Assembly: GCF_000007985.2 (NCBI RefSeq)
Contig: NC_002939.5
Coordinates: 1,140,001-1,172,000, forward strand
DNA from: Geobacter sulfurreducens PCA
GTDB taxonomy: Bacteria; Desulfobacterota; Desulfuromonadia; Geobacterales; Geobacteraceae
Direction: 5' to 3'
Length of the DNA stretch: 32,000 nt
This document shows positions 1 through 32,000 of the stretch, piece by piece; positions within the stretch are counted from its first letter, which is position 1, and every line of letters starts with the position of its first letter. The position numbers and the translations under genes were made by a program. The notes under the pieces were generated by a model. That model searched no databases and was not told the DNA's origin. It was given only the letters and a program-made list of their open reading frames with translations.

Positions 1-238
1 CTGCCAGAGAATACGAACCGCGCCGCGGCTTGGACGAAAAACCGAATCCCTTCAGGTCGATCAGGTAAAGGGTGAAACGGCCAGGGGAGAAGAGGGGGAC
101 CAGATCGTCCCATGTGGTCAGGGCCGCGGCAAAACCGTGGATAAAGACCACGCTCACCGGGCCACAGCCGTGGATACGATAGTGAATGCTGGTGTCGGGG
201 GAATAGGCGAAGAAGGAACCGGACGAAGTGCTGCCCAT
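1..238 (-). CDS. alpha/beta-fold hydrolase, N-terminal part (continues past window start)
   Basis: Own minus-strand translation from ATG at 238: MGSTSSGSFFAYSPDTSIHYRIHGCGPVSVVFIHGFAAALTTWDDLVPLFSPGRFTLYLIDLKGFGFSSKPRRGSYSLA. It has the IHGF and DLKGFGFS motifs typical of alpha/beta hydrolase N-termini. The frame is open to base 1. It is absent from the ORF track because it has no stop in the window. Confidence 0.75.
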   Translation of the reverse strand, partial: MGSTSSGSFFAYSPDTSIHYRIHGCGPVSVVFIHGFAAALTTWDDLVPLFSPGRFTLYLIDLKGFGFSSKPRRGSYSLA

Positions 239-247
239 GGTCGCGGA

Positions 248-1309
248 TCAGCCGGCGCGCTGGCCGCCGGCCCGGCTCTCCTTGTCGGGGCCGGCGGTGG
301 CGTTGTCCTGGCCGACGCCGGACATGATGTGGAAAATGCCGCAGGTGGCATAGGGTTTCCCGTCCCGGAAATTGCACGATACGGAGCCGGTGACCGGTAC
401 GATCCGGCCGTGTTTTGTTACGAACGAGAAGGAGACCGGCCCTGAACGCGCGCCGGCCAGCAGTCTCATGAATATCTCGCGGCAATGATCCACGGACTCA
501 GGATGAATGACGTCGAAGATTGAGAGCGTGGCGAGATCGTCGTCAGTGTAGCCCAGAGTGGTACGCCATGCCCGGTTCACATAGTTGATTGAACCGTCGA
601 TGGCTATGCTCTGGAACAAGTCGCTGGCATTGTCGAGGATCAGGTCATACATCCCCTCGCGTTCGCGGAGCGTATCGAGCACCCGCTTCTCCTCGGTAAT
701 GTCCGTGTAGAAGAGAACCACGTGGGTGATGTCGCCGAAGCGGTTCTTGATGGGGGCGCCGTGGACGTTGAACCATCTCCCGACGCGGCCGCACTCGCTG
801 CGCCGCTCGGCGCGTTTCGAGGCTATGATGCTCGTGAAAATGCAGCCTTCGGGATATTTCGTGCGGCAGATGATTTCGTCGCAGGTCTTCCCGATGGGGT
901 TGCCGTCGTAGGCGAATATTTTCCGGGCCTGGGAGTTGCTCGCCTGGATGTTCATCGAGGTGTCCAGCACGAAAATGGCGGCGTCGGAACAGTCGAAGAT
1001 TCCCTGGATCTCGTCATGGGCCAGCTTCAGCTCGGCATTCACCTCTTTCATGTGCTCAAGAATCTGTTCGAAGGAATCGCAGACGATGCCGATGGGATCC
1101 ACTTCCAGCAGGCTGCGGTCGTCAAGCTCTTCGTGGCGCAGGGGGAGGGTACCGATGGTGGTCAGCAGGTGGTTCGTCTTCTCCCGGATATAGGCGATAG
1201 CCTTGCGCTCCCGCTCGGCCAGTTCCTCGTTTTCCCTGCGGAGCCGGCGTATCTCGTCCCTGCCGGACAGATTGCCGAAAAATGATTTCAACGTATCAAT
1301 GAGGCCCAT
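248..1309 (-). CDS. stand-alone sensor protein: N-terminal coiled coil plus two PAS domains, no output domain
   Basis: 353-aa ORF. Charged heptad-like N-terminus (RDEIRRLRRENEELAERERK). Two PAS-like blocks, each ending in the ...DITE/GIFHI-type strands. The first block carries C-x4-C-x7-C (GKTCDEIICRTKYPEGC). The start overlaps the TusA-like stop by 14 nt. Confidence 0.8.
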   Translation of the reverse strand: MGLIDTLKSFFGNLSGRDEIRRLRRENEELAERERKAIAYIREKTNHLLTTIGTLPLRHEELDDRSLLEVDPIGIVCDSFEQILEHMKEVNAELKLAHDEIQGIFDCSDAAIFVLDTSMNIQASNSQARKIFAYDGNPIGKTCDEIICRTKYPEGCIFTSIIASKRAERRSECGRVGRWFNVHGAPIKNRFGDITHVVLFYTDITEEKRVLDTLREREGMYDLILDNASDLFQSIAIDGSINYVNRAWRTTLGYTDDDLATLSIFDVIHPESVDHCREIFMRLLAGARSGPVSFSFVTKHGRIVPVTGSVSCNFRDGKPYATCGIFHIMSGVGQDNATAGPDKESRAGGQRAG

Positions 1310-1553
1310 CGCTTCCGCCCGCCTGTGAGATCGTCAGCACGTAGTATCCGTTCCGTTTTTCCACCTGGCCCCCATATCCCATGTTGCGCACCGTTTCCGG
1401 GATCGTGATGGTTGCATCCCGATTGTCGGTCAGGAACACGAGCACGCAGTTCCCGTTTTTGAGGCTGGTGCGGTGGCGGTTGATTTCCTTCAGCGCAGTC
1501 AGCAGCGTGGAGGGGCAGATCTGGCCGCGGATGTCGAATTCAATGGTTTCCAT
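1296..1553 (-). CDS. TusA/SirA/YeeD-family sulfur-carrier protein
   Basis: 85 aa. The N-terminal FDIRGQICPSTLL contains the conserved active-site Cys context of TusA-like proteins. It lies immediately downstream of the YeeE/YedE gene. Confidence 0.8.
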   Translation of the reverse strand: METIEFDIRGQICPSTLLTALKEINRHRTSLKNGNCVLVFLTDNRDATITIPETVRNMGYGGQVEKRNGYYVLTISQAGGSDGPH

Positions 1554-1601
1554 GACATCAACCTCTGTCGCGAGATGGTCCCCAAGCCCGTCCGGGCCCG
1601 G

Positions 1602-2717
1602 TCATGCAAGAAGCCGGATGATGATCCTGCTCCCCAGCCAGGCTCCGGCCAGGAGCCCTGCTGTAAAGATGATGCTTTGCCACGCCAGGATCGGCAACCC
1701 TCCGGCCAGGTGCCAGATGTTGCAGGAGGGAGCCATTCGTGCGGCAAGGCCCATGAGTATCCCACCGGTCAGGGCGGCCAGGTACTGCCGGGCCGGGATG
1801 CGGTAGCGGAAGCCGAGCTCTCCCAGCAGGAGCGCGGAAAGCGCGCTGCCCGCGATGATTCCGGCGATGACCGGTACCTGGACAAGCGCGATTGCGTCCG
1901 TTACCGGCGCGGGTCCGCCGATAAGGGGCACTTCACCAAGGGGTGTCGTTGCCGCAAGGTTGAGCGGAAGCGCCAGAAAGTAGTTACGTTCGGCAATATG
2001 CCCGGGAATGACTCGGTCGAGAAGCCATCCTCCCGCCTTTGTGTAGGACGTTGTCACCCCCAGCGGCATGGTAGTGGCCATCACGGACAGGAGGCTGACC
2101 CCTGCCAGCGCCAGCGCCGTCCACCACGGCTGGAGGTAGCCTTCCACCTGTGCCTGGCGGGTCAGCATGCCCCGGCGTTGCCAGTGGAAGACAATCAGGG
2201 CGGCTACGATGGCCAGCGGCGTTGTGAGCCAATAGGGTTCAATCCCCAGAAACGCCGGGACCGTAACCCCCATCGCCGGCATGGCGGTAGCGTCGGCCAG
2301 GCGCTTCCAGACGGGGTGGATCTCTGCGTAGAGTGCGCTCCCGGCCACGAGCCCCGCCAGTGTAACCATCGCGGCAACGTTTCCCGCCCCGACCCGGTAG
2401 AGGGTCCCCACGACACACCCTCCCGCCAGCACCATGCCGACGCCGAAGATGGCGCCCCCCGCGAGGTTCGACGCGGAGGGTACTCCGAAAAGGGGGAAGG
2501 GGTACAGCGGCACCAACCCGCACACGCGTGCGACCTCGAACAGGACCATGGCAGCCGCTGACATCAGCAGCACTGGCCTGAGCATAGTGGCGCTGCCGAA
2601 GAGGAACAGGTCGCGAAACGCACCCGCCATGCAGAAGTCGGAACGGTGCATGACGAATCCCGCGACCATTCCCAGCAGCAGGCCGGCTGCCACGAGGGAT
2701 GCGGGATCCCCGGTCAT
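1602..2717 (-). CDS. yeeE: YeeE/YedE-family inner-membrane transporter (thiosulfate/sulfur- or selenium-compound uptake)
   Basis: 371 aa, polytopic and Gly/Ala-rich. Three conserved Cys contexts: SDFCMAGAFRD, LAGGCVVGTLYR and APSCNIWHLAGG. Paired with a TusA-like gene, as in yeeE-yeeD. Confidence 0.88.
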   Translation of the reverse strand: MTGDPASLVAAGLLLGMVAGFVMHRSDFCMAGAFRDLFLFGSATMLRPVLLMSAAAMVLFEVARVCGLVPLYPFPLFGVPSASNLAGGAIFGVGMVLAGGCVVGTLYRVGAGNVAAMVTLAGLVAGSALYAEIHPVWKRLADATAMPAMGVTVPAFLGIEPYWLTTPLAIVAALIVFHWQRRGMLTRQAQVEGYLQPWWTALALAGVSLLSVMATTMPLGVTTSYTKAGGWLLDRVIPGHIAERNYFLALPLNLAATTPLGEVPLIGGPAPVTDAIALVQVPVIAGIIAGSALSALLLGELGFRYRIPARQYLAALTGGILMGLAARMAPSCNIWHLAGGLPILAWQSIIFTAGLLAGAWLGSRIIIRLLA

Positions 2718-2834
2718 GCTCGGGACTGTGCCTTGATCCGGGCACTATCGGGTAGGCATGCTTTCATTAGTATCTTTATCGGCAATTCGGCAGGAAACTT
2801 GAGTGACGGACCCCCTGATTTCATCGCCGTTGCG

Positions 2835-3239
2835 TCAGGGGTCGGGTACCACCTTGACGGCCACCCGTCGATGACGCGGTCCGTCGAATTCACAGAGGTA
2901 GATCGACTGCCAGCTGCCGAGCAGCAATTTCCCCTCCACAATGAAGACTGTCAGCGAGGTTCCCGTGAGGGTTGATTTGATGTGTGCGTCCGAATTTCCT
3001 TCCGCGTGGGTGAAGTACGGATCGATGGGGACAAGCCGATCGAGAAAGTTGACCATGTCGCGCTGAACAGCCGGGTCGGCCCCCTCGTTGATGGTGATTC
3101 CCGCCGTGGTGTGAAGCACGAACAAGTGGCACACGCCGTTCCGGACGGCGGCGGACCGCACCTGCTCCTGCACCGCGGACGTGATGTCGATCATGTCGGT
3201 TCGCGTTCTGCTCTTGAATTCCAGGTGCCTGATCATCAC
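2835..3239 (-). CDS. yjbQ: YjbQ/UPF0047 family protein (secondary thiamine-phosphate synthase-like)
   Basis: 134 aa. Motifs HTTAGITINEGADP, DPYFTHAEGNSDAHIKS and GSWQSIYLCEFDGPR match the YjbQ family as I remember it. Confidence 0.85.
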   Translation of the reverse strand: MMIRHLEFKSRTRTDMIDITSAVQEQVRSAAVRNGVCHLFVLHTTAGITINEGADPAVQRDMVNFLDRLVPIDPYFTHAEGNSDAHIKSTLTGTSLTVFIVEGKLLLGSWQSIYLCEFDGPRHRRVAVKVVPDP

Positions 3240-3266
3240 GTCCCTCCTCCCAATCGCCCGGCGGGC

Positions 3267-3728
3267 TCATCTTATCTTCAACTTTTTCAGCATAATGCCG
3301 AGATATTTGTTAACGGGGTGTTCTCGGGCAAGAAAGTTCAGGACCGGCGGTTTCCGCAGGCCGAGCCGGCGCAGCTCCGATTCGATCAAGGTGTTGCGCT
3401 CATAGAGGAGCCCCTGGCGAAAGGTCCTGATGGCGTCGTCCTTGCGGCCGGAAAGGAGGTAAACCTTCCCCAGGTTCAGATAGAGGACCGAGCTGCGGGG
3501 TTCACGGCGAACCGCCTCCTCGCAGAGCCGGGTAGCATGCTCGAACTGTTGCCGCTCCCGGGCAACGCAGAAGGCAAGATAGGACCAGTTGACGGGAGTG
3601 CTCTGCAGCTTCACCACCCGTTCGAAGCATTCGAGTGCAGCAGCGGTCCTTCCGCTGTTGGCAGCCTTCATCCCGCGGGCGACAAGTTCCTGAAGTTCAT
3701 TTCCGGGCACGGCTTCCTCCCTGGGCAT
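3267..3728 (-). CDS. TPR-repeat protein
   Basis: 153 aa with 3-4 TPR-like helical repeats (AALECFERVVKL..., LYLNLGKVYLLSGRKDDAIRTFRQGL). No SD sequence upstream. A perfect TATAAT lies 11 nt upstream of the ATG. Confidence 0.7.
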   Translation of the reverse strand: MPREEAVPGNELQELVARGMKAANSGRTAAALECFERVVKLQSTPVNWSYLAFCVARERQQFEHATRLCEEAVRREPRSSVLYLNLGKVYLLSGRKDDAIRTFRQGLLYERNTLIESELRRLGLRKPPVLNFLAREHPVNKYLGIMLKKLKIR

Positions 3729-3739
3729 AGTCTGGTAGT

Positions 3740-3767
3740 ATTATAAATCGTTGACGACAGGAGTAAA
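3740..3767 (-). promoter_or_regulatory. candidate sigma70 promoter (TTTACT-N16-TATAAT) for the TPR-yjbQ operon, implying a near-leaderless transcript
   Basis: Minus strand reads ctgTTTACTcctgtcgtcaacgattTATAATactaccagactATG. Confidence 0.4.
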
Positions 3768-3858
3768 CAGTTAAGGTTGATCGTGTGAATTTGTCTTACC
3801 ATTCGCATTGCGTTTATGGTATACATAAAACTGTTTTATTAATACTAAAGGGGGCGTC

Positions 3859-5016
<1,158 letters not shown>

Positions 5017-5024
5017 ACGGGTCC

Positions 5025-5081
5025 GTAGGGGCGATCCTTGTGATCGCCTTCTGTCAGGGCAAACACAAGGTTTGCCCCTAC
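5025..5081. repeat. REP-like palindromic element (two internal hairpins bracketed by GTAGGGG...CCCCTAC) in the sucC-sucD spacer
   Basis: gtaggggcgatccttgtgatcgcc ttctgtca gggcaaacacaaggtttgcccctac. It contains ggcgatc/gatcgcc and gggcaaac/gtttgccc stems, and the outer arms gtaggggc/gcccctac are complementary. Confidence 0.6.
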
Positions 5082-5104
5082 ACATCAATTGACGGAGATC
5101 ATCA

Positions 5105-5980
5105 ATGTCCATACTCATCAACAGCGATTCGAAAATAGTCGTTCAGGGCATAACCGGCCGCAGCGGTCTCTTCCATACCCAGCAGTGCCGGGACTACGGC
5201 ACCAGGATCGTGGCCGGCGTCACCCCCGGCAAGGGGGGGATTCACATCGAAGGGATACCGGTCTTCAACAGCGTCGAGGAAGCGGTCAGGTACACCGGGG
5301 CCAATGTGTCCATGATCTTCGTCCCGCCGCCGGCCGCGGCCGACGCCATCCTTGAGGCGGCCGACGCGGGACTGGAACTGGCGGTCTGCATCACCGAAGG
5401 AATCCCGGTGCGCGACATGGTTCCGGTGAAGCGCATCCTCCAGGAGAGCCGGACCCGGCTCGTGGGACCGAACTGCCCTGGCGTCATCACTCCGGGCGAG
5501 TGCAAGGTGGGGATTATGCCCGGCTACATTCATAAGCCCGGCAAGATTGGTGTGGTCTCCCGCAGCGGCACCCTCACCTACGAGGCGGTCAAGCAGATCA
5601 CCGAGGCGGGGCTCGGTCAGTCCACCTGCGTCGGCATCGGCGGCGACCCGATCATCGGCATGAACTTCATTGACGTGCTCAAGCTCTTTAACGAGGACAA
5701 GAACACCGAGGCGGTCTTCATGATCGGTGAGATCGGCGGCACTGCCGAGGAAGAAGCGGCCTACTGGATCAAGGAAAACATGAAGAAGCCGGTGGCATCC
5801 TTTATCGCCGGCGTCACCGCGCCTCCGGGCAAGAGGATGGGGCATGCCGGCGCCATCATCACCGGCGGCAAGGGAAAAGCCGAGGACAAGATCCGGACCC
5901 TTTCCGAATGCGGGGTGGTGGTGGCCACCAGCCCCACCAAGATGGGCGTCGCCATGCTGGAAGCCCTGGGCAAGGGCTAG
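5105..5980 (+). CDS. sucD: succinyl-CoA synthetase alpha subunit
   Basis: 291 aa. Motifs [19 protein letters not shown] and the GHAGAII phosphohistidine loop. Confidence 0.97.
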
Positions 5981-6004
5981 GCGGTTCCGTTACCCTGTGG
6001 CTGA

Positions 6005-6036
6005 GCCCGTACCCTCGCGGGGGTACGGGTTTTTTC
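6005..6036 (+). terminator. intrinsic terminator of sucCD
   Basis: cccgtaccc-tcgcgg-gggtacggg followed by tttttt, 25 nt after the sucD stop. Confidence 0.75.
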
Positions 6037-6043
6037 GTTCATT

Positions 6044-6895
6044 TCAGGAGGCCAGGGGCATGACCTCGGCCGACGGCACGATCCTGTCACCATCCTCGCT
6101 GACCGTGTGGGCGCTGTGCTCGATCAGTTCGTAGAGGTGCCGGTACTTGGCCACCTCCATGGGCTGGGCCGTTTTCCTGCCGTAATACTTGCCCGGATGA
6201 GCGAAGACATCGGTGGCAACGCGATCGTCGTAGAGGGCGAAGTCGAAAGAGCTGTTGGTGTCGCGGCCGATGATCTCGCCCGCTGCCGGCAGCTCGTCCC
6301 GGTACACGATCCGGATGTCGATGTCGTCGCGGTAGTGGCTGAGGAGCACCTTCTGCACCTCCGGCTCTCCAAGTTCTTCCCGGTTGACGACAAAGATCCG
6401 CCTGATCCTCACGCCGCGGTCCAGGGCGCGCAGGTTTGCCTGGTAAAAGTTGACCAGGGCTCCCCTGGTCCACCATCCCGCCATCAGCGGATCCACGGCA
6501 CGTATTTCGCGTACCGCCTGATCGGACAGTTTCGCCCCTTCCAGGTAGAACTCATTCTCGTCCAGAGGAATGTACCCTTGCTGAAGAATCGTGATGGTGC
6601 GTCGGGTGCCGGCGATCAGCTCATGAGCCTTTGCCAGGCATTCGGGGTCGGCGATCCCGGCCATGGCAAAGGGGATTTCGTGGGCCTGCTGGTACTGTTC
6701 CACTAAGTGTGAGCGGTTTTTTTCGATCTCTTCGCGGATCAGGTAGGTGCCCAGGGCCAGCAGGATGCCGATGCCGAAGATCACGTAGGCGGCCTGCTCG
6801 TAGTGGAGCACCAGGTGGAAGAAGATCGCCAGTCCCGATCCCACGAGAAATTCGAGCCACACGGCCATTTCCTGTATCTTTTTTCCCATATTCAT
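6044..6895 (-). CDS. uncharacterised membrane-anchored protein (2 N-terminal TM helices plus about 200-aa soluble domain)
   Basis: 283-aa ORF with a strong SD (aaggagga, 7 nt before the ATG). TM segments are AVWLEFLVGSGLAIFFHLVL and AAYVIFGIGILLALGTYLI. I recognise no catalytic motif. Confidence 0.75.
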   Translation of the reverse strand: MNMGKKIQEMAVWLEFLVGSGLAIFFHLVLHYEQAAYVIFGIGILLALGTYLIREEIEKNRSHLVEQYQQAHEIPFAMAGIADPECLAKAHELIAGTRRTITILQQGYIPLDENEFYLEGAKLSDQAVREIRAVDPLMAGWWTRGALVNFYQANLRALDRGVRIRRIFVVNREELGEPEVQKVLLSHYRDDIDIRIVYRDELPAAGEIIGRDTNSSFDFALYDDRVATDVFAHPGKYYGRKTAQPMEVAKYRHLYELIEHSAHTVSEDGDRIVPSAEVMPLAS

Positions 6896-6921
6896 GGTGT
6901 TTCCTCCTTAATCGTCGCCAC

Positions 6922-6973
6922 AAAAAAAGCCGGGTCGCCTGAATATCGATCTCGATAATTCGGCGACCCGGCT
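6922..6973 (-). terminator. intrinsic terminator (12-bp stem plus U7) directly upstream of the SD of the 283-aa gene; riboswitch expression platform
   Basis: Minus strand reads agccgggtcgcc-(22-nt loop)-ggcgacccggct then ttttttt. The SD and ATG follow within 25 nt. Confidence 0.75.
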
Positions 6974-7036
6974 GTCTCGGTGAGACCCTGTGGGCTTTCC
7001 GTCCCATCCTCGCGGATGGTTTAGTATTGTCGTGTA
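6922..7036 (-). promoter_or_regulatory. GEMM-I-type (c-di-GMP / 3',3'-cGAMP class) riboswitch with intrinsic-terminator expression platform
   Basis: Minus strand reads ACUAAA-CCAUCC-GCGA-GGAUGG-GACGGAAAGCC-CAC-AGGGUCUC-ACC-GAGAC-AGCCGGGUCGCC. This matches the remembered GEMM-I core: GCAAA-CC(stem)-GNRA-(stem)GG-GACGCAAAGCC ... GGGUC ... GACAGCCGGGUNGCC. The 3' core strand doubles as the 5' arm of the terminator. Confidence 0.7.
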
Positions 7037-7169
7037 TCTGCGGCAGTGTTGACGCTATGTCTGAAGTGAGCTGACCTTAGCGCATTTCAATTCGAAAAGT
7101 CAAGTTTCAAATGTTATTGATTTGAATCGATAATGCTGTGATTTTGAAAATTAAAATTGTTGCCGATCG

Positions 7170-8366
7170 TCAGCTCCCGCCCAGGCCTGCGTCGCGGGCC
7201 AGCTCCCGCCATGCGGGCAGACTCCGTTCGATGACGCCCCGATCCACGCAGTAGGCGATCCTGAAGAAGCCGGGTGCGCCGAATCCGGCACCGGGGACGA
7301 GCAGAATGCGGTGTTTCTGGGCCATGGTGACGAATGCCACATCATCTGCCAGCGGCGATTGGGGAAAGAGGTAGAAGGCGCCGTCGGGCTTCACCATCCG
7401 GAACCCCATGGCGGTGAGGCTGTCGTAGAACAGGTCTCGCTTGGCCTGGTACTCGCCGATGTCCACGGAGGACCGCTGCAGCTTGGCCACGAGCCGCTGC
7501 ATGAGGGCCGGCGCATTCACAAAACCGAGCACCCGGTTGGAGAAGACCGCCCCTTCCATGAACTGTTCCACGCCGCGGGCGCGGGGATTGGCCGCCAGAT
7601 AGCCGATCCGCTCGCCGGGCAGGGCCAGGTCCTTGCTGTGGGAGGTGACGATGACAGAGCTCTGCACAAACCGGAAGATGTTCGGCACCTGCTTGCCGTC
7701 GTAGCTGATGCGGGCATAGGGCTCGTCGGAGATAACGTAGATCTGGCGGTCGAAGCGCCGCTCCATCCGTGCCACCATCTCGCCCAGAGCCGCCAGGCTC
7801 TCTTCAGGATAAATGACGCCGGTGGGGTTGTTGGGCGAGCAGATGATGATCGCCCGGGTCTTGGCGGTCATGGCCGCCTCGATGGCCGCCACGTCGAGCT
7901 GGAAGGTCTCGCGGTCGGTCCAGACCTCCCGTGGCACGCCGCCGTGGTTATCGATGTAGAATTTATATTCCACGAAGTAGGGGGCCAGGATGATCACCTC
8001 TTCCCCCGGGTTGAGAATAGTCTTCAGGACCACGTTGAGGGCGCCGCCGGCCCCACAGGTCATGATGACGTGGTCGGCCTTCACCTCGAAGCCTGCCGCC
8101 TCGGAAAGAACTTCGGCCACGGCACCGCGGGTTTCCGCATAGCCGGCGTTGCTCATGTAGCGGTGCATGCCGGGCACGGGGTGCCGAGCCAGGTTGAGGA
8201 GTTCTTCCCGGAACTGCTCGGGTGGCTCCGTGTCGGGGTTGCCGATGGTGAAATCGTACACATTGTCGGCGCCGTGGATCTGCCGCAGTCGCTCCCCCTC
8301 CTCGAACATCTTGCGAATCCATGACGACTTGGAAATGTGGCCGGCGATTTTCGTGGCGATAGGCAT
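7170..8366 (-). CDS. pyridoxal-phosphate-dependent aminotransferase, class I/II (aspartate/aromatic aminotransferase-like)
   Basis: Motifs IGNPD, NNPTG and SHSKDLALPGERIGY (PLP-lysine context). I place the start at MPIATKIAG (ATG at 8366). The track ORF extends to 8453 through a Pro/Ser-rich, G-run-encoded stretch that looks non-coding. Confidence 0.9.
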   Translation of the reverse strand: MPIATKIAGHISKSSWIRKMFEEGERLRQIHGADNVYDFTIGNPDTEPPEQFREELLNLARHPVPGMHRYMSNAGYAETRGAVAEVLSEAAGFEVKADHVIMTCGAGGALNVVLKTILNPGEEVIILAPYFVEYKFYIDNHGGVPREVWTDRETFQLDVAAIEAAMTAKTRAIIICSPNNPTGVIYPEESLAALGEMVARMERRFDRQIYVISDEPYARISYDGKQVPNIFRFVQSSVIVTSHSKDLALPGERIGYLAANPRARGVEQFMEGAVFSNRVLGFVNAPALMQRLVAKLQRSSVDIGEYQAKRDLFYDSLTAMGFRMVKPDGAFYLFPQSPLADDVAFVTMAQKHRILLVPGAGFGAPGFFRIAYCVDRGVIERSLPAWRELARDAGLGGS

Positions 8367-8464
8367 GGCGAACCTCTGTGGAAAATAATGTATATCAGCT
8401 TGTAACACAGGGGAGGGGGAAGGGCAAGAGGGGGGATTGACGGGAGTGCTCATGCGTTTGCCTG

Positions 8465-8493
8465 TTGAAGGAATGAGAATTGCTTACTATTAT
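8465..8493 (+). promoter_or_regulatory. candidate sigma70 promoter TTGAAG-N17-TATTAT
   Basis: ttgaag gaatgagaattgcttac tattat, 33 nt upstream of the GTG at 8526. Confidence 0.45.
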
Positions 8494-8525
8494 GGTGCGC
8501 TGATAGAAGGCGGTGAGAGATCGTC

Positions 8526-9287
8526 GTGAATGAACGAGTATGGGCAGTCAATGGGGGTACGATGGCGGTGAACTGGTGGACGTTGCGGATTCTGGTTGCA
8601 GTGGCCGCGTCGCTATGGCTGATTGCCGATGCTTCGGCCATGTCGGCCTTTGCCAGAAAATACGGCATGCAGTGTGATGGGTGCCATTCCAGGATTCCGA
8701 AACTCAATGAGTTCGGGACGGCCTTTCTCAAGAATGGTTTTGCCATCCCCGCCGGCGCGCATCCCCCGGTGTCGGCGGCCCGCAAGCCTGAGAGCGAAAT
8801 AGAGCCGATGGCATCGACACCGGTCCCTCGCGAATCTCGTGAGCCGGCCGCCAGCGCCGCTCCGGCCGGGAGTCCCGAAGGGGTGGTCGCCTCCGCCCCG
8901 TCAGCGGAACCGCTTCCGGAACAGACGGCTACCGAGCCCCCTCCCCCGCCGCCCCCCATGGTGCTGTACAAGCTGAAGGCGCGGGACGGAAGCGCATATT
9001 ACACCGATAACCCCCGAGCCGCCGCTGACCTGCAGGAGCCGGCCGCAGCGCCGGCACGTAAGGCCGCCGGCAGGACGCACGGCAAAGCGGTGCCGGAAGC
9101 GAAGGCCCCGGCGCGCCGTCGGTCGCCGGTTGCGCCGGATGCCGCCCCGCCACTCTTTCGGAGTTTTTCTGAATGCATGGAACATCAGCTGGTTGATACG
9201 CCTCCGCCTGGCTCCGCCGGTGAGATGATGGACCTGCTCACTGAGGCGGAGCGGGTCTGTGCCGGCTATCCAGCGGTAAAACGCTGA
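8526..9287 (+). CDS. secreted monoheme c-type cytochrome-like protein with Ala/Pro-rich linker and DUF4124-like module
   Basis: Signal peptide WWTLRILVAVAASLWLIADASA. One CxxCH site (YGMQCDGCHS). Low-complexity A/P/E region. LYKLKARDGSAYYTDNP resembles the DUF4124 motif. The true start may be the ATG at 8562. Confidence 0.7.
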   Translation: MNERVWAVNGGTMAVNWWTLRILVAVAASLWLIADASAMSAFARKYGMQCDGCHSRIPKLNEFGTAFLKNGFAIPAGAHPPVSAARKPESEIEPMASTPVPRESREPAASAAPAGSPEGVVASAPSAEPLPEQTATEPPPPPPPMVLYKLKARDGSAYYTDNPRAAADLQEPAAAPARKAAGRTHGKAVPEAKAPARRRSPVAPDAAPPLFRSFSECMEHQLVDTPPPGSAGEMMDLLTEAERVCAGYPAVKR

Positions 9288-9440
9288 GTGCCGCGCTGGG
9301 AACGCCCTGCAGTGACCTCCGGCCATATGCCCGCTTCGAGGGGCATGACGCCGCATGTTTTTCATAGTATGGTGCCGATGCCTCTCGTTTGGTTCCTTCG
9401 CATCCCCTGCCTTATGTGCAGGCTGCGCTCCCCGGCGGTT

Positions 9441-9456
9441 TGGCATGGGCGTTGCT
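9441..9456 (+). promoter_or_regulatory. sigma54 (-24/-12) promoter TGGCAT-N5-TTGCT
   Basis: tTGGCATgggcgTTGCTg matches TGGCAC-N5-TTGCW with correct spacing, 69 nt upstream of the first minor-pilin gene. Confidence 0.6.
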
Positions 9457-9524
9457 GCACATGGTAGTGGGGTATTGTTGCGGGGCAAGATGAAGTCAAA
9501 AAGACGGAAATCGGGGCCAAGGAA

Positions 9525-9941
9525 ATGACGAAGTCGGGAGAGATGATCAAGGGATATCTTTCGAACCGGCAGGGCATGAGTCTCGTGGAGATGCTCATTG
9601 CGCTGCTGATTCTGGTGGTCGGCTTTCTGTCGGTCATCATGGTCCTCTGGATGTCGATCAATTCCGGCAGGTTCACACGCGACATGACCATGGCGGCCAG
9701 TCTCGGCCAGGATATGCTGGAGCGGTTCACGGCCCGCAGTTATGGTTCGCTGCCTGCCACCGGGGGGGCTTTTGAACCCTATACCACCGCCAATGCCTCA
9801 GCAGTGGGGTATGTCAGGGAGGTGAAGGTGGAGGACAATGTCCCTGATGTGGGGATCAAGACCGTTACGGTCAGGGTCAGGTGGAACAGCAACGGCCACG
9901 AAAGATCGAGAACGTTCACCATGCTGAAGCGGGACTACTAG
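9525..9941 (+). CDS. pilV: type IV pilus minor pilin, PilV-like (prepilin N-terminal cleavage/methylation domain)
   Basis: NRQG/MSLVEMLIALLILVVGFL has Gly at -1 and Glu at +5 followed by a hydrophobic helix. 138 aa. Confidence 0.8.
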   Translation: MTKSGEMIKGYLSNRQGMSLVEMLIALLILVVGFLSVIMVLWMSINSGRFTRDMTMAASLGQDMLERFTARSYGSLPATGGAFEPYTTANASAVGYVREVKVEDNVPDVGIKTVTVRVRWNSNGHERSRTFTMLKRDY

Positions 9942-9949
9942 AGGCGGCG

Positions 9950-11026
9950 ATGACGGTATTCCGGTCTGGTGGCACAAAGGGGTACAGCCTTGTTGAGGTG
10001 CTGGTGGTGATCGTGATCTTCGCGATTATCACGGCCGGCGTTTCAGCAGTGTTCCTTCGCGGGCAGCACGAATACCTTGTTCGGGAGGAGGCCGTCCGGA
10101 TGCAGCAGCAAGCCCGGCTGGCCATGACCGCCATGGAGCGGGACCTGCGGATGACAGGCTATGGCCTGAGCGATGTGGGTAATCTGAAGATACGGTTCTA
10201 CAACAAGGGGGTCGGCACGGTTACCGACAATTACTACGCGGTTGCCGAGGCAAACGTCTTCGGCTCCCCCAAGGTGGCAGTGCCGGCGGCGGATACCGAT
10301 TCCATCGCCATCCGTTATTGCGATCAGCCCTCCGACGCGATGCCGGACATTACCCTGTCAGGAAGTGTCCCGCCGCCATCGTCGAGCAATACCCCGGTCA
10401 GCTCGACCGACGGGATTAACGCTAACGACCTGATCATCATCTACGATCCCACTGATCTTGCCAAGTACGGCTCAATCCTGATGGTAACGGATACGACGTC
10501 CGCCGGCGGATTGTCGGTCAAACACGGCAACGGAGCGGGCGACGGGCCATTGGCCTCCTTCTACAATCCGTCCAACCCTGCCGTCAACCTGTTTCCACCG
10601 GGCGGCTATCCGGTCGGAGCCAAGGTGCTGAGACTGGCCCCCGAGGCCCTCCGCACCGTGAGGTACTACGTGGATGCCGGCATGAACCTGCGCCGGCAGT
10701 CACAGGCCGGCCTGACCGGCGCAGTGGAGGAGCGGCCGGTCGCCTCGGGGATCGAGGATTTTCAGGTCAAATATTACTTCCGGGATGGTACGTGGCTCGA
10801 TGCCCCCGTCACCGACGATCCCGACCATGACGTCGACAAGCTGCGGGCGGTGCGGATCAGCATTATCGTGCGAACGGCAAAGCCTGACCGACAGTACGGG
10901 GCCGGAGATTCGATCCGGCTCACCGGAGACGACGGCAACGGTGTGGCCCGGAGCGGGGGAGGGTACCGCCGGATGGTGATGAGCACGACAATCTCGCTGC
11001 GAAACCTTGCCGTCAGGGATATGTGA
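9950..11026 (+). CDS. pilW: type IV pilus assembly protein PilW-like minor pilin
   Basis: GGTKG/YSLVEVLVVIVIFAIITAG prepilin motif. The size (358 aa) and the position after PilV fit PilW. Start chosen at ATG 9950 rather than the track's 9881. Confidence 0.75.
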   Translation: MTVFRSGGTKGYSLVEVLVVIVIFAIITAGVSAVFLRGQHEYLVREEAVRMQQQARLAMTAMERDLRMTGYGLSDVGNLKIRFYNKGVGTVTDNYYAVAEANVFGSPKVAVPAADTDSIAIRYCDQPSDAMPDITLSGSVPPPSSSNTPVSSTDGINANDLIIIYDPTDLAKYGSILMVTDTTSAGGLSVKHGNGAGDGPLASFYNPSNPAVNLFPPGGYPVGAKVLRLAPEALRTVRYYVDAGMNLRRQSQAGLTGAVEERPVASGIEDFQVKYYFRDGTWLDAPVTDDPDHDVDKLRAVRISIIVRTAKPDRQYGAGDSIRLTGDDGNGVARSGGGYRRMVMSTTISLRNLAVRDM

Positions 11027-11039
11027 AAAGGGAGATGCG

Positions 11040-11558
11040 ATGGTCCGTCCGCTGACAAACAACCGGGGAGCCGCCCTGGCGCTGGCCCTTGTTCTGATGG
11101 TGGTTCTTTCCCTGATGGTGGCGATCCTGTATCGGACAACCCTCATGGATATGCTCTTCAGCACCCATTACCAGGAATCACAGAAGGCTTTTTTTGCCGC
11201 TGAATCCGGGGTGAAGGCAGGCTTGGCGTGGCTGGCGAACCAGGGTTCCGCGCCTGAAAACCAGCTTAACCCGGCCCCGTGGTTCAGCAACACCACTACC
11301 TCCCGACCGACCGCAGCCACTGTATGGAGCGATGACGAGCCGGTCACGGCAGACGGAGTGGTGAGCGGCAGATTTCGCTACTACATCCAGCACCTGAAGA
11401 ACGCACCCGCCTCCTATGCGGGGGGCGAGAGCGCCAAGCAGGGGACATCCACATCGGCCGGGGCGATGGTTCACTACTACCGGATTACGTCCGAAGGTGA
11501 AAACAGGAACGCCACCGTCACGAGGCAAATCCAGGTGGTCACCACTGCGGCCTATTAG
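11040..11558 (+). CDS. pilX: PilX-like pilus assembly protein (PilX N-terminal domain)
   Basis: NNRGAALALALVLMVVLSLMVAILY hydrophobic N-terminus without Glu at +5, as in PilX_N. 172 aa. Start at ATG 11040 after aaaggga. Confidence 0.65.
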   Translation: MVRPLTNNRGAALALALVLMVVLSLMVAILYRTTLMDMLFSTHYQESQKAFFAAESGVKAGLAWLANQGSAPENQLNPAPWFSNTTTSRPTAATVWSDDEPVTADGVVSGRFRYYIQHLKNAPASYAGGESAKQGTSTSAGAMVHYYRITSEGENRNATVTRQIQVVTTAAY

Positions 11559-11568
11559 GAAGCCTGCC

Positions 11569-14500
11569 ATGAGCACCGACAATACGACTCTCAGGAAATT
11601 TGCCCTGCTGGCTGCGGCGATGGCCTTTGCCGGAATCGTCGCTTCCCTGGCACTGGCAGCGGTCTCGCAGATCCCTCTGTTCCTGCTCAATATCTCCCAG
11701 CCCAATGTCATGATCCTGCTCGACAACTCGGGCAGCATGGACATCATCATGCAGCACTCGGCGTTCGATCCCACTGCCCGTTACAGCGGCGGGTTCGACA
11801 ACGATCGGACCTACTATCAGACAACCAGTAACGGCTATCACTATCTGTCGACCGGAAACGACTATATCCGGGACGACAAAAAGGGCAACTTCACTAAAAA
11901 CAGCGTCACCATCAAGCTTCCGCTTCCCTATGACGATACCCGCTGGGACGGGAACTATCTCAACTGGCTGTTTTATCATGCGACATCGAGCCAGCGCAGC
12001 ACGGTGAGCACGGATGCAACGCTCCAGAAAACCCGGATCCAGACGGCGCGAGGGGTCATCAGCAATCTGGTCAAGACCGTGTCAGGCGTCAGGTTCGGGC
12101 TGGCGAAACTGAATGTGGACGGCTATGACAGGTTCGACAGGAAGCAGACTGACGGCGGGAGCATTGTCAGAAACTGCGGCGACCTGACCTCGGCCAACGT
12201 CGATACGAGCGTGAGCGGGATCAGCGCCGAAACCTGGACCCCCCTGGGCGAGGCCTTGTCGGAGGTCTGGCAGTACTTCAAAGGGGGGACCTCTCTCTAT
12301 AACACCGGCGTTTCCTATACGAGCCCCATCACCTCCAGTTGCCAGAAGAGCTTCACCATTGTGGTGACCGATGGCGAGCCGACCTATGACGGCTGCTACC
12401 GTGGAGACTTCAGCTCCTACGGGTGCGACAACGCCGCGGATGCCGACAGCCACCTGGCCGATGTGGCCGCCCATATGAACGGCAGCGACGCAACCTCAGC
12501 CTATGGCGGCACCCAGAGCGTCACCACCTACACCATTGGCATGACCATTGACAGCAGCCTGCTCCGGACCACCGCCGAGAACGGCGGCGGCTCCTACTAT
12601 ACCACCACGTCGGGCATGGACCTGGCAACGGCTCTCCAGAACGCCGTCAACGAGATCCTCGGCAGACAGTCTTCCGCCAGCGCCGTGGCGGTCAGCACCG
12701 CATATCTCACCTCAAACACCACGCTCTACCGGGCCCGGTTCGATTCGACCGACTGGAGCGGCTACCTGGAGGCCTACGGCATCAACAAGGCAAACGGTGC
12801 CGTTACCGGCTATCCCAATTCGCCGAAGTGGGAGGCCGGGGCGCTGCTGAATGCCAATTCCGCCCGCACTGTCTATACTGCCGGCGTCCAATCGGGAGTG
12901 TACCGGCGGGTCGACTTTACCTCCACCAATGCAGCCACCCTTGCTCCTGCCGGGTTCATGAATTTCTCGTCGGCAAGCACCGCGTCCATGATCGGCTACG
13001 TGCGGGGCGACGTCGAACCGGCCGGTTATCGGCATCGGGCGAGCAAGCTCGGCGACATGGTCCAGTCGGCTCCGGTCATTCTCGGGCCGCCGGACGGTTA
13101 CTACAGCGACAACAACTACGCCACGTTCAAGCGAAACAACGCCACGCGCCAGTCGCTGATCCTAGCCGGGGCCAACGACGGGATGCTGCACGCGTTCAAT
13201 GCCGACACCGGTGCCGAGGAGTGGGCCTTTATTCCGAATATTCTCCTGCCCAAGCTGAAACTGCTCCGTGCCACCCCGTATACTCACACCAACTACGTCA
13301 ACGGCGCGATCACGGTGGGCGATGCGTTCATTACCGCCAAAGGCCTCGACGGCAAGTCCGAAACATCGTCTTCCTGGCGTACCATTGCGGTCTGCGGCCT
13401 GCGGGAGGGAGGCAAGGGCTATTTCGCCCTGGATGTGACCGACGCCGCCAACCCGATTCCCCTCTGGGAGATCACCAATACTTCACCAAGCGAAACGAGC
13501 GGTACAGTGGTGGGGCTGGGATACTCCTTCGGCACCCCCCTGATCGTCAAACTCAAGGATAGTTCCCAGTCGGGCGGCTTCCGCTGGGTTGCGCTGCTGG
13601 CCAACGGTTACGAGGGGACCACCTCGGGGCGTGCCGCCACCCTGATTGTGGCTGACCTGGCAACGGGTGCGGTCATTCGGGAAATCGTCGCGGACGCGAG
13701 CACCTTCAGCGGCGTCTCGCCCAACGGCCTCGCCACGCCGGCCGCCATTGACAGGGATGCCGATGGCTTTGTGGACTATGTGTATGCCGGAGATTTGACC
13801 GGCCACCTCTGGAAGTTCGACCTCTCCAGCAGTAACAGCAACAACTGGGACGTGGTCTGGAAACGCTCGGGGACTCCCGTGGCCCTGTGCCGGGCGAAAA
13901 CTGCCGCCGGCAGCGTCCAGCCGATCACCACGGCCCCCGACGTGGTTCTGCGCGGCGGCTACCAGATCGTCTTTTTCGGTACCGGCAAATACTATGAGTC
14001 CACGGACATCTCATCTACCCAGCCCCAGACCTTTTATGGGGCCTACGATTACAACAGCACCACCACTCCCACCAGTGCCCAGGCCACTAACGGGGCCCTG
14101 CTCACCCGCGCCGACCTGACCGCCCAGACGGTTACCAGGATTGACGAGAGCGGAACCAGTTGGCGCACCTCGTCGAACAATCCGATCGGCCTGACCAAGG
14201 GATGGTATCTGGACCTCCCCGTGGCCGGGGAGCGGGTGATCACCGACCCGGTGGCCCGGTCGCGCAAGATCATCTTCACCACCTTCATCCCCAATACCGA
14301 TGCCTGCAGCTTCGGCGGGATCAGCTGGCTCATGGAACTGAACATGGACACCGGCGGGGAAGTGGTCAGGCCGGTATTCGATGTGAATCTGGACGGGAAG
14401 GTGGATTATAGCGACACGGTACTCGGAGATCTCAAGGTGAAGCCCACCGGCACCCTCCTGGGGGACGGTCTCGCATCGACGCCTGCCATCGTGGGGGCCG

Positions 14501-14613
14501 GAGATGAGCACGAGTACAAGTACATCACCAAGACCACGGGGGAAATCATCAAACTGCTGGAGGGGGGCGGGCATAGCCAGATCGGCCTGCGAAGCTGGCG
14601 CCAGCTCAAGTGA
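11569..14613 (+). CDS. pilY1: PilY1-like pilus tip adhesin/assembly protein with N-terminal vWA domain
   Basis: Signal anchor FALLAAAMAFAGIVASLALA. vWA MIDAS motif LLDNSGSMD (11722-11736). The C-terminal region has GDMVQSAPV, NDGMLHAF and the Ca-loop DRDADGFVD followed by GDLTGHLWKFDL. Start at ATG 11569 with SD aggaag. Confidence 0.88.
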   Translation: MSTDNTTLRKFALLAAAMAFAGIVASLALAAVSQIPLFLLNISQPNVMILLDNSGSMDIIMQHSAFDPTARYSGGFDNDRTYYQTTSNGYHYLSTGNDYIRDDKKGNFTKNSVTIKLPLPYDDTRWDGNYLNWLFYHATSSQRSTVSTDATLQKTRIQTARGVISNLVKTVSGVRFGLAKLNVDGYDRFDRKQTDGGSIVRNCGDLTSANVDTSVSGISAETWTPLGEALSEVWQYFKGGTSLYNTGVSYTSPITSSCQKSFTIVVTDGEPTYDGCYRGDFSSYGCDNAADADSHLADVAAHMNGSDATSAYGGTQSVTTYTIGMTIDSSLLRTTAENGGGSYYTTTSGMDLATALQNAVNEILGRQSSASAVAVSTAYLTSNTTLYRARFDSTDWSGYLEAYGINKANGAVTGYPNSPKWEAGALLNANSARTVYTAGVQSGVYRRVDFTSTNAATLAPAGFMNFSSASTASMIGYVRGDVEPAGYRHRASKLGDMVQSAPVILGPPDGYYSDNNYATFKRNNATRQSLILAGANDGMLHAFNADTGAEEWAFIPNILLPKLKLLRATPYTHTNYVNGAITVGDAFITAKGLDGKSETSSSWRTIAVCGLREGGKGYFALDVTDAANPIPLWEITNTSPSETSGTVVGLGYSFGTPLIVKLKDSSQSGGFRWVALLANGYEGTTSGRAATLIVADLATGAVIREIVADASTFSGVSPNGLATPAAIDRDADGFVDYVYAGDLTGHLWKFDLSSSNSNNWDVVWKRSGTPVALCRAKTAAGSVQPITTAPDVVLRGGYQIVFFGTGKYYESTDISSTQPQTFYGAYDYNSTTTPTSAQATNGALLTRADLTAQTVTRIDESGTSWRTSSNNPIGLTKGWYLDLPVAGERVITDPVARSRKIIFTTFIPNTDACSFGGISWLMELNMDTGGEVVRPVFDVNLDGKVDYSDTVLGDLKVKPTGTLLGDGLASTPAIVGAGDEHEYKYITKTTGEIIKLLEGGGHSQIGLRSWRQLK

Positions 14614-14618
14614 CGGCG

Positions 14619-15827
14619 CTACATGATCGAGAAGTTGGTGTGGATGGTCCGCTGCAGGTCCTCGATCCGGAGCAGGGCCTGACGGATCGCTTCACGCTCT
14701 TCGGCTGGGAGGGTATAGGGATTCAGGTAGTAGGAGCTCTTCTGAATCCCCTTGATGACCTTGATCTGAAGAAGAATCCGGTGGCGGGTGAGTACCTCAT
14801 AGGCTTCCACGAGTCCGTTAGCAAACGAGGGAGAGAAACTCCCCTCCCGGGCCAGGTGCTCAATCCGTTTCACGGTATTGGTGGCCGGCACCCCCTGGTT
14901 GATGGCAAGGATGCGCACGTTCATCACCAGCGGCGCCCAGGCCAGCAGCTTCAGGTTGAACTCCCCCTTGTGCTCCCCCGATCCCTCGGTCCAGAGTCGT
15001 TTGAGAAATCCCAGAGCCAGCTTCATTTCCGTGGCTGCCTTGGCCATGCCCCAGAGCACCTGGAAATAATCCTTTTCCAACGCCCTGATGGTGGCGATGA
15101 GTGTCGCCGCCAGGTCCCGGTCGCCGGCCACGTGCCGCGCGTCGGAGATCACGATCAGATCCATGAGATTCTTGGCGTAGTCCTCGTATTCGTAGCGGAC
15201 GATGGCCAGAAGCTTGCGCCGCCATTGGGAGAGCGAGCCGCGCCATGTGGGGTTCGACGGCATGATGTCGCCGGTGCACTTCTTGAACCCGATCTGTGCC
15301 AGTCGCTCCACGATCAGCTCCGAGAACTCCCGGAACCATTCATCGGCTGCCTCACCGCCCCCGTCCCCATAAACAATCAGGTAATCCTGGTCCGTGATGA
15401 GGGTCTGCTCCTCACGGCCGTCGCTTCCCATGCTGCAGAGGGCATAGGGGCACGGGGCACGGCCGCGACCGTCGTGCTCCATTTCGTCTTCAGCCAGGGC
15501 GAGGGCTCGATCGGCCAGGATGTCCCGGTATTCCGTACAATTGGCGTGCAGAGCCGACACGGAGCTGATGGCGAGGAATCGTTCCATTTCCAGCACGTTC
15601 AGTTCGTCATGGATGGCCCGCAACTGCTCGTAATCGGATTCGTGGCGAATCCGGTCGTGGAGTTCGCGCTCGTGGGAAGCAAACCCTTCCGTTGCCCGCA
15701 ACTCACGGGCGAACATCTCCCGCAATTCCGCCAGTACCGGAGCCACTTCCTCCCGGTCCAGAAACCGGACGAAATCCTTGATCCGATCAGTAATGGCGGC
15801 TATGTGCTGTTCGACGCTCTGGGGCAT
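14619..15827 (-). CDS. DUF294-type putative nucleotidyltransferase (GlnD-like NTase plus DUF294_C substrate-binding domain), lacking cNMP/CBS sensor modules
   Basis: GSDGREEQTLITDQDYLIVY fits the polymerase-beta NTase G-S...D-x-D motif, followed by a helical C-terminal domain. Start chosen at MPQSVEQ (15827). The track's longer ORF would run through the actP terminator. Confidence 0.7.
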   Translation of the reverse strand: MPQSVEQHIAAITDRIKDFVRFLDREEVAPVLAELREMFARELRATEGFASHERELHDRIRHESDYEQLRAIHDELNVLEMERFLAISSVSALHANCTEYRDILADRALALAEDEMEHDGRGRAPCPYALCSMGSDGREEQTLITDQDYLIVYGDGGGEAADEWFREFSELIVERLAQIGFKKCTGDIMPSNPTWRGSLSQWRRKLLAIVRYEYEDYAKNLMDLIVISDARHVAGDRDLAATLIATIRALEKDYFQVLWGMAKAATEMKLALGFLKRLWTEGSGEHKGEFNLKLLAWAPLVMNVRILAINQGVPATNTVKRIEHLAREGSFSPSFANGLVEAYEVLTRHRILLQIKVIKGIQKSSYYLNPYTLPAEEREAIRQALLRIEDLQRTIHTNFSIM

Positions 15828-15847
15828 CTTTCGGGCGCTCCGAAGGT

Positions 15848-15876
15848 AAAAAAAGGGGGAAGGCTGACCTTCCCCC
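15848..15876 (-). terminator. intrinsic terminator of actP copy 1
   Basis: Minus strand reads gggggaagg-tcag-ccttccccc followed by ttttttt, 36 nt after the stop. Confidence 0.8.
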
Positions 15877-15912
15877 AGAGTGTAACACAATGTTTGATTT
15901 GTTGACAGTCCG

Positions 15913-17889
15913 TTAGTGGTCCACCGCTTTGGCGATGCCAATGCCGGTGTTCTGGCGGACGTACAGTTCGTCGAACATTTCCTCGGAACGCCGGCTCGGG
16001 AAAGCCAGAGCAGCAATGACCGCGGCGATGAAGCCCAGCGGGATGGACACTACGCCTGGATTCTTCAACGCGAAGAGGGGCTTGTCGAGACCGAGGAACG
16101 ATTTGCCGTCCTTGTTCTTTTCGTAGTCGGCCTTGGCTTTGCCCAGATCCTTCATTTCCTTCTCGGTAAGAACCGCACCACCGGCCTGTTTCTCCTCCAG
16201 CTTGACCACCACTTTCTGTGCGTCTTCAGCCACTTTCTTCGGATAGGTCATGTTGGGGGAGACCATCACCAGCGCGATGGAGACGACGGTGCCGGTCACC
16301 AGTCCCGCGATGACGCCGGCGGTGTTGAACTTCTTCCAGAAGAGGGAGAGTACGACGACCGGCAGGTTGCCCGAGGCGGCAACGGCGAAGGCCAGGGCCA
16401 CCAAGTGGGCAACGTTCTGCTTCTCGGCCGCGATGCCGATGGCGATGCCGCAGGCACCGACCACGAAGGAGGTGATCCGGGCAGCTTTAACCTGCTCGTG
16501 CTGGTCGGCGTGGCCCCCCTTGATGACGTTTACGTAGATGTCGTGGGCAATGGCGGCGGAAGCGGCCAGAACCAGACCCGAAACCACGGCCAGGATAGTG
16601 GCGAAGGCAACGGCGCACAGGAACGCCAGGAGCAGGTCACCCAGGAAGGGGTGGATGTCGCCGCCCAGTTGCTGGGCCAGCATCATGGCAGCCATGTTGC
16701 CACCCTTGTCCACATTCATGATGGATTGCGGGGTCACGTGGATGGCGGCGCCGAAGCCGAGAAGCGTGGTCAGGATGTAGAAGGAGCCGATGATGAACAT
16801 GGCGATGATGACCGACTTGCGGGCGGCCTGGGCCGTGGGCACGGTGAAGAAGCGCATCAGGATGTGAGGCATGCCGGCGGTGCCAAGCACCAGTGCCATG
16901 CCGAGAGAGATCTGGTCGAGCGGGTTCTTCAGGAAGAGGCCCGGCTCAAGGAAGCGCTGCCCGTAATCGAAGCCCGCCACGGCAACGGGGTCCTTGAGAA
17001 CCACCTTTTGGACGTGCTCGATGATGTTGGGGCTGGTAGCGATGTCGTTGAAGAACTGGAACGGGCTCATTCCCGACTTGAGGCCTACCAGGACGGAGAG
17101 CAGCGCAGCGCCGGACATGAGAAGGCCGGCCTTGATGATCTGGACCCAGGTGGTGGCGGTCATGCCGCCGAACACGACGTAGCCGACCATGAGGATGCCG
17201 ACGCCGATGACAGCGGTCTTGTAGGGGATGCCGAGCAGCAACTGCATCAGCTTGCCGGCACCGACCATCTGCGCGGTTAGGTAGAAGGTGGAGACAGCGA
17301 CGGTCGAGATGGCCGCGGCAGCCCGAACCGACTTGGGTTCGGTGCGGAAGGAGAGGATGTCGCCCAGGGTGAATTTACCGGCGTTACGGCAGGGTTCGGC
17401 CACGATCAGGAGCACCGTGATGTAGGCCACGAGCCAACCCACCGAGTACATGAACCCGTCATAGCCATAGAGGGAGATGATCCCGGAAATCCCCAGGAAG
17501 GAGGCGGCGGACATGTAGTCGCCCGCGATGGCCCAACCGTTCTGGGTGCCGGTGATGCCGCCGCCGGCGGTGTAGAAGTCGGCGGCCGACTTGGTCTGCT
17601 TGGCGGACCAGACGACAACCATCATGGTGGCACCGATGATGGCCAAGAAGATGGGGATGGTGACCATCGGGTTGGCCTTCAGTTCGTGCTTCTTCTCGGA
17701 CGGTGCTGCCGGCACGGCGGCCTTTTCGGTAACGGGCGCGGCCGGGGTCGGGGCCGCAGCCTGGACAGGGGCCGCGACGGCCTGCTCCTGGGGCGCGGCC
17801 GGTACTTTGACCGGCTCGCTGGCCCAAGCGAATGTGCCCAGCGACAGGGCAAGGGAAAACGCTGCAATGAGTCTCTTCATCGGGTTCAT
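15913..17889 (-). CDS. actP: cation/acetate symporter ActP family (SSF), paralog 1
   Basis: 658 aa. Solute:sodium symporter motifs (DFYTAGGGITGTQNGWAIAGDYMSAASFLG). Signal-like N-terminus. Preceded by a DUF485 gene, as in yjcH-actP. Confidence 0.93.
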   Translation of the reverse strand: MNPMKRLIAAFSLALSLGTFAWASEPVKVPAAPQEQAVAAPVQAAAPTPAAPVTEKAAVPAAPSEKKHELKANPMVTIPIFLAIIGATMMVVVWSAKQTKSAADFYTAGGGITGTQNGWAIAGDYMSAASFLGISGIISLYGYDGFMYSVGWLVAYITVLLIVAEPCRNAGKFTLGDILSFRTEPKSVRAAAAISTVAVSTFYLTAQMVGAGKLMQLLLGIPYKTAVIGVGILMVGYVVFGGMTATTWVQIIKAGLLMSGAALLSVLVGLKSGMSPFQFFNDIATSPNIIEHVQKVVLKDPVAVAGFDYGQRFLEPGLFLKNPLDQISLGMALVLGTAGMPHILMRFFTVPTAQAARKSVIIAMFIIGSFYILTTLLGFGAAIHVTPQSIMNVDKGGNMAAMMLAQQLGGDIHPFLGDLLLAFLCAVAFATILAVVSGLVLAASAAIAHDIYVNVIKGGHADQHEQVKAARITSFVVGACGIAIGIAAEKQNVAHLVALAFAVAASGNLPVVVLSLFWKKFNTAGVIAGLVTGTVVSIALVMVSPNMTYPKKVAEDAQKVVVKLEEKQAGGAVLTEKEMKDLGKAKADYEKNKDGKSFLGLDKPLFALKNPGVVSIPLGFIAAVIAALAFPSRRSEEMFDELYVRQNTGIGIAKAVDH

Positions 17890-17895
17890 TCCTCC

Positions 17896-18204
17896 TTACT
17901 TCAGCTCATCCACCAGCTCGCGGGTGAGCCGGTCGAAGTCTTTGTTGGCCACATGGGCGTAGTACATGGCGATCCCCCAGGAGACGAAGAACTGGGAAAG
18001 GGCGAACAGGTAGCCGAAGTTGATCCTTCCCAGGATCTTGATTTTGAAGAGGCCGGGGGCATAGGCTGCGCCGATGGGGAGGAGGAAATAGAAAACGGTC
18101 GAAAAGACCCACCAGCCAACAAGGAAGGTGGTCTTCTTCCGGTGGAGCTCGATGAACTTGGGGTTCTTCGCAATGGCGCTCCAGTTATACTGCTTTTCTG
18201 CCAT
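17896..18204 (-). CDS. yjcH: DUF485 (YjcH-like) small inner-membrane protein, copy 1
   Basis: 102 aa with two TM helices, located 6 nt upstream of actP. SD aaaggag. Confidence 0.85.
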   Translation of the reverse strand: MAEKQYNWSAIAKNPKFIELHRKKTTFLVGWWVFSTVFYFLLPIGAAYAPGLFKIKILGRINFGYLFALSQFFVSWGIAMYYAHVANKDFDRLTRELVDELK

Positions 18205-18747
18205 GGTTCAGTTACTCCTTTCATGTGTGGTAAGCGCATCGAGAGCGGCGTCCCGCCCTGAGCCGAAGCGCTTGTGATGTCCTCGGTTTCGGTTTGCTGT
18301 CCTCCTTTCATAATGGGCATGCGGGTATGAGCCGGTTGTTTCTTGCCGCTTGAGCAGGGCTCCGGCAAAGGGACCGGTGGGCTGTAAATGGCAATGTTGC
18401 CGGGGGGCTACAACTGGTGTGCTGCCGGAAAGATGGTGTAAACACTCTGGAAAAACGATATTTTACAATCCTGTATCGCGCCATTAATATAACGGCTGTA
18501 TATTTTTTTGCAACAGTTTTTTGTATGACCTTGAATTGTGATGTAACATGCTGAAATTAAACTAGTAAATGCATATGTTTGGCAAACAGTTTGTTTATTT
18601 TGCGGTGTATTGTCGGTAGGGCGCTTGTGCCAAGAGGGGTAATGTTTGTTTTGAAATGAATTAATGCGTGTTGGATGAGAGGAATTTGCTAATGGCATTT
18701 TACGAAGAAGAGTGGGTAGATTTCAAACGAGGGTATGAAACAGAATG

Positions 18748-18775
18748 AAAAAAGGGGGAAGGTTTCCCTTCCCCC
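18748..18775 (-). terminator. intrinsic terminator of actP copy 2
   Basis: Minus strand reads gggggaagg-gaaa-ccttccccc followed by tttttt. Same stem as the copy-1 terminator. Confidence 0.8.
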
Positions 18776-18811
18776 TGGACTGCGGGTTTGCTGCGATGAA
18801 CGGCGATTCGT

Positions 18812-20785
18812 CTAGTGATCGATGGCCTTGGCCATGCCGATGCCGGTGTTCTGGCGGACGTAGATCTCGTCGAACATTTCCTCGGAACGCCGGCTCGGGA
18901 AGGCCAGGCAGCCGATGATGGCGGCGAGGAAGCCCAGCGGGATCGAGATGATGCCCGGGTTCTTAAGTTTGATCAGCGGCTTGTCAAGGCCCAGCATGGA
19001 CTTGCCGTCCTTGTTCTTGGCGTAGTCGGCCTTTGCCTTGTCAAGGTCCTTCATTTCCTTTTCGGTGAGGACCGCACCACCGGCCTGTTTCTCTTCAAGC
19101 TTCGTGACGACTTTTTGGGCGTCGGCGGCAACGACCTTCGGATAGGTCATGTTGGGGGAGACCATCACCAGTGCGATGGAGGCGACGGTGCCGACCACGA
19201 GGCCCGACACGACGCCGGCGGTATTGAACTTCCGCCAGAAGAGGGACATGACTACGACCGGCAGGTTGCCCGAGGAGGCAACGGCGAAGGCCAGGGCCAC
19301 CAGGTGGGCGACGTTCTGCTTCTCGGCGGCGATGCCGATGATGATGCCCATGGCGCCGACGCACAGGGAGGTGATCCGGGCGGCCATGACCTGCTCGTGC
19401 TGGTCGGCGTGGCCGTCCTTGATGACGTTTACGTAGATGTCGTGGGCAATGGCGGCGGAAGCGGCCAGAACGAGACCCGACACGACGGCGAGGATGGTGG
19501 CGAAGGCAACGGCGCACAGGAACGCCAGGAGCAGGTCGCCCAGGAAGGGGGAGATGTCGCCGCCCAGTTGCTGGGCCAGCATCATGGCGGCCATGTTCCC
19601 GCCCTTGTCAACGGCGGTGATCCCTTGCGGGGTCACGTGGATGGCGGCGCCGAAGCCGAGAAGCGTGGTCAGGATGTAGAAGGAGCCAATGATGAACATG
19701 GCCACGATAACGGACTTGCGGGCGGCCTGGGCCGTGGGCACGGTGAAGAAGCGCATCAGGATGTGGGGCATGCCGGCGGTTCCGAGCACCAGTGCCATGC
19801 CGAGGGAGATCTGGTCGAGCGGGTTCTTCAGGAAGAGGCCCGGCTCAAGGAAGCGCTGCCCGTAATCGAAGCCCGCCACGGCAACGGGGTCCTTGAGAAC
19901 GGCCTTCTGGACGTGCTCGATGATGTTGGGGTTAGTGGCGATGTCGTTGAAGAAGGTGAACGGGTTCATGCCGGCCTTGAGGCCGACCAGGACGGAGAGG
20001 AGGCCCGCACCGGTCATGAGGAGGCCGGCCTTGATGATCTGAACCCAGGTGGTGGCGGTCATGCCGCCGAACACGACGTAGCCGACCATGAGGATGCCGA
20101 CGCCGATGATGGCGAACTTGTAGGGAATCCCGAGCAACAGCTGCATCAGCTTGCCGGCACCGACCATCTGAGCGGTCAGGTAGAAGGTGGAGACGGCAAC
20201 GACGGAGATGGCGCAAACGGCCCGGACGACCTTGGGCTCGGTGCGGAAGGAGAGGATGTCGCCCAGGGTGTACTTGCCCGCGTTGCGGCAGGGCTCTGCC
20301 ACGATCAGGAGCACCGTGATGTAGGCCACGAGCCAACCCACCGAGTACATGAACCCGTCATAGCCGTAGAGGGAGATCATGCCCGAAATCCCCAGGAAGG
20401 AGGCGGCGGACATGTAGTCGCCCGCGATGGCCCAACCGTTCTGGGTGCCGGTGATGCCGCCGCCGGCGGTGTAGAAGTCGGCGGCCGACTTGGTCCGCTT
20501 GGCCGACCAGACGACAACGGCCATGGTGGCGCCGATGATGATCAGGAAGATGGGGATGGTGACCATCGGGTTGGCCTTGATGCTCGTCTTCTTCTCGGCC
20601 GGCGCTGCCGGGGCCGGGGTGGCCACCTTGGCGGCGTCGGTGGCGGCCGCCGGAGTAGTGGCTGCCGGTGCAGTCGCGGCCGTCGGGGCGCCGGGGGCGG
20701 CCGGGGCCTTGGCCGGCTCTTCAGCGAAGGCGAACGAGCCCAGGGAGAGGGCCAGGGTGATACCAGCAATCAGTTTTTTCATCAC
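18812..20785 (-). CDS. actP: cation/acetate symporter ActP family, paralog 2
   Basis: 657 aa, collinear with paralog 1. Confidence 0.93.
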   Translation of the reverse strand: MMKKLIAGITLALSLGSFAFAEEPAKAPAAPGAPTAATAPAATTPAAATDAAKVATPAPAAPAEKKTSIKANPMVTIPIFLIIIGATMAVVVWSAKRTKSAADFYTAGGGITGTQNGWAIAGDYMSAASFLGISGMISLYGYDGFMYSVGWLVAYITVLLIVAEPCRNAGKYTLGDILSFRTEPKVVRAVCAISVVAVSTFYLTAQMVGAGKLMQLLLGIPYKFAIIGVGILMVGYVVFGGMTATTWVQIIKAGLLMTGAGLLSVLVGLKAGMNPFTFFNDIATNPNIIEHVQKAVLKDPVAVAGFDYGQRFLEPGLFLKNPLDQISLGMALVLGTAGMPHILMRFFTVPTAQAARKSVIVAMFIIGSFYILTTLLGFGAAIHVTPQGITAVDKGGNMAAMMLAQQLGGDISPFLGDLLLAFLCAVAFATILAVVSGLVLAASAAIAHDIYVNVIKDGHADQHEQVMAARITSLCVGAMGIIIGIAAEKQNVAHLVALAFAVASSGNLPVVVMSLFWRKFNTAGVVSGLVVGTVASIALVMVSPNMTYPKVVAADAQKVVTKLEEKQAGGAVLTEKEMKDLDKAKADYAKNKDGKSMLGLDKPLIKLKNPGIISIPLGFLAAIIGCLAFPSRRSEEMFDEIYVRQNTGIGMAKAIDH

Positions 20786-20796
20786 AGACCTCCTTC

Positions 20797-21105
20797 CTAT
20801 TTGAGCTCATCCACCAGCTCACGGGTGAGCCGGTCGAAGTCTTTGTTGGCCACATGGGCGTAGTACATGGCGATCCCCCAGGAGACGAAGAACTGGGAGA
20901 GGGCGAACAGGTAGCCGAAGTTGATGTTGCTGAGAATCTTGATCTTGAAGAGTCCCGGTGCATAGGCCGCACCGATGGGGAGGAGGAAGTAGTAGACGGT
21001 CGAGAACACCCACCAGCCGACCAGGAATGTGGTCTTCTTCCGGTGGAGCTCGACGAACTTGGGGTTCTTGGCTATTGACGCCCAATCGTACTGTTTTTCT
21101 GCCAT
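20797..21105 (-). CDS. yjcH: DUF485 (YjcH-like) small inner-membrane protein, copy 2
   Basis: 102 aa. The C-terminal 43 residues are identical to copy 1. Confidence 0.85.
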   Translation of the reverse strand: MAEKQYDWASIAKNPKFVELHRKKTTFLVGWWVFSTVYYFLLPIGAAYAPGLFKIKILSNINFGYLFALSQFFVSWGIAMYYAHVANKDFDRLTRELVDELK

Positions 21106-21233
21106 GGTTCGTTACTCCTTTCTTCGTGAATTCGCATTCCCAGGGAGCAGCGTCCCGCTCCCGTTGCCTTTCGTTGCAATCCTCTACGTCTCCTCCCCCC
21201 TTTCGCACATGGTTTTTTCTGGCAGTTCTCCGG

Positions 21234-22004
21234 TCACAGCTTTGCGTAGCCAAACTTCATGGAGAGTATTTCAGCCCCTTCACGCAGTGAAGGGATAATC
21301 TCGTTTTCCATGCGGGATGCCATCATCCGGAAGGAGGGCCCCAGCATGGTCAAGGCGCCGATGACTTTGCCCGCGTAGTCGCGCACCGCCACGGCAACGC
21401 TCACGATCCCTTCCCCCAATCCGTCGAAATCAACGGCAACGCCATGCTCCCGCACGGCCTTCAACTCCTGCTGGAGTGCCGCAGGGTCAAACGGTCCGCC
21501 GTTCCGACCCCGCTTCTTGAGGAAGCGGTCCAGCAGGTCGGTCGACTCCAGTGCCCGGATGGCTTTGCCGGCGGCGTTGCTGAAAAAGGGGAAACGCCGT
21601 CCCACCAGGGGGGCGGTCTTGATGGCCTGCTCACAGTCCACCATATCCAGGAAAAGAACCTCGTCCCCCTTGAGAACCGCGATGTAGACGGCCTCGTCAT
21701 GCTTGCGCGCCAGTCTTTCCATGATTGGGTGGGCATGACGGATGAGGCTGGTGCTGTTCAGAAGCCGCTGGGCCAGCTCGACCGATGAAATGCCCAGGCG
21801 ATAGACGCCGCTCGTCTCGTCCCGTTCAACCAGTCCCTTGCTCTCCAGGGTTGCCAGGAGCCGGAATGCCTTGTTGCGGGACAGGTCGAGCTTCTCGGCC
21901 AGATAGGGAAGGGTCGCGTGACGGCTCTCGTCCGTGAGCGTTTCGAGGATATCGAGGGCCTTTTCAACGGTCTGTACCGCGTATGAGCTTTTTTCCCTCG
22001 TCAT
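21234..22004 (-). CDS. IclR-family transcriptional regulator
   Basis: 256 aa. N-terminal wHTH (VEKALDILETL...LAEKLDLSRNKAFRLLATLESKGLVERD) plus a C-terminal IclR effector domain. Confidence 0.9.
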   Translation of the reverse strand: MTREKSSYAVQTVEKALDILETLTDESRHATLPYLAEKLDLSRNKAFRLLATLESKGLVERDETSGVYRLGISSVELAQRLLNSTSLIRHAHPIMERLARKHDEAVYIAVLKGDEVLFLDMVDCEQAIKTAPLVGRRFPFFSNAAGKAIRALESTDLLDRFLKKRGRNGGPFDPAALQQELKAVREHGVAVDFDGLGEGIVSVAVAVRDYAGKVIGALTMLGPSFRMMASRMENEIIPSLREGAEILSMKFGYAKL

Positions 22005-22532
22005 CGTTCCCTTTCCTGTCGCAATGTGGTGGTCGGGGTTGTTTGAAAAACGGTGTTATATTTTTATTGAAAAGCTAACACGGTGTTTTAATTTCGTCAA
22101 TACAATTTTGTTTTAAAAAGTTTATCTAAAAAATATATAAGTAAAGTTAGTATGTTGAATGATAATTGTGGCGAAAAATTGAACTGAATAAACGTTCTGT
22201 TGATAAGTAGAACATGGTTTATTGAAAAATCAAGTAAAGAAAATGCGAGAGGGTGAGCTGTGAGGGTATGTAATTTTTGAGACGTGGTTGCGAACGGGGT
22301 TCTCGGTAGGGTGGGTGACGGCCCGGTGAGATCCCGGGCCGTTGCGCTGACCGGGTTGAATAGGGTGCCGGCCAAGGGGGGGGCATCGCTTCCGGCGTGG
22401 CGCGAGTTGTTCTTCGCTCTATCAATTATTGAGGTGGCTTTCCGTGCCGGTGTTTCAGGCCGGTCGGCACCGCCGCGTCATCTGATCGCAAGCCCGGCCG
22501 CCGTGCTCTGTGACACGGGGCGTGGACGGATT

Positions 22533-22925
22533 TTACTGGAATTTGACGGCTGTTCCCTTTCCTTTTACGTAAATGACGGGAAAGATGATGTAGGTGTCTT
22601 TCTCGATGCGGACTTCGGGGAGGATAACGGCATCTGCGCCGATTTTGGATGCTTCGAGGCTCAGGGCGTCATGGGCCCACTCTTCAGCCTCCCGCTGAAG
22701 TTCCTCGATGCTGCCGTAACGCTTGAGGTTCACTTCTACGGTGCCGATCTTTACGTAGGGACGAAAAATCTCGTCCTGGGCCAGGATGGGGGGCAGGTCA
22801 CGGTCTGTTTCATCGGCCATCTGGGGGATGGTGGCGCATGCGGCGAGTAGTGCCGCTGCCGTGCCAGCCAGGAGAACGCGTCGTACAAGGCGGACGAGAG
22901 GGGCAAGGAGAGTAGTGGTTGGCAT
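22533..22925 (-). CDS. small lipoprotein of unknown function
   Basis: 130 aa with signal peptide and lipobox LLAAC. Confidence 0.65.
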   Translation of the reverse strand: MPTTTLLAPLVRLVRRVLLAGTAAALLAACATIPQMADETDRDLPPILAQDEIFRPYVKIGTVEVNLKRYGSIEELQREAEEWAHDALSLEASKIGADAVILPEVRIEKDTYIIFPVIYVKGKGTAVKFQ

Positions 22926-23083
22926 GCGATACCTCGTTGTGAATGGTGGGATTCCGGCGTCCGTGGCGGTGCCGGCACCGCTATTTTACATGAAGTTTGG
23001 GCCTTTACAACCCGGAATTTCCCATGATAGTATCACCCGATTTGAGGCCGGTGGCTGATTTTGGGAACAGGAGGATCAACCGC

Positions 23084-23827
23084 ATGTCGGGACATAATAA
23101 ATGGAGCACCATCAGGCATAAGAAGGGGGCGGCCGACGCCAAGCGCGGCAAGGTGTTCACCAAGCTGATCAAGGAGATCACCGTTGCCGCCAAGATCGGC
23201 GGTGGCGACCCGAACGGCAATCCGCGCCTGCGTGCCGCCGTCGACAAGGCCAAAGCCGAGAACATGCCCAAGGACAACATCGAGCGGGCCATCAAGAAGG
23301 GGACTGGCGAACTCGAGGGGGTCAGCTACGAAGAGATCATCTACGAAGGATACGGTCCCGGCGGCGTGGCGGTGCTGGTAGAGTGCATGACCGACAACCG
23401 TAACCGTACGGTCGGCGAGGTGCGGAGCACCTTCACCAAGTGCAACGGCAACATGGGCGAGGCGGGGTGCGTTTCGTGGATGTTCGACAAGAAAGGGCTC
23501 ATTGTCCTGTCCAAGGACGTTGATTTCGAAAAGCTCTTCGAGACGGCCCTTGAGGCCGGCGCGGACGACGTGGCGGACGAAGAGGAGCAGTACGAGGTGC
23601 TCACCGACCCGGCAGCGTTCATTGACGTGCGCGAGGCACTCGAAAAGGCCGGCTTCCCCTTCGAATCCGCCGAAATCACCATGATTCCCCAGACCATGGT
23701 GAAACTTGACGGCAAGAATGCCGAGAACATGCTCAAGCTCATGGACCGCCTCGAGGACAACGACGACGTCCAGAACGTCTACGCCAACTTCGACATCTCC
23801 ACGGAGGAGATGGAAAAGCTCATGTAG
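23084..23827 (+). CDS. yebC: YebC/PmpR-family transcriptional regulator
   Basis: [28 protein letters not shown] is the canonical start. SD aggagga. 247 aa. Confidence 0.95.
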
Positions 23828-23856
23828 GCGGGCCCTGCCACCCCCGGTTGGTTCAA

Positions 23857-23899
23857 GCGCGGAAGTCGGAAGCCGGGTCTTTCCTTTCGCGCCTTTTTT
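23857..23899 (+). terminator. possible terminator/attenuator hairpin between yebC and ruvC
   Basis: gcgcggaag ... ctttcgcgc (one mismatch) followed by tttttt. Confidence 0.4.
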
Positions 23900-23940
23900 C
23901 TGCTGTGCTCTCCGCGCCCTCTGTGGCAGAATGTCTCCCC

Positions 23941-24435
23941 ATGAGAGTTCTCGGCATCGACCCCGGTTCACGCATCACCGGCTACGGCATTATCGAGAAG
24001 ATCGGCAACCGTCTCGTGCACGTGGACAACGGCGCCATTCATACCGATAGCCACAGGGAGTTCGCGCTCCGACTCCACAAAATCTACGAGGGGCTGAGCC
24101 GCGTCATCGAAGAGTACCGCCCTGATGCGATGGCTGTAGAGCAGGTGTTCCTCGCCCATAACGCCCAGAGCGCCCTGAAGCTGGGCCAGGCCCGCGGGGC
24201 TGCCATCGTGGCCGGAGTAAGCGCGGGATTGCCGGTCAGCGAGTATACGGCCATGCAGGTAAAGCAGGCGGTGGTCGGCTATGGCCACGCCCGCAAGGAG
24301 CAGGTGCAGCAGATGGTCAAATCGCTCCTCAATCTCCCCGAGATCGCCCAGGCCGATGCCTCCGATGCCTTGGCCGTAGCGGTCTGCCACGCCAATTCAG
24401 CAGTGATGAAATCCGTGCTCCGGAGCATCCGATGA
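23941..24435 (+). CDS. ruvC: crossover junction endodeoxyribonuclease RuvC
   Basis: [16 protein letters not shown] start and [12 protein letters not shown] motif. 164 aa. Confidence 0.95.
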
Positions 24436-25031
24436 TCGCCCTTCTCACCGGCAGGCTCGCCCATAAATCCCCCGATGCCATCATTATCGATGTGAACGGT
24501 GTCGGCTACCGGGTCCAGATTCCTTTCTCAACCTACTACGAGCTTCCCGAGGAGGGGAAGACAGTTTCCCTTTCGATACATACCCATGTGAAGGAAGACT
24601 CCATTAGCCTCTTCGGCTTCCGAACCCTTGCCGAGAAGGAGTTCTTTCAGCTGCTCATCTCGGTTTCCGGCATCGGCCCCAAGATGGCCCGCGACATCCT
24701 GTCCAACATCCAGCCGGAGGAACTGGCCGCCGCCATTGTGCAGGGGAATCTCGTGAGGCTCTCATCCATACCCGGCATCGGCAAAAAGACCGCCGAGCGG
24801 CTGGTGCTGGAACTCAAGGAAAAGGTCCGGAAAATGGATGTGGCGCCGTCGGCCCAGGAGGCGCCCTCCAGCGAAGCCCCCGCCGAGGTGGCTGACGACG
24901 TGGCCTCGGCCCTTGTGAACCTCGGCTATAAGGAGGCGGTGGTCCGGAAGGTGTTGGCCGAGATGAGCATCGAGCCCGATGCCTCCACGGAGGCGGTGCT
25001 TCGGCAGGCCCTCAAGGTGTTGATGAAATAG
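24432..25031 (+). CDS. ruvA: Holliday junction branch migration complex subunit RuvA
   Basis: MIALLTGRL start, HhH motifs ([17 protein letters not shown]). 4-nt overlap with ruvC. Confidence 0.95.
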
Positions 25032-25034
25032 CCC

Positions 25035-26051
25035 ATGACGACTCGAACGATAAGCCCTGAGAAGACCGACGACGACTACGTCGAATCATCCCTGCGCCCC
25101 CGCGCCCTGGAAGATTACATTGGCCAGGAGAAGGCCAAGGGGAACCTGCGGGTCTTCATCGACGCGGCCCGAAAGCGCGGCGAGGCCCTGGATCACGTGC
25201 TGCTCTATGGTCCGCCGGGACTGGGGAAGACCACGCTTGCCAACATCATTGCCTGCGAGATGGGGGTAAACATCAAGTCCACGTCGGGTCCAGTCATCGA
25301 GCGTCCGGGCGATCTGGCGGCAATCCTCACCAACCTGGAGCCCCACGACGTCCTCTTCATCGATGAGATCCACCGCCTCTCCCATGTGGTGGAGGAGATA
25401 CTCTATCCGGCCATGGAGGATTTCCAGCTCGACATCATCATCGGTCAAGGCCCAAGTGCCCGCACCATCAAGCTGGATCTTCCCCGGTTCACCCTCGTGG
25501 GGGCCACCACCCGCGCCGGCCTTCTCTCGTCGCCACTGCGGGATCGCTTTGGAGTCATCTCGCGCCTGGAGTTCTACACCGATGCAGAGCTTTCCACCAT
25601 CGTCACCAGGTCGGCGCATATCCTCGATATCCAGATCGAGCCTGACGGTGCCCGGGAGCTGGCACGCCGCAGCCGGGGAACACCCCGGATCGCCAACCGT
25701 CTCCTGCGTCGGGTCAGGGACTTTGCCCAGGTCCGGGCCGATGGCGTCATCTCCGCTCAGGTGGTGGACGAATCCCTCAAGCTCCTGGAGATCGACGAAA
25801 AGGGGTTCGATCAGATGGACCGCACCATCATGCTGACGATCATCGACAAGTTCGGCGGCGGGCCCGTGGGGCTCGACACCATAGCCGCGGCCATCGGCGA
25901 GGAACGCGATACCATCGAGGATGTCTACGAGCCGTTCCTGATCCAGCACGGTTTCATTAACCGCACCCCCCGGGGCCGCGTGGCCACGAAGTCCGCCTAT
26001 GAGCACTTCGGCCGCATTGCGCCCGCGCCCGGGCAAGGCGCGCTCTTCTAG
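25035..26051 (+). CDS. ruvB: Holliday junction DNA helicase RuvB
   Basis: Walker [18 protein letters not shown], and [16 protein letters not shown]. Confidence 0.97.
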
Positions 26052-26064
26052 GCCGTTTCCCGCC

Positions 26065-26793
26065 ATGCAACTCGTCTTCGACTTTCCCGTCACCCCCAAA
26101 TACTCGTTCGACAATTTCGTGATCTGTGCCGGCAACGAGACTGCCTGCCGTTTCGCCCGGCGCCTGACGGACGAAAGCGGTTCGGAAAATCTCCTCTACC
26201 TCCATGGGCCCTCCGGTTCGGGCAAGACTCATCTGCTCATGGCAATGGGGGCCTGTTTTGCGGGCCGGGTCGGGCTTAGGGCAGTGCCATGCATCTCTTT
26301 CAAGGATGTTGACGAGATCTACCACGGCGAGTATCCGGCCGAAGAGGTCTCAAGGTTGGCCGAGCGTTTTCGCGGCGCGCCAGCCCTTCTTGTGGATGAT
26401 CTCCACCTGATCCCCGATCAGCAGAGTGTCCGGGTGGAGCTCTGGCAGCTGTTCAACGACTTCTACCAGGCCGGCCGGCCCATAGCCATCACCGGGCTCA
26501 ACCCCCCCAACGAACTTCCCACCCTCGATGGTCACCTGACTTCGCGTCTGCTCTGGGGGCTCGTGGCGAAAACCGATATTTCGGACGACGATTCCCGTCG
26601 CCGCATCATGCAGAAGCTGGCAGATGACCGTCAAATCATCCTTCCCGCCGACGCGGTCGACTACCTTCTGGTGCATGTACGCCGCGACGTGCCGTCCCTT
26701 GTTGCCGCGCTGGACGCGATAACCCGCTATGCCTTCAGCGCCAAACGGAAGATTACCATGCGACTGGCGCGCGAGGCACTGGCGCTTCTCTAG
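26065..26793 (+). CDS. hda: DnaA-related ATPase, Hda-like (regulatory inactivation of DnaA)
   Basis: 242 aa. QLVFDFP...SFDNF start, Walker A GPSGSGKTHL, LLVDDLH, LTSRLLWG. Architecture parallels E. coli Hda. Confidence 0.75.
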   Translation: MQLVFDFPVTPKYSFDNFVICAGNETACRFARRLTDESGSENLLYLHGPSGSGKTHLLMAMGACFAGRVGLRAVPCISFKDVDEIYHGEYPAEEVSRLAERFRGAPALLVDDLHLIPDQQSVRVELWQLFNDFYQAGRPIAITGLNPPNELPTLDGHLTSRLLWGLVAKTDISDDDSRRRIMQKLADDRQIILPADAVDYLLVHVRRDVPSLVAALDAITRYAFSAKRKITMRLAREALALL

Positions 26794-27015
26794 GATTTGT
26801 CTGCCGCCGCCCGCGCGGGTTGTCTCCTGTAAGGTTTTACTTGCTTGCCGCGACAGGGAAATGTAAGTTTTTGCGACAAAATCGCATAGTGATTTTAGCT
26901 TGTTACCGGAAAGATATCCTGTGGGGCGAAAAACCGTCGGGATTGTTTACGGTTTTATGGCGTAATCTTTCTGGGGCTGAGACAGATTTCTCAGTAAATT
27001 CAATGGTTGTGTGGC

Positions 27016-27031
27016 TGGCCTGCTAATTGCA
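27016..27031 (+). promoter_or_regulatory. sigma54 (-24/-12) promoter TGGCCT-N5-TTGCA
   Basis: cTGGCCTgctaaTTGCAtt with correct spacing, 49 nt upstream of the PEP-CTERM gene ATG. Confidence 0.55.
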
Positions 27032-27079
27032 TTATTTATAAATGAACCACTACCACCATCACAAAGAGAGGGAACAGTC

Positions 27080-27796
27080 ATGAAAACACAACATATGTTC
27101 ATACTTTCCCTGCTGATCGTCATGTTGACCGTAACCACGGCCCAGGCGGTAAGCCTTACGTACACCTACTCAGATAAGGATTATCTCGGCGGCGCTTCTT
27201 GGGGAAGCATGACTGCCTACGTGGAGGACGCCAACACCCTTGGGATCAGGTATACTGCGGCACCGACCTCGGTGATCGGCGCGGGCAGCACGGCAACGGG
27301 CTTTGCGTTTACGTTTTCCGGAGCTCTCCCCATCGCGATCTACAATCCGTCCCGGGGAGCCTTCGGCGACGATCAGGACGTTCTCAAGTGGGTGGTGTTT
27401 GAAAAAAAACTCAGCACCCTCCCTCCTCCCCAGAACGGTGATGAGTTCAATCCCGTGATCGACAACAAGTATGTGTTTGAATTCGCGGCCACCGAGGGGG
27501 ATGGGCGGTCCATCAATTCCACCGGCGTGAAAGCCGGCCAGAGCGACATCTTTTACATGGACTTCAACTCTTCCGCAGTCGATTTTCTGGCATTCTCGCT
27601 CGCGGACCTTAAGTCGTTCGTGGAACTGACCGCTGTCCGGTTGATGGGGCTTCCCAGCGACATCAATGGCGGCAGCCTGTTCCTTGCAGGCAAACTGGAA
27701 GACAGTACGCCTGCTCCGGTGCCCGAACCCGGTACGATCCTGCTGCTGGGGATTGGAATCGCAGGGCTCGGACTGTATCGGATGAAGCGCGGATAG
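27080..27796 (+). CDS. PEP-CTERM sorting-domain secreted protein
   Basis: Signal peptide MKTQHMFILSLLIVMLTVTTAQA. C-terminus VPEPGTILLLGIGIAGLGLYRMKRG (PEP motif, TM helix, basic tail). Start at ATG 27080 after gagaggga. Confidence 0.85.
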   Translation: MKTQHMFILSLLIVMLTVTTAQAVSLTYTYSDKDYLGGASWGSMTAYVEDANTLGIRYTAAPTSVIGAGSTATGFAFTFSGALPIAIYNPSRGAFGDDQDVLKWVVFEKKLSTLPPPQNGDEFNPVIDNKYVFEFAATEGDGRSINSTGVKAGQSDIFYMDFNSSAVDFLAFSLADLKSFVELTAVRLMGLPSDINGGSLFLAGKLEDSTPAPVPEPGTILLLGIGIAGLGLYRMKRG

Positions 27797-27827
27797 CCGG
27801 AAAAGAGTGACCGACTGCTGGAAGGAC

Positions 27828-27859
27828 AGGGGGGAGCGCGGGGTGCGTTCCCCTCTTTT
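27828..27859 (+). terminator. intrinsic terminator after the PEP-CTERM gene
   Basis: aggggggagcgc-ggggt-gcgttcccctct, a 12-bp stem with two G-U pairs, followed by a T-run. Confidence 0.6.
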
Positions 27860-27987
27860 CGTTGCGGTGCAGGCCGCGGGCAGTTACGGCATATCGGTCT
27901 CCTCCGGCAGGCCATTGCCAAAAAGGTGGTTGAGCTGACGCGTCATAACGACTAAACTGGCATGCCGATCAGGAGGTCGTTGCCCCA

Positions 27988-28530
27988 ATGAAACTACTGC
28001 TTCACATCTGCTGTGCCCCCTGCGCCATCTATCCGGTAAGCCGGCTCCGCGACAGCGGGGCGGATGTCACCGGTTTCTTTTTCAACCACAACATACATCC
28101 CTACCAGGAGTACCGCCGCCGGCTCGACACGGTCCTGGAATATGCGGACCGGATCGAGTTGCCGCTGGAGGTGCGGGACGAGTATCGCCTGGAGGAATTT
28201 CTGGCCGCCGTGGCCGGCAATCCGGCGGATCGATGCTGGTACTGCTATTTCTCGCGCCTGGATGCGGCTGCGGCCGCAGCGGCGGCGGGAGGCTTCGACG
28301 GGTTCACCTCATCGCTTCTCTACAGCCGCTACCAGAAGCACGACGACATCAGGATCGCTGCCGAGCGGGCCGCAGCGCGCCACGGGGTCGCTTTTGTCTA
28401 TGACGACTATCGCCGGGGCTGGCAGGACGGCATCCGCGTCTCCAAGGAGATGGGGCTCTACCGCCAGCAGTACTGCGGCTGCATCTACAGCGAAAAGGAC
28501 CGTTACCATCCCCGGCAGGGGAAAAAATGA
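27988..28530 (+). CDS. queH: epoxyqueuosine reductase QueH (DUF208)
   Basis: LLLHICCAPCAIYP, CWYCYFSRL and QQYCGCIYSE cysteine motifs. Confidence 0.88.
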   Translation: MKLLLHICCAPCAIYPVSRLRDSGADVTGFFFNHNIHPYQEYRRRLDTVLEYADRIELPLEVRDEYRLEEFLAAVAGNPADRCWYCYFSRLDAAAAAAAAGGFDGFTSSLLYSRYQKHDDIRIAAERAAARHGVAFVYDDYRRGWQDGIRVSKEMGLYRQQYCGCIYSEKDRYHPRQGKK

Positions 28531-28742
28531 TGCAGGGCCTCGGTAAGTCGCTCATAGTCATGGGGCTGGTCATTGCGGCCGTGGGCGTGCTCCTCACCGT
28601 TGCCGGCAAAATTCCGTGGATTGGCCGCCTCCCCGGCGACATCTACGTGAAACGGGATAACTTCACCGTTTATTTTCCCCTTGCCACCAGCATTCTCATA
28701 TCCCTGGTGCTCTCCCTCATCCTCTGGCTGCTGAGAAAATAA
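28527..28742 (+). CDS. DUF2905 small membrane protein
   Basis: 71 aa. GRLPGDIYVKRDNFTVYFPLATSILISLVLSLI matches the family as I remember it. ATGA overlap with queH. Confidence 0.8.
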   Translation: MMQGLGKSLIVMGLVIAAVGVLLTVAGKIPWIGRLPGDIYVKRDNFTVYFPLATSILISLVLSLILWLLRK

Positions 28743-28856
28743 GCCGTTCCTGCTGAAATTCCTCAAGTTTCACCACTTCTAACCGATAGATGCTACAGCT
28801 GCTTCGATCTAAAAGCGGTCGTTGTCGCGAGCGTCATTATGCGAACGGAGGGCCCC

Positions 28857-29915
28857 GTGGCGATCAACAGCATGAATACGGTATTTCTTGAGGTAGTCGA
28901 GTGGTTTGACGACAGCGGCCGGGAGATGGTGCGCCGCATCCCCCCCGAGGGGTCCGCCGAGATCAAATTGGGCGCCCAGCTGGTGGTGCGGGAGAGTCAG
29001 CGGGCGGTCTTCTTCAGGGACGGCAAGGCCGCCGACTGCTTTGGCCCCGGTAGGCATACCCTGACCAGCGCCAACCTGCCGATCCTGACTAAGCTCCTGT
29101 CGCTCCCCTGGGGAGGCACCTCTCCCTTCCGCTGCGAAGTCTGTTTCGTGGGAATACAGACCTTCACCGACCTGCGCTGGGGAACCAAGGAACCCGTTGC
29201 CTTCCGGGACAGCCGCTTTGGCATGGTACGGCTGCGGGCCTTCGGCACCTACACCCTGCGGGTGGTCGACCCGCAGCTCCTGGTGAACGCTCTGGTGGGA
29301 ACCCGGGGGCTTTACACCAGCAGCGAGCTGGAGGAACTGTTCCGCGACATCATCGTGGCGCGGCTCAACGACTACCTGGGCGAAACCATCGACTCGGTTC
29401 TGGATCTGCCCGCCCGCTACGATGAGACTTCTGCTGCGCTCAAGGAACGCCTGGCAGGAGACTTCGGAGGATTCGGCATCGAACTGGCCGAACTTTACGT
29501 GAACGCGATCACTCCCCCGCCGGAGGTCCAGAAGGCAATCGACGAGCGCACCTCCATGGAGGCGGCCGGCGATGTGGATCGCTACCTGAAGTTCAAGGCG
29601 GCCCGAAGCCTGGAAGCGGCGGCCTCGGCCGAGGGGGGCGGCGAGGCTGCCCAGGGGATGGGGATCGGGGTCGGTGCCGGTCTCGGCATGATTCTCCCCG
29701 GTATGGTGGCGAATGCCATGGCACAGGGAGCTGATGCGTCCGCTCCTGTCGGCACGGGTAGCTGTCCCCGCTGTATGGCGCCGTTGGTGGCGGGTGGAAA
29801 TTTTTGCCATCAGTGCGGCGCCCCGGTAGAGTCCGGCTTTTGCTCCGGCTGCGGCAAGCCGCTGCCGACAGAAGCTCGCTTCTGCCCCGGCTGCGGACGG
29901 CAGGCCGGAGCATAG
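28857..29915 (+). CDS. SPFH/Band-7_1 family protein (B. subtilis YdjI-like, COG4260) with C-terminal double zinc ribbon
   Basis: [20 protein letters not shown]...[21 protein letters not shown]...[16 protein letters not shown]...[13 protein letters not shown]. Gly-rich hydrophobic segment [23 protein letters not shown]. Four CxxC pairs at the C-terminus. Likely start is GTG 28857 (ggaggg 5 nt upstream). Alternative starts are 28839 and 28872. Confidence 0.85.
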
Positions 29916-29918
29916 GCG

Positions 29919-30638
29919 GTGACCATCGCCTGCCCCCAGTGCGGCGCCACGGCCGAAGCCCGCACCGATACCCGTTTCCACGGCTGTGCCTTCTGCGGTT
30001 CATCCTTCATGGTGGAACGGGGTGTCGGCATCGCCGAATACCACCTGGACCACGAGCGGGACGATCGGGTGGCGTGGAGCGCAGTGGCCTCCACCCTCGA
30101 GCGGGATGGTGCCGGACAGGCCGTGGAGCGGACCGGCTGCGAGTATCTGGTTGCGCCCTTCTGGCTCTCGCGACCTGAAAGTGGAGGGAATCGGCTCGTG
30201 CCGGCCCTGCGTCATCCCTGGCTTCAGGGTCCCCTCCCCGGCCTGCCCGGCGGCGACCTTCTCTTCGTCCCGTCGGGGGACGACTTCATCCTGCCCGACA
30301 TCCCGGCCGACGAGGCATTAGGGGAAGGAGCCGACCGTGGCGGCACCTCCCTCAGCCTCGTTTACCTCCCTCTCTATCTCCTTTCCTTCCGCCTTGCCGG
30401 TCACGACTGCAGGGCACTGGTTTCGGCGGTGGACCGGCGGGTCGCGCTCCTGACGCCCCTCCCGGCCCGGTCCGAGTCGGTGCCGTTTCGCCACGCTGCA
30501 CTGGTGGCCGGTTTTGCCATCACGCTCACTGCCTCCGGGCTGGCCGTGAAGAGCCACTTTCTCAGGGCAGCCGTCTTCGCGGCTGTGCTGGCCGTTGCCT
30601 GGCCGGTCTGCACCGCATTGCTCCGACGGGGGGAGTAA
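29919..30638 (+). CDS. zinc-ribbon protein with two C-terminal TM helices, paralog 1
   Basis: GTG start 3 nt after the SPFH stop. CPQCG-x14-CAFCG. PFW motif. C-terminal hydrophobic helices. Confidence 0.7.
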   Translation: MTIACPQCGATAEARTDTRFHGCAFCGSSFMVERGVGIAEYHLDHERDDRVAWSAVASTLERDGAGQAVERTGCEYLVAPFWLSRPESGGNRLVPALRHPWLQGPLPGLPGGDLLFVPSGDDFILPDIPADEALGEGADRGGTSLSLVYLPLYLLSFRLAGHDCRALVSAVDRRVALLTPLPARSESVPFRHAALVAGFAITLTASGLAVKSHFLRAAVFAAVLAVAWPVCTALLRRGE

Positions 30639-31615
30639 TGAGCGAGCGGCAGACGGTCACCATATCCTGTCCCCAGTGTGCAAGCCCCTTTTCGTTCAGC
30701 GAAGGCAACCGCAATGCTCTCTGTCCCTCTTGCGGAACCTCTCTGGCAGTTTCCGGCGAAGCGGGCATTCCCCGATTTGTTATTGCTGAGCGGATTGACC
30801 GTACCCAGGCGCGCGCCGCTGCCCGCAAGGCCGCGGCGGCTGCCGGCGGCGACCCGAAGGTGGTGGAACTGCTCCGGTTTGAAGGGGACGAGCTGTGCTT
30901 CCTTCCATTCTGGCGGCTGCGGGGCCATGCGGCCGGCTGGCTCTGGACCGAGCGGGAGACTCGGGTCCAGCAGGAAGAGTACGATGAGAACGGTATGCGG
31001 ACGGTTCGGGAGGTGCGCGGACCCGTGGAAAGCGGTACCGAGACGGTCATGATTGCCGTGGACTACAGCTCTCCCGCCTGCGATACGTCACGCTTCGGCC
31101 TGCGGGGCATCGCCGTGGCAAGCGCGGTCCTGCCGCTTGCGGGGATGGATTTCGCCGAGGTTTCCCGCCGGGGCACGGTCTTTGATCCGGTCACGACGCC
31201 GGATCAGGTGAGGCGGGAAGCACTGGCCCAGGCCCGGTCCCGGGGCGGAGGAAAGGGAGTGCTCCGCTCGGCCGGCCGTCTCGCCCTCTGTGGGGAGCGC
31301 ATCGCCCTCATTTCATATCCGGTCTGGAGCCTCACGTTTTCCCGCGGCGAGCGGCTCTATCACGTGGCCGTGGACGGGGTGAACGGTCGCGTCCTCGCCG
31401 GGCGCCTTCCGGCCGCCGTGCGGATTGCGGTGCTGCGCCCCCTGTCGACGGTCACGCTCCTGATCTATTCCTTCACTCTCCATCCGCTGGTCGGATTTGT
31501 CGTCGTCGGCGCTTTCCTGGCCTGGCTCGCCGCCAACGGCGGGTTGTCGATCGAGCGTTTGACCATCTGGTTCTTTGGCATGATAGAACGGAGAGGGGAG
31601 GTGGAGCTTGGCTGA
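30638..31615 (+). CDS. zinc-ribbon protein with two C-terminal TM helices, paralog 2
   Basis: TAATG stop/start overlap. CPQC-x14-CPSCG. LPFW and YPVW...VAVDGVNGRV motifs. Two C-terminal TM helices. Confidence 0.7.
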   Translation: MSERQTVTISCPQCASPFSFSEGNRNALCPSCGTSLAVSGEAGIPRFVIAERIDRTQARAAARKAAAAAGGDPKVVELLRFEGDELCFLPFWRLRGHAAGWLWTERETRVQQEEYDENGMRTVREVRGPVESGTETVMIAVDYSSPACDTSRFGLRGIAVASAVLPLAGMDFAEVSRRGTVFDPVTTPDQVRREALAQARSRGGGKGVLRSAGRLALCGERIALISYPVWSLTFSRGERLYHVAVDGVNGRVLAGRLPAAVRIAVLRPLSTVTLLIYSFTLHPLVGFVVVGAFLAWLAANGGLSIERLTIWFFGMIERRGEVELG

Positions 31616-32000
31616 CCGGCACGATCTGCGGGTGATCCCGCTCCGTTGCCCCGATTGCGGCGGTGGCCTTTCGGCTGCGGGTGAGGATGTCATCTTCCCC
31701 TGCCGGCGGTGCGGCACGTTCCGGGAACTGGAGGGGGAGACTCTGGCTCTGCGCCAGGTCCTCCACGCGGCCGGACCTGACCTGGATGCCCCGCCCGGGG
31801 CGCGGCGCACCATGGCGCGGCTGCCGTTCTGGGTTTTCCCGTTCCGCGCCGCGAGTTCCGGCGGCGAGGCGGCAACCCTGCGCGACTACCTGTCCCTGAC
31901 AGGCACCATCAAGACGCCTGACCCTGCTCGGGCGGAAAAGCCGCCGCTCGTCTTCGTGCCTGCTTTCGCCGCCAAGCCGGCACCCCTCCTGCGTGCGGGG
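31608..32000 (+). CDS. zinc-ribbon protein, paralog 3 (partial, runs off window end)
   Basis: Own translation: (TTG)ADRHDLRVIPLRCPDCGGGLSAAGEDVIFPCRRCGTFRELEG...ARLPFWVFPFRAAS...PLVFVPAFAAKPAPLLRAG. The frame is open to base 32000. Start is TTG 31608 (8-nt overlap) or GTG 31632. Confidence 0.6.
   Translation, partial: MADRHDLRVIPLRCPDCGGGLSAAGEDVIFPCRRCGTFRELEGETLALRQVLHAAGPDLDAPPGARRTMARLPFWVFPFRAASSGGEAATLRDYLSLTGTIKTPDPARAEKPPLVFVPAFAAKPAPLLRAG

Follow-up and report, generated by a model that had tools for sequence, protein, structure and literature searches.

GSUR3005 in the GSU1060 5' leader of Geobacter sulfurreducens: very likely a GEMM-Ib (3',3'-cGAMP) riboswitch and transcriptional ON-switch

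The GEMM-Ib subclass of riboswitches is defined by an adenine that replaces G20 (A14 in Gs1761) and pairs with the A-alpha base of 3',3'-cGAMP, while C92 pairs with the G-beta base (PMC6140456). Among the closest described systems, the pilM riboswitch of Geobacter metallireducens is a biochemically dissected cGAMP ON-switch of published sequence (PMC9262584 supplement), in which aptamer and terminator are mutually exclusive and the terminator sequesters the ligand-pairing C75 (PMC9262584). Gs1761, the pgcA riboswitch of G. sulfurreducens, is another GEMM-Ib member (PDB 4YAZ), and Vc2 of Vibrio cholerae, whose ligand is c-di-GMP, is the canonical GEMM-I riboswitch. Here, we have analysed a 32,000-nucleotide stretch of the G. 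sulfurreducens PCA genome (hereafter the window, to which all positions refer; every part of the riboswitch, its promoter and its gene lies on the minus strand). Our results make it very probable that the element upstream of GSU1060 is the GEMM-Ib (3',3'-cGAMP) riboswitch GSUR3005, which would act as a transcriptional ON-switch in the 5' leader of that gene.

Reading of the minus strand at 6915-7045 revealed the GEMM-I core motifs quoted in the original prediction. A search with Infernal against Rfam placed a match to RF01051 (c-di-GMP-I, GEMM-I) at 6959-7035 of the same strand (42.9 bits against a gathering score of 35, E=2.4e-5), which covered the full model (positions 1-87) and was the sole gathering-level Rfam match in the whole window; the predicted class was thus confirmed. 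In G. sulfurreducens, an annotated element, GSUR3005, precedes GSU1060 (eLife supplement, PMC6456294). Its published genome coordinates, transferred with an offset fixed by the GSU1060 start codon, correspond to window positions 6918-7038 and coincide with the aptamer/terminator anatomy described below. The genome annotation names it a 'cyclic diguanylate-responsive' riboswitch (PMC6456294 supplement), and the 13 GEMM-Ib riboswitch genes of G. sulfurreducens 'characterized for cGAMP binding' include GSU1060 (published Table S1). In vitro, 12 RNAs have been shown to bind cGAMP, and that of GSU1060 may be among them. A search of main-text literature for 'GSU1060' and 'GSUR3005' found no mention of either, and a full-text search for 12-mers of the sequence returned unrelated primers only. 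The riboswitch is already known, as an annotated element and as a published member of the GEMM-Ib/cGAMP regulon. The ligand identity, which had been left open by the original prediction, is accordingly 'not really open'.

A search of GTDB genomes with the 283-aa GSU1060 product identified 20 Geobacteraceae loci (56-67% identity), in nine of which RF01051 matched immediately before the ortholog with a score exceeding its gathering score. These nine orthologous leaders and that of the window were aligned (n=10). No aminotransferase, sucCD or cytochrome gene was found within 3 kb in any of the 20 loci; as far as the aminotransferase is concerned, the riboswitch is therefore linked to the GSU1060 ortholog rather than to the upstream gene. 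About half of the orthologs in these loci lacked the riboswitch, and ten such riboswitch-less leaders had no Rfam family match even at a permissive E-value. Four of them (L006, L009, L018 and L019) shared another conserved leader and promoter, TTGACGTTT..N..GATGTATGGTAACAAAA, located about 250 nt upstream of the ortholog start (position 3001 or 677) and also without a match to any Rfam family. Such a distinct leader suggests an alternative control of the GSU1060 gene in about half of the genomes. Additionally, the ortholog leader of Pelotalea chapellei (L014:2700-3000) contained a terminator-like hairpin, GAGCCGGTTCGC...GCGAGCGACCGGCTATTTTTT, and no GEMM aptamer; the 5' arm of this hairpin resembles the riboswitch strand AGCCGGGUCGCC, and it may be the remnant of a lost riboswitch. 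At one further locus (L004:2642-3001), riboswitch and terminator were located 283 nt upstream of the ORF, compared with 60-125 nt elsewhere, with a GC-rich and apparently structured insert between the terminator and the ORF.

Based on the RF01051 match, covariation and identity to pilM, the GEMM-Ib aptamer (P1, P1a, the P1b/P2 hairpin and P3) spans positions 6954-7038. Its P1 is bipartite: the outer 5' strand GAUA (7038-7035) pairs with UAUC (6957-6954), and an inner CG (7032-7031) pairs with CG (6962-6961). The aptamer hence starts at 7038, rather than at the edge of 7036 proposed originally. P1 closes a junction with two hairpins, and the arrangement is supported by covariation. The first, P1b/P2 (CCAUCC-GCGA-GGAUGG, 7004-7019), is capped by a GNRA loop, here a GYRA-type tetraloop at 7013-7010, and shows compensatory change at three of its six pairs. 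The second, P3 (6965-6996), is a short helix capped by an ACC triloop, as indicated by the covariance-model alignments, by covariation and by the similar architecture of pilM. Across the ten leaders, 93% of the alignment cells for the 27 pairs of the aptamer fold were paired and six pairs had compensatory changes; none of 500 shuffles was as good, and slid registers were only 30-45% paired. The A at position 20, the equivalents of A47 and C92, the C-G flip and the GYGA tetraloop were invariant in all ten.

The nucleotides expected to contact the ligand are consistent with the GEMM-Ib subclass. At the position of Vc2 G20, both covariance-model alignments placed A7025 (A14 of Gs1761) and not the G of the canonical c-di-GMP subclass, as the original prediction had suspected in pointing to Geobacter GEMM-Ib and cGAMP; this adenine confers specificity for the A-alpha base of cGAMP (PMC6140456). 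A6998 aligns with A47 of Vc2, which intercalates between the ligand bases. C6963, which also belongs to the 5' arm of the terminator, aligns with Vc2 C92 (C75 of pilM), whose equivalent makes Watson-Crick contact with G-beta of the ligand (PMC6140456). An adenine at the G20 position together with a retained C92 equivalent is what defines GEMM-Ib in that study.

Comparison with Vc2 further illustrates the subclass difference. The two RNAs have in common the three-helix junction, the GNRA-capped hairpin and the A47/C92 contacts, but Vc2 has G20 and an unflipped G21-C46 pair. In the covariance-model alignment of the window RNA, C7024-G6999 and U7023-G7000 replace G21-C46 and C22-G45, which explains why the core reads 'ACGG' rather than ACGC. 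Vc2 also possesses a GAAA tetraloop and an 11-nt receptor in a longer P3, whereas the 11-nt GAAA receptor was not present in P3 of the window RNA in these alignments and the 16-nt variable region of P3 in the Rfam consensus is reduced to 4 nt. The non-G at position 20, the ACGG and the short P3 without receptor had all been noticed at the outset and regarded as atypical. The features themselves are real, but they are the standard GEMM-Ib signature: they are invariant in the nine orthologous leaders and present in pilM, and therefore represent the norm of the subclass and not anomalies.

Alignment to published Geobacter GEMM-Ib sequences, which had been suggested as a check, supported the same assignment. 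The pilM aptamer, a biochemically validated member, is about 89% identical to that of the window, has identical core motifs and has the same layout, GAUA...ACUAAACC...GCGA...GGGACGGAAAGCC...GGGUCUC-NNN-GAGACAGCCGGG..GCCGAA.UAUC. Both RNAs contain the GAUA/UAUC P1, the A at the G20 position, ACU...GACGG, the GCGA loop, a short P3, AGCCGGG and the C92 equivalent. Their ON logic is also alike: in each, the 3' half of the aptamer serves a second time in the terminator, where the C that pairs with the ligand becomes sequestered. They differ in one extra nucleotide in the internal region of P1 of the window RNA, in the 3' half and loop of the terminator, which are unlike in sequence, and in the downstream gene, which is a pilus-assembly operon in the case of pilM and the uncharacterised GSU1060 here. 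Gs1761 belongs to the same genome and the same subclass as the window RNA, and its A14 has a corresponding role. The Gs1761 numbering A11/A14/A41 fits the window sequence when this is read from GAUACACGACAAUA. The crystallised Gs1761 RNA presumably begins GGUACACGACAAUACUAAACC, and we take it to be near-identical to the window RNA over the 5' half.

The aptamer is followed by an intrinsic terminator hairpin (6928-6973), which is supported by folding energies and by the orthologous leaders, in which 98% of the cells were paired and three pairs had compensatory changes. Its 12-bp outer stem, AGCCGGGUCGCC/GGCGACCCGGCU, pairs 6973-6962 with 6939-6928, and an inner extension pairs 6961-6953 with 6948-6941 around an AGAU loop, giving a hairpin of about 21 bp in total. 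A U7 tract (6922-6928), evident from the sequence and conserved in the orthologs, follows. The 12-bp terminator with U7 that had been proposed is therefore real (6973-6922). On the other hand, the P1 3' strand does not lie in the terminator loop, as had been thought, because this region is itself base-paired and extends the stem, with a GAUA mimic at 6948-6941 that captures the strand. The 5' arm of the terminator (6973-6962) consists of the 3' strand of P3, G6964, C6963 and the inner P1 strand; hairpin and U7 thus re-use the whole 3' half of the aptamer. Covariation of both folds and the folding energies point to an ON-type platform in which terminator and aptamer are mutually exclusive.

With regard to energies, the minimum free energy of the 131-nt leader was -63.3 kcal/mol (z=-8.1 against dinucleotide shuffles), and its structure was dominated by the long hairpin followed by U7. 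For the full 117-nt RNA, the aptamer secondary structure had -16.9 kcal/mol and the terminator fold -44.4 kcal/mol, with a minimum free energy of -52.5 kcal/mol. With an advantage of at least 27 kcal/mol for the terminator fold over the aptamer secondary structure, the default state should be OFF, that is, termination. It should be noted that a simple terminator scan did not call this terminator because its loop limit was 8 nt; the P1b hairpin, on the wrong strand, was all that it returned.

To place the riboswitch in a wider context, metagenomic data were searched with the core motif, which yielded 128 instances whose flanks could be used; a terminator built in the same way was present in 95 of these. 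The outer P1 was paired in 85 of 94 metagenomic GEMM-Ib instances and covaried (for example, GAUA/UAUC and GGUA/UACC). Seven metagenomic instances preceded further GSU1060 homologs. Many contigs (L023, L026, L036, L039, L041, L062 and L096) carried two to four tandem GEMM-Ib aptamers, 150-250 nt apart, in line with tandem arrangements that have been described in G. sulfurreducens.

Published RNA-seq data, generated by others, provide the dependence on the cGAMP synthase GacA, whereas class membership, the competing folds and the similarity to pilM come from the present analysis. Normalised expression of GSU1060 in the wild type, the esnD mutant (which lacks a diguanylate cyclase) and the gacA mutant was 115, 197 and 6, respectively (Hallberg et al., 2019, eLife, PMC6456294), corresponding to a fall of about 19-fold without GacA. 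The respective values were 52, 135 and 11 for GSUR3005 and 24, 32 and 24 for the aminotransferase gene GSU1061 (PMC6456294). The strongest drops of the regulon between the wild type and the gacA mutant are those of GSU2885 (85 to 3), GSU1945 (359 to 16) and GSU0183 (53 to 3) (PMC6456294). The drop of GSU1060 is comparable to these, and it is stronger than that of pgcA, which declines from 668 to 93 upon gacA deletion (PMC6456294). Thus, the ON behaviour that had been proposed on the basis of exclusive aptamer and terminator folds agrees with three lines of evidence: both folds covary in the ten leaders, the validated pilM mechanism matches, and the RNA-seq data show the expected dependence.

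Several other explanations of the element were considered. The RNA could be a canonical c-di-GMP-sensing GEMM-I riboswitch, or could sense both cGAMP and c-di-GMP in vivo, as might be supposed from its match to a model named 'c-di-GMP-I' and from the 'cyclic diguanylate-responsive' wording of the annotation. The G20 equivalent is, however, an A in all ten orthologs, and the collapse of GSU1060 without GacA together with its rise in the esnD mutant is the opposite of what a c-di-GMP ON-switch would show, which argues against c-di-GMP as the activating signal. Bispecific sensing keeps some weight because binding of both ligands, via a protonated A, is known for Vc2 G20A and for several natural GEMM-Ib RNAs (PMC6140456), and the OmcST riboswitch has also been reported to be sensitive to both. 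Taken together, we regard sensing of c-di-GMP, alone or in addition to cGAMP, as quite unlikely. Membership in the c-di-GMP-I-GGC variant class (RF03167), a class without an established ligand, has far less probability still. RF03167 did score higher than RF01051 in a permissive local scan (47.2 bits), probably because the short P3 architecture is shared, but this score is below its own gathering score of 59, and the G at position 20 and the G at the A47 equivalent that define the class are both A in the window. Such membership was hence rejected.

It might also be argued that the hairpin is a mere 3'-end terminator of the mRNA of the aminotransferase gene GSU1061, since hairpin and U7 lie downstream of that gene on the same strand, and that the GEMM-like sequence is a non-functional relic. 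However, the terminator is located about 200 nt past the GSU1061 stop codon, with a conserved promoter-like motif in between, and RNA of the riboswitch exceeds GSU1061 mRNA in abundance and changes upon deletion of gacA or esnD, which GSU1061 mRNA does not. Moreover, the aminotransferase gene was absent within 3 kb in all 20 orthologous loci, while nine keep riboswitch and terminator before the GSU1060 ortholog, and the aptamer and terminator folds both covary. The aminotransferase-terminator reading is effectively refuted, and we assign it almost no probability. A GEMM-Ib riboswitch that responds to cGAMP and controls GSU1060 remains the preferred interpretation.

Upstream of the aptamer, a putative sigma-70-type promoter could be read by consensus at 7074-7103, with a -35 element TTGACT (7103-7098), a spacer of 17-18 nt and a -10 element CTAAGG/TAAGGT (7080-7074). 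A promoter scan did not call this TTGAC-type motif; a cTTGACa-N17-TAnnnT motif was nevertheless present 35-45 nt 5' of the aptamer in all nine orthologous leaders. At the other end, the Shine-Dalgarno sequence AAGGAGG (6909-6903) and the ATG (6895-6893) of GSU1060 occupy 6893-6909, according to the sequence and the ORF. In the GEMM-Ib ON-switch that we propose, transcription would begin about 30 nt before the aptamer, at this dedicated promoter, and the aptamer (7038-6954) would fold co-transcriptionally. cGAMP would be held by A7025, pairing with A-alpha, by A6998, intercalating, and by C6963, pairing with G-beta, and the bound ligand would lock P1 and P3. Without ligand, the strand 6948-6928 would invade and pair with the P1 3' strand, C6963 and the P3 3' strand, so that the hairpin of about 21 bp with U7 would form and transcription would end 12 nt before the Shine-Dalgarno sequence. 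As the aptamer and terminator folds are mutually exclusive, ligand binding should therefore permit read-through into GSU1060. The transcription start, and the binding constants and kinetics of the GSU1060 RNA, are what we infer.

In addition to the aptamer and the terminator, the minimum free energy structure of the leader contained a possible long-range helix, in which 7045-7037 paired with 6924-6916 (and 7051-7054 with 6913-6916), so that aptamer and terminator were bracketed. The 3' strand (6916-6924) is an uncertain assignment. Such a helix would connect the sequence immediately 5' of P1 with that immediately 3' of the U-tract, and could be formed only in the read-through mRNA. Among the ten orthologous leaders, cognate flanks paired with -11.5 kcal/mol versus -8.4 kcal/mol for non-cognate flanks (permutation p=0.0002), and the bracketing helices differed in sequence among leaders (for example, a perfect 10-bp helix in L007). 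In the 95 metagenomic GEMM-Ib leaders, on the other hand, the effect was small (cognate -7.4 versus non-cognate -6.7 kcal/mol), with z below -2 in 4 of the 95, and among seven further GSU1060-type leaders the helix was seen in three (z of -1.3 or lower) and not in the other four. Based on these two sets of leaders, a bracketing helix as a general feature of GEMM-Ib was rejected, and given the small metagenomic effect and the three of seven further leaders, we do not include it among the conserved elements of the riboswitch. If true, it might come into play once the choice between termination and read-through has been made; it could, for example, close the leader, make the mRNA more stable or set the ligand free.

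The regulated gene, GSU1060, occupies 6044-6895 and encodes a product of 283 aa that matched G. sulfurreducens AAR34386.1 exactly; likewise, SucC of the window was identical to AAR34384.1. Searches of Pfam and NCBIfam with the GSU1060 protein gave no match. Its 931 homologs are all unnamed and without Pfam domains, and the listed ones are from Geobacteraceae. An AlphaFold2 model (pLDDT 78) comprised two N-terminal helices, which could be read as transmembrane, a long helix and a C-terminal domain. By Foldseek (E of about 1e-6), this C-terminal domain resembled folds of the PLD superfamily, namely Nuc, NucT, Zucchini, the TrmBL2 C-terminal domain and FAM83. The HKD motif (HxK...D) was not found in GSU1060 by eye, the sequence reading SFDFALYDD. 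We see a small chance that either the extra helix 7045-7037/6924-6916 exists in GSU1060-type leaders, or GSU1060 is a membrane-anchored, HKD-less PLD-fold effector of cGAMP-controlled surface or metal-oxide physiology.

With respect to the neighbouring genes, a GC-rich hairpin of 13 bp, flanked by runs of T and A, was observed at 6003-6032, between the convergent genes sucD (ending at 5980, plus strand) and GSU1060 (ending at 6044, minus strand). It is probably a shared bidirectional terminator, in which case GSU1060 would be monocistronic. Divergently from the aminotransferase gene, the plus strand at 8526-11026 contains GSU1062, which encodes a cytochrome c with one heme (CDGCH motif), and two minor pilin genes, pilV-1 and pilW-1, with N_methyl and PilW Pfam matches. 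In the published RNA-seq data, GSU1062 (10, 13 and 10 in the wild type, esnD and gacA mutants, respectively) and pilV-1 (17, 21 and 19) were GacA-independent.

The riboswitch itself adds nothing new, since its class has crystal structures and its regulon has been measured. What remains of interest is the gene that it regulates: GSU1060 is among the most strongly cGAMP-dependent transcripts of G. sulfurreducens and a recurrent target of GEMM-Ib riboswitches across Geobacteraceae.

Follow-up and report, generated by a model that had tools for sequence, protein, structure and literature searches.

The window analysed here, a stretch of 32,000 nucleotides of the Geobacter sulfurreducens PCA genome (NC_002939.5:1140001-1172000), ends in four consecutive genes on the + strand, designated P1 to P4, which were delimited by reading the ORFs and their flanks. 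P1 and P2 are separated by a 3-nt gap, P2 and P3 overlap by 1 nt, and P3 and P4 overlap by 8 nt. P4 runs off the window and its 3' end was obtained from contig L001, which overlaps the window and covers 10 kb downstream of it; the full-length product has 217 aa (L001:10590-11243), the gene ends 261 nt past the window, and a terminator-like hairpin with a T-run is located 3' of P4, just beyond the window end. Ten CxxC pairs, four in the tail of P1 and two at the N-terminus of each of P2, P3 and P4, make up five predicted zinc ribbons, so that the residue count and the junctions bear out the four tightly coupled genes, ten CxxC pairs and five ribbons noticed in a previous reading of the DNA made without databases (the sequence-only reading). 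As predicted from this layout, P1 to P4 are a self-contained four-gene operon of G. sulfurreducens. The features of the region are the following:

27988-28530, + strand: queH (Pfam QueH, 5.3e-60)
28527-28742, + strand: DUF2905 small membrane protein, 71 aa (Pfam PF11146, 1.7e-25)
28839-29915, + strand: P1, soluble SPFH protein of the Band_7_1 (COG4260, YdjI/SamI) type (Pfam, BLASTP, hydropathy)
28953-29561, + strand: P1 SPFH (Band_7_1) domain, residues 39-241 (profile positions 8-210 of 211 matched)
29634-29729, + strand: P1 Gly/Met/Ala-rich hydrophobic low-complexity segment, residues about 266-297 (alignment with the YdjI linker)
29763-29900, + strand: P1 C-terminal double zinc ribbon, residues 309-354, CPRC..CHQC and CSGC..CPGC (Pfam)
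29919-30638, + strand: P2, 239 aa, YdjG/SamG superfamily (profile comparison)
29931-29996, + strand: P2 N-terminal Cys4 ribbon, residues 5-26, C5/C8/C23/C26 (CxxC positions)
30492-30626, + strand: P2 C-terminal hydrophobic hairpin, residues 192-236 (hydropathy)
30638-31615, + strand: P3, 325 aa, YdjG/SamG superfamily (profile comparison)
30668-30733, + strand: P3 N-terminal Cys4 ribbon, residues 11-32, C11/C14/C29/C32 (CxxC positions)
31433-31552, + strand: P3 C-terminal two-helix hairpin, residues about 266-305 (hydropathy, 271-305, and AF2)
31608-32000, + strand: P4, N-terminal 131 of 217 aa, start TTG at 31608 (runs off the window)
31647-31712, + strand: P4 Cys4 ribbon, residues 14-35, C14/C17/C32/C35 (CxxC positions)

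The longest ORF of P1 encodes 358 aa; the likely true start is the GTG at 28857, preceded by GGAGGG at 28847-28852, which gives a product of 352 aa, the length of the NCBI forms. P1 matched PF13421 (Band_7_1) at 2.9e-67 (226.8 bits; cut-off 24) and PF01145 at 1.2e-13, confirming its earlier assignment as a COG4260/Band_7_1 SPFH protein. The hydropathy scan detected no segment of transmembrane (TM) strength in P1 (none at KD19>=1.6), in agreement with the absence of an N-terminal TM helix proposed before. The four CxxC pairs of the tail start at residues 309, 323, 335 and 349, and this region scored above the Pfam cut-off with DZR (2.4e-11, 44 bits; cut-off 27.3) and also matched Zn_Ribbon_1 (1.5e-08), corroborating two C-terminal ribbons. 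An additional CEVC at residue 99 was not counted as a ribbon because it lies inside the SPFH domain and is missing from YdjI in the pairwise alignment. The Gly/Met/Ala-rich segment, described in the sequence-only reading as hydrophobic and Gly-zipper-like, is real; it is below the TM hydropathy threshold, and its Gly-rich stretch of 17 residues is kept across phyla, with an equivalent segment, GxGxGAGMxM, in the SPFH partners of Ignavibacteria, Acidobacteriota, Methylomirabilota and archaea, regardless of the C-terminal module. No sequence relative of P1 was found in the PDB.

Between its ribbon and its hairpin, P2 has an alpha/beta core, predicted to be cytoplasmic, in which PFW and LPLY motifs occur. 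The core of P3 bears FLPFW and SYPVW...VDGVNGR motifs and a P3-specific beta-hairpin insert, and the C-terminal hairpin, modelled by AF2 as helices at 266-281 and 283-299 (pLDDT 70, moderate confidence), is followed by a conserved GEV..G tail. Both results fit the earlier view that the two complete partners start with a CxxC ribbon and end in two TM helices. P4 also carries the N-terminal Cys4 ribbon, but hydropathy analysis detected no hydrophobic segment in the full-length protein, nor in 73 of 74 P4 orthologs, and therefore the three membrane paralogs proposed from the truncated gene should be read as two membrane proteins (P2 and P3) and one soluble protein (P4; AF2 model with pLDDT 86.5 and pTM 0.85).

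Homologs were found for P2 (n=23), P3 (n=40 close) and P4 (n=31), and an exhaustive search with the P3 profile yielded 828 cluster representatives at E<=1e-3. The ribbon cysteines were invariant or nearly so in the three alignments, and both CxxC pairs were kept in other phyla in 74/77 P2-like, 79/80 P3-like and 74/74 P4-like proteins, indicating that they are not there by chance. Comparison of P2 with P3 by hhalign gave a probability of 99.8% (E=4e-30), and that of P3 with P4 gave 96.8% (E=2.6e-10, 204 columns). Together with the matches to Bacillus subtilis YdjG described below (probabilities of 92-99.8% overall), these profile comparisons identify P2, P3 and P4 as paralogs of each other as well as of YdjG/SamG. 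None of the Pfam or NCBIfam models searched matched P2, P3 or P4 at cut-off, nor did any Pfam model match the P3 core, and Foldseek searches of the PDB with the P3 and P4 models returned no significant match, so that the fold gave no clue to function.

The B. subtilis pspA-ydjGHI (pspA-samGHI) operon had been proposed as the nearest analogue, and the alignments support this. P1 aligned along its entire sequence with YdjI/SamI of the B. subtilis type, and the alignment also covered the Gly/Met-rich linker and the ribbon (BLASTP, 26% identity, E=3e-31). A profile of 51 members of the P3 family (A4) matched residues 52-337 of YdjG/SamG by hhalign (98.7%, E=4.2e-16, 259 columns), and the broad profiles of P2, P3 and P4 matched YdjG with probabilities of 96.0, 96.8 and 92.3%, respectively, by hhalign and with E-values of 2.4e-16, 3.1e-15 and 4e-12 by hmmsearch (Z=1), P2 and P4 aligning over part of their length only. 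This likeness was visible with profiles only, since single-sequence phmmer comparisons of the Geobacter P2 to P4 proteins with YdjG gave nothing at E<=0.1. Like YdjI, P1 lacks a TM helix and combines a Band_7_1 SPFH domain with a low-complexity linker rich in Gly and Met and a zinc ribbon at the C-terminus. Common to YdjG and the P2 to P4 proteins are a Cys4 ribbon and the PFW and (Y)YP(L)W...DG..G motifs of the core, to which P2 and P3 add a C-terminal TM region. In both systems the SPFH and zinc-ribbon genes are neighbours and co-transcribed, as predicted here from gene spacing. The ribbons of P1 had been regarded as a difference from B. subtilis; YdjI also bears a C-terminal ribbon (PMC8581546), and therefore they are not.

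In contrast to B. subtilis, the Geobacter operon has its SPFH gene first instead of last, contains three YdjG-like genes instead of one, and has no detectable pspA or TPM-domain gene (ydjH/samH). Each partner carries one ribbon where YdjG has two, and the anchor is a two-helix hairpin in P2 and P3, a single tail anchor in YdjG and absent in P4. In all three partners the ribbon aligned with the second ribbon of YdjG and not with the first, which is TFIIB-like (Zn_Ribbon_TF, 1.4e-11). YdjH matched Pfam TPM_phosphatase (3.1e-23), and no TPM match was found with Pfam in P2, P3 or P4; of the resemblance to YdjG and YdjH suggested earlier, the part concerning YdjG stood, and no equivalent of YdjH was detected. 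In B. subtilis, YdjI depends on YdjG and YdjH to reach the membrane, PspA foci depend on YdjI, and two-hybrid assays showed that YdjI contacted YdjH and not YdjG (PMC8581546). SamGH signalling, attributed mainly to SamH, is restrained by SamI (bioRxiv 10.64898/2026.02.06.704340). What these studies found about the recruitment of PspA and about signalling through SamH is not directly transferable to the Geobacter operon.

The absence of pspA upstream within the window, already noticed, extended to the whole window. With a single B. subtilis PspA sequence as query, no PspA-like ORF was found there, in contig L089 or in the 10 kb past the window, which answers the question previously raised about the downstream side. 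Pfam labelling of the called genes in the window flanks and in Geobacterales relatives revealed no pspA either. Likewise, no match to a TPM domain or to gene X, which would encode a helical protein upstream of the cassette in many lineages, was found in the window, L001 or L089. Neither PspA nor TPM was matched in the operon or the searched flanks of any of 80 distant loci, and PspA, TPM, NfeD and Vps4 were all missing from the recurrent families among 148 flanking ORFs of 46 loci.

Those 80 loci, whose genes were assigned with profiles made solely from Geobacter-clade sequences, were used to evaluate whether the downstream ORFs are conserved as a block, a test set by the sequence-only reading. 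The order SPFH-P2-P3-P4 was found exactly in 50 of them, in Ignavibacteria, Acidobacteriota, Methylomirabilota, Methanoperedens/ANME-2, Hadarchaeota and one Thermococci MAG. Five further loci had the SPFH gene (four end at a contig edge, and in the fifth, which is GC-rich, the ORF call is scrambled), and 20, mainly from Chloroflexota, had P2-P3-P4 with no adjoining SPFH gene; at least 14 loci, mostly from the same phylum, showed no SPFH gene in >=3 kb upstream, indicating that the triad can exist without an adjacent SPFH gene. In other phyla the intergenic gaps had medians of 10 nt (P2-P3) and 3 nt (P3-P4). No locus contributed more than one gene to any of the P2, P3 and P4 groups, which argues for their orthology. 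Judged from these profiles, P2, P3 and P4 are three ancient and distinct orthologous groups, which occur together and in a constant order in many phyla, archaea among them, and not the product of a local triplication as first thought.

The tail of the SPFH protein was variable: of 55 related SPFH genes, 41 had no CxxC in the last 70 residues, and three inspected Ignavibacteria/Chlorobi proteins had a SHOCT-like end instead of ribbons. In Geobacterales relatives the block was kept while the outer flanks differed. In Geobacter and two relatives with about 50% identity, queH and the DUF2905 gene immediately precede the SPFH gene, and the order QueH-DUF2905-SPFH-P2-P3-P4 appeared in contigs with differing outer flanks, one of them with a DUF2905-SPFH gap of 2 nt. 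The flank census did not find DUF2905 beside the cassette in other phyla, making its membership of the module uncertain; the protein is possibly a lineage-specific companion.

Other known systems were also considered. The HflK/C-FtsH, QmcA-YbbJ/NfeD and stomatin-NfeD systems resemble this operon in having an SPFH gene beside membrane proteins expected to be enclosed or organised, and oligomeric rings or cages have been reported for SPFH proteins. However, P1 belongs to the Band_7_1 branch and, unlike HflK/C, QmcA and stomatin, has no N-terminal membrane anchor, and neither NfeD nor FtsH was found among P2 to P4 or their neighbours (Pfam and flank census). The defining components of the archaeal Meth_adaptin ESCRT loci are Vps4, ESCRT-III and adaptin-appendage proteins (Makarova et al. 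2024, PMC10936438), whereas the Methanoperedens cassette (L034) lies between unrelated metabolic genes, HemD and CobQ at one end and PLP and TPP enzymes at the other, and Pfam detected neither an AAA ATPase nor ESCRT-III adjoining it; neither of these gene types was among the recurrent neighbours across the 46 loci. Residues 225-254 of P3 gave a weak match to PepSY, below the cut-off (E=0.004), on the YPVW...VDGVNGRVL motif, and only one of 51 members of the P3 family gave this match. According to Ravi et al., the core of YdjG is related to YpeB and has an NTF2-like fold. PepSY domains of the classical kind lie outside the cytoplasm, whereas the P2 to P4 cores are predicted to be cytoplasmic.

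An uncharacterised membrane-scaffold or membrane-stress module, as first proposed, is probably still the best reading of the locus. More specifically, we give a probability of about 60% to a cassette made up of an SPFH scaffold of the SamI/YdjI type and three ancient SamG/YdjG paralogs that serve as its membrane receptor platform, independent of PspA and TPM within the operon. P2 and P3 would be held in the inner membrane by their C-terminal helical hairpins and P4 would be soluble. All globular parts are expected to be cytoplasmic, because no signal peptide is present, the ribbons and cores come before the sole TM segments and P4 is TM-free. P2, P3 and P4 may assemble as a hetero-oligomeric platform at the inner membrane face, an assembly and a stoichiometry proposed from gene order. 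Most likely, this receptor or sensor on the cytoplasmic face would dock an oligomeric SPFH cage, bringing the TM-less P1 to the membrane; a direct SPFH receptor made of YdjG-like proteins would be an extrapolation, since YdjI contacted YdjH and not YdjG and no YdjH counterpart was detected here. P1 would then oligomerise at the membrane into a ring or cage, as SPFH proteins typically do, its Gly/Met-rich segment might aid membrane association or ring closure, and its C-terminal ribbons could serve as a docking module that can be exchanged. If B. subtilis SamGHI is taken as the model, the cage would organise and restrain the membrane complex, and perturbation of the bilayer would alter the assembly and elicit a protective response. 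Any effector of the ESCRT-III/PspA type, if used at all, would be encoded elsewhere.

A rather unlikely alternative, which overlaps this explanation and differs solely in the primary component, is that P2-P3-P4 itself does the work, as a membrane sensor or signalling complex that faces the cytoplasm and has its own output, with the SPFH protein as an optional regulator and not as anchored cargo; the operon would then serve mainly for signalling and not for scaffolding. It is favoured by the wider conservation of the triad (20/80 loci without an adjacent SPFH gene), by the nearly invariant N-terminal ribbons next to an SPFH tail that varies between ribbons and SHOCT-like ends, and by the B. subtilis samI deletion phenotype, which is due to unrestrained SamGH activity and is suppressed by samH deletion (bioRxiv 10.64898/2026.02.06.704340). 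However, no output domain (kinase, HTH or cyclase) was recognisable in P2, P3 or P4, and the component mainly responsible for signalling in B. subtilis, SamH, has no counterpart detected here.

The patchy spread over very distant bacteria and archaea with the order kept, which fits horizontal cassette transfer, the exchangeable C-terminal modules and the fact that many defence systems are made up of uncharacterised small proteins could also suggest a mobile anti-phage or abortive-infection module whose zinc-ribbon proteins sense infection at the membrane. We regard this as improbable, because P1 to P4 had no significant match in PADLOC-DB v2 (best E-values 0.012-0.067, on the ribbon only) and no nuclease, protease, NTPase or toxin-like domain. 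Synteny was stable within Geobacterales, the annotated surroundings of the cassettes in Geobacterales and Methanoperedens were housekeeping genes (ruvCAB, queH, ubiB, lpxC, hemD, cobQ), and no recurrent defence genes flanked the 46 loci, where 2 of 148 ORFs matched a phage-derived Gp49-like family. Finally, the zinc-ribbon proteins might be membrane-tethered DNA- or RNA-binding regulators with TFIIB-like ribbons, released or sequestered by the SPFH scaffold. The TFIIB-type first ribbon of YdjG, the regulatory DNA-binding role suggested by Popp et al. and the global transcriptional changes caused by loss of SamI in B. subtilis point in this direction, but we give the idea hardly any credence: the ribbons of P2, P3 and P4 were below Pfam cut-offs and correspond to the other ribbon of YdjG, no HTH or other nucleic-acid-binding domain was found, Cys4 ribbons are common protein-protein interaction modules, and P2 and P3 are predicted to be permanently anchored with no cleavage site or protease partner evident.

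Returning to the SPFH scaffold docked on a receptor platform, the presence of these four genes, identically ordered, in distant bacteria and archaea suggests that the B. subtilis module probably derived from an older PspA-free machine. A bolder form of this proposal, which we hold tentatively and at somewhat less than even odds, is that SPFH-P2-P3-P4 is an ancient autonomous membrane machine of bacteria and archaea, in which the three zinc-ribbon paralogs make up a defined heterotrimeric receptor for a soluble SPFH cage at the cytoplasmic membrane face, and which is preceded in many lineages by the helical protein X. If this were true, the PspA-SamGHI system of Bacillus would represent a later form, in Firmicutes, in which two paralogs were lost and TPM and PspA were acquired, this SPFH branch would have a primary role independent of PspA/ESCRT-III, and the uncharacterised protein X may be an unrecognised effector.

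The SPFH gene (P1) and the three zinc-ribbon partner genes that follow it (P2, P3 and P4, here the triad) were very tightly packed, with a gap of 3 nt between P1 and P2 and overlaps of 1 nt between P2 and P3 and of 8 nt between P3 and P4.

Genes of the SPFH-P2-P3-P4 cassette, in window positions
28839-29915, + strand, P1, SPFH protein (longest ORF, from ATG 28839)
29919-30638, + strand, P2, zinc-ribbon partner
30638-31615, + strand, P3, zinc-ribbon partner
From TTG 31608 past the window end, + strand, P4, zinc-ribbon partner (217 aa in full on overlapping contigs)

The true start of P1 is likely GTG 28857, because the sequence GGAGGG lies four bases before it and the protein initiated there is the 352-aa form found in NCBI records. 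Four CxxC pairs were counted in the tail of P1 and two at the N-terminus of each of P2, P3 and P4, in accordance with the ten pairs, or five ribbons, of the sequence-only reading. A terminator-like hairpin with a T-run was found 3' of P4, followed by a phasin-family gene and then by ubiB. On the overlapping contig L001 (11327-13323, just past the window end), these two genes after the operon terminator code for a 105-aa coiled-coil protein of the phasin family (PF05597) and for a UbiB/ABC1 kinase. One Geobacterales relative also has this pair 3' of the cassette, and another does not. Upstream of the SPFH gene lie queH (epoxyqueuosine reductase) and a gene for a DUF2905 small membrane protein, which overlap by 4 nt (window 27988-28742). 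The arrangement QueH-DUF2905-SPFH-P2-P3-P4 was kept in two Geobacterales relatives, at ~50% identity and despite different outer flanks, the DUF2905-SPFH gap being 2 nt in one of them. A full-text search of the expression literature for GSU1081-GSU1086, the presumed locus tags, returned no paper. Other features observed in the window were the following.

Other features, in window positions
6959-7035, - strand, c-di-GMP-I class riboswitch aptamer (RF01051; 42.9 bits, gathering threshold 35)
6044-6895, - strand, 282-aa ORF just downstream of the aptamer, matching no Pfam family
15913-17889 and 18812-20785, - strand, tandem pair of paralogous sodium:solute symporter genes (PF00474), ~657 aa each
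~18.0-18.8 kb, low-GC spacer between the symporter genes (GC 0.51 vs ~0.61 elsewhere)
22-23 kb, second low-GC stretch, near an IclR-family regulator gene
27011-27796, PEP-CTERM sorting-signal protein (PF07589, 2.8e-06), between an Hda-like DnaA paralog and queH

P1 matched the Pfam families Band_7_1 (2.9e-67) and DZR (2.4e-11) far over their cut-offs, confirming its earlier assignment as a Band_7_1 SPFH protein, and hydropathy analysis detected no hydrophobic stretch of transmembrane (TM) strength, in agreement with the proposed lack of an N-terminal TM segment. P1 was aligned with YdjI (SamI), the SPFH protein of the B. subtilis pspA-ydjGHI (pspA-samGHI) operon, using as reference a B. subtilis-type locus from a metagenome fetched with the published ydjG primer (PMC8581546). 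The aligned part begins at P1 residue 18, takes in the Gly/Met-rich linker and reaches the last ribbon, with 26% identity (E=3e-31). Since the C-terminus of YdjI is likewise a zinc ribbon, the ribbons of P1 are a feature in common with YdjI and not the difference they had been taken for. A search of PDB sequences with P1 gave nothing except generic ribbons.

None of the Pfam, NCBIfam and PADLOC models run on P2, P3 and P4 reached its cut-off, Pfam and NCBIfam giving only sub-threshold ribbon matches and one weak PepSY match. The latter, below threshold and on the P3 motif YPVW...VDGVNGRVL, was consistent with Ravi et al., who describe YdjG (SamG) as having two ribbons and a TM region in addition to a YpeB-related core. 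Each of the three proteins had a family of near homologs in Geobacter and its relatives, in which the four ribbon cysteines were invariant or nearly so. When databases were searched exhaustively with a P3-family profile, 828 cluster representatives were recovered at E<=1e-3, of which 300 reached E<=1e-10; they were mostly of 320-380 aa, with an N-terminal CxxC..CxxC, the motifs 'lPFW' and 'YYPLWvvRYxYxGRxYqvvVDGxxGxvlxGrAPG' and then hydrophobic helices; no Pfam model matched this core at cut-off. A 51-member P3-family profile aligned with residues 52-337 of B. subtilis YdjG (98.7% probability, E=4.2e-16, 259 columns), covering YdjG from its second ribbon through the core to the TM region. When profiles pooling Geobacter-clade and distant sequences were compared in pairs, P2 matched P3 (99.8%, E 4e-30, 196 columns), P3 matched P4 (96.8%, E 2.6e-10, 204 columns, the whole P4 length) and P2 matched P4 (96.9%, E 1.4e-10, 66 columns), and each of the three profiles also matched YdjG. 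Because the profiles match each other and YdjG, P2, P3 and P4 are, on this evidence, mutual paralogs and members of the YdjG/SamG superfamily. This kinship was visible with profiles only, as a single-sequence phmmer search of YdjG against the Geobacter P2-P4 proteins found no match. Fold recognition with Foldseek against the PDB, carried out on AF2 models, gave nothing significant for P3 (pLDDT 70, moderate confidence; noise at E>=0.04 only) or for P4 (pLDDT 86.5; a ribbon-only match, E>1), and a PDB sequence search with the P3-family profile retrieved generic ribbons only.

P2 (residues 192-236) and P3 (residues 271-305; AF2 helices 266-281 and 283-299 in the moderate-confidence model) end in a two-helix hydrophobic hairpin, as predicted for the two partners complete in the window. 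The third had been taken for a membrane paralog too, and this did not hold for P4, which had no hydrophobic segment, likewise absent from 73 of 74 orthologs. We infer that all globular parts of P2-P4 are cytoplasmic, because none of the three has a signal peptide and the Cys4 ribbons and cores stand before the only TM segments; the cytoplasmic side is also where a TM-less SPFH protein must be.

Related loci were located with a subfamily alignment (A6), whose pattern was scanned for in a single genome of each species; this yielded 186 confirmed loci. The best 80 were analysed, so the sample is biased towards these and towards proteins with the motif YPLW[VIL][VL]RY. These 80 loci came from bacteria (Ignavibacteria and related bins, Chloroflexota, the Acidobacteriota classes Thermoanaerobaculia and Vicinamibacteria, and Methylomirabilota) and from archaea (Methanoperedens, ANME-2, Hadarchaeota and one Thermococci MAG). 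ORFs were classed with profiles from the Geobacter-clade families only, together with P1, YdjI, PspA and YdjH as single queries. The exact Geobacter order, SPFH-P2-P3-P4, was found in 50 of these 80 distant loci, with median gaps in the related loci of 10 nt between P2 and P3 and 3 nt between P3 and P4. Lack of conservation as a block had been named as the outcome that would speak against the module, and the opposite was observed. The SPFH gene was also present in four loci cut by a contig end and in one high-GC locus with a scrambled ORF call; P2-P3-P4 occurred with no SPFH gene detected in 20, and the remaining five were truncated fragments (P3-P4 or P2-P3 only). In at least 14 loci, mostly of Chloroflexota, the SPFH gene was absent despite >=3 kb of upstream DNA; these triads (L048, L050, L055, L068, L073, L075, L085 and others, from Chloroflexota and some unclassified bacteria) were preceded by unrelated genes, e.g. 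a divergently oriented EF-P gene. Each of the three partner groups held at most one gene per locus among the best 80, so that P2, P3 and P4 are three old orthologous groups. The supposed triplication of the partner is thus not a recent tandem event, the groups being separately conserved across phyla.

The C-terminal module of the SPFH proteins varied, while the Gly/Met-rich segment was seen in every lineage inspected. One to three ribbons form the C-terminus in Geobacter, archaea, Acidobacteriota and Methylomirabilota, and no CxxC was present within the last 70 residues of 41 of 55 SPFH proteins. The SPFH partners of L012, L016, L038 and L044 had kept the Gly/Met-rich segment and ended in a SHOCT-like C-terminus with no zinc ribbons (e.g. 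...TIEKLGKMKEAGLITQEEFDAKKKDLLAKL); three of these partners are from Ignavibacteria and one is from a Chlorobi bin (OLB5). As the tail varies and the Gly/Met segment is present throughout, the tail resembles an exchangeable adaptor, and the Gly/Met segment a core functional element.

A fifth gene, which we call X, immediately preceded the SPFH gene in 35 of the best 80 loci, archaeal ones included (e.g. L040:4031-4561, L034:4502-5032, L033:4614-5123 and L060:4419-4979), and was absent from the Geobacter locus. It encodes a helical protein of ~176 aa with the motifs IPGYxGY..RE.RRE.D and GYSGxFD..K..E.EL..LYEFD, for which no match was found in Pfam or among PDB sequences. Comparison with hhalign did not identify X as an analogue of B. 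subtilis PspA (0.4% probability) or of the phasin-like protein downstream of P4 in Geobacter (0.4%). X is a possible component or effector of the cassette that has so far gone unrecognised.

The B. subtilis pspA-ydjGHI operon, suggested earlier as the nearest analogue, is indeed the closest known system, with P1 in the SamI family and P2-P4 in the SamG superfamily by profile. However, its two other defining components, PspA and the TPM-domain protein YdjH (SamH), were searched for and not found. Single-sequence PspA and YdjH queries matched nothing in the best 80 of the 186 loci, and no pspA was detected downstream of P4 on contigs reaching 10 kb beyond the window, although a pspA that is divergent or lies far away could escape the PspA test, which consisted of one B. 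subtilis query, Pfam labels and a top-25 census. These comparisons therefore support membership in the two protein families, and membership in the PspA-SamGHI system as described is not supported. In the libraries and literature searched we found no earlier description of the cassette, of the three partner families or of X, and the sequence searches with P1 and the P3-family profile found no solved relative of either type in the PDB.

In B. subtilis, membrane localisation of YdjI needs YdjG and YdjH, and PspA foci need YdjI (PMC8581546); SamGH signalling is restrained by SamI (bioRxiv 10.64898/2026.02.06.704340). SPFH proteins are reported to assemble into membrane-attached rings or cages. By analogy, P2, P3 and P4 would assemble at the membrane, on its cytoplasmic face, into a hetero-oligomeric platform with P2 and P3 as anchors and P4 as a soluble subunit. 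Soluble P1 would dock on this platform and oligomerise over it, with its Gly/Met segment at the membrane or at the ring interface and its ribbons as adaptors, and perturbation of the bilayer may alter the assembly. The weakest link of this model is the proposed docking of P1 directly onto YdjG-like proteins, because the two-hybrid partner of YdjI was YdjH (PMC8581546), whose counterpart was not detected here.

The existence of orphan triads would also fit an arrangement with the triad as the primary device and the SPFH protein as its regulator, which we consider rather unlikely. There is little support for a defence system, since PADLOC gave nothing significant and the Pfam labels of 148 ORFs in the flanks of 46 loci pointed to lineage-specific housekeeping neighbours only, and likewise little for the zinc-ribbon proteins being nucleic-acid regulators. 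The archaeal ESCRT 'Meth_adaptin' context (Makarova et al., PMC10936438) was ruled out because the Methanoperedens cassette sits between HemD/CobQ and PLP/TPP enzymes.

SPFH proteins are universal and their mechanisms are poorly understood; to our knowledge, the only member of the Band_7_1 branch that has been studied is B. subtilis YdjI/SamI, which was read as a PspA adaptor. Among the loci examined, those of several bacterial phyla and of archaea have SPFH genes beside YdjG-like genes, with pspA and TPM genes alongside only in the Firmicute operon. This distribution changes which core function is likely and shows the SPFH/YdjG-like pairing as the broadly conserved core. The analysis also defines three unannotated protein families, P2, P3 and P4, which travel together and are therefore predicted to form a discrete hetero-oligomer. 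G. sulfurreducens is genetically tractable, its physiology relies to a large extent on an intact inner membrane and on electron transfer, and it offers a tractable host for a direct test of the SPFH/YdjG-like pairing.
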